Shown: in pieces, positions 1-61,474 of the stretch
Numbering within the stretch: the first letter of the stretch is position 1
Layout: each line of letters begins with the position of its first letter
Assembly (NCBI GenBank): GCA_029856155.1
Contig: JAHQWL010000011.1
Coordinates: 1-61,474, forward strand
DNA: 61,474 bases
Direction: 5' to 3'
Origin: Promethearchaeia archaeon
GTDB taxonomy: Archaea; Asgardarchaeota; Lokiarchaeia; Sigyniarchaeales; SOKP01
Made by a program: the position numbers and the translations under genes
Notes under the pieces: generated by a model
What the model saw: the letters and a program-made list of their open reading frames with translations, nothing else
What the model was told of the DNA's origin: nothing
Databases searched by the model: none

Positions 1-1
1 C

Positions 2-1990
2 GCCTTAGCATTTAGAATTGAATCTCACAATCATCCATCTGCAATTGAACCTTATCACGGAGCCGCTACAGGTATTGGAGGTATAATAAGAGACATTCTA
101 TGCATGGGTGTTCGTCCAATAGCATTATTAGATCCATTGAGATTTGGTCGTTTAAAAGATAATCCTCATTCTCAGTGGCTATTCAAATACGTAGTAAAGG
201 GTATTGCAGATTATGGAAATTGCACGGGAATACCTACCATTGGTGGTGAAGTTGAATTTGATGATAGTTTTGAAAGTAATTGTTTAGTAAATGTTGCATG
301 TATAGGATTAGGAACAATAGAAGATTTTAAACATGCACCAAGTAGAGCTTATAATCCTGGTGATTATGTAATCTTAATGGGAGGATCTACAGGTAGAGAT
401 GGAATCCATGGGGTCACATTTGCCTCCCGTACTTTATCTGAGATGTCTGAAGCTGATAGACCTGCGGTTCAAATTGGGGATCCATTTACTAAAAAAATGA
501 TTATTGAAGCAACTTTAGAAGCTGTAAAGACAGGATATGTAAGAGGATTAAAGGATCTTGGGGGAGGGGGTTTAACTTGCGCAACTAGTGAATTAACGGG
601 AGATGGAAATACAGGAGCAATGGTAGATTTAAAAAAGGTTTTTACACGAGAACCCGGAATGAATTCTTATGAAGTTATGCTTTCTGAATCACAAGAAAGA
701 ATGGCTTTTATCGTTAAACCTGAGGGATTAGATACTGTTCTTGATGTATTTAGAAAATATGAAATAAATTTTGCTGTAATCGGAAGAACTGATGAATCAA
801 AAGTTTTAAAAGTTTATGATGGGGATGATTCCATAGTTAGTATTCCTGCAAAAGCACTTTCTGAATCACCTACCTTTAAACGAAAAGAGAAACGACCCTC
901 CTATTTAGATGAATTATTTGCTCAAAAAACTCCAAAACCTTCTTTACAGTTTGAAGATATTATCTATAGATTAATAGCATCAGAAAACATTTGTAGTAAA
1001 GAGTGGGTCTATAGACAATATGACCATGAAGTGGGTGTTAGATCAGTTGTAAAATGTGGAGAAGGTGATTCAGGTGTTTTAAGAATAATCGGTACCGATA
1101 AGTTTATTGCAGCGAGCGTTGGTGTTAATTCTAAACATTGTTTTTTAGATCCCTATGAAGGCGCTAAAGGGGGATTAGTTGAAGTTTGTGGAAATATAAT
1201 AGTAAATGGCGCTAAACCGATGGCAATGGTAAACTGTTGTAATTTTGGAAACCCCGAAATACCTGAATCTTTTTGGTATTTTTCTAAAGCTGTTGAAGGT
1301 ATGAATGATTTTTGTAGAACTATGAGAATTCCTATAGTCGGAGGAAACGTATCTTTCTATAATGAAGATGAGGTCAAGAAAACCGCGATTAAAGCAACAC
1401 CAATAATAATGATTGTAGGTCTTTTGGAAGGTGAAGAAAATATAATAACCCTCCCCTTTAAGAATGCTGGAGATGATATCTTTTTAGTGGGAGAAACAAA
1501 AGCCGAATTAGGTGGTTCAGAATATCATTCAGTAATCTATAATCTTGAGGGGGGAATCCCTCCAAAAGTTGATGAGGCTAAAATAAAGAATATTTGGGAT
1601 TTTATGTTTGAACTCTATAGAAGAAAATTAGTTAAAGCTAATCATGACGTGAATAAAGGAGGATTTATCATAACGATAGCAGAAATGTGTTTTAAGAATA
1701 AATTTGGTGCAAATTTAGATTTTACCAATTGTTTTGATGATAAATTAAGAGATGATGAGTTTTTATTTAGTGAATCTAATGGTAGATTTATTATTGAGAC
1801 AGATCCAAAAGATTATGATGAAATAATGAATTTAGCAAATAATTATGAAGTAAATCTTAAAAAAATAGGAGTTTTAATACCTCAGCCCGAAATTAAAGTA
1901 AGAGGATTAAAAAATAAAGATTTTAAACTTACGATTCCAAAATTAAAGGAATATTTCGATTCTACAATTCCAAACTTAATGGAAATATAG
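2..1990 (+). CDS. purL: Phosphoribosylformylglycinamidine synthase subunit PurL (5'-truncated by window edge)
   Basis: Frame is open from base 2 ([32 protein letters not shown]); motifs [28 protein letters not shown]. Confidence 0.97.
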
Positions 1991-2197
1991 TTTTTTAATT
2001 TATACCATTTAGAGATAAAAAGTTTAAAGATTATTGTGTAATATCTATCGATAAAAAATAATGTTCGTCATAATATAACATTTTTAATTAAAAACCGTAA
2101 CTTTGAAATATTTGTATACTTTTTCAGATCTTAGAGAATTACGTACGTATCAATTTTTTCATCGATATGATTAGTAAATAGCATATTAAATATTATT

Positions 2198-2398
2198 ATG
2201 AGAGCTCGTGCATGTATTAAATGTAGAGAATATGTAGTAATTCACCCAAATAATCCCGTTAATCAGTTAGAGATAAAAAAGTTTGAGAAGATACATTTAG
2301 GTCATACTATCATGACAGTCGATCTTAGTGAAATAAAGGGGATCTATTCTTCTTTTAAAAACCATGAAACAGAAAAACCACCTCAAGAAGTTAGTTAA
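2198..2398 (+). CDS. Small putative metal-binding protein (CxxC ... HxxH)
   Basis: 66 aa ORF with ATG start, CIKC near N-terminus and HLGH; T-rich tract downstream. Confidence 0.6.
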   Translation: MRARACIKCREYVVIHPNNPVNQLEIKKFEKIHLGHTIMTVDLSEIKGIYSSFKNHETEKPPQEVS

Positions 2399-2602
2399 TT
2401 TAATTTTTGATACATAATAAACTTAAAGCTATACCTTTTAAAAATCATTTTAACTCATTTTCTTAGGATATTTTGTTATTATATTAATATATTATTATTT
2501 TATTTCAATGATCTTTCAATCAAAATCATAAATATATTTATATATTTGTATCTTATTTACCTAATAGGATCTTTCAACTTAATTAATCTAATTTATAAGG
2601 AA

Positions 2603-3211
2603 ATGGATGACATTCAACGAGAAAGGTTACAAAAAAGAATTAGAATAGAAAGATTATATAAAATAAAATTTAAAAATAATCTATTAGATGATGAAATTCT
2701 GCCATTTTCTAAACCTATAAACAATAAAAAACGTGAGAAAAAAGATTTAATTGAACATTTAGTTTTCTTGAAGAAATTATTGAAGTTCATTAATCGTGGC
2801 GCTACGGGATTTGATTTAGCTTATGAAGTGGAAAAAAATAAAGAAATGAAGTATTTAATATATGATGGTATTTTGTTTTATAATACTTTCCTAGAGATTG
2901 GCAATAATAGATTTATAGATGCTCCTGATAAAAGGAAAATAGACTTTAAATCATTTAAAACAATTGAAGATACTGAAAAATATATTTTCATGATATGGTT
3001 GAAAGATACAATCGAATCCTTTGAAAAGGAGATCAAGCCAAAAGGGGATTATGTTAAATATGTAAAAACGCGTAAAGAACAAGAGTTATTAAAAACTAAC
3101 AAGAAATTACTTGAAAAACTAACTCATTGTAAGAATTGCGGTGAGAGGATACGGAGCAAAGAACAAGAATACTGCGAAAAATGTGGCGTAAAACTCCTAG
3201 AAAACTTCTGA
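2603..3211 (+). CDS. Hypothetical protein with C-terminal zinc ribbon
   Basis: CKNC...CEKCG at C-terminus; ATG at 2603 preferred over the TTG at 2546. Confidence 0.7.
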   Translation: MDDIQRERLQKRIRIERLYKIKFKNNLLDDEILPFSKPINNKKREKKDLIEHLVFLKKLLKFINRGATGFDLAYEVEKNKEMKYLIYDGILFYNTFLEIGNNRFIDAPDKRKIDFKSFKTIEDTEKYIFMIWLKDTIESFEKEIKPKGDYVKYVKTRKEQELLKTNKKLLEKLTHCKNCGERIRSKEQEYCEKCGVKLLENF

Positions 3212-3270
3212 ATGTGAACTTTTTTTTATTAAAAATAAGAATTATTAAAAAAAAAAAAATTATAAAATTA

Positions 3271-4755
3271 TTATTGTTCTACTTTAGTACCACACCATTT
3301 ACAGAATTGCTCTGTTCCAGTAAGTTTACTTCCACACAGGGAACATGTTTTTGCTGTAGCCGGAGTAGTTATCGAAGGAGTACCAACTTGTCTTCCTTCT
3401 ATTTTACCTCCACATTTTGGACAAAATTTAGAATCTGGTTTTAGTGGTGACTTACAGCGTGTGCATTTTTGTATCTTTTCTGGAGCTTCTGTAGTAGTGA
3501 CTTTATAGGGTGAAGGTTCAGTTGGGGTTTTTTCTGGTGTTTTAAGCTTCAATTTTTTCTGACCTCTTCTTGCTACTACGGCGGCTAATAATATAATAAT
3601 GACGACTACAAGAATAATAATTAAGATCCATTGAACATCAAGCCATCTCTCTTTTGAAGTGACTCCAGTATTATATGTCACATCAAAAGTAATAGTTGTA
3701 GATTCCTCTGGTGAAAGCATTGGATCAAAATAAACAAAGAAATACCAATTTCCTGAAGATGGTACTGTATAACTATCTGAAAGGGTTATTCCTTCTTGTA
3801 CATCTTGTGAATATATACCGTTAAGATCTATTACATTCGTAGCTGTATAGTTTATTGTATAATCAACATCAACAGGAGAAGCTCCGTCATTATACCACAC
3901 GATGTAATAATCTTGAGCTTCATTAATAATAAATGATCCGCTACTTTGATTAGTATTTTCAATATTTATATAGAACGATGGTGAGTAACCCTGATCCCAT
4001 AAATAGAGATCGTAAGCACTTGCAATAAAGAAATCCACCTGATTACTTGCATTAAATTCATAATCTATTATCGAGTTCGGTCTTAAAAACCACCATTCAG
4101 TCCAATATCCCTCATTACCTGGAATTGTTCTTGAATCTATAACATCACTATATATTGTAGTTGTAGGAAGGTTTTCAAAAGGGCTATTCCAAATAATAAA
4201 TCTTAAATCACTTGACAAAGATTGGACAGAGTAATCTATGGTTCCGGTTTCAATATATTCATATTCATACCAAAATTCATTGAAATATAGAGTTTCCGTA
4301 GATCGGTAATTTACATAGCCATTTGCATCAGCATTGCTAAAGGGAAACATAAAAGCTATTCCCGCAATAGGAAGAATTATTAATGCTAAGATTATCATAA
4401 ATAAAATTCCACCGCCTACATAGACGGGACTATAATACCAAGGACGATAATAATGTCCCGCCCACCAAGGAGAATACCACCATCTATAGTACCAGGGACG
4501 ATAATACCACCAAGAAGGTCTATAATATCTGCGATTCGGTCTATAATAACTATGTGTATAAGGGCCACTTGGAGATCTTGATGTTATTCTTGTCGCACCT
4601 GTTCTCCCAAATGGTACACCGCTCCGAGATCCACCTCCTCGATATCCACCACCAAATCCGCCTCCACGGAAACCACCACCAAATCCACCTCCACGGAAAC
4701 CACCACCACGAAATCCTCCGCCTCCACGGAAACCACCACCCCCCCCACGTGGCAC
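3271..4755 (-). CDS. Membrane protein: N-terminal RGG/GGF repeats, Tyr/Trp/Arg-rich segment, 2 TM helices around a beta-rich domain, C-terminal double zinc ribbon
   Basis: GGGFRGGG repeats, YYRPW repeats, two hydrophobic spans, four CxxC pairs at the C-terminus. Confidence 0.8.
   Translation of the reverse strand: MPRGGGGGFRGGGGFRGGGFRGGGFGGGFRGGGFGGGYRGGGSRSGVPFGRTGATRITSRSPSGPYTHSYYRPNRRYYRPSWWYYRPWYYRWWYSPWWAGHYYRPWYYSPVYVGGGILFMIILALIILPIAGIAFMFPFSNADANGYVNYRSTETLYFNEFWYEYEYIETGTIDYSVQSLSSDLRFIIWNSPFENLPTTTIYSDVIDSRTIPGNEGYWTEWWFLRPNSIIDYEFNASNQVDFFIASAYDLYLWDQGYSPSFYINIENTNQSSGSFIINEAQDYYIVWYNDGASPVDVDYTINYTATNVIDLNGIYSQDVQEGITLSDSYTVPSSGNWYFFVYFDPMLSPEESTTITFDVTYNTGVTSKERWLDVQWILIIILVVVIIILLAAVVARRGQKKLKLKTPEKTPTEPSPYKVTTTEAPEKIQKCTRCKSPLKPDSKFCPKCGGKIEGRQVGTPSITTPATAKTCSLCGSKLTGTEQFCKWCGTKVEQ
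4630..4750 (-). repeat. Coding tandem repeat (GGGFR units)
   Basis: Repeated cctccacggaaaccaccacc units on the + strand. Confidence 0.85.
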
Positions 4756-4757
4756 TT

Positions 4758-5756
4758 TTAAGCTGACACCTCACTCGTTTTTTCTTCAGGACTCTCTATC
4801 CCTCGGAAAATGTAATCTCTATTTATAGCTAGTAAAAAGAGGATCATAGAAACAATTGACATTGTTAGCCCCACCGCATCAATAGTAATAATAGGTTGAG
4901 TCGTAATTGCAAAAGCTATACTGAATAAAATCCATTCAAAAACCATAAAGAAAACAGCTAATCCAGGTATAACTGTTCTAATTTTCCACCCAGTTTCTAA
5001 ATTTCTCGCATCAGAAAAACTTGTATAAATGATTGAGAACAACCCAATAATACTAAAAACCAACATTAAAATGCTAAAAACGTCAATTACAATCCATATT
5101 GGGTCTCTTAAATTATAAAAAGGCATCAAAACCCCAGGACCTCTTACATCAAATAAAGTAAAAAATAATGTTGGATCTTCTGCAATTGGTCCCATACCAA
5201 GTAAACTCTTTAGATCACTATATTTCCCAACAAAAAATCCAAAAATTCCAGTTAAAGGTAGGATTATACCCAGTGTGAATCCAATAATTGCACATACACT
5301 CGCAAACCAAAATTCAGCAACTTTCGTATTTCTTACTGGAATAAGTCCAATCTCGTCAACTGTTTGATCTGGAATGTAACTCCAACAATCTTGAATAGTA
5401 CATACGCCAATAAGTTTTTCATTTTCAACTACAGGTACCACATTTACATTAAGGTCACGCATACGGGTAAATGCTTCAGTAACGGGAGTATCTAATGTCA
5501 CTGGAGAGATTTTATACATTGCGGATATTACTTTTTCAGCTTTAGCATCAATCCCTTCGGCAACGATATTCTGTATAATATCAAAATCAGCTATAACACC
5601 AATAACTTTCTGTTTTTCTCCTTTAAGAACTACTAAATCTGGAACTCCTAATTCTTTCATTTTTTTTGCAGCACTTTGAATCGTCTCATTTGAGTCAATT
5701 ATTCCATACTCGTCGTTAATAACTAAATCTCTTACAAAATATTCTTTTAAAGCCAT
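4758..5756 (-). CDS. CBS-domain-pair protein with ~4 C-terminal TM helices
   Basis: N-terminal CBS pair (AAKKMKELGV...IGVIADFDI; VVPVVENEKLIGVCT) followed by hydrophobic helices; 2-nt gap to the downstream gene. Confidence 0.85.
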   Translation of the reverse strand: MALKEYFVRDLVINDEYGIIDSNETIQSAAKKMKELGVPDLVVLKGEKQKVIGVIADFDIIQNIVAEGIDAKAEKVISAMYKISPVTLDTPVTEAFTRMRDLNVNVVPVVENEKLIGVCTIQDCWSYIPDQTVDEIGLIPVRNTKVAEFWFASVCAIIGFTLGIILPLTGIFGFFVGKYSDLKSLLGMGPIAEDPTLFFTLFDVRGPGVLMPFYNLRDPIWIVIDVFSILMLVFSIIGLFSIIYTSFSDARNLETGWKIRTVIPGLAVFFMVFEWILFSIAFAITTQPIITIDAVGLTMSIVSMILFLLAINRDYIFRGIESPEEKTSEVSA

Positions 5757-5957
5757 GTTTTATACATCCTATTTTTAATTAAATTATTATTTTATGAATT
5801 AACAAAAGAATGGAATATATAAATTTTTTTATTCACTCCTATTACAATACAATAAAAATGTTATGTAAAAATTGGTCTCTTTATGTTTATTATTATGTAT
5901 TTGATATGATTTTTAATCCAATAAAAAACTGGCTTACATTGGATAACCTTTCAATAA

Positions 5958-6749
5958 TTAAAACAATTCTGTTAAAGAACTAAATGAATCAAGAATTAAA
6001 TAAGGTTTAATTTTTGCCATGGTAGGATCAAAATACTGACCTTTTCCTGTTTTTACTAAAATTGCTTTAATACCTACACTAATAGCTCCATGAATATCGG
6101 ACTCAGGATCATCACCAATCACAATTACTTCATCAGAAGAAAGGTTAATTTTTTTTAAAGCTTGTAGAAAATATTCTTTTGAGGGCTTTCCAAATATTTT
6201 AGGAGTAATATTAGCTGCATATGCAATCATTTGTATAAAAGATCCAGTATCTATAACGGGTTCACCATTGTGAGCAAGATAATATCTATTACCTTGAGTT
6301 CCAAGAAGTTTAGCACCTTTAAGTACATATTTAAACGCAAGATTTAGACGATTCACATCCCAATTATCATGAAAATCACCCAAAACTACAAAATCCGGTA
6401 TTCCAGTACCTTCCACTTTAGGGATTTCTTGAAATTCGTTTTCAACTTCCACAGTTGTGACAAAAAAAGATTTTTTACTAGGAAATTTGGATAAGAATTC
6501 TTTTAAAGCTATAATTGGTGTAAAAATCTCATCCTTATAAATAAAGAATCCGTAATCTTGTAATATGTTTAGCACTGTTTTGGGTGATTTACTATCAGTA
6601 TTTGTGAAAAAAAGAAATTTTATACCCTTTTTACGAAGTTTTAAAATTGTTTCAATAGCCCCAGGAATCGGGGTTCCTTTAAAATAAAGTGTACCGTCAA
6701 TGTCAGTTAAGATTCCTTTAATTTCATTAAATTTCCTTTTTTTACTCAT
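5958..6749 (-). CDS. HAD-superfamily subfamily IIA hydrolase (LHPP/NagD-like)
   Basis: DIDGTL, TN, GKPS and IGDDPESDI motifs. Confidence 0.92.
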   Translation of the reverse strand: MSKKRKFNEIKGILTDIDGTLYFKGTPIPGAIETILKLRKKGIKFLFFTNTDSKSPKTVLNILQDYGFFIYKDEIFTPIIALKEFLSKFPSKKSFFVTTVEVENEFQEIPKVEGTGIPDFVVLGDFHDNWDVNRLNLAFKYVLKGAKLLGTQGNRYYLAHNGEPVIDTGSFIQMIAYAANITPKIFGKPSKEYFLQALKKINLSSDEVIVIGDDPESDIHGAISVGIKAILVKTGKGQYFDPTMAKIKPYLILDSFSSLTELF

Positions 6750-6918
6750 TAATATTATAAAACCAGATGCTATTTTAAAAAATTACTCAAAAAAAGTCTG
6801 AGAATGTTCGTGAAAGCTTCATTTCACGCTTTTATAGATATCTTCTAATATTCTTTGGGGAATACCTCAATAATACAAGAAAGATATACAATTAAAAGAG
6901 AAAAAAAATATATGTCAT

Positions 6919-7653
6919 TTATGTTTTAATGAATAAGTCTTTGATGAATCTAGGTAATGTGAATCCTATATAGAAACAGATCGAACTAACAATTACAAAG
7001 ATTCTAGCAAAAAATATAGTTATTTCTGTAGGATTTTCTGCTCCAATAACATCTATCATCGTTCCAATTGTAAAAGTTAGAAATGCTAATATTAAAAATT
7101 TACCTTTTAGTTTAATTTCAGAAGAATCTGCTTTTAGACTGACTCTAGCAAATAAAAATCCAGTCACCAAGAATAGTCCGATAGAAAATAATAGATAAAT
7201 TTGTATCCATACCGCCCATTCTACTACAAAAGCGCTTTTTTGATCTCCTATTAGAAAAGGATTTATAAAAAAAACAATTAAAAAAGCAAGTTCAAATAAT
7301 AATGCTTCAATACCAAAAAATAGCATTATCTTCTTCTGTTGCTTTTTAAAAAGAAAATTAGTAAAAGCATAAAGCCATGTAATATGAATTGGAGCAATAA
7401 ACGCATTAGCTAAAAAGAAATACAAAGGAGGATCCAGACTTATCCCGAAAAATGTATTTGTAAAAAACTGTATCGCATCAGACCAGTATGGACTTGCTAA
7501 AAGTATCCATGTAATTCCAACTAAAAGAAGTTCTATTTTTTTATATTGTACATACTTTAACACAATAAAAAAACCTAAAATCGTAGATATTATGACAGAT
7601 GCTAATGTAAAACTACCATAAAATATTTCAAATCCAGTTAATTGTGCCAGCAT
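6919..7653 (-). CDS. Polytopic (~7 TM) membrane protein of unknown function
   Basis: Alternating hydrophobic spans across 244 aa. Confidence 0.75.
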   Translation of the reverse strand: MLAQLTGFEIFYGSFTLASVIISTILGFFIVLKYVQYKKIELLLVGITWILLASPYWSDAIQFFTNTFFGISLDPPLYFFLANAFIAPIHITWLYAFTNFLFKKQQKKIMLFFGIEALLFELAFLIVFFINPFLIGDQKSAFVVEWAVWIQIYLLFSIGLFLVTGFLFARVSLKADSSEIKLKGKFLILAFLTFTIGTMIDVIGAENPTEITIFFARIFVIVSSICFYIGFTLPRFIKDLFIKT

Positions 7654-8169
7654 TTTCTTAAATAGATAATCTCTTAAAAGAGTTACGTAGTTTATTTAAC
7701 TTAGTTATATATAAAAATGTTAGCTATTTAATGATTCTTATTAACTTTATTTTCCGAGTTATTCTTACGTATAAAAAGAGTTTCAATTTTCTCTAAATTA
7801 AATAACTACATCTATCAAGATCTATTCCTTTAACTTGCATTATGATAGGGAAAATCAATTAAAACATATTAAAATTAGAAACAGATCTGATTCAATTCTA
7901 AATATTTCAAATTAATTTTCATTACTATATTCTATAATCAACTTTATACTCTAGTGCCCTTAAATATAATAATTTTTTATAATATTCTCTAAAAGTATAG
8001 GTTTCTGTTGATTCTTACATCTATTTTGATGATATAATTAAAGAATAGGAATTATTCATTCTTAATTAAGTGATTTCTGGTTGTTCGATCACCGATATAT
8101 TTAAATAGTTGTCTTACCATTAATATCACAAGTTTTATCAAAAACTGATATATTGGTGAAGTTAAAAAA

Positions 8170-8820
8170 ATGTTCTTTGGGAAAAGATTTAGCGGCTATC
8201 AAGGTGAAGCATTTTCAGGATTAGATATCTTGGTACTTTCAATTATCAGAAATCATGAAGGGATTTCAGGATATGAAATAAGTCAAGTAATTAATAAAAA
8301 ATTTAAACCTATATGGAGAGCTTCTCCGGGAACAATATACCCTTTACTAAATAGATTAGATGAGAAGGGATTTGTTGATACTGAAGAATTTATTGATAGA
8401 AATAATAGACAAAAGAAATTATACAGGATAACAGTCCAAGGAATAGAGAAGTTAAAAGAAGTCTTAAAAGAGAATTTCGAACATAGTATGAATACACTTG
8501 GTGATTACATTCGTACTGTAATAAATGCTTGGTTACCTAATGAAAAACGAATCAAAGGAGTCATGTCTTGTTTTCCTTATCATTGTGGAACCATCGATAG
8601 AGAAATAAATCAGGAGGATTTTTCTTTAAGAAATATTAAAAGAGTCGAAAGAATCGTGAATGATTTAAACTATACTAAAGAAAGGATTTCATTGAGATTA
8701 GAGGACATCAACCAGGAAGTTGAGAAATATGAAGAAATTTTAAAGACTCTAATAAACAAGAGGGAAACAAATATCAAGACAATTCCTATTGTTGATGATG
8801 ACGAGTACGAGAATTTTTAG
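8170..8820 (+). CDS. PadR-family transcriptional regulator
   Basis: GISGYEI...SPGTIYPLLNRLDEKG...KKLYRIT wHTH motif; GGTGA SD-like sequence upstream. Confidence 0.92.
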   Translation: MFFGKRFSGYQGEAFSGLDILVLSIIRNHEGISGYEISQVINKKFKPIWRASPGTIYPLLNRLDEKGFVDTEEFIDRNNRQKKLYRITVQGIEKLKEVLKENFEHSMNTLGDYIRTVINAWLPNEKRIKGVMSCFPYHCGTIDREINQEDFSLRNIKRVERIVNDLNYTKERISLRLEDINQEVEKYEEILKTLINKRETNIKTIPIVDDDEYENF

Positions 8821-8870
8821 CTTTTACCAATAAAAATTAAAAAAAAATAAACAAAGGAGGAAAATCAAGT

Positions 8871-9362
8871 ATGTGTGATGAAAGTCCCCATGGTCATATT
8901 CATGACCCAAAAACGATGATTGGCTGTCTTCCATTCACCCCTCAACAAATGCACAAAATGAAAAGAATGGCTAAACATTTTATGAGAGGATTTATAGGAA
9001 GTCAAATACCGTATAATGTTGAAGATCTTGGAGATAACTATTTGATTACTGTACCTTTAGCTGGTCGTACCAAAGAAGAAGTTAAAGTTTCTTTAATTAA
9101 TAAACACCTTAATATTAAATCAGAGAAACCTAAGATTCCAGAAGAAAGAAATGTAAAAGAAATACCAAAAGAAGGAGAACCTCTTCATGAACGTTGGAGT
9201 CAATCTTTCCGGAAAGGATTTACTTTTATTGATGTAGATATGGATATTCCTTTACCAGTTGATGCCGATTCAGATACAATAGTTTCAAAAATGGCCAATG
9301 GATTACTAAAGGTAACATTTAGCAAAAAACCAGCCAAAAAAATAGACATTAGTGAAAGTTAA
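8871..9362 (+). CDS. Small heat-shock protein (Hsp20/alpha-crystallin family)
   Basis: YLITVPLAG...VKVSL...SKMANGLLKVTFSK alpha-crystallin signature; GGAGG upstream. Confidence 0.85.
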   Translation: MCDESPHGHIHDPKTMIGCLPFTPQQMHKMKRMAKHFMRGFIGSQIPYNVEDLGDNYLITVPLAGRTKEEVKVSLINKHLNIKSEKPKIPEERNVKEIPKEGEPLHERWSQSFRKGFTFIDVDMDIPLPVDADSDTIVSKMANGLLKVTFSKKPAKKIDISES

Positions 9363-9555
9363 TCAAATACCTGAAATTAAAGGCGGAGCGCTTTAGATGT
9401 AAAGATAAAAAAGTATCCAGAAGATTACTATAATAATATCTAACTCTAAAGCACCCCAATTAATAATATTTTTTTTATGTTTTTTATTTTACTCTTTAAC
9501 TATACTCTATTTATTTTATAATTATTAGATCGAAATAATAATAGTGTGAATAACT

Positions 9556-10680
9556 ATGGAAAAATTAAAGGTTGGAATCATAGGTTGCGGAGTTATCTTT
9601 GATCTCAATATATTGGGTTATTTAAATCGTGATGATATCGAAATTACGTGTTTATGTGATAGTAAAAAAAGACATGTTAAAGAAAAGATTGAAAAATATA
9701 ATCTAGGGCCCGATGTGAGACAATACCAAGATTATAAAGAAATGCTTGATGTCGAACACATTGATATTCTCGAAATTTTATTACCTCACTATTTACATTG
9801 TGACGCGACACTTTATGCTGCTCAAAAAGATATTTTAGGAATAAGTCTACAAAAACCAATGGCAAACTCTATTAGAGACTGTGATAAAATGATTAATGCT
9901 TGCAAAAAGAATAATATAAAGCTAAAAATCTTTGAAAACTTCACTTTTTATCCGCCAATTATGAGAGCGAAGAAATTATTAGAAGAGGGAATTATTGGTG
10001 AAGTAAATTCAGTTCATATTAAAACACTAGAAGCAAGTAAAGGAGGTTGGGATATAACTACTACTACATGGATATGGAGGTTAGATCCAAAACTATGTGG
10101 AGGTGGATTAGAATGTGGATCACCGATTATATTTGACGATGGATTCCATAAATTTTGGTTAGCCTTGCACTTAACTGGGGCAAAAATTGAAAAAGTATAT
10201 TCATGGATCGACAGATTTAATAATTTGGATGTTCCTGCTTATATCATGTGGAAGTATGCACCTCCAAAGGACTCAGATTTTCTTGTGCCCACATACGGAA
10301 GTATGGAATATAATTATTCTCCTCATATGACTTTACCTAGTCCCTATTATTCTGAAGATGATTTTATATCTATTACTGGTTCAGAAGGGATTATGTGGAT
10401 AAATCAAGCAACAGCTGGAGGAAATATCATGTCCAAATCAGAAGTTTTTCCACCAATAGTTATCTTCCGAGATGGAAAATTGGAGACCATTTCAGATATG
10501 GAACGAGATTGGAAGTATGGATTTATAAATTCTACACACCATTTCATTGAAGCAATAAAAAATGATGAAGAACCAGTATTATCGGGTGAGGAAGGTAAAT
10601 ACACTACCCAATTTGCTTTAGCAGCTTTAAAATCATCTATGATTGGAAAAGAAATTAATCCAAGTGATATAAGAGAATAA
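9556..10680 (+). CDS. Gfo/Idh/MocA-family oxidoreductase
   Basis: GIIGCG Rossmann motif, LPHYLH, QKPMA (EKP variant), DGFH. Confidence 0.92.
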   Translation: MEKLKVGIIGCGVIFDLNILGYLNRDDIEITCLCDSKKRHVKEKIEKYNLGPDVRQYQDYKEMLDVEHIDILEILLPHYLHCDATLYAAQKDILGISLQKPMANSIRDCDKMINACKKNNIKLKIFENFTFYPPIMRAKKLLEEGIIGEVNSVHIKTLEASKGGWDITTTTWIWRLDPKLCGGGLECGSPIIFDDGFHKFWLALHLTGAKIEKVYSWIDRFNNLDVPAYIMWKYAPPKDSDFLVPTYGSMEYNYSPHMTLPSPYYSEDDFISITGSEGIMWINQATAGGNIMSKSEVFPPIVIFRDGKLETISDMERDWKYGFINSTHHFIEAIKNDEEPVLSGEEGKYTTQFALAALKSSMIGKEINPSDIRE

Positions 10681-10684
10681 TTAA

Positions 10685-11164
10685 TCATTGGTTTTTAGCC
10701 ATAGAATTTTCTGATTCTTTTTCACGATCTCTAATAAATTTCTTTACAGGACGATATATTAAATAATGCCCTTGTTGGTAAGTTTTCGTTCCATGCACAA
10801 CTTTTCCCACCTTCGAGCCAAAATAATACCAAAATAAATATGAAATGAGTAAAAAACCTACGATAATTTCCATACCAGATTGATGAGTAATTTGAAAATC
10901 AACTCCGAATAATATAAAAGAATTCCATAAAAAATATTTACCCGCTTCAATTGATGGGATATTTACCCACGGGAGGAAATTTAGCCATGACATATCAATG
11001 ACATTAAAATAAATTAAGCTATCAACAGTCCACAATATTAGTAGAAATGTTACTGCCAAAAAAACAATCCAGTCTTTATTTCGTTTACGTAAATATTTTC
11101 GATATAAATAGGAATTTATCCAGCCAACAACAAAACTAAGAATCAATCCTTCTAATAATCCCAT
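10685..11164 (-). CDS. Hypothetical membrane protein
   Basis: 3-4 hydrophobic spans; directly abuts the upstream epimerase gene. Confidence 0.7.
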   Translation of the reverse strand: MGLLEGLILSFVVGWINSYLYRKYLRKRNKDWIVFLAVTFLLILWTVDSLIYFNVIDMSWLNFLPWVNIPSIEAGKYFLWNSFILFGVDFQITHQSGMEIIVGFLLISYLFWYYFGSKVGKVVHGTKTYQQGHYLIYRPVKKFIRDREKESENSMAKNQ

Positions 11165-12295
11165 TTAGATTTCACTCTCCAACCAATTATTTTTTAGATA
11201 CCATTCAACAGTATCTTTAGTCGCGCTTTTATAATCTGGAAATTTAAATTTAAATCCTAAATCTTTAATTTTTTTATTAGAAAAGAGATATTGATGGGTG
11301 GTATACTCTGCCATGGATAAATCGATTGGGGGTCTTGAGTTTAGTTTTTTAGCTTTTTGATTTTTCCTTTTATTCAACCAGTAAAGAAATTTCGAGAAAA
11401 CTTTGTAAATTGGCCACCAAATAGGGAAATTAAAATAATCTACATTTAGTAAATCTGCTAGATATTCTAAGAAGTCTTCTTGAAAACATGTGTCTAAAAC
11501 GAGATTATATGCTTCGCCTATTGATTGACCATTTTCAGCTAAAAATATAGCCGATCTGACTAAATCTTCAACATGAATTAAAGGCATTGCTAAACGTTTC
11601 TTCTTAGGGTAGATATGAATACCAGGACCAAATCCTGATTTATTAACAATTTGCATTATATGAAAAACACCATAGATCTGATATGGCCCCATAATTGGTG
11701 CAGGTCTTATAATCGTGGCTTTTAATTTATGACTATTTATATATTCCTTTAAAACCAGTTCTTGTTCCATTTTACTTACACTATAATTATTAGGGGGATT
11801 ATAAGGCGCTGTTTCATCAGCAGGAACGGGGTAAACTTTCTTTTTTTTTTGATATTGTGGTTCTCCATAAACACCACAAGTACTCCAGTGAAAAAATCTT
11901 AGTATATTTAAATCTTGTTTTTTACATATAATTTCAAGCAAATTTTGTATACCTCCTACGTTTATTTTTCTTAAAAGATCTAAATCAGCAAAATAGTCAT
12001 ACAAGCTAGCCACATGGAAAACCATATCATATTGTTTGTCTTGAAATAAATTGATAAGTGTCTTCTTTTCAGTTAAATCAGCTGGGATAAATGAGATTCT
12101 TTCATTTTCTAATATTTCAGTCATATACTTAAATCTGCTACTAAAAATTGTCTCCTTAGCCATTAATTCATCTCTTCTATTTGAAGGTAAATCTGTAGCC
12201 ACTATATTCCATTCTGGTTTTGTTTCTAATATTTCTTTTATAAGAAATGTACCAGTATGACCTTTTGCACCATCAACTAATACTAATTTACTCAT
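11165..12295 (-). CDS. NAD-dependent epimerase/dehydratase (extended SDR, 3-beta-HSD-like)
   Basis: DGAKGHTG, FHVAS, STCGVYG, YSVSK (YxxxK), IRPAPIMGP. Confidence 0.9.
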   Translation of the reverse strand: MSKLVLVDGAKGHTGTFLIKEILETKPEWNIVATDLPSNRRDELMAKETIFSSRFKYMTEILENERISFIPADLTEKKTLINLFQDKQYDMVFHVASLYDYFADLDLLRKINVGGIQNLLEIICKKQDLNILRFFHWSTCGVYGEPQYQKKKKVYPVPADETAPYNPPNNYSVSKMEQELVLKEYINSHKLKATIIRPAPIMGPYQIYGVFHIMQIVNKSGFGPGIHIYPKKKRLAMPLIHVEDLVRSAIFLAENGQSIGEAYNLVLDTCFQEDFLEYLADLLNVDYFNFPIWWPIYKVFSKFLYWLNKRKNQKAKKLNSRPPIDLSMAEYTTHQYLFSNKKIKDLGFKFKFPDYKSATKDTVEWYLKNNWLESEI

Positions 12296-12337
12296 TTTTA
12301 CAATTTTAAAAAATTAGTTTAATTATTTTTATTTTAT

Positions 12338-12796
12338 TTAAATATATACAACATATTCGCAAATATTATCACCTGCACCTATTGATTTTAACATCTCAAC
12401 GTGAAAAGGCTTTTTAAGCAAGGTTTTAAAAATTATTTTTACCCAACCTAAGGAGCAATAACAAAATGTACTATTTAAGTATACAATTTTATTTCTAACA
12501 AGGGGACATCCACATTCGTTGCATATTGATCTAATGATATTGTCTTTTAAATTCCATTGACCGCACCAAGGAATTTGATTATTGATTTTTTCAATAATCT
12601 CTTCAATACAAGTCGTTTCTTCAGAAATTTTTTCTGCAATTTCATAACTCCCTGCTATTGCACACGCTTCTCCACTTTTTTCCATTCTTCTCTTTTTTTT
12701 TGCTATACTTAATTCTTCTATACCGTTAATAATAGAATTTATAACTCTACTAGCCCTTTCTAATAACGCTTTCTTGCTGTTATATTTGTCTAACAT
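12338..12796 (-). CDS. DUF6144-like / V4R-like Cys-containing protein
   Basis: CGCPLV, FCYCSLG, SIGAGDNICEY pattern. Confidence 0.7.
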   Translation of the reverse strand: MLDKYNSKKALLERASRVINSIINGIEELSIAKKKRRMEKSGEACAIAGSYEIAEKISEETTCIEEIIEKINNQIPWCGQWNLKDNIIRSICNECGCPLVRNKIVYLNSTFCYCSLGWVKIIFKTLLKKPFHVEMLKSIGAGDNICEYVVYI

Positions 12797-12990
12797 AAAT
12801 TATTAAACCTCACTCTTAGAATCTAAAGCATTAATGATTATAACATTTGGTTTTTATCTATGAAGATTTTTATTTGTTGCCTTAATTATAAATAATTCAA
12901 AGAGTTAAAAAAATATACTTTCAAAATATAATTACAACTGAATTTTAGATATATTATCGTAATATTTGTAGATATAAGAAAATAATGGAA

Positions 12991-14346
12991 TTAGATTGGA
13001 TTAGAAATAATAGTTGGAATATTTTCTCCAGCTTCAGCCATTTTTCTTTTTAAAATACGAGATAATTCATTTCTAACTTCAAAATATTGAGCATCTTTTA
13101 CTAGATTTCTTTTTTCATGAGGATCATTTTCTAAATCATACAAAAATTCTTCATCATATTTATCAGCTCGGGAATATAAAATGCCATCTTTACTCGGCGC
13201 TTTTACCGAATATTTCCATTTTATTGTTCTAATTGCTCTTCCAACTTGGGTTTCACTAATCTGAATAAAAATCTCTTCTGGCCAATTATTCACAATATCA
13301 TTCACTAAGCCTTGTAAGGGTTGACCTTTCATATGATTAGGTACTTCAATTCCCCCGCATTTTAGCAATGTTGGTGGAATATCAATTAAACTAACAAGCT
13401 GAGAGATGCGTTTTCCACCCTCGAACCCTGGTCCTTTTATAATTAACGGAATCCTTATCGATGATTCATGGCAATCACGTTTGTATTCCCAAGTTCTAGT
13501 TCTAAAATGACAACCATGATCACTACAATAGAATATAATTGTATTCTCTTCAAGATCCATCTCTTTTAATTTGTTTAATATTCTTTTAACATTCTTATCT
13601 ATACTATTACAACAACCAAGATAATCAGGGTAATTTTCACGCCAATCTCCTTCAGTATTCACAAGATCTTTCGGAATAATGTAATTTTTAAATTTCTCTT
13701 TACTTCCATTTGGTCCTTGAAATATATTCAAATCATTCTGCTGATGTGGTTCAAGATAGGACAGAAACAAAAAAAAAGGCTTAGTTCCTCTTCTGGAGTC
13801 TAAATAATCGATTGTAAAATCAGTTAAACAATCAACTCGATAACCTTTAAATTCAACTTTTTTCATATTACCATTAAAAAGATAACCTTCATAAGCATGA
13901 GAGGTGAATTCAAGAAGATCAGAAGCAAGCCAATAATCTTTATACCCTCCTCTAAGTTCGAGAGGCACTGCTTTAGTCATATAATTCATTCTTTTTAAGG
14001 TATAATCTTTTGATCTGCCAACATTACTCGCGAGGTGCCATTTTCCAATGTAAGCGACATCATAACCCTTATTCGAAAAATAATAAGCTATATTATCCTT
14101 ACTTATAGGAAGGGCAATACCATTTCGATAACAAGTTGATTCCGTCGCATATAGCCCCGTCTGTATAATTGATCTTGCAGGTCCACATAATGGCTGATTT
14201 GTAAAGGCATGTTCAAAAATCACTCCTTCTTTAGCCATTTTATCTAAATTTGGAGTAACATCTAATTCTTGACCATAACATCCTAAAGTATCATATCTCT
14301 GCTGATCAGAAAATAAAAATATAATATTCGGTGGATCCACGCTCAA
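12991..14346 (-). CDS. Formylglycine-dependent sulfatase (Cys-type)
   Basis: NIIFLFSDQQR, CGPAR (CxPxR), GKWHL, SDHG, LYDLENDPHE. Confidence 0.95.
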   Translation of the reverse strand: MSVDPPNIIFLFSDQQRYDTLGCYGQELDVTPNLDKMAKEGVIFEHAFTNQPLCGPARSIIQTGLYATESTCYRNGIALPISKDNIAYYFSNKGYDVAYIGKWHLASNVGRSKDYTLKRMNYMTKAVPLELRGGYKDYWLASDLLEFTSHAYEGYLFNGNMKKVEFKGYRVDCLTDFTIDYLDSRRGTKPFFLFLSYLEPHQQNDLNIFQGPNGSKEKFKNYIIPKDLVNTEGDWRENYPDYLGCCNSIDKNVKRILNKLKEMDLEENTIIFYCSDHGCHFRTRTWEYKRDCHESSIRIPLIIKGPGFEGGKRISQLVSLIDIPPTLLKCGGIEVPNHMKGQPLQGLVNDIVNNWPEEIFIQISETQVGRAIRTIKWKYSVKAPSKDGILYSRADKYDEEFLYDLENDPHEKRNLVKDAQYFEVRNELSRILKRKMAEAGENIPTIISNPI

Positions 14347-14405
14347 ATAAATGTTTAAAATGTAATAAGCTTTTATATACTTATTATTAGAAATTATGAT
14401 GTATC

Positions 14406-15674
14406 ATGTCAGTGAAAACTCAAATCGCACGACAAATCATCTTAAGCATAGCACTTTTTTCTCTTGCTGGTCAATTAGCTTGGGCTGTTGAAAATCAGTA
14501 CTATAACTTGTTCATGTATAATGTAATTACACCAGAACCTATTTATGTGTCGATTATGGTAGCACTTTCTACGATTGTGGGAACTATTGCGACCATAATC
14601 ATGGGAGCATTTAGTGATGTTAAAGGGAAGAGAAAACCTTTATTACTATATGGTTTCATTTTCTGGTCTATCACCACAGCTATTTTTCCCCTTAGTGCTG
14701 GATTTATAGGAATTAGTACTGAAGTAGCTATATTCATAGCAATATTATTTGATGCTATAATGACATTTTTCGGAGCAATGGCTCTCAATGCGGGATTAAA
14801 TGCCTATATTACTGATATGACTAATTTAGATAATCGCGGAAAAGTAACAAGTATAGCACAAATGATGGTCATGGTCGCATTATTAATTGTAAATGGCGTT
14901 GGTGGGATCTTGATAACGGCATTAGGTTATTATACTTTCTTTTTCATTGTCGGAGGACTTGTTCTTGTATTAGGGTTGATAGGTAATCTTCAAATACAAG
15001 AATCACCAGATCTAACTCCTTTAGAAATTAAGACTTTTTCGCAAATTCGAAAAACATTCCGAAAAGAAAATCTGAAAGAGTATAAAGACTTTTTTGTAGT
15101 CTTAATAGTAATTACCACATGGCAAATAGGTTTGAATATTTTTTACCCTTTTCTCATGATTTATTTACAGCATAATATTGGTTTTTCTATTCTCACAGCA
15201 TCAATTCTAATTTTTATTGCTCTATTGAGTTCGATCGTTCTTGCATACCCTTTAGGAATTCTTACTGATAAAATCGGAAGAAAAAGAATGACTTTTATTG
15301 CTGCTATTTTATTTGGGGTATCATTATTCACTTTTGGATTTTTTACTGATATCACTATGCTTCTTATTCTCGGAAGTATTTGGGCTACATTTTATTTGGG
15401 AATATCCATTTCAACATTTTCATGGGCAAAAGATTTATATCCTGAAGAAAATAGGGGCGAATTTAGCGGTTATTGGAATCTTTTTTCAGGTACCATTCCT
15501 ATGGTAATCGGTCCTTTAATTGGTGGATGGTTAGCTACAGCTTTTGGGATTTACAAACTAATAGAAGGTAATTGGGGGTATGTACCTACTTCTTTAATTT
15601 TCTTTGTAAGTGGAATCGTGATTTTATTAACAATTATTCCATTATACTTTGCTAAAGAGGCTAGTATTGATTAA
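14406..15674 (+). CDS. MFS transporter
   Basis: About 12 TM; GAFSDVKGKRK and GILTDKIGRK MFS motif A copies. Confidence 0.93.
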   Translation: MSVKTQIARQIILSIALFSLAGQLAWAVENQYYNLFMYNVITPEPIYVSIMVALSTIVGTIATIIMGAFSDVKGKRKPLLLYGFIFWSITTAIFPLSAGFIGISTEVAIFIAILFDAIMTFFGAMALNAGLNAYITDMTNLDNRGKVTSIAQMMVMVALLIVNGVGGILITALGYYTFFFIVGGLVLVLGLIGNLQIQESPDLTPLEIKTFSQIRKTFRKENLKEYKDFFVVLIVITTWQIGLNIFYPFLMIYLQHNIGFSILTASILIFIALLSSIVLAYPLGILTDKIGRKRMTFIAAILFGVSLFTFGFFTDITMLLILGSIWATFYLGISISTFSWAKDLYPEENRGEFSGYWNLFSGTIPMVIGPLIGGWLATAFGIYKLIEGNWGYVPTSLIFFVSGIVILLTIIPLYFAKEASID

Positions 15675-15899
15675 TATCTCCCAAAATATCATATCTCTTA
15701 TGCTATGATAATATTAAATTTATATTATAACCCAAAGGAGAACAATCTTATTAATTTTTTAAATACTCATAAAAATTTATTCTTAGGGATTCTGGGATAT
15801 ATTATGGTCGTATTATACTGATATATTATATTGTCAAATTTTGTAAAGTATAACAAAACCAATAAGTTTTGAATATTAAAAGGGGTTTTATAAAAAAAA

Positions 15900-16058
15900 A
15901 TGAAATTAATAACATGTCATATTCCCGAAGCGTATCTAAGTGGAATAGAAGAACTAGTTAACATGAACCTTTATCCCAATCGCTCAGAAGTAATTCGTGT
16001 TGCTATACGTGATTTGCTGAAAACTGAACTCAGTTCGCTTTTGAGAAAACCGGAATAA
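15900..16058 (+). CDS. Ribbon-helix-helix (CopG/CdrS-like) regulator, 52 aa, not in ORF track
   Basis: Manual translation MKLITCHIPEAYLSGIEELVNMNLYPNRSEVIRVAIRDLLKTELSSLLRKPE; YPNRSEVIRxAIR is a typical archaeal RHH signature. Confidence 0.9.
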   Translation: MKLITCHIPEAYLSGIEELVNMNLYPNRSEVIRVAIRDLLKTELSSLLRKPE

Positions 16059-16176
16059 TTAACTATTTTTTTCTCATTTCTTTTTCATATTCTTTGGGAT
16101 TAGAGTTTAAGAGAGAAATTTTTATAATAATCTAAAAAGAATATTCGATTTGCATTTCACCTAGCTTACAGATAAT

Positions 16177-17010
16177 TCATAAAATTGCCAGACTAACAGC
16201 CATGATAAACATCCCAGTAATAATTCCTATTATTGAGTAATGTTCTTTAGCTAATGAACGGGACATTGGTAGTAATTCATCTAACGAAATATAAACCATT
16301 ATTCCTCCAACTGCTCCTAACAAGGCGTTTAACACAAAATCGTTGATAAAGGGAAAAAGGATTAACCATGTTAATATAGCCCCTAAAGGTTCACTCATCC
16401 CTGAGATAAAAGACCATTTAAAAGCCTTTTTTTTATTTAATGTACAGGCATAAATTGGCACCGCTACAGCAATTCCTTCTGGTATATTATGTAAAGCTAT
16501 AGCTACAGCTAATAAAATTCCAAGGTGAACATCTGTTAAAGCACCGATAAAGGTTGCCATTCCTTCTGGGAAATTATGAATAAATACTCCAAAAAATATA
16601 AAGATAGATGTCTTTACTAAGTTATTATTACTTTTTTCACCACGATGAAGAGGACGACTACGATGACGATGTCCATAATGTAAATGTGGTTTACATTCTC
16701 CGCTATTATTTATTAAAATTTCAATTGAATCCTCAAACTCATATTCATGGGAAACTACTACATCAATTATAAACATAATTATCATTCCTATAAAGAACAT
16801 CAAAATTCCCATTAAAAAACCGATTGCTTTTATGCTATCTTGCAGAAGTTCCACAAATGAAATTAAAATCATAACCCCCGCAGAAAATCCCATAATAAAA
16901 GAAAGTACCTTTGGGTCGGGTCTTTTCATAAAAATCGCGATAAAACTACCAATAGAAGTTGACAATCCTGCAATTAAACTTAATAATAATGCAAGAATAA
17001 TGTTTTCCAT
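16177..17010 (-). CDS. zupT: ZIP-family zinc transporter ZupT
   Basis: HNFPEG and HNIPEG motifs, SGMSEP, His-rich loop (HLHYGHRHR). Confidence 0.93.
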   Translation of the reverse strand: MENIILALLLSLIAGLSTSIGSFIAIFMKRPDPKVLSFIMGFSAGVMILISFVELLQDSIKAIGFLMGILMFFIGMIIMFIIDVVVSHEYEFEDSIEILINNSGECKPHLHYGHRHRSRPLHRGEKSNNNLVKTSIFIFFGVFIHNFPEGMATFIGALTDVHLGILLAVAIALHNIPEGIAVAVPIYACTLNKKKAFKWSFISGMSEPLGAILTWLILFPFINDFVLNALLGAVGGIMVYISLDELLPMSRSLAKEHYSIIGIITGMFIMAVSLAIL

Positions 17011-17391
17011 ATTTAAGATCCTATTAAGTTATAAATCTGAATGATTATTTGAGTTTATTTGATGACATATTTTAATAATATCCCATGATACTGTTAATAT
17101 ATAACAATGTTGTCGAAACATTTACAATTAAAAAATTTAATTATTTAGTCTTATCTAAATAATTAAAAAATATCTACCTATTTAAGGATTTTGAGATTGT
17201 TAACAGAAGAAAATAAAATGATTTAACTATATTTTATTAATAATTTTCAAGGGTTTTTATAAAAAATTAGAGAAATATGAAATAATGCTTATTTATAAGA
17301 TCTAAATAAAAGTCGTATTTTGTTTATGATTATATATAATATGATATCTTTTTCTTTATTAATATTATTAAGATAAATTAGGGGTTGTCGA

Positions 17392-17886
17392 TTGAGAAAA
17401 GTAACTGATGCCGATAAATTGTTTTATTTCGAAAAGAACTTCTTTACCATGGATGGTGTGTGGATGCTAGAAACTGAAAAAGAAATAGGCTGGGACATTG
17501 CTCTAAAAATAGATAAAGCGGTTTGGATTAGACTCATGAGAATTATTTTTAGAAGGATAAAGAAATATCTGAAGATTGAATCAAACACTTTAGGTGATTT
17601 AATTGATATAATCACTTTTAGATGGTCTATAGAAGGATGGAAATATAAAGTTAATAGGATTTCTGCCTCAGAAGTGATTATTGATATAAATGAGTGTCCC
17701 TATAAAGCGATAATGGATAGAAATTCAGAACGACAAGAAAAAATTCCATTAATTTGCAATAATATGTGTATTCCTTTTTATAAAGCAGCTTTTGAAGAAT
17801 TTAATCCAAAAATTAAATTTGAACGAAATAAAGCAATGGGTTTAGGAGACAATAAGTGCGATTTTTGTTTTAAATTAATAGATTAA
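17392..17886 (+). CDS. DUF6125-like / V4R-like protein
   Basis: DGVW near N-terminus, ECPY, C...C, GDNKCDF pattern. Confidence 0.7.
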   Translation: MRKVTDADKLFYFEKNFFTMDGVWMLETEKEIGWDIALKIDKAVWIRLMRIIFRRIKKYLKIESNTLGDLIDIITFRWSIEGWKYKVNRISASEVIIDINECPYKAIMDRNSERQEKIPLICNNMCIPFYKAAFEEFNPKIKFERNKAMGLGDNKCDFCFKLID

Positions 17887-17900
17887 TAATCACTTAAATG

Positions 17901-19787
17901 TTAATCATTATAAAGCACTCTAAAATGTTTAATTTGGTTTCTTACTTCTGAGATTATCGTCTTCTTTTCTTCTTCTGTAATTGAATATTGCCCAAATATT
18001 ATATCATCAATGCTTTTTAATAATTGATTAAAATTTTCACTGGTAATTAGGTTGTTCATAGTTAATAAATTATATATTGTGTCTACTTTTTCTACAATCA
18101 TTTTCTTAATTTTATTATTAACCGTAAGGATAGGTAAATGTCTAATCATATATTGATTTAGATTAATTGTGGTATCTTTTTGATTGTTGATACCATAGAT
18201 ACAATAAAATTGGATTAAACTTGAATTAAGAAAAGCACAGAGGTATTTTAGTTCATCAGAATCATTATGGAGTAATGAATAAATTGATGATGTAAAGCAT
18301 ACATTATCTTCGGTATAAATCGCTTCTGGGATAATATTATTGTGTTTTATTAACAATTTTGGCTGTATATAATATTCATAATTATTCCCTTTTAAGATCT
18401 TTGAATCAACTTCTTCTATATTAAATGATTTGATCTTTCTGAAATTAAAATAATTGAAATCGTTTCTCGCGCTAATAAAGAAGCAAGAACCATTTGTATC
18501 TTTTCTTAATTTTGTTTTTACTAGCTTAAGTCCTTTTTCTTCTTCGCCTCTAATCATTTTTGGAAAATTTACAGGATTTAAATAATTTAAATCTCCAAGG
18601 TTTTCAATTTTTTCAATTAATTCATATATTTGCTCATTTGGTTTAATTCTAATCCGATTCATTTCGAATGTATCTGAACCACAAAAAGGACAACTTTTCT
18701 TAAAAGTATATACATACAATTTTTTAGATTTTAAGTTTAAAGAGCAGCTCAAATTAAAGCAGATTCTTAAAGAATCTACAAATTGGTTTGGATAAGTAAT
18801 GATTTTAGTTTTTGAGTAATCATAAACATCTAAATCTCTCCTTTTTGAGTCATTTTTATTTTCATATATTACTATTTGTACTTCGTTTGTTGCTGTTTTA
18901 AACATTTTGGAACCAATATCATAGATTTTTAAGATATTTGCTTTAGAAAGAAAATCTCGCCTAAAATTAATATAACCTTGTCGCAGAAGGAAACTTTTTG
19001 GAACTAATAAACCTATAACTTCATTTCCCCACTCTAAAGCTTTTAATAAAAAAGCACAGTAAATATCCTTATAGAAAATGTTTTCATTTTTTAAAATTTC
19101 TTTATCATTTTGGTTTAAAATGTTCCCATAAGGCGGATTTCCTATAACTATATCAAATTTGATAAAATTCGAATTTATAAGACTGTTTTGTAATTTTAAA
19201 TTTGACTTCAAAATTGATATTGATTTTTTTACACCATCATCTAATTTATTATGATGCCATTTTAGAAGTTTTAATATACTTAATTTAATGGCATATTCAT
19301 TAATATCATACCCGAATAAGTTGTTTAGTATTTGATTCTTGATGTTAGCTAGATTTACGTTTGAATTCAGTTTTTTGATAATATTAAAAATGATATCAGC
19401 AGAACTTAATAGGAATTCACCCGAACCGCATGCTGGATCACAAATTTTTATATTTAATAATAGGTCTCTTAATTTTTGTTTAAAATCAGTACCATATTTG
19501 TAAAGTTCATCAACTTCTTTAATCTTTTCAGAATCCAAACCATAATTATTGAATTTTTTATTAATTAAACTAAGTAGTGTTTCAGATACAATAAAATCTG
19601 AAATAATTTTATTTGTATAAAAGGTACCTTCTTTCTTTCGTTTATGGTAACCACTTAAGAATTGTTCTTCAAACTCATCAATTAATGGAATTAATTTATT
19701 TAATTGCTGAAAATCATTAGTTTTTATAGAATTATCGAATAATCCAATGAATTCCTTGAATTTTTTAAGATCTTTTTGAAATACCAT
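17901..19787 (-). CDS. Amino (N6-adenine) DNA methyltransferase, Eco57I/TaqI-like, orphan
   Basis: GTFYT, DPACGSGEFL (motif I), GYDIN, VIGNPPY (motif IV), C-terminal TaqI-like LKYLCAFLNS...LPI segment. Confidence 0.9.
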   Translation of the reverse strand: MVFQKDLKKFKEFIGLFDNSIKTNDFQQLNKLIPLIDEFEEQFLSGYHKRKKEGTFYTNKIISDFIVSETLLSLINKKFNNYGLDSEKIKEVDELYKYGTDFKQKLRDLLLNIKICDPACGSGEFLLSSADIIFNIIKKLNSNVNLANIKNQILNNLFGYDINEYAIKLSILKLLKWHHNKLDDGVKKSISILKSNLKLQNSLINSNFIKFDIVIGNPPYGNILNQNDKEILKNENIFYKDIYCAFLLKALEWGNEVIGLLVPKSFLLRQGYINFRRDFLSKANILKIYDIGSKMFKTATNEVQIVIYENKNDSKRRDLDVYDYSKTKIITYPNQFVDSLRICFNLSCSLNLKSKKLYVYTFKKSCPFCGSDTFEMNRIRIKPNEQIYELIEKIENLGDLNYLNPVNFPKMIRGEEEKGLKLVKTKLRKDTNGSCFFISARNDFNYFNFRKIKSFNIEEVDSKILKGNNYEYYIQPKLLIKHNNIIPEAIYTEDNVCFTSSIYSLLHNDSDELKYLCAFLNSSLIQFYCIYGINNQKDTTINLNQYMIRHLPILTVNNKIKKMIVEKVDTIYNLLTMNNLITSENFNQLLKSIDDIIFGQYSITEEEKKTIISEVRNQIKHFRVLYND

Positions 19788-19907
19788 TTCTCTATTTTCA
19801 AAATTCTTTTGTATATCATCTATAATTTACAATTTAAAATATTTTATTGTTTATATGGTATTTTTGTTATATTTTTATAGTTAAATTAACTTAATATAAT
19901 AGAGCCT

Positions 19908-20402
19908 ATGACAAGTGATAAAAAGGAAAAAAAAGACTACTACGGAGTTGCTCCAATAAGTTCAGTCGTAAAAAAAATGAAAAAAGAGTATGATAATGAC
20001 CCTAAAGATTGGAGAGTAATAGGATCAAAGGATGATAGAGGAAATTCAGATACTTTTATAACAAAGAAGCCCAATGCTTTTTGGTTAAAATCAAAACAAT
20101 TGAGTCCTTATTCTGCTTTAAGCATGGGCACAGTTGTAAGAAATTTGGACAAGGATATTGACGAAACTATTGGGAAAAGAATGTCCCCAAACGATATGCT
20201 TCGCTTATTTGGAATGGTTGTCCCAATAAAGAAAGATCAGAACATTATTGCTTCTGGTATTGAAAAATATTCCCAAGAACATGGTAATTATTTAAAAGAA
20301 TTAGTAAAGGAACGAGATCCTAATATAGGAAATGCATTAGGAAGGCGGATTGATAAAGAATTCTTGAAAAGGCATCCACAACGAGGTGGTTTATATATTT
20401 AA
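19908..20402 (+). CDS. Hypothetical protein
   Basis: 164 aa ORF with ATG start; no motif recognised. Confidence 0.7.
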   Translation: MTSDKKEKKDYYGVAPISSVVKKMKKEYDNDPKDWRVIGSKDDRGNSDTFITKKPNAFWLKSKQLSPYSALSMGTVVRNLDKDIDETIGKRMSPNDMLRLFGMVVPIKKDQNIIASGIEKYSQEHGNYLKELVKERDPNIGNALGRRIDKEFLKRHPQRGGLYI

Positions 20403-20415
20403 AAAAAAAGTATTT

Positions 20416-20826
20416 CTATACTTTCTCTTTTAACTTACCTAATTCATCTTTATTTTTAATTAGAAAATCAGTATTGCTCGTGTATTTTGAAGTATTATTA
20501 ATTAATTCCTCAATTACTGCGGCAATTAAATCAGAACCAGATTTTCCAGTACCTCCAGCAAATTCTTTTAGTAAAGGTACTTTTAAATCTTCAATATAAA
20601 AAGTAACACCCTTGGAAATCTCTTCCATCATTAATTGATAGGCAAAATCTGCTCCTTTTTCCCCTTTTAGTAAAGGATCATCAGGATCTTCAAAAGTATA
20701 AGAAACTTCTAGCCATTTATCACTTGCAGTAGGAACTATTCCATAAATGTAATCAGTCGTATAGATCCATAATGGTTTTCCGTTATCGAAAGAAGAATCT
20801 ACAATTGCTTTAAATTCCTCACTCAT
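20416..20826 (-). CDS. Hypothetical protein
   Basis: 136 aa ORF with ATG start; converges on the previous gene. Confidence 0.7.
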   Translation of the reverse strand: MSEEFKAIVDSSFDNGKPLWIYTTDYIYGIVPTASDKWLEVSYTFEDPDDPLLKGEKGADFAYQLMMEEISKGVTFYIEDLKVPLLKEFAGGTGKSGSDLIAAVIEELINNTSKYTSNTDFLIKNKDELGKLKEKV

Positions 20827-20961
20827 TCTAAATCATTAATATAAATTTAATTTAATTTTAATCTAGTAGAATAAATTAAGTTAGTATTTTTATTTTTATA
20901 ATTATAAAATTTTTATTATAATTTTATCTTTTAAGTTTATGCTAAAATAAAATAGTGTTAA

Positions 20962-21747
20962 TTGAAAAGATTTTTGATAAAGATTATGCGAAAACTGGAT
21001 TATAAACAGACAGTCACTGAAATTCAAAAGTGGATAAGAAATTATGTAGATTCTGCAAAGGTTAAAGGTATCGTAGTAGGGATTAGTGGAGGTATTGATA
21101 GCGCAGTTACTACGTCATTATGTGTTAATGCTCTTGGAAAGAAAGATATTATTGGATTAGGATTACCCTGTTCATCAATCCCACAAGATTTAAAGGATGC
21201 AGAAAAATTAACTAAATTATTAGGAATAAGATTTATTAAAATAGAATTAACAAGCATTTACAACGAATTTGTAAAGGTTACAGAATCTCTCATTAGATCT
21301 AATAATATGGCATTAGCAAATTTAAAGCCTCGATTAAGGATGATGGCGATATATTTTATAGGCCAGTCCTTAGGGAAATTCCTTGTTGCGGGCACAAGTA
21401 ATAGAACCGAATTAGCAATTGGATATTTCACCAAATATGGTGATGGGGGTGTTGATTTTGAACCGATAGGAGGTCTCTATAAATGTGAAGTAAGAAAAGT
21501 CGCTAAATTATTAAATGTTCCCGAAGAAATCATTAAAAAACCACCAAGTGCGGGATTATGGGAAGGTCAAACAGATGAAGGTGAAATTGGTATAACTTAT
21601 GATGTGCTAGATGAAATTATTTTTAGGATTGATAATAAATTAGATTTAGATGATTTAAAAAAAGATGATGTAAATAGAGTCAAAAGTATGATAAAATCAG
21701 CACAACATAAAAATAGGATGCCCCCCTTTTTCAGAATAGATAAATAG
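20962..21747 (+). CDS. nadE: NH3-dependent NAD+ synthetase (start may be ATG 20986)
   Basis: GISGGIDS, NLKPRLRM, GYFTKYGDG, KPPSAGLWEGQTDE. Confidence 0.97.
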   Translation: MKRFLIKIMRKLDYKQTVTEIQKWIRNYVDSAKVKGIVVGISGGIDSAVTTSLCVNALGKKDIIGLGLPCSSIPQDLKDAEKLTKLLGIRFIKIELTSIYNEFVKVTESLIRSNNMALANLKPRLRMMAIYFIGQSLGKFLVAGTSNRTELAIGYFTKYGDGGVDFEPIGGLYKCEVRKVAKLLNVPEEIIKKPPSAGLWEGQTDEGEIGITYDVLDEIIFRIDNKLDLDDLKKDDVNRVKSMIKSAQHKNRMPPFFRIDK

Positions 21748-21763
21748 TTATAAAAGTAAAAAA

Positions 21764-23395
21764 TTATAAGCTCGAGATAACTCTCCTTATTTTATTTATT
21801 CTTGAAGTTATATTATCTAATTTCTCCCTAAGTTCTTCACTTCGATTTTGATATTCAGAATCGTTGATGGAACCTGCATTATAACTTTTTTCTATTTCAT
21901 TAAAATTTTTTTCTAATGAATACCGTTTACCTTCAAGAGCAATTAATTCTTGATATAAGGAATCCTTATCCTTAGGAAATTGTTCTGTACTAGTTGGCTC
22001 AGATTCATTGTAACTAGTTTTTTCTGGTTTTGATACACCAAACTCAATAAATGGTTTTGCATCAGGTTTCTTTATAAGTTCTTTTTCTTCTTTTTTCTTC
22101 TTTTTTTCATCCTTCTCTTTCTTTTGTTTTACTGGTAAGGACTCAAAAGTTTCGTTTAACTTAGGTAATTTTTCGGTTGTTTTTTCTCCTACCGATGAGA
22201 ATACATTGAATAAATCTGTACCTGTTGATCTAATTTCTTCAGTTTCAACTTCTTCTATGCTTACGGAAGTAATTTTAGGTTTTGTAGGAATTTCAGGTTG
22301 TTCAACAAGTTTAGGCTTTTTAATAGTAAAAGGTACCTCCTTTTCTTCTTCTAAGACATCTATCTCTATAATTTCAGAGATTAATGAACTCTTTTTTGGT
22401 TTTTCGGGCATATTTGAAAACGTGGGAGGTTCTGGAAGTATTTTAGATCCTTCAGACTCATTAAGGATTTTTGCTATTGATTCAGGTTTTTTTGGCAGTT
22501 CTGAAATCATTTTTGAAATTGGTTTATCTTGAGATTTATCTGATTCTTCTAAAATTCCCAGAACTGATTTTAGTTCTTTAGAGGGTTCTGAAATAATTTT
22601 TGGTTCTGATAATTTTGATAATGGTTTTAAATCTTCAGATTTAGGAATTTCTGCTTTTTCAATCTTTGGTTTTTTTTCAAAAATAGAGGGAACTTTTAAT
22701 TTTTCTAACTCTTCTTCAATTTTCATTTGTACTTGTTTCATAGATTTTATTCCGATCTTTTCTATGGGTTTTTCTGCTTCACGCTTAATAGGTGCTTTAA
22801 TGTGAGGAGCTTTTTCAGGTTTTTTAATAATAGGAATTTTAATTTTCGGGGGAGGTAACTTCACATCTTTTTTTGGTGTAATCTTTTTTATTATTTTCAT
22901 TTGAGAGACATGCTTAAGCGTCTCATCTTTCCTTTCTAATTCGAGTTTTAAACCATTAATCTCATGTTTAAGATCATCAATCTCTCCTTTAAATTGTTCA
23001 GAAACCTTACCAACAATTTCATCAATATCTATACTAGCAGTTTCTAAATCTTCATGTAAGCGCGCGGTTGGTGATTCTTTGATTTCTTCTTCAGGGTGAA
23101 ATTCAGGAGCTTCACCAGTGATATTTATTATTTTTTGTATATAATCAGGTAATTCAGATTCTACAAACCAAAGATCTAAAGTGTCCCAACTGTCTAATTT
23201 ATTCAATGAATCTTCAATAAGATTCATATTAGATTCTGTTTGGAACGAATTCACAGTTTTTAAGGTTTGTATCTTCTCAATTAGTTTCACTCGAGCAGTT
23301 ATTTCATCATCGGGAGTTGGCTCTCCTTGTATTAAGTATAAATAAATATCCTTAATCTCTTGAACAATCGATTCGAACTTTTCTTCTTCACTCAT
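21764..23395 (-). CDS. Large protein with N-terminal helical domain, coiled coil, long P/E/K-rich disordered linker and C-terminal helical hairpin
   Basis: Composition and heptad pattern; no family recognised. Confidence 0.75.
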   Translation of the reverse strand: MSEEEKFESIVQEIKDIYLYLIQGEPTPDDEITARVKLIEKIQTLKTVNSFQTESNMNLIEDSLNKLDSWDTLDLWFVESELPDYIQKIINITGEAPEFHPEEEIKESPTARLHEDLETASIDIDEIVGKVSEQFKGEIDDLKHEINGLKLELERKDETLKHVSQMKIIKKITPKKDVKLPPPKIKIPIIKKPEKAPHIKAPIKREAEKPIEKIGIKSMKQVQMKIEEELEKLKVPSIFEKKPKIEKAEIPKSEDLKPLSKLSEPKIISEPSKELKSVLGILEESDKSQDKPISKMISELPKKPESIAKILNESEGSKILPEPPTFSNMPEKPKKSSLISEIIEIDVLEEEKEVPFTIKKPKLVEQPEIPTKPKITSVSIEEVETEEIRSTGTDLFNVFSSVGEKTTEKLPKLNETFESLPVKQKKEKDEKKKKKEEKELIKKPDAKPFIEFGVSKPEKTSYNESEPTSTEQFPKDKDSLYQELIALEGKRYSLEKNFNEIEKSYNAGSINDSEYQNRSEELREKLDNITSRINKIRRVISSL

Positions 23396-23538
23396 GAAGG
23401 CTTACTTGAATGGTTTAATTTAATTATCTCTTAAAATATCTCTTTAAGTATTTAAAAACATTTCACTAATATATTTCTTTCCGATGTTAAAGATAATTAA
23501 ATCTTAAAAATTCATTAGCATTAATAATTCTTAAAAAA

Positions 23539-23766
23539 ATAATTACGAATGCAGCTTTTCTTTCAGTCGGGAACTATTGGTTGGAAATCACTGCTGAAGA
23601 TCAACATGGGAATGCAATTATCACATCCATAAAGATATCAGTAGATGATAACTCAGTTGAACCTCCAAAAATCCCCGGTTTTCAAATTTACTTGCTCTTA
23701 ATAATTATCCTCTTAACTTGGATGGGACTAATATATTACAACAAATCTAAATTCAATTTAGTCTAA
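23539..23766 (+). pseudogene. C-terminal remnant of a cell-surface protein (Ig-like strand + IPGF-TM-basic sorting signal)
   Basis: IITNAAFLSVGNYWLEITAEDQHGN...KIPGFQIYLLLIIILLTWMGLIYYNKSK; no signal peptide; no ATG between the stop at 23494 and the domain. Confidence 0.7.
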
Positions 23767-24042
23767 GGATAATAATTTCTTTTTTTTCTTATTTTATTTA
23801 TTTCTGATGATCCCAAAACCTATAAATACAAGTCAATTTAACTAAAAACATACGCCAATTTTTCGAGGATTTGAAGATATAATTAACATCTAACTCCTTT
23901 TTTAATTATTCAAAGGAATTTTCATTGAAATCAGACGCTGAATTTACCTTTCCATCCAATTTCAATCTTCTTTTTTAGGAGGGGGCACCACGGGGGAGGG
24001 AGAAGAAGTAAAAAAAAGTGTTTTTAACTTTTACCAACCGTA

Positions 24043-24346
24043 TCACAATTTTTCTTCTGGAACTTTTACATGCTCCCCTGATAGGGTTTCAAGATATTCG
24101 TCTTCACCCTCGTCGAGGTATGTGAAGCTAAATCCTGCCTTTATGGCAATATCCAATATCATCAGTAATGAATGAAGCATAATCATCCCCTACAGCACCA
24201 TCATCACTTAATTCAATCCCCCATTCCTTCCATTCTCTAAATTGTTTGGCAAGTGCTTCGAAAATGTCAATAAAATCATCAATGGTGCCAGCATTTGCCG
24301 TTATCCATTTATTCCTCCATGTGGTCGTATAAATTGTTTTTGGAAT
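24043..24346 (-). pseudogene. Frameshifted small acidic hypothetical protein
   Basis: IPKTIYTTTWRNKWITANAGTIDDFIDIFE...FITDD continues after removing 1 nt near 24155 as MDIAIKAGFSFTYLDEGEDEYLETLSGEHVKVPEEKL*; span is 3n+1; AGGTG upstream. Confidence 0.6.
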
Positions 24347-24369
24347 TTTATTACACCTTTATAATTTGA

Positions 24370-24735
24370 TTGTTGAATTTTATATTACATTTACATAATT
24401 TTGACAGTTTGTATGATGCATGGAAAGATTTAACATCAGAAGAACAAAAAGAAGTTGCCTATTTACAAGGTGTAAAGCATGAGCTTTTTAGACTATTGCG
24501 CAAATCTATTTGTGTTTGTCCTTTATGTACTAATGAAGATAAAAATATGGTTTTTATCCCTGATCACGAAAGTTGGTATTGTACTGAATGTCAAGAAAAA
24601 GGTCTTATCTGGTATCACCCTATGGGAAGCGAAGAAGATAGAAGACAGCATGATTATATTAATTATTACTATGAACAGAAAGAAAAATTTATAAAAAGAT
24701 ACCTTGCTAAAGAAAAGTCAAGTTCAAATGAATAG
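24370..24735 (+). CDS. Putative zinc-finger protein
   Basis: CVCPLC...WYCTEC; start codon uncertain. Confidence 0.6.
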   Translation: MLNFILHLHNFDSLYDAWKDLTSEEQKEVAYLQGVKHELFRLLRKSICVCPLCTNEDKNMVFIPDHESWYCTECQEKGLIWYHPMGSEEDRRQHDYINYYYEQKEKFIKRYLAKEKSSSNE

Positions 24736-24776
24736 ATTAGCTATTTTTTCAAAGAGAGCAATCTCCTTAGAGGTTT

Positions 24777-25172
24777 TTATACCCTACGGCCCCTGTGACC
24801 CCCTTTTCTGCGGCAGTGGTCATGCGATCGAGGGGTTACTTCTTCTATCCTCCCGACTTGTAGACCGGCACGAGCGAGAGCGCGAATGCAAGCTTGAGCT
24901 CCAGGACCTGGGGTTTGTGATCTATTTCCACCAGGAGCCCTAACTTTAATATGAATCCCCCGAACACCCTTATCTCTTAGGTCGTTAGCTACTCTAAAGC
25001 CGCACTGCATAGCGGCGTATGGAGATGATTCATCTCGGCTAGCTTTAACGACCATTCCAGCAGTGCATTTTGCAAGCGTTTCCGCACCCGAAAGATCCGT
25101 AGCAGTTACGAGGGTATTATTATAAGAACTGAATATATGCACGATTGCCCATTTAGTCTCTTCTCTACTCAA
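24777..25172 (-). CDS. rps11: 30S ribosomal protein uS11
   Basis: [32 protein letters not shown]. Confidence 0.98.
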
Positions 25173-25184
25173 TTTTTTTCACCA

Positions 25185-25688
25185 TTAACTTTTTTCTTTT
25201 AGTTCTGTATATGGACTCTTAGGAGCGAAGCGAATAAAAGCTTCTTCATCCTTTTTTACAATATAGGAAGGGGCATTAATTTTTTTCCCTCCGACTTGTA
25301 TATGCCCATGAGTGATATATTGTCTTGCTTGATATACTGTACTTGCGTAACCTTTTTCATAAACAAGAGTTTGTAATCTTCTCTTTAATAAGTCTTCTGT
25401 ACTAAGAAGCAGGATATCTTCAAACTCAGCTTCTGATCCAATAATTCCCAACCGGTTTAATTTACGAATTAAGGTCTGTTGAACTTCTACAGCTTGTTCT
25501 TTAGATAACGATCTAGACTGTCGAGCGATATTACGCCAGTTTCCTAGCATCGTACGCATTTTCCAGTATTCTCGTTTGTTTCTAAGTCCATATTTACCTA
25601 AAAATTCGAGTTCTTCTGTGATTCGATCTTTTTGAAATGGATGTTTTGGTTTCTTAAATTTCTTTTTTAAACGTCTTGGATCTCCCAT
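25185..25688 (-). CDS. rps4: 30S ribosomal protein uS4
   Basis: MGDPRR, YGLRNKRE, RRLQT, QARQYITHGHI. Confidence 0.98.
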   Translation of the reverse strand: MGDPRRLKKKFKKPKHPFQKDRITEELEFLGKYGLRNKREYWKMRTMLGNWRNIARQSRSLSKEQAVEVQQTLIRKLNRLGIIGSEAEFEDILLLSTEDLLKRRLQTLVYEKGYASTVYQARQYITHGHIQVGGKKINAPSYIVKKDEEAFIRFAPKSPYTELKEKS

Positions 25689-25699
25689 TTTTCCACCTT

Positions 25700-26191
25700 T
25701 TATTGTTGTTGTTGACGTTTTTTCCTTCGCACGACACCAATAACTAATCCATGACGACCAGTACTTCTAGTTCGTTGTCCACGAACCTTTAATTTTAAGT
25801 GATGTCGAACACCTTTATAGCTTTTAATTTTCTTCATTCTGTCAATGTCTCTTTTGACGGTAATCTCTAATTTATTTCCTATGATGTGAAGATCTTCACC
25901 AGTACGTAAATCTTTTGGTCGATTTACCATCCAATTAGGAACCCCATTTTCAATAGGATTTAAGATAATTTCTTCGAGTCTATTCAAATCTTTTTCAGAA
26001 ATTGCCCCTATCCTTAAATTTGGGTCGATTCCCGCCAATTTAGTGATGACTTGAGCGAATCTTCTACCAATACCACTAATTTGTGTTAAACCATGTTCAA
26101 CTTTAGCATTTCCATCTACTTGGGATCTTAATTTACGAAAAAACACCTTTTCGCGGAAATTTTTAGGTCGAACCGCAGATATAGAACTCAT
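25700..26191 (-). CDS. rps13: 30S ribosomal protein uS13
   Basis: GIGRRFA, WMVNRPKD, SYKGVRH, VRGQRTRSTGR. Confidence 0.98.
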   Translation of the reverse strand: MSSISAVRPKNFREKVFFRKLRSQVDGNAKVEHGLTQISGIGRRFAQVITKLAGIDPNLRIGAISEKDLNRLEEIILNPIENGVPNWMVNRPKDLRTGEDLHIIGNKLEITVKRDIDRMKKIKSYKGVRHHLKLKVRGQRTRSTGRHGLVIGVVRRKKRQQQQ

Positions 26192-26322
26192 ATGAATTCA
26201 ATTAATTAGTATTATATTTTCTTCTATGATTTAATGTTAGTAAATACAGAATTTAATATTAAATTTTTGGTTTTACCTATGGATAAATTATAGAATTAGC
26301 AAATATCTTTAAATAAAATTAC

Positions 26323-27822
26323 CTAGTAATTCGGTACTCTTACACTTTCTTCTTTTTTTGAATTAATGTGTTTATTACTTTTACTTTTTTTAGAACCCGC
26401 GATTTTTTGTAATAATGATAAACCGGGTTTCACTTCCGCTATAGGCTTCGACTCAATTAAGTCGTTTTCAATCAATTTATTATAGAGTTTTTTTCCTTTT
26501 TCAGTTCTAATAAGTACCGTATTCCATCCTGATGGAGACCCTATTGATCCAATTGAAATATCTGCGGATTCAGAGGTTAAATCGTAACAAATTTCACAAT
26601 CTTCTCGAGCTAAGTGTGAGATTTCTTTAATCGGAATGTTTAATTCTTCATCATTTTTTGTATATATAAAGAACTTTCCTTTATTGATATCCATTTTTTT
26701 TGCATTCTTAATATCCACATTCAATTTCTTACATATTTCCAAAAGTGACTCATAAGAAAATGATTCCATACAGAAGATTCCAATTTTATACTTAATAGTA
26801 TTTAAGGAGGGGATTCCAATATTGTAAAGCTCAGATTTTAAAATAGCTTGCATTTGACAAGGAACTCCTACTACCGCGATTTTTTTATTTTTTAGTTCCT
26901 TTTGATTTAGTATTTGCAAGTTAGGATTGTTTACATATTTAGTTCCAGCTGTTAATAGGATGTCTTCCTTATTTTTTAGTATTACTGGTTCAGGTCGCCA
27001 TAATGTATTACTCATTTTTGCTCCTAACGCAAAATCGATTTCATTTTTATCAAAAAGATAATGTAAACAAGTACTTGAAATTCCTCCATCTTGACATATC
27101 ATCGAAATTTCTTTTATTTTTGTTCTTGCTGAATAGGCTTCAAGAAAATGTCCAATCTTCTCATAATCTTTAATCTTGGAAGCTTTTTCTTGTGTCATAT
27201 TTAAAATTTTCATGGGTAAAAAAGTTCTTGGACAAACAAAATAACACAGTCCACAGCGAATACACTTATCTTCATCAATTTTCCCAAAACCATTATAAAT
27301 ATGAAGGCAATTCACAGGACATATTCCCGCACACAAACCACAACCAGAACAAATTTTAGAATCAAAAATCACTTTTACTGGTTCATATATAGGTTTTAAT
27401 TGTGAAATTGGATCATCATTAATTTTTATTGAATAATCTTTAAAGATGAATTTAGCAGGATTATTTTCGTCTCCTTCAATTTCATCAACTAATTCTTCAA
27501 GAAGTATTAGTTTTTCATTTTTAAGTAATTCTAGTAAACATAATGTTTTACTTAACTCAATAGAGTTAAGATCAGAAAATTTAATTAGAGTTTTTAAATT
27601 ATTTTTAGAATTATTTTTTAAATCATTAAATAGGGAATATTTTAGCTTTTCTTCATCTAACATTCTATAAAGGATAATATCATATTGAGATTCATCATAT
27701 ATTCCCGCTTTTAAAATGTCTTGCTTAGCATCTATTAGTGCTCTAATTCTATATGAATCTAAAGCATCTGCTACATTTTTTAAAAATTCCCATGAAAAAT
27801 TTTCTTCAAGATTCATAATCAT
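26323..27822 (-). CDS. Coenzyme F420 hydrogenase/dehydrogenase beta subunit (FrhB/FdhB family) with 2x[4Fe-4S] domain and ~140 aa N-terminal extension
   Basis: CSGCGLCAGICP and CIRCGLCYFVCP ferredoxin motifs; QDGG, AGTKY, VGVPCQ, GIFCMESF, ADISIGSIGSP. Confidence 0.9.
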   Translation of the reverse strand: MIMNLEENFSWEFLKNVADALDSYRIRALIDAKQDILKAGIYDESQYDIILYRMLDEEKLKYSLFNDLKNNSKNNLKTLIKFSDLNSIELSKTLCLLELLKNEKLILLEELVDEIEGDENNPAKFIFKDYSIKINDDPISQLKPIYEPVKVIFDSKICSGCGLCAGICPVNCLHIYNGFGKIDEDKCIRCGLCYFVCPRTFLPMKILNMTQEKASKIKDYEKIGHFLEAYSARTKIKEISMICQDGGISSTCLHYLFDKNEIDFALGAKMSNTLWRPEPVILKNKEDILLTAGTKYVNNPNLQILNQKELKNKKIAVVGVPCQMQAILKSELYNIGIPSLNTIKYKIGIFCMESFSYESLLEICKKLNVDIKNAKKMDINKGKFFIYTKNDEELNIPIKEISHLAREDCEICYDLTSESADISIGSIGSPSGWNTVLIRTEKGKKLYNKLIENDLIESKPIAEVKPGLSLLQKIAGSKKSKSNKHINSKKEESVRVPNY

Positions 27823-27848
27823 TTTAAATTATTATAATTCTAAATTTT

Positions 27849-27919
27849 TCCGAAAACCCGAGCAAGGGGTTAGTTGCTTTTCAACTATAATTTTCTTGAA
27901 AAGTTCATACTATTTCGGA
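27849..27919 (-). promoter_or_regulatory. Candidate SECIS-like RNA structure at the 3' end of mvhD
   Basis: mRNA can pair UCCGAAA/UUUCGGA, UAGU/ACUA, CUUUUCAA/UUGAAAAG and ACCC/GGGU; AUGAA internal loop, A-rich apical loop; lies directly after genes with in-frame UGAs. Confidence 0.55.
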
Positions 27920-28338
27920 TTGAATTTTGGAAGAGGAGGGAGTGCATTAATTTTAACGGACATATCTTCAACTGAATTTACAAATTTTTCAACTTCTGCT
28001 GCTGAACAGAAATACTGTTGAACCCGATCTTCAGAAATACCTTCATGTTTTAATAATTTCTTTAAAGTAAGTACATGTTCATATGTATTAATATTACCGT
28101 TACCAAATTCGCATTCACCTTCTTTTCAAGAAATTATTGCTACTCCATCAGCACCATTTAAGAAAGCTTCCATAATTAAATGTATTCCTATTCGTCCAGT
28201 GCATCTTACTCTAATGAGATGAAAATCTGTAGAGTATGATTTTCTTGTTGTGCCGGTTAAATCTGCTACAGAATAACCTCACTTATCACAACCAAAAGCA
28301 ACTATTCTTCTAGAAGTATTATCCTTTTTTATAGACAT
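27910..28338 (-). CDS. mvhD: MvhD/VhuD hydrogenase iron-sulfur subunit, selenoprotein with 2 Sec (UGA at 28279-28281 and 28126-28128); not in ORF track
   Basis: Manual translation MSIKKDNTSRRIVAFGCDK-U-GYSVADLTG...IRVRCTGRI...AFLNGADGVAIIS-U-KEGECEFGNGN...GISEDRV...CSAAE...*; 142 aa; both UGAs sit at MvhD Cys positions (CxxC; GCxxGxC). Confidence 0.93.
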
Positions 28339-28359
28339 TCTTTTTAACCTCTAATTTAT

Positions 28360-30357
28360 TTATTCTTCAATACTTTCAGGAATTCTTTCTACAGTTTCTA
28401 ATTCAGTGCTGCCAATACCTTTAAGTTCCTGAGCAAATTGCTTATCTCGATAATATTTCAAGTCAATAGCTCTTGCTGGGCAAGAAGATACACATACACC
28501 GCAACCTTTACATTTTAAATCATTGACTTCAGCGATTTCATTTTCATTAACTTTTATTGCTTCATAGAAACACAGTTTTTCACACCTATGACATCCCATA
28601 CATAGTTCTTCATTTACTTCAGCAATAATTAATTCTTGTTTTATTGTGTCATGAGATAAAATAGTAGCAACTTTACTTGCAGCAGCTAAAGCAGAAGATA
28701 CTGAATATGGAATATTTTTTGGTCCAGCAGCACATCCAGCGATATAAATTCCAATATCTTTCGTTTCTTGTGGGCTTAGACACCCATGAATTTCTGAAAG
28801 AAATCCTCCTGGACCTTTACTTAATCCCATTACTTCGACCATTTCTTCAGTTCCTTTGGAAGGAATCATTCCTGTAGATAATACAACTAAATCAGCGTCA
28901 ATCTTTACTATCTCACCAGTTAAAGATGAATATGCTCTGACTTTTAATTTGTTAGTTTTATTATCCTCTATTATCTCGCCTACTTTTCCTCTAATCATTC
29001 GTATCCCTGATTCTCTTACATTTCTATAATATTCTTCATTTCCCTTATCGGTTGTTCGAATATCAATATAAAATATAATCACATCCATGTCGGGATATTC
29101 TTGTTTCAGTAATTGGGCATTTTTAAGCGCCACACTACAGCAAACAAAAGAACAATATGGATTAGCATTAACATCTCTAGACCCAACACATTGAACCATT
29201 ACTACGTTTTTTGGTGTTTCTCCATTGGAAATTCGATATACATGTCCTCCTGTAGGTCCAATAGGACTTAATAATCTTTCTAATTCTATTTGTGTAATCA
29301 CATCGGGATAAAATCCATAATTATATTCGTTGGATTTCCATATTGGATACTCATCCCAGCCTGTCGCTATAATTACTGCTCCAACATTAATGTCGATAAA
29401 TTCTGTTTCTTGCTCAAAATTAATTGCTTCAGCAGGGCATATTCGCTCACAATTTTTGCAATCAATACAAACACTTCTATCCATAACAGCTAATTTCGGT
29501 ACTGCTTGGGGAAATGGAATATAGATTGCTCCTCTTTCACCAATACCTCTATCAAACTCACTAGGAACTTTAATAGGACATTTTGTTGTACATAATCCAC
29601 AACCAGTACATTTTCTCTCGTCAACATACCGAGCATTCTTTCTAATCTTAGCCTTATAATTTCCGGGGATACCACTGAATTCTATAACATCACTATAGGT
29701 AAATAAATTTATATTGGGATGTTTTGACGCATTAACCATTATTGGTGCCAGAACTCATATTCCGCAATCATCCGTTGGATATATCCTATCTAATTGTGCC
29801 ATTTTTCCCCCAATAGTTGCTTCTTTTTCAATTAAATAGACGGGAATTCCTTGATTGGCTAAATCTAAAGCAGCATTCATTCCAGCAATTCCTGCTCCAA
29901 CAATTAAAACTGCTTTTTCTACAGGAATTTCTTTTCGTGGAATGTTTTCTAATTCACGAGCACGATTAATTCCGGCTCTAACAAGTCTTATAGCTTTTTC
30001 AGTGGCCTTTTGTTTATCGTCTCTATGGACAAAAGAACAATGTTCTCTTAAATTAACCATTTGAAAATAATAAGGACTTAAACCGGCTTCAATTAAAACA
30101 GCTCTATAGGTGGGTTCATGAATTTTTGGGGTACATGCCGCAACTACTACTCTATTCAAATCCTGTTCTAAAATGTCATTTCTGATAGTATTTTGTCCTG
30201 GATCGCTACAAGTAAAAGAGTTTACCCTAGAGATCACTACATTTGGGAGATTTTCAATAGCATTTTTAACCGCATCACAGTCAACAGAAGCTTTTATATT
30301 CACTCCTCACTCACATACATAGACTCCTATTCTCATATTGGTCTGATTTTCAGACAC
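28360..30357 (-). CDS. hdrA: Heterodisulfide reductase subunit A, selenoprotein with 2 Sec (UGA at 30307-30309 and 29755-29757), 665 aa
   Basis: Two ORF-track pieces are in the same frame, joined by DDCGI-U-VLAPIMV; upstream frame reads MRIGVYVCE-U-GVNI (CxC motif); GTG start at 30357 with AGGTGA SD (alternative ATG 30336); GAGIAG FAD motif, QCVGSRD, ferredoxin motifs. Confidence 0.93.
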
Positions 30358-30568
30358 CTAATTCACCTTTTTGTAAAAACTCACCAAAAATTTTTTATTT
30401 ACTTAAAAGACTACATTAAATCTTATTGGTTTATGAAATTATGGAATTAATTTATTTTTTCTGATTAGACTTCAATAAGTGTTAATATATATTTTCTTTT
30501 ATTTCATTTTTAATTTTTAATTAATTCTTCTCGTGAATTTTTTATTGAAAAAATAATTATTTAATATT

Positions 30569-30754
30569 ATGTCAGAGGCAGAAGAAAATAAGAAAGAGAA
30601 TTTTGCAAAAGAGTTTATGATAGAAGAAGGTTTAAAAGGAAAAGCAAGACGAATAAAAATAATGAAGATTATCGATATGGTGGGTTATGACAAAATGAAG
30701 ATTAAAACCGCATTAGCACGTTCCACTATAGCAGATAGGATTCAGCATGAATAA
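30569..30754 (+). CDS. Small hypothetical protein
   Basis: 61 aa, ATG start, charged helical composition; upstream of serS. Confidence 0.6.
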   Translation: MSEAEENKKENFAKEFMIEEGLKGKARRIKIMKIIDMVGYDKMKIKTALARSTIADRIQHE

Positions 30755-30826
30755 TATCAATTTTTATAATCATATTTTTGAATAAATTTCATATTTTAAT
30801 TTAATAATAAAGAAGAGGGAATTATT

Positions 30827-32116
30827 TTGCTTGACATTGAGTTGTTCAGAAACAATCTTGATAATATAATTGAGTCCGAGAAAAAAAGGTTTAAGGAACC
30901 TATAAATGCTGAGAAGGTTTTAGAATACGATATTAAATGGAGGTCAGTGATACAAGAATTACAAGATTTAAGGAAAGAAAGAAATGAAATTTCAATTAAA
31001 ATTGGAGAATTGAAAAAATTAAATGAAAACAAAAAAGCAGAAGAAATAGTAAAAAAGTCAAAAGAAATTAAAGAAAAAATTGATGAATTAGAAACATTAA
31101 GAGAAGAATATTTTGAACAGCGAGAAAAATATCGTTATATGGTAGGAAATATTCTACATGAATCTGTTCCTATTGGTCAAACTGAAAAAGAAAATGAAAT
31201 TTTAAGGACTTTTGGAAAGGTACCAAAATTTGATTTTAAACCATTATCTCATGTTGATTTAATTGAAAAAATTGATGGCGTAGATATTAAAAAAGCTTCA
31301 GAACTTGTGGGTTCAAGATTCTTCTATTTAAAAGGAGACCTAGTTTTACTTAATTTAGCTCTTTTGAAATACGCATTAGACAAATTAATAAATAAGAATT
31401 ATAGCCCTATGTGGCCTCCCTTCTTTACAAAATATGAAGTGATGAAATCAGCAGCAGAATTAACAGATTTTGAAGATCAATTATATAAAATCCAGGATGA
31501 GGATTTATATATGATTGCTACATCTGAACAACCTTTAGCTGCTTATCATTATAATGAAATAATAGACCCAGAAAGGCTACCAATTAAATATGCAGGAATT
31601 TCTTCATGCTTTAGAAGAGAAGCGGGATCACATGGAAAGGATACTTTAGGAATTTTTAGAGTACATCGGTTTGAAAAAGTAGAACAATTTATTTTTTGTA
31701 AACCCGAAGATTCATGGAATTATCATGAGGAATTGATTAAAAATGCTGAAGAGATTTACAAGGAATTAAAATTACATTACAGAATTGTTAACATTGCTTC
31801 TGGAGAATTAAATGATAATGCAGCAAAGAAGTATGATTTAGAAGTATGGTTCCCTTCTTCAGAAACATACCGAGAATTAGTATCTTGCAGTAATTGTTTA
31901 GATTATCAAGCAAGAAAATTAAAAATTCGTATGGGAAAAGTTGGTTCCCTAGAAACGAAAGAAATCTTACATACCTTAAATTCAACTGCAATAGCAACCG
32001 AACGTACTATCTGTTGTATCCTTGAGAATTATCAAAACAAGGATCACTCAATATCAATACCTAAAGTACTCCAAAAATATATGGATGGCAGAAAGATTAT
32101 TAAGGCAATAAAATAA
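30827..32116 (+). CDS. serS: Seryl-tRNA synthetase (bacterial/eukaryotic type)
   Basis: MLDI start, N-terminal coiled arm, ATSEQP, FRREAGSHGKD, ELVSCSNC, HTLNSTAIATER. Confidence 0.98.
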   Translation: MLDIELFRNNLDNIIESEKKRFKEPINAEKVLEYDIKWRSVIQELQDLRKERNEISIKIGELKKLNENKKAEEIVKKSKEIKEKIDELETLREEYFEQREKYRYMVGNILHESVPIGQTEKENEILRTFGKVPKFDFKPLSHVDLIEKIDGVDIKKASELVGSRFFYLKGDLVLLNLALLKYALDKLINKNYSPMWPPFFTKYEVMKSAAELTDFEDQLYKIQDEDLYMIATSEQPLAAYHYNEIIDPERLPIKYAGISSCFRREAGSHGKDTLGIFRVHRFEKVEQFIFCKPEDSWNYHEELIKNAEEIYKELKLHYRIVNIASGELNDNAAKKYDLEVWFPSSETYRELVSCSNCLDYQARKLKIRMGKVGSLETKEILHTLNSTAIATERTICCILENYQNKDHSISIPKVLQKYMDGRKIIKAIK

Positions 32117-32134
32117 AACCTAATAGAAATTATA

Positions 32135-33367
32135 ATGATAGAAAAAGATTTAGAGGATTTCGAGGAATTTTATAAAGAGAAGCTCGAATCTCAATTTTTT
32201 AAATTAAGGAAAGCAATCAAAAAATTGATTGCTGGGATTAGAGAGAATTTAATTGAAATAAAAGTATGTTTAGATCACTTTTTAGAGACAGGTAAGGAAA
32301 AGATCGATCAAAAAGCTCAAAGATCATTAAACTTTTTCTCAGACAGAATTAGAAAAGAAATTGAAGAAATAGAAGTTCCTGAAAAGGAAATAAATTATGA
32401 TAACATCATGGAATTGTTAAATTCTATTAAAAAATTATTTACAAGTATTAATGAAATCGCTAGAAAATCTTTACCGAAGTTTCATAAAGAAGTTCAAGCA
32501 GAAATTAAAGAATTAAATTATATTACTCGCAAATTAGGTAAAAAACAAGCAGTTTTAGACGAATTTTTAAGAAAGAAGTATACCGATGTAAAAAATGCTG
32601 AAAATTTCCTTAAAAAGCTACCAAAGCTCTTTCACCTTAAAGAAAATATTGAACATACGAAGTTGGATTTAGATGAGTTTGAAAAGGAATTAGAGGAACG
32701 CAATAGAAAACAAGAAGAATTAAATTCAAATTTGTTAGATTTAGAAAAAAATGAACTTTTCAAGGCTTTGGAAGGAGAAAAGGACAACCTTTTTCAATTA
32801 CAATTAGCGATTAATGATGAAATAGGTTTTAAGAAAGCATTGAAAAAGCTTAAGTTTGAATTAGAAAAAGGTACAACTCATGCACCAAATATCGATTTAA
32901 ATTATTTAAGGGATTTTATTAAAAATCCAATTAAAATGTTAGCTAATGAACGAAAAGATTTACCAAAATTCACAAGTCTTATGGTACAACTACGGCATAT
33001 TTTGGAAGAGAACAAATTGAATCTTAAAACAGATACTAAACAAAAAACTATAGAACAAATAAACGCAATTTTTGAAGAAAAGCAATTACAGGAAAATATT
33101 GAAAAATATTTACAATTAAAAGATGAAATTAAAGAAATTGAAAAAAAAATTTTAGAAGCGGGGCTCGCTCAAAAATTAGATGATTTAAAAAATGAAATTT
33201 CTTCCAATACTGTGAAGTTAGAACACATTCAAAATGATTTTGAGAGAAAAAACAAAGATTATATCAGATATCTCGCCGCTCTTAAAACCGAAAGGGAAGA
33301 ATTCCAGAATTCTATAGAAGAAATCTTAAAGGAGAAAATTAAAATAAATATTACTTTTTCGTTTTAA
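32135..33367 (+). CDS. Long coiled-coil protein
   Basis: E/K/L-rich heptads over ~400 aa; no Walker motif. Confidence 0.75.
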   Translation: MIEKDLEDFEEFYKEKLESQFFKLRKAIKKLIAGIRENLIEIKVCLDHFLETGKEKIDQKAQRSLNFFSDRIRKEIEEIEVPEKEINYDNIMELLNSIKKLFTSINEIARKSLPKFHKEVQAEIKELNYITRKLGKKQAVLDEFLRKKYTDVKNAENFLKKLPKLFHLKENIEHTKLDLDEFEKELEERNRKQEELNSNLLDLEKNELFKALEGEKDNLFQLQLAINDEIGFKKALKKLKFELEKGTTHAPNIDLNYLRDFIKNPIKMLANERKDLPKFTSLMVQLRHILEENKLNLKTDTKQKTIEQINAIFEEKQLQENIEKYLQLKDEIKEIEKKILEAGLAQKLDDLKNEISSNTVKLEHIQNDFERKNKDYIRYLAALKTEREEFQNSIEEILKEKIKINITFSF

Positions 33368-33371
33368 TTCC

Positions 33372-34103
33372 TTATTTTCTTTCTGTTATTTTAAAAGATC
33401 GATTATTATTGGCATCAATTTTTTTGATGGAGTACTTTAAATTACTCTTTAAGAATCTAAAGACTTCTGTATCCATTAATTTAAGAATTTTTAAATACTC
33501 ATAAGCGAGTACTAAATCTTGTTTTATATCTATATCAAAACCAGCTCTAAAAGAATCATAGATAGCTATTTTATCTATTCCTCTGTTGTAAGCATTATTA
33601 AGTAAAGCAATTAAAGATGGTTTGTTTGGATGAGAAAAATATGATGAAATAATTTCAGGAGGATTCCTTCCCAAAATAGAGATTCCCGCAGAATGAATTG
33701 CAGGACATATAACTAACTGATTTTTCTTTATAAGTGTATTAATTTCATAGAAGTTTTCAGCAGAGATTAAAATTAAATCTAGAAAAGAAAATATTGTCTG
33801 TTCTGCATTATAATGTTTAATTGCAATATTGTTAAGATCTTTAATTACATTATCAAACGATTTAGGCGGAATTGTTAATTCCTCTTTAATCCCTATTAAA
33901 TCATAGTTATTAGCAATTTCTAATATTTCAGGCGTATTACAATAAACTATCTTTTGATCAAAACAATCCACTTGTGCTAAAGTTTTTCCAAGATCCTTAA
34001 ACATTGCAATTGTTAAATCTCTAAGTTGATCAACTGAAAAACAATCTCTGAGACGCGATTTTGTCCTCGATAACGGGGCAATAGGAATCAATAGAATACT
34101 CAT
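33372..34103 (-). CDS. cofC: CofC-like 2-phospho-L-lactate/PEP guanylyltransferase (F420 biosynthesis), divergent
   Basis: IPIAPLSRTKSRL...AMFKD, DL, and FDIDIKQDL motifs. Confidence 0.75.
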   Translation of the reverse strand: MSILLIPIAPLSRTKSRLRDCFSVDQLRDLTIAMFKDLGKTLAQVDCFDQKIVYCNTPEILEIANNYDLIGIKEELTIPPKSFDNVIKDLNNIAIKHYNAEQTIFSFLDLILISAENFYEINTLIKKNQLVICPAIHSAGISILGRNPPEIISSYFSHPNKPSLIALLNNAYNRGIDKIAIYDSFRAGFDIDIKQDLVLAYEYLKILKLMDTEVFRFLKSNLKYSIKKIDANNNRSFKITERK

Positions 34104-34190
34104 AATAATTGCTTAAAGAACCTCTAAACAAAAAAAAAATGTAAGTATTAAAGTCAAAAATAAATTTTAATATTTAAGATTATTTGGAAT

Positions 34191-34748
34191 TTATTTAAAA
34201 GTATTTAAAATTTGAACTGATAAACTTTCAAATGCCTTATCAACATTGTCATTCAATTTCGCTGAAGTTTCAAAATATTTAACTCCTAATTCTCTAAGCT
34301 TGTTTTCTATTACTTCTGCACTAATTTCTCTTTTCAAGTCTAGCTTATTTCCAACCACTATATATGGTATGTCTCCACTTAATTCCTTTAATTTTGAAAT
34401 CCAAAAATCTATATGATCAAAAGAAGAGATTTTTTCTAAGCTAAAAATAACCATGGCTCCAACTGCTTGGACAAAATAATATTCATTGGCCCAAAGTTTA
34501 TCTGTTTGCCCTCCAATATCCCAAAAATAGAGCTTGAATCCCTTTTGTTTTATATCATTCTTTAATTTTAGATTTTTTAACTTTAATTTATCAATTATTT
34601 TGCCTAAATCGATTTCCTTTATTAAGAAATTTGCTCCTATAGTTTGATGGTATGATTCACTAAAGTGGCCGTCAACGTATTGAGCTAATAGACTTGTTTT
34701 GCCAACTCCCGCATCTCCGCATAAAATTACTTTTCCACGGTAAGACAT
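34191..34748 (-). CDS. Rab-like small GTPase
   Basis: G1 GDAGVGKT, G2 YHQTIG, G3 WDIGGQ, G4 NKLD, G5 ETSAK. Confidence 0.95.
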   Translation of the reverse strand: MSYRGKVILCGDAGVGKTSLLAQYVDGHFSESYHQTIGANFLIKEIDLGKIIDKLKLKNLKLKNDIKQKGFKLYFWDIGGQTDKLWANEYYFVQAVGAMVIFSLEKISSFDHIDFWISKLKELSGDIPYIVVGNKLDLKREISAEVIENKLRELGVKYFETSAKLNDNVDKAFESLSVQILNTFK

Positions 34749-34864
34749 TAGACTTTTTTCCCTAATTCTTGAATAATATTTAAGATTTATTTATAAGATT
34801 TTGATTTTAGTTATATATTTTTCTAATAATTTACAATAATATATTTTTAATTTAATTAAAAAAT

Positions 34865-35695
34865 CTAATTTTTTTGTACTAATTGAATAGATTTACATTC
34901 ACTTGTAATGAAATGTTTAAACAAATGTTCATATCCTACAATCTGTTTTGGAGTACCATTTTCTAACCATAATCCTGATGTATATTCTGGTGCTTCTCGC
35001 ACACTATCTAAGGTGGTAAGGAGAAATTGATTATCAGTTATCAATAACCCAAAGGGAATAACATTATCTCCTTCAATAGAATGAATAATCACTGAGATTT
35101 TTAATAACTTTTTAATTTCTTCTTTTAAAAGTTCATTATATTTCAAAGCAACAACGATTTCAATTTCTGAAGAGAATTTTTTATTCCAAAGTTCCTTTAG
35201 TACCCAATCATAACCTCCTAATTCTTGCATAAGCAAATCAGGGGTAATTATAAAAAAGATCCTCTCTTTTGCTGAAATAATTAATTCTTTAACTTTTTTC
35301 CGAATTTTAGACCTAGAATTAATTGACCAAACCCGTGGTTCAGATTCCTCTTTATCAATTTCCAATCCACTGATAATCTTTTCTAATGAGAGAGTATCTT
35401 CAATTTTTGTTTTATATTCATCCCGAATTACCTTAAAAATTCTTTCAATAGGGATTACTTGATAATTAGCACCGCGTTTAATAGGTTCTTTTTGGATAAA
35501 GCCTTTTTCAATTAATCGGTTCAAAGAATCATAAACCCTTGCTCGATCAACCCCTGAATGCTTTGCAATATCTGCTGGGCTTAAAATCTTGAACTTACAT
35601 AATGTAAGTAATACTTTGGAGTCATTTTTCGTAAATCCCAATGTTTGAAGTGCTTCTTCAATTTCAGATTCATTTAGCTTTTTCTTTGTCGACAT
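34865..35695 (-). CDS. TrmB-family transcriptional regulator
   Basis: LGFTKNDSKV...ADIAKHSGVDRARVYDSLNRLIEKG wHTH plus effector domain. Confidence 0.9.
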   Translation of the reverse strand: MSTKKKLNESEIEEALQTLGFTKNDSKVLLTLCKFKILSPADIAKHSGVDRARVYDSLNRLIEKGFIQKEPIKRGANYQVIPIERIFKVIRDEYKTKIEDTLSLEKIISGLEIDKEESEPRVWSINSRSKIRKKVKELIISAKERIFFIITPDLLMQELGGYDWVLKELWNKKFSSEIEIVVALKYNELLKEEIKKLLKISVIIHSIEGDNVIPFGLLITDNQFLLTTLDSVREAPEYTSGLWLENGTPKQIVGYEHLFKHFITSECKSIQLVQKN

Positions 35696-36319
35696 AAATT
35701 TTAAAAAACTAGTAGCAAAATCTGTACATATTTTTTATAATACTCTAATCAAACATTTAATATTTTAATTTTTAGATTTAAAAAAAACATAATACTATCA
35801 TTTATTAGATTTTAGGATTTTCAAGCTGAAATATTTCTTATCTTAAAACTTTATGAATTTGTTAAAAATCGAAAAAATTGATTTGTAATTATTTATAATA
35901 GAGAGTATTTATTGAATTGTTGATAACAGTTAAAATTGAAAAAAATTAGAAATCACCTCTTTATAAGGTAAAACATATAGTTTTTTTAATTCCCGATTCA
36001 GTAATCTTTTAATAAATTTTAATTTATGATTAATAAATTTTCAACTGGATCAATTGGATTATTAATTATAGTAAAACATAAAAAAATCAAGAAACTATGG
36101 CTCTATTTAATAAATAAAAAAAATTGTTTTTAGTCGGAAAAATTAATATCAAATTAATAAAACGATCTCATTTTCGATTCAATATGATCTCTTAGTGCTC
36201 TTTCATACTGATATTAATTCCAATCATAACATTTATATAATAGAAATGTGTAGTTATACATAATTAACATCTAAAAAATAAACAAAAATAAACTAATTAA
36301 ATAGTGGAGGAATATAATT

Positions 36320-36553
36320 ATGGCTAAAAAGAAAGCACCTGCTAAGAAATCTGAAGGATATATTGCTAAAGCTCCAATAAGACGCTTAATGAAAAAAGAG
36401 GGGGCAGATCTCGTAGCAGCAGAAGCATTAGATAAGTTAATTAATTTTCTTGAAAATAGTGCAGCTACAGCAACTAAAGATGCTATTAAAGTTTGTAAAG
36501 CTGATAAGCGTAAGCGAGTAACAGCAGCAGATATTCGAAATGCTACAAGATAA
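36320..36553 (+). CDS. Archaeal histone with short Lys-rich N-terminal tail
   Basis: Histone fold IAKAPIRRLMKKEGA...A...KRKRVTAADI; tail MAKKKAPAKKSEG; GGAGG SD. Confidence 0.93.
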   Translation: MAKKKAPAKKSEGYIAKAPIRRLMKKEGADLVAAEALDKLINFLENSAATATKDAIKVCKADKRKRVTAADIRNATR

Positions 36554-36633
36554 ACGTTTCAGATTTTTATAATTAAGAATCATTTTTTTTCTTTTTTTTA
36601 TTAATAGGAGTTTTTACATAATTCATTTGAAAC

Positions 36634-37155
36634 TTATTCAAAATTATTAAAAAACTCCTCATTTAGAAATTGATGAATAATGTTCTCTAACTTTAGTTTA
36701 ACAGAATCTAAACTTTCGGGTAAAACGCGAGTTTCTCCAATTATATCAATAAATCCAAGTTCAGAGCCATATCTAGGAATTACGTGAAAATGTAAATGTT
36801 CTATGCTACCCCCTGCATCTCGTCCTTGATTGATTCCAATATTATACCCTTTAGGGCTATATAAATCGTCTAATAACAATTGTATTCCTTGTATAGTCCT
36901 ATTAATATGGACTAGTTCTTCTTTAGTTAGTTCAATGAATTTAGTTAAATGCCTATGAGTAACAATCATTAAATGGGCAGGATTATACGGGTATAGATTT
37001 AATACAATAAAACATAAATTATCTTCATAAATTTTTAGGGATTTAACTCTCTCATCGTTATCACGCACAGCGCATAATATGCAATCTACATTTGGTCTTT
37101 CTTTTCCCTGAACGTAATCCAATTTTCCTAGTGCTTGCAACCACTTCTTAAAAAT
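36634..37155 (-). CDS. HIT-family hydrolase (Ap4A hydrolase-like); start possibly ATT at 37155
   Basis: CILC, LNLYPYNPAH, GINQG, HLHFHVIPR histidine triad. Confidence 0.92.
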   Translation of the reverse strand: MFKKWLQALGKLDYVQGKERPNVDCILCAVRDNDERVKSLKIYEDNLCFIVLNLYPYNPAHLMIVTHRHLTKFIELTKEELVHINRTIQGIQLLLDDLYSPKGYNIGINQGRDAGGSIEHLHFHVIPRYGSELGFIDIIGETRVLPESLDSVKLKLENIIHQFLNEEFFNNFE

Positions 37156-37185
37156 TTTAATTCACCATAATATATAAAATTGAAA

Positions 37186-37716
37186 TCATGAATAGAGAGA
37201 AAAGTCGGAGTCGGATGTAAATTCTTTAGCTTTCATAAAATCTTCTGGTTTTATTTTACCGGCACAATAATCGTCTAAAATAAAATTACTATAAGTAGCA
37301 CCATTAAAAACCTTTCGAACCATTTTAAAAAAAGAATTTTTAGAGATAAATTCATCCTTATTAAGAAATCTTTGATCTATTATTTCATATCTATGATTTT
37401 TTATATCTATTCGATAGAAAACATCTTTTAAAAGAAATGATTTTCTTAAATCCATGAAAAAATTCATTTTTTTTGTAATTTCCAAGGAATTCAAAGCGTT
37501 TATGTGTGGTTCTGAAATTTGAACTCCTAAACTAACAATAATTAAACCTTTATTTTTAGGTCGAAAAACTAGCATATTCCTACCAACTGGACTTGGAGGA
37601 AAAATGAATTGGAATCCAAATTCAAGCTTAGGATCAGAAACTTTTCCTCGTAATAATCCTTCGTCTAATAGATAGTCTTGGATTAGTTGTGTGATATTAC
37701 TTTCTTTACTCGACAT
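37186..37716 (-). CDS. DUF2299-like protein
   Basis: IQDYLLDEG N-terminal pattern and overall layout; family call from recall. Confidence 0.6.
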   Translation of the reverse strand: MSSKESNITQLIQDYLLDEGLLRGKVSDPKLEFGFQFIFPPSPVGRNMLVFRPKNKGLIIVSLGVQISEPHINALNSLEITKKMNFFMDLRKSFLLKDVFYRIDIKNHRYEIIDQRFLNKDEFISKNSFFKMVRKVFNGATYSNFILDDYCAGKIKPEDFMKAKEFTSDSDFSLYS

Positions 37717-37815
37717 TATAATTCAGTAAGGTTAAGAATGAAGTTAGTTTTATATTTTTTTTCAAGAAAGGATATTAATTTCTACCTTTTTCAATCTGAA
37801 AGAATTAATAGAAAA

Positions 37816-38169
37816 TCAATATTTACCTTTTGGTCTGGGTTGAGGTTTAATTTCAGCGGATTTTAGTACTTTGATATTGCTTTCTAAATCTTCCTTAGGC
37901 GTACAATAAATCACTTGAAGAGAATCTAAGTCAATGTAAATCTTGCCAACGATACCTAAACCCATTAGTTGGTTATCTTTATTAACAAATGTATGGTCTA
38001 TATTCATTTTAATTGCTTTCTTTCCCCCTTCAAGTTCCACTAAAGAGGGTTTACAAGCAGTAAATCCAGGACCTCGTTTTTGAATTAAATAATTCATTAA
38101 GGCAAAATCGAGTTCATCATTGATTTCTCCTTGTTCTTGAATGATTTTAATTATACTTGGATCTTGCAT
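37816..38169 (-). CDS. Hypothetical protein
   Basis: 117 aa ORF with ATG start. Confidence 0.7.
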   Translation of the reverse strand: MQDPSIIKIIQEQGEINDELDFALMNYLIQKRGPGFTACKPSLVELEGGKKAIKMNIDHTFVNKDNQLMGLGIVGKIYIDLDSLQVIYCTPKEDLESNIKVLKSAEIKPQPRPKGKY

Positions 38170-38269
38170 CTCGACAAAAATTTTCTTATTATAAATAAAT
38201 TCGGTATAACTAATTTTTATTTTTTTGGTTAGTCCAATATTTAAAAAAAAATATGGAATTAAGATTTAA

Positions 38270-38524
38270 TTAATCCTTTTCTTCACAAATAACCTCATCT
38301 AGACTGTGTAAAGCACAATTATTCATTGAAAGTGTTTCAGTTATTTCTTCAATGGATAGATTACTCCCCTCAATGTGAATATGTAAAGAAGCTGTCTTTT
38401 GATCTAATTCATCTACTTTAACACTAACTCTTGTTACTCCATTAACTTTCATTAATTCTTTAGCCACAATATATGAATCTGGTTGATGAGGTTTTAGAAC
38501 ATCCAAAAGAAATTCTACTTTCAT
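38270..38524 (-). CDS. DUF211-family protein
   Basis: LDVLKPHQP and ALHSLDEV motifs. Confidence 0.88.
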   Translation of the reverse strand: MKVEFLLDVLKPHQPDSYIVAKELMKVNGVTRVSVKVDELDQKTASLHIHIEGSNLSIEEITETLSMNNCALHSLDEVICEEKD

Positions 38525-38605
38525 TATTTTAGGTTAAACCCTTGTATTTAATATTTCAATAAAAGATTTAGTGGATATTTTATTGATATTTTATAAATTT
38601 CTTTT

Positions 38606-39298
38606 TTAATTTATAAGTTTTTCAATTTCTTCTATTAATTTTAATGGTATTTCATTTTCTTTAACTATTTTATCTGCTATTTGGAGGGTTTTAACTTTAG
38701 CTAACTTGGTATGTAATGCTATAGAATGAGCTCCTACATTGATAGCAGCCTCAATATCACGGATATTATCTCCAATTATTAAAATTTCGTCGGATTCTAC
38801 TTTTAATTGTTTACATATATAAGTTAAATGTTCTGGATGGGGTTTTAAATTGGTGACATTATCTCTTCCAACAATTAAATTAAAATAATGTAATAGATTC
38901 ACATTTCTGAGAGAAGTTTCAGCATTTTTTTTTGTATTAAAGGTAAAAATTGCTTGTTTTAGGTTATTATCCTTAGCAAATTCTAAGACTTTATCTATTC
39001 CATTTATCATTTTAGCATCCCTAGCAGCTTCATATTCTATTTTAATGATTTCATTATCCACTTCTTCTATTATATCATTTATTTTTCTCTGAGCTAAGCC
39101 TTCCTTTTCAAAAAATTCTCTGGCAGATTTCATATTTTCTAAAATAGAAATATTGACGGTAAGGAGCTGTTTAGGAACACCATATTTTTTTAAGATTTCT
39201 ATAGCAGTTCTTCTTGCTCTTAAATAATCGATTTTAAAATGAATTAATGTACCATCTAAATCCCAAACGATTGCTTTAATAGGTTTTTTTCTCTGCAT
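38606..39298 (-). CDS. HAD-superfamily phosphatase (PGP-like)
   Basis: WDLDGTL, KPHP, IGDNIRDI. Confidence 0.92.
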   Translation of the reverse strand: MQRKKPIKAIVWDLDGTLIHFKIDYLRARRTAIEILKKYGVPKQLLTVNISILENMKSAREFFEKEGLAQRKINDIIEEVDNEIIKIEYEAARDAKMINGIDKVLEFAKDNNLKQAIFTFNTKKNAETSLRNVNLLHYFNLIVGRDNVTNLKPHPEHLTYICKQLKVESDEILIIGDNIRDIEAAINVGAHSIALHTKLAKVKTLQIADKIVKENEIPLKLIEEIEKLIN

Positions 39299-39871
39299 TT
39301 AATATACCAAATCTGAATAGATAGGACCAGTAGGAGTCAGCTGTGATTTTTTTAATTTTACTTGATCAATACTAAAGGCCCCAAACTCTAAATTTTTATT
39401 CTCACTAATTAAATTCTTAAGTGTATCAAATGTTTTATAATTTATTTTACCCATTTTAAGGCGTGCAATCGTCAGATGAGGTTTAAATTTTGTTCTCTTA
39501 TCGCGTTCAATGTGTAATTTATCAAATAAGTAATCTTCAATTGAATCCTTAATATTTTGCAGGAATTGAATATCGCCTATTAGTTTTGTCCATAGAACTG
39601 AAAACTTATTAAATTGGCCAACTCCTTTCAGAAAATAACTGAAAGTCTTCCCCTGAAATAATTTTTCATTAATATCTTCCTGTAAAATCCTGTAAATCTT
39701 AGGTGCTAAAGCTTCAGGTATATTTCCTAAAAATTTCATTGTCATATGTAAATTTTCAGGTTCTACCAGTTTAATCTTCGGCTGATTTTGCTTTATCCTT
39801 TGAGAAAATAAAGTTAATTTCTCGATAGTTTCTAAATCTTTTAATTCAATAGCGATAAATGATCTAATCAT
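39299..39871 (-). CDS. thpR: RNA 2',3'-cyclic phosphodiesterase (2H family)
   Basis: RSFIAI, HMTMKFLG and PHLTIAR (two HxT motifs), GPIY; ATG at 39871 overlaps the upstream stop (ATGA). Confidence 0.93.
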   Translation of the reverse strand: MIRSFIAIELKDLETIEKLTLFSQRIKQNQPKIKLVEPENLHMTMKFLGNIPEALAPKIYRILQEDINEKLFQGKTFSYFLKGVGQFNKFSVLWTKLIGDIQFLQNIKDSIEDYLFDKLHIERDKRTKFKPHLTIARLKMGKINYKTFDTLKNLISENKNLEFGAFSIDQVKLKKSQLTPTGPIYSDLVY

Positions 39872-41007
39872 TTTGCATCCCAATAATTAAAAATTTTCCA
39901 ATTTTTTTTTGTTATTAATTTTTTTTGATCTGGAATAATATGAATTTCTCCTAAATCTTCTAGAGAAGATGATTTTATAATCTTAATGATATCTTTTAGA
40001 AAGATTATATTCATTTTAGCACGAGTATTTCCATCTGCGGAGGCATTATGTGGCATTAGAATCATTCTCATATTTGGTTGTTCACGTTTAATATTTTTCA
40101 ATCTCCTAAGAGTTTTAACATCAATAGGTTCTATAGGAAAAACATCAAAAGCAATATTTATTTTAATTTCTTTATTTTTTAACATGTCTAAAAGAGTTTT
40201 CAGTTCTAAAATACCTCCTCGTGCACTATTTATTAGTAAAGCCCCTTTTTTCATTAACTTTAGTAAGTCTCGATTCACTAAATTTTCAGTATGTTTATTT
40301 AAGGGAACATGTAGACTCACTATATCTGATTCTCTAAAGATATCCTCAATATTATTTTTAAATTTAATTAAAGGATAATCCTTTTCAAACTGTTCCATTT
40401 GATTATTGTCATTATAAAGGATCCTTACGCCCCAGGGATACAATCTTCTTACTATTTCTTTCCCAATTTCACCCAACCCTACAATTCCGAGTGTTTTTTC
40501 TGAGATTACAGAGGAGAGAGAATTGTCTAAATCCCATTTATCATCAGGAGTCCATTTTTCATCCCATACATAATTATGGAGATCAATTATATTCCTTAAA
40601 TTCGCCATTATTAGTGCTATAGTATAATCTGCTACAGTTTCGTAAAGAACTCCAGGAGTATGCGTAATCAATATATCATCTTTTTCAGTTCTTTGAATAT
40701 GATTATATCCTGCAGTGGATGTTGAAATTGCGAAAATCTTTGAGTTTTTTAATGCCTTAGAGGATATTGGATGACTTAAATGGCATCCAAGAAGGTCCGG
40801 ATTGAATATTCTTATTTCTTTTTCAACTTCTTCCTCTGAAGGGAATCTTCCATTGAAATATTTAAATTCTGCTATTTGATCTAATTCTTGCCATAAATCC
40901 TCAATAGTATTGCGATAATTTTCAGAGATTCGCTCATTAGAGCCAATCTCCTTTATTGAGAATACATTTGAGGTAAAATATACCTTAGGTTTATAGGTCA
41001 TATCCAT
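39868..41007 (-). CDS. D-isomer-specific 2-hydroxyacid dehydrogenase (glyoxylate reductase-like)
   Basis: GIVGLGEIG, SLHVPL, INSARG, DVFPIEP, PHNAS. Confidence 0.92.
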   Translation of the reverse strand: MDMTYKPKVYFTSNVFSIKEIGSNERISENYRNTIEDLWQELDQIAEFKYFNGRFPSEEEVEKEIRIFNPDLLGCHLSHPISSKALKNSKIFAISTSTAGYNHIQRTEKDDILITHTPGVLYETVADYTIALIMANLRNIIDLHNYVWDEKWTPDDKWDLDNSLSSVISEKTLGIVGLGEIGKEIVRRLYPWGVRILYNDNNQMEQFEKDYPLIKFKNNIEDIFRESDIVSLHVPLNKHTENLVNRDLLKLMKKGALLINSARGGILELKTLLDMLKNKEIKINIAFDVFPIEPIDVKTLRRLKNIKREQPNMRMILMPHNASADGNTRAKMNIIFLKDIIKIIKSSSLEDLGEIHIIPDQKKLITKKNWKIFNYWDAK

Positions 41008-41129
41008 ATCCAGAAGTAGTGAATATTTAAAATTAATAGTAAATCGAATATATTTGTATCTTTGCTATTATCAAGATTTATTAAAATCAAATCTAATTTA
41101 TAATTAACAAAACTTAATGATGGTAGAAA

Positions 41130-41282
41130 ATGGCTAAAGTAAAATGTCAAGAATGTAAAAAAGAAATAATCGGGGGGGTTAAAATACAAGAGTTTGACCC
41201 AATCGAGCCAACAACCATGCACGTTTTCTGCTCTAAATCGTGTAGAGATAAATGGATTTCTGATCAAGAGAAGAAAAAATAA
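41130..41282 (+). CDS. Small TRASH/YHS-like metal-binding protein, 50 aa, not in ORF track
   Basis: Manual translation MAKVKCQECKKEIIGGVKIQEFDPIEPTTMHVFCSKSCRDKWISDQEKKK; CxxC...FCSxxC. Confidence 0.8.
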   Translation: MAKVKCQECKKEIIGGVKIQEFDPIEPTTMHVFCSKSCRDKWISDQEKKK

Positions 41283-41298
41283 GTTGTGCTTCTTAGCA

Positions 41299-42261
41299 TT
41301 ACCTTTTTATTTTTTCTGGAAGATAAAAATCATACCCTTTCTTAAGTAATTTAGTTTTTAAGTATCTATCAAATCTTCTGGCATTTTGAAAAACAACCCA
41401 AATCAACTTATCACTTTTATAATACTTATATACTTCTTCAAACGTGATTGGCTCTATTTCAAAATTACTTGCTTCTTCTTTAAAAAATCTATTTATCCTC
41501 CTTAACAACCTTGGTATAATTTCAGGTTTCTGTTCTTTGAAAAAATTGGCAATTAGATCAATAGTTACTAACCGCCAATCATAGTATCTATCTACAACTT
41601 CTTGTACAAATAAAGCTTTTAATAGAAATCTCAGAAATGATGGAGCACTTTTTAAGAACAGTTCTGCTTCCATTGCTTCAATATTGTTTTTTCTAAAAAG
41701 TGGTGTACTTGTATCTAGATATAATAATTTTGAGGTGTCATTGATTCTTGGATTTTGATGATCATAATCAATAACAACAAAATTTGATATTTGTCCATCT
41801 AATCCAACATCATAAATCTTATTTTTTTTGTTAAACGTCCATACTTTTTTTAACTCTCTCATTGTAAGGACAATTAAATTTTCAATTTCATCATCTGATA
41901 AATTATGAATAACCTTATTCCCAACACCTTGAGGATCGATCTTTTTTTGTATACAATAAAACTGGATTTGCCCCTTATGATCTTTAAACCATAAGGCTTT
42001 ATGTTCAGGAAGGTTTAGACCAATGTCTTCACTTAAGATCTTGCAGTATTCATTATATGCCCATAAATGCCTTTTTACTTGTTTCTCGTTATCAAAAATA
42101 GGGATCCTTTTATAAGCTAAATGTTCGGGATCATCAAGAATTTCAAAAACTAAGCTAATTTCTCCGAATCCGAGAATTTTAATTGGTATTCTCCCTTTTT
42201 CTGGGTGTATAGTATCAAGAGTTTTTTCAAATTCTTTTAACAAATCAATATTTACATTCAT
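41299..42261 (-). CDS. DUF6206-like protein with protein-kinase-like motifs
   Basis: LGFGEISLV, AYKR, DGQISNF, YLD in kinase order. Confidence 0.65.
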   Translation of the reverse strand: MNVNIDLLKEFEKTLDTIHPEKGRIPIKILGFGEISLVFEILDDPEHLAYKRIPIFDNEKQVKRHLWAYNEYCKILSEDIGLNLPEHKALWFKDHKGQIQFYCIQKKIDPQGVGNKVIHNLSDDEIENLIVLTMRELKKVWTFNKKNKIYDVGLDGQISNFVVIDYDHQNPRINDTSKLLYLDTSTPLFRKNNIEAMEAELFLKSAPSFLRFLLKALFVQEVVDRYYDWRLVTIDLIANFFKEQKPEIIPRLLRRINRFFKEEASNFEIEPITFEEVYKYYKSDKLIWVVFQNARRFDRYLKTKLLKKGYDFYLPEKIKR

Positions 42262-42389
42262 AAGAGACCATTGCAGAATTTAGAAATTTCTTTTAATTTT
42301 AATTTAACATTGCTTTTATTTAAAAGTATAAATTTTATTCATTTTGTTATCCTTAATTAATTAAAATTAAAAGAAATTACAGTAGTTAG

Positions 42390-45539
<3,150 letters not shown>

Positions 45540-45622
45540 AAATCCATAGAATAACTATTTATTTATTAAAAACAATTTAAAAAATAAATTAAAATATTGA
45601 AATATAAAGTTGAGAATATTAG

Positions 45623-46438
45623 ATGGCTCGTCCTTTATGGTTTGTAAACTTAATTAAAAAGACCTTCCCAAATGTAAAAATCGTAGCAAAATTAACAAAA
45701 CTACCTATTATTGGAACTTTTATTGATCTTCTCCTTTTTAAAGGTGATGATATAATTTATCTTCCCCAGGATAAAGTCATTGAAATTAATAAACCGTTAG
45801 GAGAATATGATGAATACGTTTTACCATCTCAAGTATTGGAATACTTCATTGAAAAAGCTAGACACCATTGGATCATGAATTTCTGTATTTGTAGATCAAG
45901 TATGAAATGCAAAGATTATCCTATCGATTTAGGATGCCTTTTTCTTGGTGATGCGGTTTTAGATATCAACCCACAATTAGGAAAATTGGTATCGAAAAAA
46001 GAAGCTTTAGAACATTTAAAAAAATGTAGAGATGCAGGTTTAGTTCATATGACAGGTCGAAACAAATTAGATGCACAATGGCTTGGTGTTAATAATGGAG
46101 ATAAACTCTTGAGCATCTGTAATTGCTGTCCATGCTGTTGTTTATGGCGTGTAGCCCCCATTGTAGCTCCAAAAATTGGATCTAAAGTTAAAATGATGCC
46201 AGGTATAGAAATTCAGGTTACTGAAAGGTGTATAGGATGTGGGACATGCACAAAAGGAGTGTGTTTTGTTAATGCTATTAAATTAGTAAACGATCATGCT
46301 GTGATTAATAAAGAATGCAGAGGATGTGGACGATGTGTAGATATATGCCCACAAAAAGCAATTAACATAACAGTTAAAGATAGTAATTATGTCCAAAAAG
46401 CAATAAAGGAAATTGAAAACCTTATAGACGTTACTTAG
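45623..46438 (+). CDS. 4Fe-4S ferredoxin-domain protein
   Basis: CICR, ICNCCPCCC, CIGCGTC, CRGCGRCVDICP. Confidence 0.9.
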   Translation: MARPLWFVNLIKKTFPNVKIVAKLTKLPIIGTFIDLLLFKGDDIIYLPQDKVIEINKPLGEYDEYVLPSQVLEYFIEKARHHWIMNFCICRSSMKCKDYPIDLGCLFLGDAVLDINPQLGKLVSKKEALEHLKKCRDAGLVHMTGRNKLDAQWLGVNNGDKLLSICNCCPCCCLWRVAPIVAPKIGSKVKMMPGIEIQVTERCIGCGTCTKGVCFVNAIKLVNDHAVINKECRGCGRCVDICPQKAINITVKDSNYVQKAIKEIENLIDVT

Positions 46439-46441
46439 ATT

Positions 46442-47890
46442 TTATGTTTTCTTTTCCCAAAATACATTATCTTGTTTAATATTTCTAATTCTTGTTCTTT
46501 CTTTAAGCGCAGAAACCGCTTGAACTGCTTCTTTGATAGAATGAAAAACGGGTATATTTGCAAGTTCTAATGAGTCAATTATTAAAGAATATTTCGGAAT
46601 ATAGGGCATAAAACAAACAAGTGGTTTTCTTTTTGTTAACACAACATTAGCAATTCTTCTCCCTATTTGAAAAGATATATTCGGGGGATATGGAAGTATT
46701 AATAAAATAATACATTCAATTCTATCAATATCAGATAAAAATTTAACTACATTTTCAATATCAGTATCTAAAACTGACCCTGTTAAATCAATTGGATTGT
46801 TAAATGAAGCAATTTCTCTAGCAACAGGACTAGTTAATGATTTCAGTTCTTCTTTCTCTTTTTCTGTTAATTGTACGGCATTCAACCCATACTTTCTCAA
46901 CATATCACTTGCTATAACACCATGTCCTCCAGATCCAGAAACTATTACAACATTTCCAAATGTCACTACATTCTTACCAAATGGGTTTCTGCGATGTGAT
47001 AATACATCATAAACTTTGAGACATGTTAATAATTCTCTCTCAGAATGAGGTTGAATGACGTAATTTTGTCTCAGTGCATTGTAAATAATATTATAATTCC
47101 CAGCAAGACTTGCTGTATGAGATTTAGTTGCTATTTTTCCTTCCTTTGTCTTTCCTCCGTAAAATACTATGACGGTATCATCTGATTCTTTTGCTAATTG
47201 TGCAAATTTTTTTGCTTTACCCTCTTTAAAACCTTCTAAATAAAATGCAATATTAGAAGTTTCTTTGTCTACTTTACTAAAGTATTCTAACAACATCGAT
47301 TCATCTACTACCGCACGGTTACCTATAGAAACCGCAGTAGAGACACCTATATTTCTTTCCGCAAATTTCACAAAGAATTGATCGACCAAAAATCCTCCAC
47401 TTTGGCTTATTAGCGCTACAGAACCTTTTGGTGGTCTTGTGATGCGTTCTGTAGGTAGAAATATAGTATCAACAGTAGGAGGTGCATAAACACCAAGGCA
47501 ATTAGGACCTAGAACAGCAATATCATTATCAAATGCTATTTCTTCTAATTTTTTTTGACGATTTACACCTTCACCACCTACTTCAGCAAAGCCGCCTCCA
47601 ATTATTACACTTGCTGGGATACTTAAATCAGCACACTCTTGAATGTATCCTAATGTATCATCTGGGCCTACAGCAATAACTAAAAGATCAGGGATCTCGG
47701 GGAGTTTGTCTAGTCGTTCATATAACGCTACTCCCTCAACCTCACCCCCATTAGGATAAATACCATAAACCTTAACATTCATTTCAAATTCATTTTTTAA
47801 TAAAACAATTCTCCCCGGACTAAGAGGGTTCTTTTTTGAGACCCCAACAACTGCTATTGATTTTGGTTTAAAAAGCTTCTCTAAATTCAT
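46442..47890 (-). CDS. ADP-forming acyl-CoA synthetase, alpha subunit (CoA-binding)
   Basis: PKSIAVVGVS, GFAEVG, GPNCLG, SQSGG, SHTASLAG (phospho-His), NPIDLTG. Confidence 0.92.
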   Translation of the reverse strand: MNLEKLFKPKSIAVVGVSKKNPLSPGRIVLLKNEFEMNVKVYGIYPNGGEVEGVALYERLDKLPEIPDLLVIAVGPDDTLGYIQECADLSIPASVIIGGGFAEVGGEGVNRQKKLEEIAFDNDIAVLGPNCLGVYAPPTVDTIFLPTERITRPPKGSVALISQSGGFLVDQFFVKFAERNIGVSTAVSIGNRAVVDESMLLEYFSKVDKETSNIAFYLEGFKEGKAKKFAQLAKESDDTVIVFYGGKTKEGKIATKSHTASLAGNYNIIYNALRQNYVIQPHSERELLTCLKVYDVLSHRRNPFGKNVVTFGNVVIVSGSGGHGVIASDMLRKYGLNAVQLTEKEKEELKSLTSPVAREIASFNNPIDLTGSVLDTDIENVVKFLSDIDRIECIILLILPYPPNISFQIGRRIANVVLTKRKPLVCFMPYIPKYSLIIDSLELANIPVFHSIKEAVQAVSALKERTRIRNIKQDNVFWEKKT

Positions 47891-48081
47891 TCTTGACAGA
47901 ATTCAATAATGGTTTATATTAAATTATATTTTTTAAAAATTTAAATCATATTTATTTTTACCTTAGATTAGTAGAATTTTTTTTTTATTTCTTTACCATA
48001 TTCTTCAGCAGCTAAATCAGATGTAAAGAAAAAGATTTAGTTCAATGAAAAATCGTTAGAAATTTTAATTTGCAATTTTGC

Positions 48082-48115
48082 TAAATATTTATTAAGAAGT
48101 AAGGAGAAATACTAT
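48082..48115 (+). promoter_or_regulatory. Conserved promoter block upstream of GPH transporter 1
   Basis: TAAATATTTATTAAGAAGTAAGGAGAAATACTAT; 30/34 identical to 49658-49691; contains TATA-like TTTATTAA. Confidence 0.7.
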
Positions 48116-48142
48116 TATTTAAACATTATTTTGTGATTTTTT

Positions 48143-49555
48143 ATGGTTAAAGAAGATTTAAATTTAGAACGAACTAAATTTTCATATAAACGAGCCGCAG
48201 CATACGGAATTGGACAATTATCAGACATTGCATCATATCAAGCATTTACATTTCTCACATTTACATTTTATTTTGCAGTGGTTGGTATCGATATTCTGTG
48301 GATATCGATTGGATTTATAATATGGTCAATTTGGAATAGTTTTAATGATACATTTATAGGATATCTTTCAGATCGAACTCACACTAAATGGGGCCGACGA
48401 TTTCCATGGATAATGATTTCATTGTTTCCTCTCGCAATAATAATGATTTTATTATATACACCACCGATTAGTTTGGGTATTACTAATCTTGTAGTAAATT
48501 TCATATATTTTCTCTCCATCATCATAATTTTCGAATTATTTTTTACAATGTATGATATCAATTATACGTCTTTATATCCCGAAATCTTTCTTACTGGGGA
48601 AGAAAGAACAAAAGGTAATAATGTTAGACAGTTATTTGCTATATTTGGATTAATTACTGCTTTTATTATGCCCGGAATATTTATTTCTAGTTATACTAGT
48701 CCAAAACCTGGAGAATATCCACTCTATGGAATAATTGTAGCATTAGTAGTAGTTATTGCAGGACTACTCTTTTTAAAGGTATCTCCTAAAGAAAGAGTTG
48801 AATTTCAAAAAGATTACAAAAAAGCACCTTCATTTTTTAATACTCTGAAGTATTGCGTTAAAAGTAAAAGTTTCATGAGATATATTCCTGCCGAAATCGC
48901 AAATTGGTTTGTTTATGGGATGTTACCTGTAATAGTGCCTTTATATGGTGAATTTATATTGGGATTTGTAGATCCTCTAATGATTTCTTTATTACTATTG
49001 GCAACATTTTTATCAGCAGCTCTTTTTATGACTTTCTTATGGAAACCGTTAGTCCAAAAAATAGGTCCAAGAAAATCTTGGTTAATATCAATGAGTATCT
49101 GGATTTTAACTCTTTCTCCATTATTTTTCCTAAATTCAACTATGCCATTTTTAGAAGTTATCGCATATATCGTTTTTTTCCTTATAGGAATTGGCTTATC
49201 CGGTTCCCTATACATCATTGATATAATTATAGCAGATATTATTGATGAGGATGAAGTAAATACAGGTGCACGTAGAGAAGGTGGTTATTATGGAATAAAT
49301 ATTTTCTTTCAACGATTTGCTACTGTTTTTGTATTTCTTATTATCGGACCCGTATTTTTAATATCTGAGTGGGGACAATTTAATCCAATCAATATTCCAG
49401 AATTTGGTCTACGTAGTTTAATGTTTATTTTTCCAACAATAGCTTTACTGATTGCTATCATAGCTATATTCTTTTATCCTTTAGATGGTGAGAAACTAAA
49501 ACAAGTAAAAGAACAAAGAGAGGAAATTCATCAAGAAAAAAAATTACAGATATAA
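48143..49555 (+). CDS. GPH-family (MelB-like) MFS sugar/glycoside transporter, paralog 1
   Basis: ND..IGYLSDRTHTKWGRRFPW; DIIDEDEVNTGARREGGYYG. Confidence 0.92.
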   Translation: MVKEDLNLERTKFSYKRAAAYGIGQLSDIASYQAFTFLTFTFYFAVVGIDILWISIGFIIWSIWNSFNDTFIGYLSDRTHTKWGRRFPWIMISLFPLAIIMILLYTPPISLGITNLVVNFIYFLSIIIIFELFFTMYDINYTSLYPEIFLTGEERTKGNNVRQLFAIFGLITAFIMPGIFISSYTSPKPGEYPLYGIIVALVVVIAGLLFLKVSPKERVEFQKDYKKAPSFFNTLKYCVKSKSFMRYIPAEIANWFVYGMLPVIVPLYGEFILGFVDPLMISLLLLATFLSAALFMTFLWKPLVQKIGPRKSWLISMSIWILTLSPLFFLNSTMPFLEVIAYIVFFLIGIGLSGSLYIIDIIIADIIDEDEVNTGARREGGYYGINIFFQRFATVFVFLIIGPVFLISEWGQFNPINIPEFGLRSLMFIFPTIALLIAIIAIFFYPLDGEKLKQVKEQREEIHQEKKLQI

Positions 49556-49657
49556 ATTCTTAATATATCCTTTTTTTTTAAGACTTTAAATTTAAACACT
49601 TCTATAATAAATATTATTAAGATTGATTCTAAATTTCTCTCTTAATGTTTCTTTAAT

Positions 49658-49691
49658 TAAATCTTTATTAAGAAAAAAGGAGAAATATTAT
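49658..49691 (+). promoter_or_regulatory. Conserved promoter block upstream of GPH transporter 2
   Basis: TAAATCTTTATTAAGAAAAAAGGAGAAATATTAT; 30/34 identical to 48082-48115. Confidence 0.7.
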
Positions 49692-49738
49692 CAATTTAAA
49701 ATTTAAAAACTTTAAAAAAAAAAGAATATGGGATAATT

Positions 49739-51148
49739 ATGAGTGATGACCGAAATGAAGAGAAGGAAAAATTTAAATTAAAAGTAGCGTTAAAGTTTGG
49801 AACAGCTCAACTTTCGGACGTAGTATCATATCAAACTTTCTTTTTCTGGATATTTACATTCTATTATACAATTGTAATCAGGGATTCTGTTCTTATTGCG
49901 ATTGGTTTTATAATATGGTCTGTGTGGAATGCTTTAAATGATCCACTTCTTGGTTATTTATCAGATCGAACTCATACTAAATATGGGCGTAGAGTTCCCT
50001 GGATTATGGTTGCTATTATACCGTTATCAATTATTATGTTCCTATTGTTTTTTCCTCCTATAACATATGGAATAAGTTCCCAAATAACCAATTTTATTTA
50101 CTTTTTCATTATAATAATCATCTTTGAAGGATTTTACACGATGTTTTCATTGAATCAAACAAGTTTATTTCCTGAGCAGTTCATTGAGAAAGATGTAAGA
50201 GAAAAAGTTAATACTGTAAAGCAAACGTATTCTGTATTGGGGTTAATAGTTGCTGCTCTTTTACCTACTCTGTTTATGGATGATCCCATGGTTCCAGAAG
50301 CATTACCTAATTGGGCAATCTTTGGAATTGTCTTAGCCATAATCACATTTATTTTTGGATTTATTTTTATAAAGTGGGGTGCTAAGGAGAAAATGGAATT
50401 CAAAGAAGATTATAAAGAAGCGCCACATTTCTTTGAATCTATTAAACTTTGTGTCAGAAGTAAAAGCTTTAGATGGTATATTCCAGCAGAAATAGCCAAT
50501 TGGTTCGTTTATGGTATGCTTCCAACCATAATCCCTCTTTACGGAAGATATGTTCTTAACATTGAAGCAGAATCATTCCTTTTATCTGTATTACTTGGAA
50601 TCGGATTTATTTCAGCAGCAGTCTTCATTAATTTTTGGAGATGGGTTTCTAAAAAAATGGGCCCAAGAAAAGCATGGATGTGCTCTTTAACGGCTTGGAT
50701 ATTTACTTTATTACCATTATTATTCATTAATAATTTTATTCAGGGATTAGTTGTTTTCTTTTTCATAGGAATTGGATTAGCTGGCTCAATGATACTTATA
50801 GATTTAATAGTTTCTGATATTATCGATGAGGAAGAAGTAAAGACAGGAATCAGAAGAGAGGGTGCTTACTATGGTGTCAATGCTCTCTTTTTACGATTTT
50901 CCACCGTTTTCGTTTTTATCGCAATTGGTTTTGTGTTTTCCGGTTTTGGCTGGGAAGAATATGATCCATTAATTAACGATCCTTCAGCACTAGTGATAGC
51001 TTTGAAAATATTAATATTTGTACTTCCAGCTATAGCTTTGACAATTGCAATATTATCTTTAAGTAAATATCCATTAGATGGGGAAAGATTAAAAGAGGTC
51101 AAAGAAAAATTAAAAGAAATTCATGAGCAAAAGAAATCTAAAGTATAA
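49739..51148 (+). CDS. GPH-family MFS transporter, paralog 2
   Basis: NDPLLGYLSDRTHTKYGRRVPW; shares YIPAEIANWFVYGMLP with paralog 1. Confidence 0.92.
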   Translation: MSDDRNEEKEKFKLKVALKFGTAQLSDVVSYQTFFFWIFTFYYTIVIRDSVLIAIGFIIWSVWNALNDPLLGYLSDRTHTKYGRRVPWIMVAIIPLSIIMFLLFFPPITYGISSQITNFIYFFIIIIIFEGFYTMFSLNQTSLFPEQFIEKDVREKVNTVKQTYSVLGLIVAALLPTLFMDDPMVPEALPNWAIFGIVLAIITFIFGFIFIKWGAKEKMEFKEDYKEAPHFFESIKLCVRSKSFRWYIPAEIANWFVYGMLPTIIPLYGRYVLNIEAESFLLSVLLGIGFISAAVFINFWRWVSKKMGPRKAWMCSLTAWIFTLLPLLFINNFIQGLVVFFFIGIGLAGSMILIDLIVSDIIDEEEVKTGIRREGAYYGVNALFLRFSTVFVFIAIGFVFSGFGWEEYDPLINDPSALVIALKILIFVLPAIALTIAILSLSKYPLDGERLKEVKEKLKEIHEQKKSKV

Positions 51149-51159
51149 CTATATTATTT

Positions 51160-52467
51160 TTATTTTATTTTTTTTAAATTTAAGATTCCTAATCTAATTC
51201 TTGTTAAAATTTCTTCAATTTCTTCTTTCTTTACTATCAAGGGTGGCATGATAATATGAGTATCTTTCTTATTGGCACAATAATTAAGTAAGACGCCTTC
51301 CTTTATTATGGAAAGCATACCTAACTGGCTATCGTCTTCATTATGAAATTCTAAACCCCACATAAGTCCTCTACCTCTTGCTTCTTTAATAAGATCTGAA
51401 AGATCCTCTGCAATCTCTTCTAAACCTTTACCAAATAAAATACCCATTTCTTTAACGTGATCCAAAAATTTCGGATCAGATTGTATTTCCAACATCTCAA
51501 AAGCAATAGCACATCCTAAATCTGAACCTCCTGTGGTTGAAATATGGATAAATGGATCTTCTTTGTAAACTGCTTTTTCTATAAATGGTTTATAGCTACA
51601 AGTTGATAAAGGATATACACCAGAGCTCATTCCTTTTCCACAAACTATAAAATCTGGCACTACTTTTTCATTCGGATACAATCCACCATAAATTGCCCAG
51701 AAAACACCTGTTCGTCCTAATCCTGCTTGAACCTCGTCATTTATCATCATTACACCTTTATCATCGCAAATTTCTCGAACTTCAGCATAATAGCCTTCTG
51801 GAGCAATCAACACACCACCACTTGCTGGAATTGTTTCTAAAATAACGCATGCAATATCTTCTGTTACAGCTTTTCGCATAGCATCTATGTCTCCATAAGG
51901 AATTTGTTTAAATTCGGGAAAATTCCAGAGGAAAGGATCTTTAAAGTCAGGATCTCCTGTCAATAGAGCATAGCCTGTGTGACCATGATACCCTCCAACT
52001 GCGGAGATACATCCCTTTCTTTTAGTATAGGCCCTTGAAAATTTAATAGCCGTATCTATTGCTTCACCTCCACTCACTCCAAAAGTAGTTTTAGTTATAT
52101 CTCCAGGCATTAAATCTGCTAATTTTTTTCCTAATAATGCTCTCCATTCTGATAAAAGTAAATGGTCGCCTAAATCTAATCCTCCATCTAAAGCATCCTT
52201 GAGACGTTGGATGATCTTTGGATTTCTATGTCCTAGATTAAATACACCCCCGGAAGATCGACAATTGAGCAATTCTAATGGTGGTGTTCCTGGTTTTAAT
52301 CCTTCTAATGTTTTTAAACGAATTCCATCTCTTTCTCCAGGAATTACACCTAACCCAAATCCTTTAAACATCCGGACCTTAGGACCATTTACATGCTTTG
52401 AGTATAATTTTAGTAGTTCCTTCTGAGGTAAGGAACCTATAAATTTCTTATGAGGATTATTATTCAT
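51160..52467 (-). CDS. Class-III PLP aminotransferase (acetylornithine/putrescine type)
   Basis: SGGEAID, YHGHT, DEVQAGLGRTG, GKGMSSG, RGRGLM. Confidence 0.93.
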   Translation of the reverse strand: MNNNPHKKFIGSLPQKELLKLYSKHVNGPKVRMFKGFGLGVIPGERDGIRLKTLEGLKPGTPPLELLNCRSSGGVFNLGHRNPKIIQRLKDALDGGLDLGDHLLLSEWRALLGKKLADLMPGDITKTTFGVSGGEAIDTAIKFSRAYTKRKGCISAVGGYHGHTGYALLTGDPDFKDPFLWNFPEFKQIPYGDIDAMRKAVTEDIACVILETIPASGGVLIAPEGYYAEVREICDDKGVMMINDEVQAGLGRTGVFWAIYGGLYPNEKVVPDFIVCGKGMSSGVYPLSTCSYKPFIEKAVYKEDPFIHISTTGGSDLGCAIAFEMLEIQSDPKFLDHVKEMGILFGKGLEEIAEDLSDLIKEARGRGLMWGLEFHNEDDSQLGMLSIIKEGVLLNYCANKKDTHIIMPPLIVKKEEIEEILTRIRLGILNLKKIK

Positions 52468-52588
52468 AATTGTTATTTAGAATGTAAGAATCTTTTAAAA
52501 TTTTAGAACATTTTTTTCATACTCCAATAATTACTTATTTTTCTTTATGCCTTATTACAAAATTTCAAAAATTGAATAATAAAGCAAA

Positions 52589-52650
52589 TTTAGATTAAAC
52601 TTTAGTAGAAAAGAAAAAAGGAAAATTAAAATAATAGCTTAGAAATTATA
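52589..52650 (+). repeat. Direct repeat, copy 1 (partner 54739-54800)
   Basis: Exact 26-nt core TAGAAAAGAAAAAAGGAAAATTAAAA at 52606-52631; 52/62 ungapped identity. Confidence 0.8.
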
Positions 52651-52728
52651 ATTCCTTTGAGGTACATAAAAGTTATATAATTTATTTGTGTTATTTTTAT
52701 TCAAACATTATTTTGGAGAATAAAAAAA

Positions 52729-54633
52729 ATGAAATTCAATTTAACTAAAGCAAATATCTCTACTCTCATAGGGATTTTACTAGTAGTAACAATAATTTCA
52801 AGCAATTTGCTTTTTTGTTTATCTATTAATGGAGATAAAGTGGTTTTTCAAGGTATTAAGACAAGTCAATCAATTCAATCGACAAACGGTATTCCTATAG
52901 GGAAGACTAATGATGATGAAACAAACCCTTTAATCTGTATTGATGGATATGGGGGAGCATTTATAACTTGGGCTAAATATAATGGCGCCGTTGATTTTTC
53001 TGGTCAGTGTGTTGATCCAAATGGAAATGAACAATGGGTAGAAAATGGTATAGATTTAGATTTAGGCATACCAAGATATCCGAAATTAATAAGTGATGGG
53101 CTCGGGGGTTTTATTTTAGTATGGGATCATTATGTTATAGGAGAACCTGAAATTTATGGGATGCGTTTTAATTCGAGTGGATCCAAACTATGGCCTGGTT
53201 TTGGTGTTGATATCTCTAGTGTTAATGAAGGTCTAGGTGGAGTAGTTGATCCTCATAAAAAACAAGTATGCGGTGATAGTAGTGGTGGAGTTATTGTGAC
53301 TTGGAAGGATTCGAGAGGTGGATTACTTTACCATATTTATACCCAAAGAGTTAATTCAACTGGAGATGTCCAATGGACTACGGATGGTGTTCATATCTGT
53401 GTTGGTGGTACACTTCCAGATGACATTACAAGCTGTAGCGACGGAGAAGGCGGTGCAATAATTGGGTGGTATGATCAAAGATCAGATGATGGTAATATTT
53501 ATGCTCAAAGAATTAATTCAACTGGAGATGTCCAATGGACAACTAATGGCAAAGACGTATGCTCTTATATTAGAATGCAGCACTCAACTCAGATGTGCAG
53601 TGATGGCAATAAAGGTGCAATCATTGCCTGGCATGATTATAGACATACTTCCATTGAAAGTATTTATGCCCAAAGGATCAATTCAACGGGAGATAAACAA
53701 TGGGCTGAATTTGGAATTGAGATTTGTAAATCAGAATCTTATATAGATGACATTAAAATTATCAATGATGATTCCGAAGGGGCAATAATCACATGGCGTG
53801 ATAATAGGTATGGTTCTGGCGATATATTTGCTCAAAGGGTCAATTCCAGTGGAGATTTATTATGGACTACTAATGGGTCAGCTATCTGTACTGCAGCTGA
53901 AAACCAAAGGTTACCTCAAATTTGTAGCGATGGAGCTGGTGGCGCAATCATAACATGGCAAGATGAAAGTACAGACGACGGTGATATCTATGCTCAAAGA
54001 ATTAATTCCAGTGGAGATTTGCAATGGGCTACTAATGGTATTCCCATATGTAGAGCATTTTACAGACAAGAAGAACCAAGTATTTGTTCTGATGACCAAG
54101 GAGGTGCAATCATAACTTGGCAGGACATAAGAAGCGAAACGGATAATGATGTCTATGCACAAAGAGTCACATCTAATGGAACTGCTCTATGGTCCATTGA
54201 AAATGATATTCCAACCTCAAATCATCCTGATGACATGTTTTTAATAGGAAATTCTTCTGCAATAATAAATTGGACATTAACCGATGATGATGGATTTGGT
54301 AATTATCGTGTATTTGAAAATAATAATGGTGGCACACCTATTATATTGACTGATTGGACAGGTTGGTATAATAATACTCCTATAGTAGCTCCAATTGATA
54401 GTTCTATTGCGGGAATCTATAATTATACAATTGAATACTATGATAATGAATATACAAACGGTCTTCCTGATTCTGTTATAGTTACTATTAATGCAACCTC
54501 GGATGGAAATGGAAATGGAAATGGAGGCGAACCAGCTATTCCCTTTGGAAATTTCTATTTACCATTTGGATTCTTTACAATAATTTCAATAATTATTGTT
54601 AAAAAACGTAGAATTTTATCTAAATCTAAATGA
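52729..54633 (+). CDS. Secreted/surface repeat protein (probable beta-propeller) with C-terminal IPFG-TM-basic anchor
   Basis: N-terminal hydrophobic signal; about 7 repeats of DGxGGAIITWxDxR...IYAQRINSxGDxxWxxNG; GNGNGNGG linker, IPFGN, TM, KKRR. Confidence 0.88.
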   Translation: MKFNLTKANISTLIGILLVVTIISSNLLFCLSINGDKVVFQGIKTSQSIQSTNGIPIGKTNDDETNPLICIDGYGGAFITWAKYNGAVDFSGQCVDPNGNEQWVENGIDLDLGIPRYPKLISDGLGGFILVWDHYVIGEPEIYGMRFNSSGSKLWPGFGVDISSVNEGLGGVVDPHKKQVCGDSSGGVIVTWKDSRGGLLYHIYTQRVNSTGDVQWTTDGVHICVGGTLPDDITSCSDGEGGAIIGWYDQRSDDGNIYAQRINSTGDVQWTTNGKDVCSYIRMQHSTQMCSDGNKGAIIAWHDYRHTSIESIYAQRINSTGDKQWAEFGIEICKSESYIDDIKIINDDSEGAIITWRDNRYGSGDIFAQRVNSSGDLLWTTNGSAICTAAENQRLPQICSDGAGGAIITWQDESTDDGDIYAQRINSSGDLQWATNGIPICRAFYRQEEPSICSDDQGGAIITWQDIRSETDNDVYAQRVTSNGTALWSIENDIPTSNHPDDMFLIGNSSAIINWTLTDDDGFGNYRVFENNNGGTPIILTDWTGWYNNTPIVAPIDSSIAGIYNYTIEYYDNEYTNGLPDSVIVTINATSDGNGNGNGGEPAIPFGNFYLPFGFFTIISIIIVKKRRILSKSK

Positions 54634-54738
54634 AGATATCATCAAAATTAATCTCTAAATCTTTTTTTCATTTTATTATTCTTTAAACTTAATTCTAATT
54701 AGCTTATTGAAATAATATCGAATTATTTCATCTAATAT

Positions 54739-54800
54739 TTTAGATGAAGCCTTAATAGAAAAGAAAAAAGGAAAATTAAAAAAATCACTTAAAATTCATA
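54739..54800 (+). repeat. Direct repeat, copy 2; overlaps the stop and U-rich terminator of the 54789-55658 gene
   Basis: Core at 54756-54781, 2150 bp from copy 1. Confidence 0.8.
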
Positions 54801-55658
54801 GCCACACTTTTTACATACATGCTTTTTGGCGTACATAGGGATGTGACCAACATATGAGAGAACTTTACCTTTATCTTCCACTGTTTTAATGTCACTACCT
54901 ACAGCCCCGCACATCGGACACGTAATTCGTTCATCACTCGCGAAACCTCCTGCACCTATGTCTGGGGGTTTTAATTCATCGAGTTCAGATTCAACTTCAG
55001 TAAGGTGTGCTGTTGTAGATTCTAGTACTTGTTCTTTTTCTGAGACTTGATCAGTTAAATCTTGAACTTGAGTATCTCTTTGCAAAAGTGTATTATTCAA
55101 TTCACTTAATTGAGAATTTAATTGAGTAATCTCACCTTGAGAGGTTGTAAGTTTAGAATTAAGTTCATCAACTTGAGAATTTAGACTATTTATTTCTTCT
55201 TCTTTAGCTGATATTGTATCATTAGCATCATTTAATTCTGCTTCTAAGCTTGAATATTTTTCTTTAAAAGGCTCTAATTCAGAAATTTTTGCTTCTTTTA
55301 AGGTTAAATTATTTTCAAGATCATTAGTTTTAGTGTTAAATTCTGCCAATTCTGTTTTAAGGTTATTATTTTCAGTATTCAAATCTCTAATTATATCTTG
55401 ATCATCCGTTTTAGTCTTTTCTAGATCAGCTTTAGCTTCTGTCAAGGTATTTTCTGATTGTTCAAGTTTACTTTGAGTTTCATCAAGCTCATTCATAGTA
55501 TCGGCAAGTTTATCTTTTGTTTCAGCGAGTTCTTTTTTGGTATCAGTTAATTGCTTTTCTAAATCATTTACTTTGGCTCTTAGATCAAGTAAGAATTTGC
55601 CTTCAACTGACATTTTCTTATCGGGTTTTTCCTCTGCCCTTGCCCAGTCTATTGACAA
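54789..55658 (-). CDS. Long coiled-coil protein with C-terminal zinc ribbon
   Basis: About 200 aa of heptads; CPMC...CKKCGYEF; TTG start with AGGTGA SD. Confidence 0.85.
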   Translation of the reverse strand: MSIDWARAEEKPDKKMSVEGKFLLDLRAKVNDLEKQLTDTKKELAETKDKLADTMNELDETQSKLEQSENTLTEAKADLEKTKTDDQDIIRDLNTENNNLKTELAEFNTKTNDLENNLTLKEAKISELEPFKEKYSSLEAELNDANDTISAKEEEINSLNSQVDELNSKLTTSQGEITQLNSQLSELNNTLLQRDTQVQDLTDQVSEKEQVLESTTAHLTEVESELDELKPPDIGAGGFASDERITCPMCGAVGSDIKTVEDKGKVLSYVGHIPMYAKKHVCKKCGYEF

Positions 55659-55862
55659 TTTTATTTCACCTTATTCAATTTTTTTGTATTTTGAATTGAT
55701 TTTATGAATTTAATTTTTTAATAATATATAAATCATAGTGTATTAAGTTTTTAATTATTTTTACTTTTAGAATTCAATTTCCAAATTTAAATATTATGAT
55801 TTAATTATTTTCGAAATTATAATATAATATAAAGAAATCAAAATTAAAATTTAATTAGCTCA

Positions 55863-56729
55863 ATGGAAAATAAAGAAGTTTCTCAAGAAACAATTGAATA
55901 TATTTCCACTTCAGGAGTTTATAAAACATCATTTACTTTAATTATCCTCTTACAGTTATTTGCAGGTTGCATAGTTGTCATTTTAATCAATCTTTGGTTC
56001 TACAATGATCTTTATTTTCTATTAACAGGAGAGTCATTTTTATCATTTATTTTGATTGGTGAGTGGTGGGAATGGTTGTTACTTCCATTAAATATTTATG
56101 GGAATCTTCTATTATTTGCGTTCTCCATAATATTATTTTCAACAGTCATTTATAAGATATTAAATAAGCTCTATCCTCCTAAAGAAGGTGTATTTGAAAG
56201 GGGGAGTAAAGAATGGAAATATACCCATCGAAGATTTTGGACTGCTTATTTTCCAATCTGGTTAGCAAGAGCTTTACCTTTACCTTGGTCAGATATTTTT
56301 GTTTATCGATTTCTTGGAGTTCATATAGGGAGAAATGTTGTTGCTTATGAAGGGTATATAGATCCAGAATTTGTAGAGATTGGGGATTATACAATGACTT
56401 CACTTAATATTTGCATTTTTTCCCATTTAATTTATCAGGATAAAATTTTAATCAAGAAGGTAAAAGTGGGAAAAACATGTATTGTTGGACCACAAACTAT
56501 AATTAGTCCTGGGACTATACTCCAAGATGGAGCAATTTTGGGAGTAAATAGCTATACGTGGACAAATCAAGTATTACAAGGAGATTTAATTCATGTGGGA
56601 ACACCAGTAAGTATGACACTCCAAATCCAGTCCGTAGAAGATTCTCAACAGAAAGCAGAAAAAATAAAAGGAGACTCTATAGAGAATTCAAATCGCATTG
56701 ATAAAATTAATAGTGGAGGGAGCAGCTAG
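55863..56729 (+). CDS. Membrane-anchored hexapeptide-repeat (LbH) acyltransferase-like protein 1
   Basis: 2 N-terminal TM, PKEGVF, YRFLGVHIGRNV, VEIGD, VKVGKTCIVG hexapeptide repeats. Confidence 0.82.
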   Translation: MENKEVSQETIEYISTSGVYKTSFTLIILLQLFAGCIVVILINLWFYNDLYFLLTGESFLSFILIGEWWEWLLLPLNIYGNLLLFAFSIILFSTVIYKILNKLYPPKEGVFERGSKEWKYTHRRFWTAYFPIWLARALPLPWSDIFVYRFLGVHIGRNVVAYEGYIDPEFVEIGDYTMTSLNICIFSHLIYQDKILIKKVKVGKTCIVGPQTIISPGTILQDGAILGVNSYTWTNQVLQGDLIHVGTPVSMTLQIQSVEDSQQKAEKIKGDSIENSNRIDKINSGGSS

Positions 56730-56732
56730 AGA

Positions 56733-57470
56733 ATGTTCCAACCAGCAAGTTTAAAAGGGGATTCGCCGACTCCTATAGATGAGAGACTTAGAAATAAATA
56801 TATTATTCTATATTTTATTATCGTCTTTTTTAGTTTTATTCCGAGTATTCTTTTTGAATATGCTTATCTTCTCTTAATCTGGAGAGAAGGAGTATATCTT
56901 TTTTTCTTCTTCCTTTTACCCTTTAATATTATTATTTTAATTTACTTATTGCAATTTAGTGCAATATTAACTTCAGTTTTATTTTTGGCTTTAATAAAAT
57001 TAATTTTTCTTCCAAAAGAGGGAATATTTAAGAGAGATATAAAAGATAAAAATTACTTTTATTGGAATTTAAGAAACATCATTAAAAAATGGCCACTTTT
57101 TATTAGTGCATCAAATCCACTTCCCTGGTTCAAAAATCGTTTCACACTCCGATTTTTTGGAGTAAAGATAGGTAAAAACGGAATGCATGATAATAGCTGG
57201 ATCTCTTCTGAATTTGTATCTATTGGAAAGAATGTTATTATTGGAATGAATAGCACTCTTTTAAGTTTTGGAATCGAGCAGGATAAGTTTATTCTAAAAA
57301 GAATAATTCTAGAAGATGGCGTTTTAATCGGAGCTAAATGTGTATTACTACCAGGAACTCATGTGAAACGCAATGCAAAATTATCTGCTCATTCTTATAC
57401 AAAATTTAATGATATATTGGAAGAAGATTCTATATATATTGGGCATCCCGCAACAATAAAACAAAGCTAA
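56733..57470 (+). CDS. Membrane-anchored hexapeptide-repeat (LbH) acyltransferase-like protein 2
   Basis: N-terminal TMs, PKEGIF, RFFGVKIGKN, VSIGKNVIIG, IGAKCVLLPG, IYIGHPA. Confidence 0.82.
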   Translation: MFQPASLKGDSPTPIDERLRNKYIILYFIIVFFSFIPSILFEYAYLLLIWREGVYLFFFFLLPFNIIILIYLLQFSAILTSVLFLALIKLIFLPKEGIFKRDIKDKNYFYWNLRNIIKKWPLFISASNPLPWFKNRFTLRFFGVKIGKNGMHDNSWISSEFVSIGKNVIIGMNSTLLSFGIEQDKFILKRIILEDGVLIGAKCVLLPGTHVKRNAKLSAHSYTKFNDILEEDSIYIGHPATIKQS

Positions 57471-57476
57471 ACGAAG

Positions 57477-59072
57477 ATGATTTCAGAAAGGAGTATCAAA
57501 ATAATTCCTGAAAAGAAAATTACATCAAAAAAAAGAATTGTTCTAATATCGGATACTCATATTACTCGATCTAGAGGTCCTTTTAACCTTCATGCATATA
57601 ATTTGGGTATTGAACAGGTAAATAAGATAAAAGACGTTGATCTTTATTTACATCTTGGAGATATTACTCATACTGGCACTCTTTTAGACTATCAATATGC
57701 TATAGAACAGTTTAAGAAATTTAAACCGAGATCCAAATGTCCTATTATGGTTCTTATCGGGAACCATGATGCAATGAACGTAGGCTACTTACTTTTTGAA
57801 GAAATGATAGGGAAGAGGCATTATGAATATGAGGATGATGATATCTATATAATTGGAATAGATAGTACTAAACCAGACTTGCCTGGGGGTATTATCCATC
57901 ATAATGTAATAGAGGCGGTGAGGAAGAGATTAGAAAAACGAGAAAGAGAAAATAAATTTAAAGTAGTTTGTTTTCACCATCAACTCATTCCTATTCCAAA
58001 TACAGGGAAAGAAAGATCTGCTATTGATGATTCAGGAGATATGCTTAAAATGCTTTTAGAGACAAAAGCAGATTTAATTTTAAATGGTCATAGGCATACT
58101 TCAAATTTATATACTGTAAGCAGTAGTGAAAAAGATCTATACATTTTTAATGCGGGGACATTCTGTTGTAATAAAACTAGATATAGAGAGTTATTCACTT
58201 ATTCAATTATAGATATTGAAGAAAATAATATTATTTTTAAAATCATTCCTGTTTTAGATTCGAATTCCCAACATGAAATACAACGTCAAGTCAATTACTA
58301 TCTTCCATTAGACATTAAACCTAATCAAAAATCAATATGCAAATTTATACAATTCTCAGATTCGTTAATTAATGAAAAATCAGCAAAAATGAATAGCAAT
58401 TTTGACAGAGCAATAGATAAAATTAATTCTATAGAAGATGTGGATTTAGTTGTACATACTGGAAATGTAACACAAAATAGTTATAAGGAAGAATTCAAAA
58501 TAGCAAAAGACAAAATATGTAAATTAAAACATCCATATTTAGTTGTACCAGGCTATACTGATTCTAAACCACCCGCTTGGGAATATTGGAAACATTTTTT
58601 TGGTGAATTTAATCCCTTATATGAGAATGAGAAGTTATATTTTCAAGGATTAAATTCTACAACACGAGATTCTACGGATGGATATATTGGAAGAAAGAGG
58701 ATGGGTAGGTTTATAGAAAAAGTTCTATCATTAAGTCATCAAAAAATATTTGGGGTTTGTTGTTTTCATAGTTTAATACCTACACCTTTAAGTGTGTGGA
58801 GAACCGAATTAACTGACTCAGGAGATGTCCTTTCTCAGTTTGCTCGTTCACAAATTGACTTATGTTTAAATAGTTCACCAAGTATCTCCTTCAATGTGAA
58901 AATTGATTATACTGTTTTTTCTAATGGTGGAAATCTTAACCCTGAAAGATTTGATGAAACATTTATTGAAATTGATATTTACAAAAAAGGTAATGTGGTA
59001 GTTAAAGAACATAATTTGAAAACGGGTCAAATAAAAATAGTAGGTAATTATAATATAACGATCTTTATTTGA
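57477..59072 (+). CDS. Calcineurin-like metallophosphoesterase, two tandem domains (second degenerate)
   Basis: Domain 1: SDTH, GDIT, GNHD, HH, GHRH; domain 2 counterparts SDSL, GNVT, GYTD, NSSP. Confidence 0.88.
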   Translation: MISERSIKIIPEKKITSKKRIVLISDTHITRSRGPFNLHAYNLGIEQVNKIKDVDLYLHLGDITHTGTLLDYQYAIEQFKKFKPRSKCPIMVLIGNHDAMNVGYLLFEEMIGKRHYEYEDDDIYIIGIDSTKPDLPGGIIHHNVIEAVRKRLEKRERENKFKVVCFHHQLIPIPNTGKERSAIDDSGDMLKMLLETKADLILNGHRHTSNLYTVSSSEKDLYIFNAGTFCCNKTRYRELFTYSIIDIEENNIIFKIIPVLDSNSQHEIQRQVNYYLPLDIKPNQKSICKFIQFSDSLINEKSAKMNSNFDRAIDKINSIEDVDLVVHTGNVTQNSYKEEFKIAKDKICKLKHPYLVVPGYTDSKPPAWEYWKHFFGEFNPLYENEKLYFQGLNSTTRDSTDGYIGRKRMGRFIEKVLSLSHQKIFGVCCFHSLIPTPLSVWRTELTDSGDVLSQFARSQIDLCLNSSPSISFNVKIDYTVFSNGGNLNPERFDETFIEIDIYKKGNVVVKEHNLKTGQIKIVGNYNITIFI

Positions 59073-59230
59073 ATACAATGGAAAATGATTGTAGAGATGC
59101 CCTCTCAATAAATTGAGTGATCTATTTTTGATAAAAAATAAACTTAAAAGGAATATTTTTTTATTAAAATAAAGAAAATGCTTAAAATGAATATTATATA
59201 AAAGATTTCTAGCATTTTAAGTGTGTTTTT

Positions 59231-59512
59231 ATGGCTAAAGTGAAATTGAATTTATTAAATATTTTCCAGCTTAGAATTAATAAGAAATTTATTGAGTATG
59301 AAGGGAAAATTGTTGGAGATATAATTTCTCAATTTTTAGACGAACATAAAAATAAACTCGATGATGGATTATTAAATAAAAATAAAAAACAGTTTAATAC
59401 TCAAGTTCTAATTTTATTGAATGGCAGAAACATAAAATATCTAAAAAACTATAAAACAAGCCTTAATGACGGAGATGAACTCTATATATCTTATGCTCTA
59501 GCAGGGGGTTAA
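59231..59512 (+). CDS. MoaD/ThiS/SAMP-family ubiquitin-like protein
   Basis: ILLNGRNI...LNDGDEL...ALAGG with C-terminal di-Gly. Confidence 0.92.
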   Translation: MAKVKLNLLNIFQLRINKKFIEYEGKIVGDIISQFLDEHKNKLDDGLLNKNKKQFNTQVLILLNGRNIKYLKNYKTSLNDGDELYISYALAGG

Positions 59513-59649
59513 GATTATTACGTTTTTAAACGTTAAGCTTAAATATTAAAAGCATCATTATATTTTTACGAAAAGCGATTATTTATTAATAGTTCTTAAT
59601 ATTGAATAATTTAGACGACGCTTCATTAAAAACTATTTAAAATCTAGAT

Positions 59650-60597
59650 TTGGTGATTTTTATAAGTAAAAAAATTGGCGTGATGGGTCTTGATAATGCG
59701 GGGAAAACCAGTATCATAACGGCAATTACAAAACGCTTCGGCTTTGAGGAAGAAATTGCAAGATTAACACCAACAAGAAGAATTGCGCGTGATTCATTCC
59801 GATTCCTCGGAATTGAATTTAACAGAATGGATTTTGGAGGACAAAGGCAATATAGGGAAGAATATTTAAAACATCCTGAAAAATATCTAATGGGAACAGA
59901 CTTATTATTCTATGTTATAGATGCTCAAGATTTTAATCGATATATTGAATCAATAGATTATTTAGAGGAAGTTCTACTTTTCTTCAAAGAAGAACAAGAA
60001 TACGTACCAATTTGCATTCTTTTTCATAAATTCGACCCTCAACTAGTTAATGATAAGGATATAAATAAAAGAATTCTTACCTTAAAACAAGCATTAACGC
60101 GATACTCCAATGATTTTGACATCTTTTTTTTTGAAACCACTATTTTTGATATAAAATCGATTATGGATGCTTTTTCAAGCGGTTTATCAATGTTATTCGA
60201 AAAGATGGAGATGGTATCACAATTATTTTCACAAATTAGCAAGAATTATAACACAATATTAATCGCTTTATTTGATGCAAAAGGTATAACTTTAGGAGAA
60301 CATTTTAGACCCCATCTCCAATTGCAAGAAAAATTAACGATATATGAAAAATATATTGTATTGCAGAAGCGTGTCGTTTCTGAGAATAGAACACTACTCG
60401 AGTTTTCAGATAAATTTCATAGCGGAGAAAGGTTTTCTGGTCTAATTGAGGTTCTCAGCTTTGGAAATTTAGAGTTTTACTTGTTATTTATTGTTGAAGA
60501 GGATGAATCCAATTTAGAAAATACTATAACACTTCTAGATAGAATTGAAGCAGCAAAACCTCAAATGGAAAACCTGATTTTACAAATTATCCAATAA
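59650..60597 (+). CDS. Small GTPase with C-terminal roadblock-like domain (Rag/Gtr-like, Arf superfamily)
   Basis: MGLDNAGKTS, PT, DFGGQ, HKFD, TTIFD, then ~130 aa alpha/beta extension (IALFDAKGITLG). Confidence 0.85.
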   Translation: MVIFISKKIGVMGLDNAGKTSIITAITKRFGFEEEIARLTPTRRIARDSFRFLGIEFNRMDFGGQRQYREEYLKHPEKYLMGTDLLFYVIDAQDFNRYIESIDYLEEVLLFFKEEQEYVPICILFHKFDPQLVNDKDINKRILTLKQALTRYSNDFDIFFFETTIFDIKSIMDAFSSGLSMLFEKMEMVSQLFSQISKNYNTILIALFDAKGITLGEHFRPHLQLQEKLTIYEKYIVLQKRVVSENRTLLEFSDKFHSGERFSGLIEVLSFGNLEFYLLFIVEEDESNLENTITLLDRIEAAKPQMENLILQIIQ

Positions 60598-60612
60598 AAG
60601 TGCAATAAGAAA

Positions 60613-60717
60613 CGCAGCTGGAGGGATTCGAACCCCCGAGCGCTTATGCGCACCGGCTTTCTTGATCATCATAAAAAACGCTCGAGGCCGGCGTCTTACC
60701 ATCTAGGCTACAGCTGC
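60613..60717 (-). tRNA. tRNA-Ser(CGA) with 22-nt intron at 37/38 (60659-60680)
   Basis: Acceptor GCAGCTG/CAGCTGC, discriminator G, anticodon stem CCGGC/GCCGG with loop CT-CGA-G, long variable arm (GCGCATAAGCGC), GTTCGAATC T-loop; CCA not encoded. Confidence 0.93.
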
Positions 60718-60813
60718 TTTATCTATTATATCAATAAATAACAAAAAAGTTTTTCTATATAGCTTATAACTTTTTATAAATAAAATTATTTCCCCCTTTA
60801 AAATTAGGGAAAC

Positions 60814-61116
60814 TTATTTCGATGAAGGTACATAAATTTTTAATTTTAAGGAAGGGTCTAGTAATCTTATTAATCCTTCTTCTTCATATTGTTTTAACAA
60901 TAACTTTATCGTTGATACTCTTATATCATATCTTAATGCAATATCCGTTGCTAAAATCGATTTTCTTTTCAGGATTGATTCTTTTATTTCTTTCTCAAGG
61001 TTTTTTGGGATAAATGCATCTCTCTCAACAATATTTATTTGTTTTGTCCTTCCATATTTTCTTCTAAGATTCAGGGTAGCTTTTCTTATTATTTGTTTTT
61101 CTTCCTTTTCCGACAC
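60814..61116 (-). CDS. rps25e: Ribosomal protein eS25
   Basis: Basic N-terminus plus winged helix (ILATDIALRYDIRVSTIKLLLKQYEEEGLIR...KIYVP). Confidence 0.78.
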   Translation of the reverse strand: MSEKEEKQIIRKATLNLRRKYGRTKQINIVERDAFIPKNLEKEIKESILKRKSILATDIALRYDIRVSTIKLLLKQYEEEGLIRLLDPSLKLKIYVPSSK

Positions 61117-61271
61117 CGAAAATCACAATATACTAATTATAATATAGTAAATATTATCTAATTGAAATTATAAATATTTAAAATTTAATAAAATTTTTGA
61201 TTTATTACTGAAAATTTACGTTAATTTTTCAATATTGATTATCTGATTAAAATCTTTAAGTTTAATGAGAT

Positions 61272-61474
61272 TTGAACGAAAAATATTATTTTAATGTTAA
61301 AAGGAAGAGACCAGAAGAAATTTATACTAACGTTTCAGATTACTTTAGAGGTGAAATCTTAAGTCAATATGCAAACTCTAAAAGTATGATGAAAATTCAA
61401 GAAAAAATAACCACTAGAGCTTTAGGATTATTAGATCTTCGGAAAAAAGATGCTTTAATTTTAGATGCGGGTTG
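61272..61474 (+). CDS. Bud23/WBSCR22-like SAM-dependent methyltransferase, N-terminal part (runs off window); not in ORF track
   Basis: Manual translation MNEKYYFNVKRKRPEEIYTNVSDYFRGEILSQYANSKSMMKIQEKITTRALGLLDLRKKDALILDAG... Confidence 0.75.
   Translation, partial: MNEKYYFNVKRKRPEEIYTNVSDYFRGEILSQYANSKSMMKIQEKITTRALGLLDLRKKDALILDAG

Follow-up and report, generated by a model that had tools for sequence, protein, structure and literature searches.

What does a locus encode in which the standard genetic code leaves one intact FrhB-family gene behind a split hdrA and an uncalled stretch of DNA, and what kind of electron transfer would its products serve? The window (the whole stretch of DNA analysed, 61,474 nucleotides from a Lokiarchaeon of the Promethearchaeota) carries the three genes hdrA, mvhD and frhB on the minus strand, two for selenocysteine (Sec) redox proteins and one for an F420-type partner. 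Translation table 11 breaks hdrA into two ORFs (182 and 459 aa) and misses mvhD; frhB is read whole. With TGA read through, hdrA (28360..30357, GTG start, TAA stop) encodes a type-I four-domain HdrA flavoprotein of 665 aa, and mvhD, also called vhuD (27910..28338, TAG stop, GAGGT ribosome-binding site upstream), a [2Fe-2S] connector protein of 142 aa, each with two Sec. This bears out the preliminary description, which had proposed a hidden hdrA with UGA at codons 17 and 201 and a hidden mvhD with UGA at codons 20 and 71 next to an FrhB gene. HdrA scores 730 bits against the solved methanogen chain 9sfi_A, and MvhD 129 bits against Pfam FlpD. The GTG at 30357 is supported as the hdrA start by orthologues, in which a conserved AAGGTGA precedes TTG, ATG or GTG at this site; the internal ATG at codon 8 is not conserved among them. 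The gap from hdrA to mvhD is 21 nt and that from mvhD to the FrhB-family gene (26323..27822, 499 aa) is 87 nt. The gene for ribosomal protein S13 (25700..26191, minus strand), followed by S4 and S11, lies 131 nt downstream of frhB and is placed outside the unit because other genomes carry insertions in that spacer. Between serS and S13 there is no gene for an FdhA-like or ElpA scaffold, and the operon comprises hdrA, mvhD and frhB only.

In alignments with solved HdrA and MvhD chains, each of the four TGAs falls opposite Cys or a deposited Sec ('X'), and the motifs quoted in the preliminary description (VYVCEU, DCGIU, GCDKU and SUKEGEC) are present. In HdrA, Sec17 (30307..30309, minus strand, motif C-E-U-G) lies in the N-terminal Fe-S domain and aligns to Cys in solved HdrA, and Sec201 (29755..29757, minus strand, D-C-G-I-U) aligns to the 'X' of 9sfi_A; the latter is the position at which archaeal HdrA canonically carries Sec, numbered Cys/Sec197 in the methanogen enzyme. 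In MvhD, Sec20 (28279..28281, minus strand, C-D-K-U) is encoded by TGA throughout the orthologues and also in the order's other families, and Sec71 (28126..28128, minus strand, S-U-K-E-G-E-C) has TGA across the genus and gives way to Cys in more distant families. Each Sec is thus paired with a nearby Cys (C-x-U, C-x-x-U, C-x-x-U and U-x4-C, respectively). The paralogues of the same genome fall into TGA and Cys forms. TGA occupies both positions in five HdrA paralogues, and all other HdrA matches spanning the N-terminal position have Cys there. At the second position, Cys is found in copies that are whole or lack the N-terminal domain, and E, N, A or a gap in split copies that retain it. Among the MvhD paralogues, four carry TGA at the two positions and 11 carry Cys. 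The TGAs are retained in more than 40 orthologous loci from independent metagenome-assembled genomes, with no other stops or frameshifts, and agree in DNA contigs from two studies. Retention on this scale is far above chance.

A Lokiarchaeota-type SECIS element (27874..27908, minus strand) begins 1 nt past the mvhD stop codon and consists of AUGA, one arm of a 9-bp stem, an 11-nt A-rich loop, the other arm and then AA, the geometry given in the available text of PMC4989117. It is the sole such element at the locus, and therefore hdrA and mvhD presumably share it. In 19 sequences, 95.9% of the stem cells are paired and six of the nine pairs show compensatory changes; none of 500 shuffles matched this pairing and covariation, and slid controls reached at most 64%. 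The motif follows every Sec tandem of the genome and is absent after all Cys-mvhD genes. Just 3' of the element (27853..27873, minus strand) lie a conserved CUAACC, whose CUA might form a lower helix by pairing with the UAG stop codon, and a small G+C hairpin. The Sec synthesis and insertion set was found elsewhere in the genome: tRNA-Sec (62 bits, above cut-off) adjoining SepSecS (483 bits), a PSTK-like gene (156 bits, below the curated cut-off), a SelD gene that itself carries one in-frame TGA, and, on the same contig as tRNA-Sec, an EFSec-like gene (239 bits, just below the bacterial selB cut-off). The machinery, the TGA/Cys paralogues, the covarying SECIS and the TGA conservation confirm, on comparative grounds, the earlier proposal that the four UGAs are Sec codons. 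The same evidence shows that hdrA and mvhD should be translated through all four, directed by a single eukaryote-like 'lokiSECIS' just 3' of mvhD.

The selenoprotein part of the locus is of a known kind. A Lokiarchaeota hdrA-vhuD Sec pair with one shared SECIS was published in 2016 (Mariotti et al., PMC4989117), and Asgard Sec tandems that likewise share a SECIS in 2024 (ISME J, PMC11227280). As far as the available text of these papers goes, the published tandems place hdrA immediately 5' of a co-oriented vhuD, the spacer being very short. They show a UAA stop in hdrA, several Sec in HdrA including the canonical one near residue 200, two Sec in VhuD, several copies per genome, and a single SECIS 3' of vhuD in which AUGA is followed by a 9-bp stem capped by an 11-nt A-rich loop and by the AA core variant. 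The present locus matches this type in its UGA columns, spacer and stop, SECIS and Sec machinery, and no difference from the tandem so described is seen. The word 'FrhB' does not occur in the available portions of the two texts, where an FrhB-family gene 3' of the SECIS is not discussed.

The FrhB-family protein has three parts: a lineage-specific helical and winged-helix extension (residues 1-145), a 2x[4Fe-4S] ferredoxin domain (~150-205), and an FAD/F420 core (223-496) with a Lys-rich tail ending in a conserved P-x-Y. The N-terminal domain is rare, with only 29 cluster representatives among 1.8 billion proteins. The protein scores 59 bits to PF04422 (FrhB_N), 152 to PF04432 (FrhB_C) and 294 to PRK09325, for which the cut-off is 269. 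Its closest solved relatives are all F420 enzymes, namely, FrhB (229 bits), the F420-reductase modules 8riu/8rja (196) and Fsr (158-170), as against 39 bits for the non-F420 relative HCAR. The genome has CofH, CofD and CofE above cut-offs, a CofC-like gene in the window, and Mtd. FrhB orthologue and CofH also co-occur: families f1 and f4 have both, and 11 f2 genomes lack both. Membership in the F420-dependent clade is thereby supported, in a genome that makes F420, and the protein is a predicted F420 binder, in line with the F420-type FrhB named in the preliminary description.

HdrA aligns end to end with 9sfi_A and 5odc_A across the N-terminal Fe-S, TrxR-like FAD, inserted ferredoxin and C-terminal ferredoxin domains. 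Its E360 and K412 are the conserved counterparts of the FAD-N5 bifurcation residues E356 and K409. HdrA thus keeps the bifurcation residues and may bifurcate, in one direction or the other. No CCG-domain (HdrBC/HdrD) gene is present on the contig of the trio. That hdrBC is missing from the operon, a point on which the preliminary description built, does not make the unit HdrBC-free: the genome encodes roughly 25 proteins with CCG domains, including two HdrB that pass the curated cut-off (C51 and C100); a paralogous operon on contig C30 has an HdrD-like gene directly 3' of frhB; and in Methanothermococcus accession numbers place hdrA and hdrBC far apart. Nor is the genome without hydrogenase, as contig C22 carries Mvh-type [NiFe] hydrogenase genes beside another HdrA-MvhD pair, of the Cys type.

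F420-fed HdrA enzymes are known in methanogens. Elp-Hdr (ElpABC-HdrABC) of Methanothermobacter marburgensis and Fdh-Hdr-Fmd of Methanospirillum hungatei are F420H2- or formate-driven bifurcating heterodisulfide reductases, in which flow from F420H2 through FdhB/ElpB and MvhD/ElpC to HdrA was shown by cryo-EM and enzyme assay (PMC12350162). The trio would share this logic, with a predicted F420-binding FrhB/FdhB-family flavoprotein, an MvhD-type [2Fe-2S] protein and the bifurcating FAD of a four-domain HdrA, and no hydrogenase. However, it lacks an adjacent gene for the FdhA/ElpA scaffold, has no HdrBC in cis, carries Sec in HdrA and MvhD, and belongs to an organism without known CoM-S-S-CoB metabolism. 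The F420 subunit also differs, being of the FrhB/FpoF type with a winged-helix N-terminal extension rather than of the FdhB type; orthology to ElpB/FdhB does not hold (61 bits to ElpB, 8rvu_E, versus 229 to FrhB). HdrA2B2C2 of Methanosarcina acetivorans, with an HdrA-MvhD fusion, is likewise F420H2-linked, and its NCBIfam model is the top one for both HdrA (816 bits) and MvhD (117). Both scores are below the NF040770 cut-off of 1100, however, the trio has HdrA and MvhD as separate genes, and HdrA2 is reported without an FrhB partner. Outside classical methanogenesis, the same content of HdrA, MvhD and FrhB family is found in hdrA-mvhD-frhB clusters of Korarchaeia, for which flow from reduced ferredoxin to F420 was proposed (PMC10667645), and in ANME archaea, whose HdrA clusters have FdhB/FrhB only (PMC9012536, PMC12054007). 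For these clusters, F420-linked (con)furcation or ferredoxin-to-F420 transfer was proposed on genomic grounds. The present trio differs from them in phylum, in being Sec-encoded with a SECIS between mvhD and frhB, and in the rare N-terminal domain of FrhB. It is therefore a well-supported new example, Sec HdrA/MvhD pairs and F420-fed HdrA enzymes both having been described, and not a new kind of system; what is lineage-specific is the winged-helix extension of FrhB together with the absence of the FdhA/ElpA scaffold.

The reading we favor, at a probability of roughly 0.55, is that of a lokiarchaeial selenoprotein operon in which the Sec hdrA-mvhD pair, served by one lokiSECIS, and the companion FrhB specify a soluble, hydrogenase-independent F420-linked electron module. 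The FAD of FrhB would exchange hydride with F420(H2), and the module would work by a logic like that of Elp-Hdr and Fdh-Hdr. A disulfide reductase of the HdrBC or HdrD type and its substrate, forming the high-potential branch, would be supplied from elsewhere in the genome. Flow could run as F420H2-driven bifurcation, or as confurcation or ferredoxin-driven F420 reduction that would feed Mtd of the H4MPT Wood-Ljungdahl pathway. The preliminary description had suggested F420H2 to FrhB to MvhD to HdrA with bifurcation, a conjecture to which the Korarchaeia proposal runs opposite.

A simpler enzyme is possible, though unlikely: a plain, non-bifurcating ferredoxin:F420 oxidoreductase, in which electrons pass from reduced ferredoxin to HdrA, on through MvhD and finally to FrhB, which reduces F420, with neither HdrBC nor a disulfide. 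Such a reaction would be exergonic and would supply F420H2 for the Mtd of the genome; it agrees with the lack of CCG-domain genes on the contig and with the published reading of the korarchaeial trio, and FrhB-type modules such as 8riu/8rja are known to plug onto Fe-S enzymes for F420 reduction. The full domain set and the bifurcation-linked E and K residues of HdrA, however, speak against it, as do the HdrD-like gene in the C30 operon and the ferredoxin domain of FrhB itself, which resembles FpoF. FpoF alone can work as a ferredoxin:F420 oxidoreductase. A 665-aa double-Sec flavoprotein therefore seems excessive for downhill transfer.

The favored module also presupposes that frhB belongs with hdrA-mvhD. 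Less probable than either reading so far is that frhB is a mere neighbor: the bicistronic hdrA-mvhD message would end at the SECIS, its products would serve, as in methanogens, an Mvh-type hydrogenase and HdrBC from other loci, and FrhB would act alone or with another partner. In the published model, as given in the available text of PMC4989117, the SECIS lies in the 3' UTR after vhuD and marks the 3' end of the message, and therefore frhB may be transcribed separately; among RNA-library contigs from ~93%-identical relatives, none bridges mvhD and frhB. The genome does have Mvh-type hydrogenase and canonical HdrB genes, and one complete genome (CP070831, locus L067) has frhB without hdrA-mvhD upstream. 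The three genes lie together without interruption in 21 of 23 loci from the same genus, as they do in nearly all GenBank loci with enough sequence upstream of frhB. This survey is largely of one genus with conserved gene order, and adjacency within it carries little weight, since synteny there extends over the entire block from cofC to S11. For the same reason the proximity of serS and the cofC-like gene, which the preliminary description had noted, says nothing of a functional tie, both being single-copy genes within that block. But the trio is retained across three families, including two others of the order, where FrhB is just 38-45% identical; an FrhB-family gene stands directly 3' of three of the four Sec hdrA-mvhD tandems of the genome (C11, C30 and C21), which are deep paralogues; insertions occur in several genomes between frhB and S13 and never inside the trio; and the C22 hydrogenase has its own adjacent Cys-type HdrA-MvhD. 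As a matter of synteny, then, frhB is a real conserved companion of hdrA-mvhD, and a complex of the products is a plausible extension. Effectively refuted is the remaining view that the TGAs are true stops in broken or fragmented genes or assembly errors: table 11 calling does split hdrA and miss mvhD, but all four TGAs fall in conserved Cys/Sec columns and persist in more than 40 genomes without other stops or frameshifts, with concordant contigs from two studies, a covarying SECIS at the locus, and tRNA-Sec and the main Sec genes in the genome, even if the PSTK-like and EFSec-like genes score below curated cut-offs. The earlier interpretation thus stands for the Sec codons, the conserved three-gene unit and the F420 clade, and falls short on an HdrBC-free and hydrogenase-free system, on direction and bifurcation, on novelty and on the serS/cofC tie.

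A bolder version of the favored module is improbable on present evidence: that Sec-HdrA, Sec-MvhD and FrhB alone make up a minimal, scaffold-free F420:ferredoxin (con)furcating enzyme without HdrBC, in which the lineage-restricted winged-helix domain of FrhB would take the place of an FdhA/ElpA scaffold and the Sec/Cys pairs might act as selenylsulfide relays, a role lately suspected for Sec197 of Methanococcus HdrA (PMC13518236). If such a minimal enzyme did exist, the module, present in three paralogous operons of one genome, would be a main F420/ferredoxin hub of these non-methanogenic archaea.

Three co-oriented minus-strand genes lie between 26323 and 30357 when TGA is read as a sense codon. 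The first, hdrA (28360-30357, minus; 665 aa), has TGA at codons 17 and 201 and ends in TAA; the second, mvhD (27910-28338, minus; 142 aa), has TGA at codons 20 and 71 and ends in TAG; the third, a frhB-family gene (26323-27822, minus; 499 aa), is without TGA. The spacers are 21 nt (hdrA-mvhD) and 87 nt (mvhD-frhB). The preliminary description had called the first two genes hidden, a fair word, as table 11 splits hdrA into ORFs of 182 and 459 aa and mvhD is not called. In Pfam/NCBIfam searches, HdrA scores 816 bits with the NCBIfam HdrA2 model, below the cut-off of 1100, MvhD scores 129 bits with FlpD and 122 bits with VhuD, and FrhB matches FrhB_N and FrhB_C together with PRK09325 (294 bits, above the cut-off of 269). 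The start of hdrA is the GTG at 30357, since orthologues have TTG, ATG or GTG at the same site, preceded by a conserved AAGGTGA; an ATG at codon 8 was ruled out as an alternative start, being without conservation in the orthologues. The window corresponds to contig C11; the genome (4.1 Mb, 30% G+C) is 97% complete. A scan for sigma-70 promoters and intrinsic terminators, of a type unsuited to an archaeon, gave no more matches than shuffled sequences.

The UGAs are selenocysteine (Sec) codons, a reading that is very well supported: the decoding machinery, Cys columns, paralogues, conserved TGAs, DNA contigs and a SECIS element agree. Genes for tRNA-Sec, SepSecS, a PSTK-like protein, SelD and an EFSec-like protein were all found in the genome. 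The tRNA-Sec (contig C44, 153209-153297) scores 62 bits, above the cut-off, and is also found by ARAGORN. It is adjoined by the SepSecS gene (483 bits), and 4 kb beyond this lies the EFSec-like gene, with 239 bits vs a bacterial cut-off of 242. The PSTK-like gene scores 156 bits, below its cut-off, and the SelD gene itself has one in-frame TGA.

As had been proposed, all four UGAs fall opposite Cys in solved HdrA or MvhD chains, and codon 201 of HdrA, the canonical archaeal position, is also opposite the 'X' (Sec) of the solved HdrA chain 9sfi_A. By whole-genome tblastn, the genome has about 15 HdrA and about 15 MvhD paralogues. TGA occupies both columns in five HdrA copies, and Cys is present in all other hits that span the first column. 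At the second column, Cys is found in copies that are whole or without the N-domain, and E, N, A or a gap in split copies that retain the N-terminal domain. Among MvhD paralogues, four have TGA at both columns and 11 have Cys. The HdrA set of this genome also shows the heterodimer pattern described for ANME archaea. Orthologous loci in many metagenome-assembled genomes, more than 40 loci in all, keep both mvhD TGAs, and codon 17 of hdrA is TGA in those of them that reach the hdrA N-terminus. The TGA positions are covered by DNA contigs from two studies, which list no differences there. The reading of hdrA and mvhD as pseudogenes was rejected.

The SECIS element (27874-27908, minus) starts 1 nt beyond the mvhD stop codon and consists of AUGA, a 9-nt arm, an 11-nt loop (GAAAAUUAUAG), the complementary arm and AA. 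Its geometry is exactly that of the 'lokiSECIS' of Mariotti et al. (2016), and it is the AUGA_AA variant reported for Lokiarchaeia hdrA/frhD. The same element, with other stem sequences, follows the Sec tandems of contigs C30, C98 and C21 and the lone Sec-hdrA of C22, and is absent after all Cys-mvhD genes of the genome. In 19 distinct orthologous sequences, stem pairing is 95.9% and six of the nine pairs have changes on both sides. None of 500 shuffles reached any of the five measures, and moving the partner by 1-3 columns reduced pairing to 41-64%. The element was not recovered when the mvhD-frhB spacer was folded as a single sequence (MFE -15.3 kcal/mol, z -1.14), owing to the high A+U content of its stem, and a comparative analysis was used instead. 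As no second SECIS was seen, one element is presumably common to hdrA and mvhD, as published. A single SECIS would then serve four UGAs over about 2.2 kb, and the operon could be a test case for one SECIS acting on two cistrons.

Sec-HdrA, in which five positions can hold up to four Sec, and VhuD with two Sec have been known in Lokiarchaeota since 2016 (PMC4989117). There, vhuD always follows hdrA in tandem after a very short spacer, the hdrA stop is UAA or UAG, and one SECIS after vhuD is common to both genes (PMC4989117). A 2024 study widened the tandem arrangement to 227 Asgard genomes (PMC11227280). As far as the selenoproteins are concerned, the finding is thus correct but rediscovers what has already been published for the lineage. 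Our literature search, which many journals fell outside and which does not prove absence, found no paper on hdrA-mvhD-frhB in Lokiarchaeia.

HdrA Sec201 is the counterpart of Cys/Sec197, which according to one source is a ligand of the N-terminal [4Fe-4S] cluster of the partner subunit. The 2026 cryo-EM study of the Methanococcus enzyme places residue 197 in a possible Cys-Sec selenylsulfide relay between FAD and cluster A3, leaving its role open (PMC13518236). Each of the four Sec is one to four residues from a Cys, and Sec17 and Sec201 always occur together in the five Sec paralogues; we take this spacing and co-occurrence, apparent in the sequences, as a lead rather than a result.

FrhB is linked to the HdrA-MvhD pair by a conserved and recurring association, which most likely marks an F420-coupled HdrA module. 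The order hdrA-mvhD (two Sec)-SECIS-frhB is unbroken in 21 of 23 same-genus loci, and the trio is unbroken in nearly all GenBank loci that extend far enough upstream. However, the argument from adjacency is weakened because the trio sits inside a larger genus-wide block, with cofC, orf410 and serS, and on the other strand hdrA, mvhD, frhB, S13, S4 and S11. For the same reason, the nearness of serS and the cofC-like gene, pointed out earlier, was rejected as a clue to function: both are single-copy genes of this block. Several genomes have insertions of 1-5 kb in the frhB-S13 spacer and none inside the trio. Synteny in other Asgard genomes holds beyond the genus, the trio being kept in four genomes from two other families of the order, where FrhB is only 38-45% identical and where, in MvhD, position 20 is Sec and position 71 is Cys. 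Within the genome itself, a FrhB-family gene is next after three of the four Sec tandems. On C30 it is a 40%-identical paralogue with the same N-terminal extension, and on C21 a divergent FrhB_FdhB_C protein. The fourth tandem, on C98, is followed by a gene (55148-56446) for a 432-aa protein without a Pfam match and not of the FrhB family, which may be another kind of input module.

Two findings speak against a tie. The complete chromosome CP070831 carries frhB without hdrA-mvhD, and frhB is separated from mvhD by the SECIS, at a site that is 3' UTR in the published model. In CP070831.1 (346741-360234; Promethearchaeota), the frhB orthologue is 77% identical and has S13/S4 downstream, with unrelated genes in place of hdrA-mvhD, a natural case of FrhB alone. 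RNA-library contigs from relatives 90-95% alike include none bridging mvhD and frhB.

A paralogous operon is divided between two contig ends, C30:1-8113 and C3:8-1522. Its Sec-hdrA, on C3, has four TGA and is followed by a Sec-mvhD, a lokiSECIS and frhB. After frhB come a HdrD-like gene (Fer4 plus two CCG; 425 aa) and two HdrA, one with just the TrxR domain and the next with the N-terminal domain; a Cys-mvhD comes last. A disulfide-reductase-type subunit is thus encoded there in cis.

FrhB itself comprises an extension (residues 1-145), a 2x[4Fe-4S] ferredoxin domain (about 150-205), the FrhB core (223-496) and a Lys-rich tail. Residues 1-155 match no Pfam family even at E = 10. AlphaFold2, run on an alignment of orthologues, models the extension confidently (pLDDT 87.5) as a helical bundle followed by a helix-helix-strand-strand winged helix. 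Foldseek against the PDB returned nothing for it at E <= 0.001 (matches at E >= 0.05), and VIA-align only generic winged-helix matches (Z about 7). The extension is lineage-restricted, since a search of 1.8 billion proteins with its profile matched no more than 29 cluster representatives, most of them fragments or FrhB proteins of about 500 aa. Residues 464-499 (26323-26430, minus) form a disordered Lys-rich tail ending in an invariant P-x-Y, kept even in 40%-identical relatives; the tail may be a docking motif.

The solved proteins closest to the core are F420 enzymes throughout, with 229 bits for FrhB and 158-170 bits for Fsr. The F420-reductase modules 8riu/8rja score 196 bits, ferredoxin domain included; in an ethane oxidiser these modules are joined to CODH and Fwd (PMC11493965). 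Scores are only 45-64 bits vs ElpB/FdhB and 39 bits vs the non-F420 relative HCAR.

The genome has CofH (457 bits) with a CofG-like neighbour, CofD, CofE and the F420-dependent Mtd, and its single CofC-like gene is in the window. Canonical Mer (TIGR03555) was not found, the only relatives being sub-threshold luciferase-like genes. Three such Mer-related genes adjoin one another on C88 (26965-30386), with 135-168 bits vs the Mer model, below the cut-off. CofH and the FrhB orthologue are distributed alike across 40 relatives, which amounts to only about two independent contrasts: both are present in families f1 and f4, and neither was found in the 11 f2 genomes searched (three of them single-contig).

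HdrA can be aligned with methanogen HdrA over its full length, and the residues held to mark bifurcating enzymes, E356 and K409, are retained in it as E360 and K412. The preliminary description had noted that the operon is without hdrBC, and this stands, contig C11 having no CCG-domain gene at all. The module is not thereby HdrBC-free, however, because hdrA and hdrBC are far apart in Methanothermococcus (by accession numbers, hdrA is beside mvhB/A/G/D and hdrB/C far away), two HdrB genes of the genome, on C51 (adjoining a Cys-HdrA) and on C100, exceed the curated cut-off, and C30 has the HdrD-like gene. The C100 locus (10797-13875) has two DsrE/DsrF-like genes, a DsrH-like and a DsrE2-like gene, hdrC and, up to the contig end, the canonical hdrB (355 bits, above the cut-off), which hints at a sulfur-relay (persulfide) carrier as the substrate of one Hdr system.

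Bifurcation by the trio is putative, as are its direction and its independence of HdrBC. The flow proposed earlier, from F420H2 through FrhB and MvhD to HdrA, has the direction of Elp-Hdr (PMC12350162), to which the trio is analogous in logic. In gene content the trio is analogous to the Korarchaeia and ANME clusters. For the same trio in Korarchaeia, the published reading runs from reduced ferredoxin through HdrA, MvhD and FrhB to F420 (PMC10667645), and for the ANME clusters it is confurcation towards F420 (PMC9012536, PMC12054007). Two features are specific to the present lineage: FrhB has the winged-helix extension, and an FdhA/ElpA scaffold is lacking.

Elsewhere in the window, ARAGORN found no tRNA, and Rfam gave a 105-nt tRNA (60613-60717, minus; 43 bits) that ARAGORN missed, probably an archaeal tRNA with an intron. 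A Lys/Glu-rich ORF of 61 aa (30569-30754, plus) is located between hdrA and serS and is divergent from the former. Two ORFs without a Pfam match (21764-23395, minus, 543 aa; 32135-33367, plus, 410 aa) are conserved and syntenic in the genus. A small GTPase of the Ras/Roc family, typical of Asgard archaea, is encoded 4 kb away from the trio, adjoining the cofC-like gene (34191-34748, minus; 128 bits).

Among prokaryotes, Asgard archaea are the nearest relatives of eukaryotes. Some of their key redox genes are hidden by standard gene calling, which splits hdrA and misses mvhD and so distorts their metabolic reconstructions. The underlying principles being published already, the gain is incremental: the locus adds a well-documented case of a Sec-HdrA/MvhD pair wired to an F420 module, not a hydrogenase, and bears on the balance of ferredoxin, F420 and the H4MPT Wood-Ljungdahl pathway in Lokiarchaeia.
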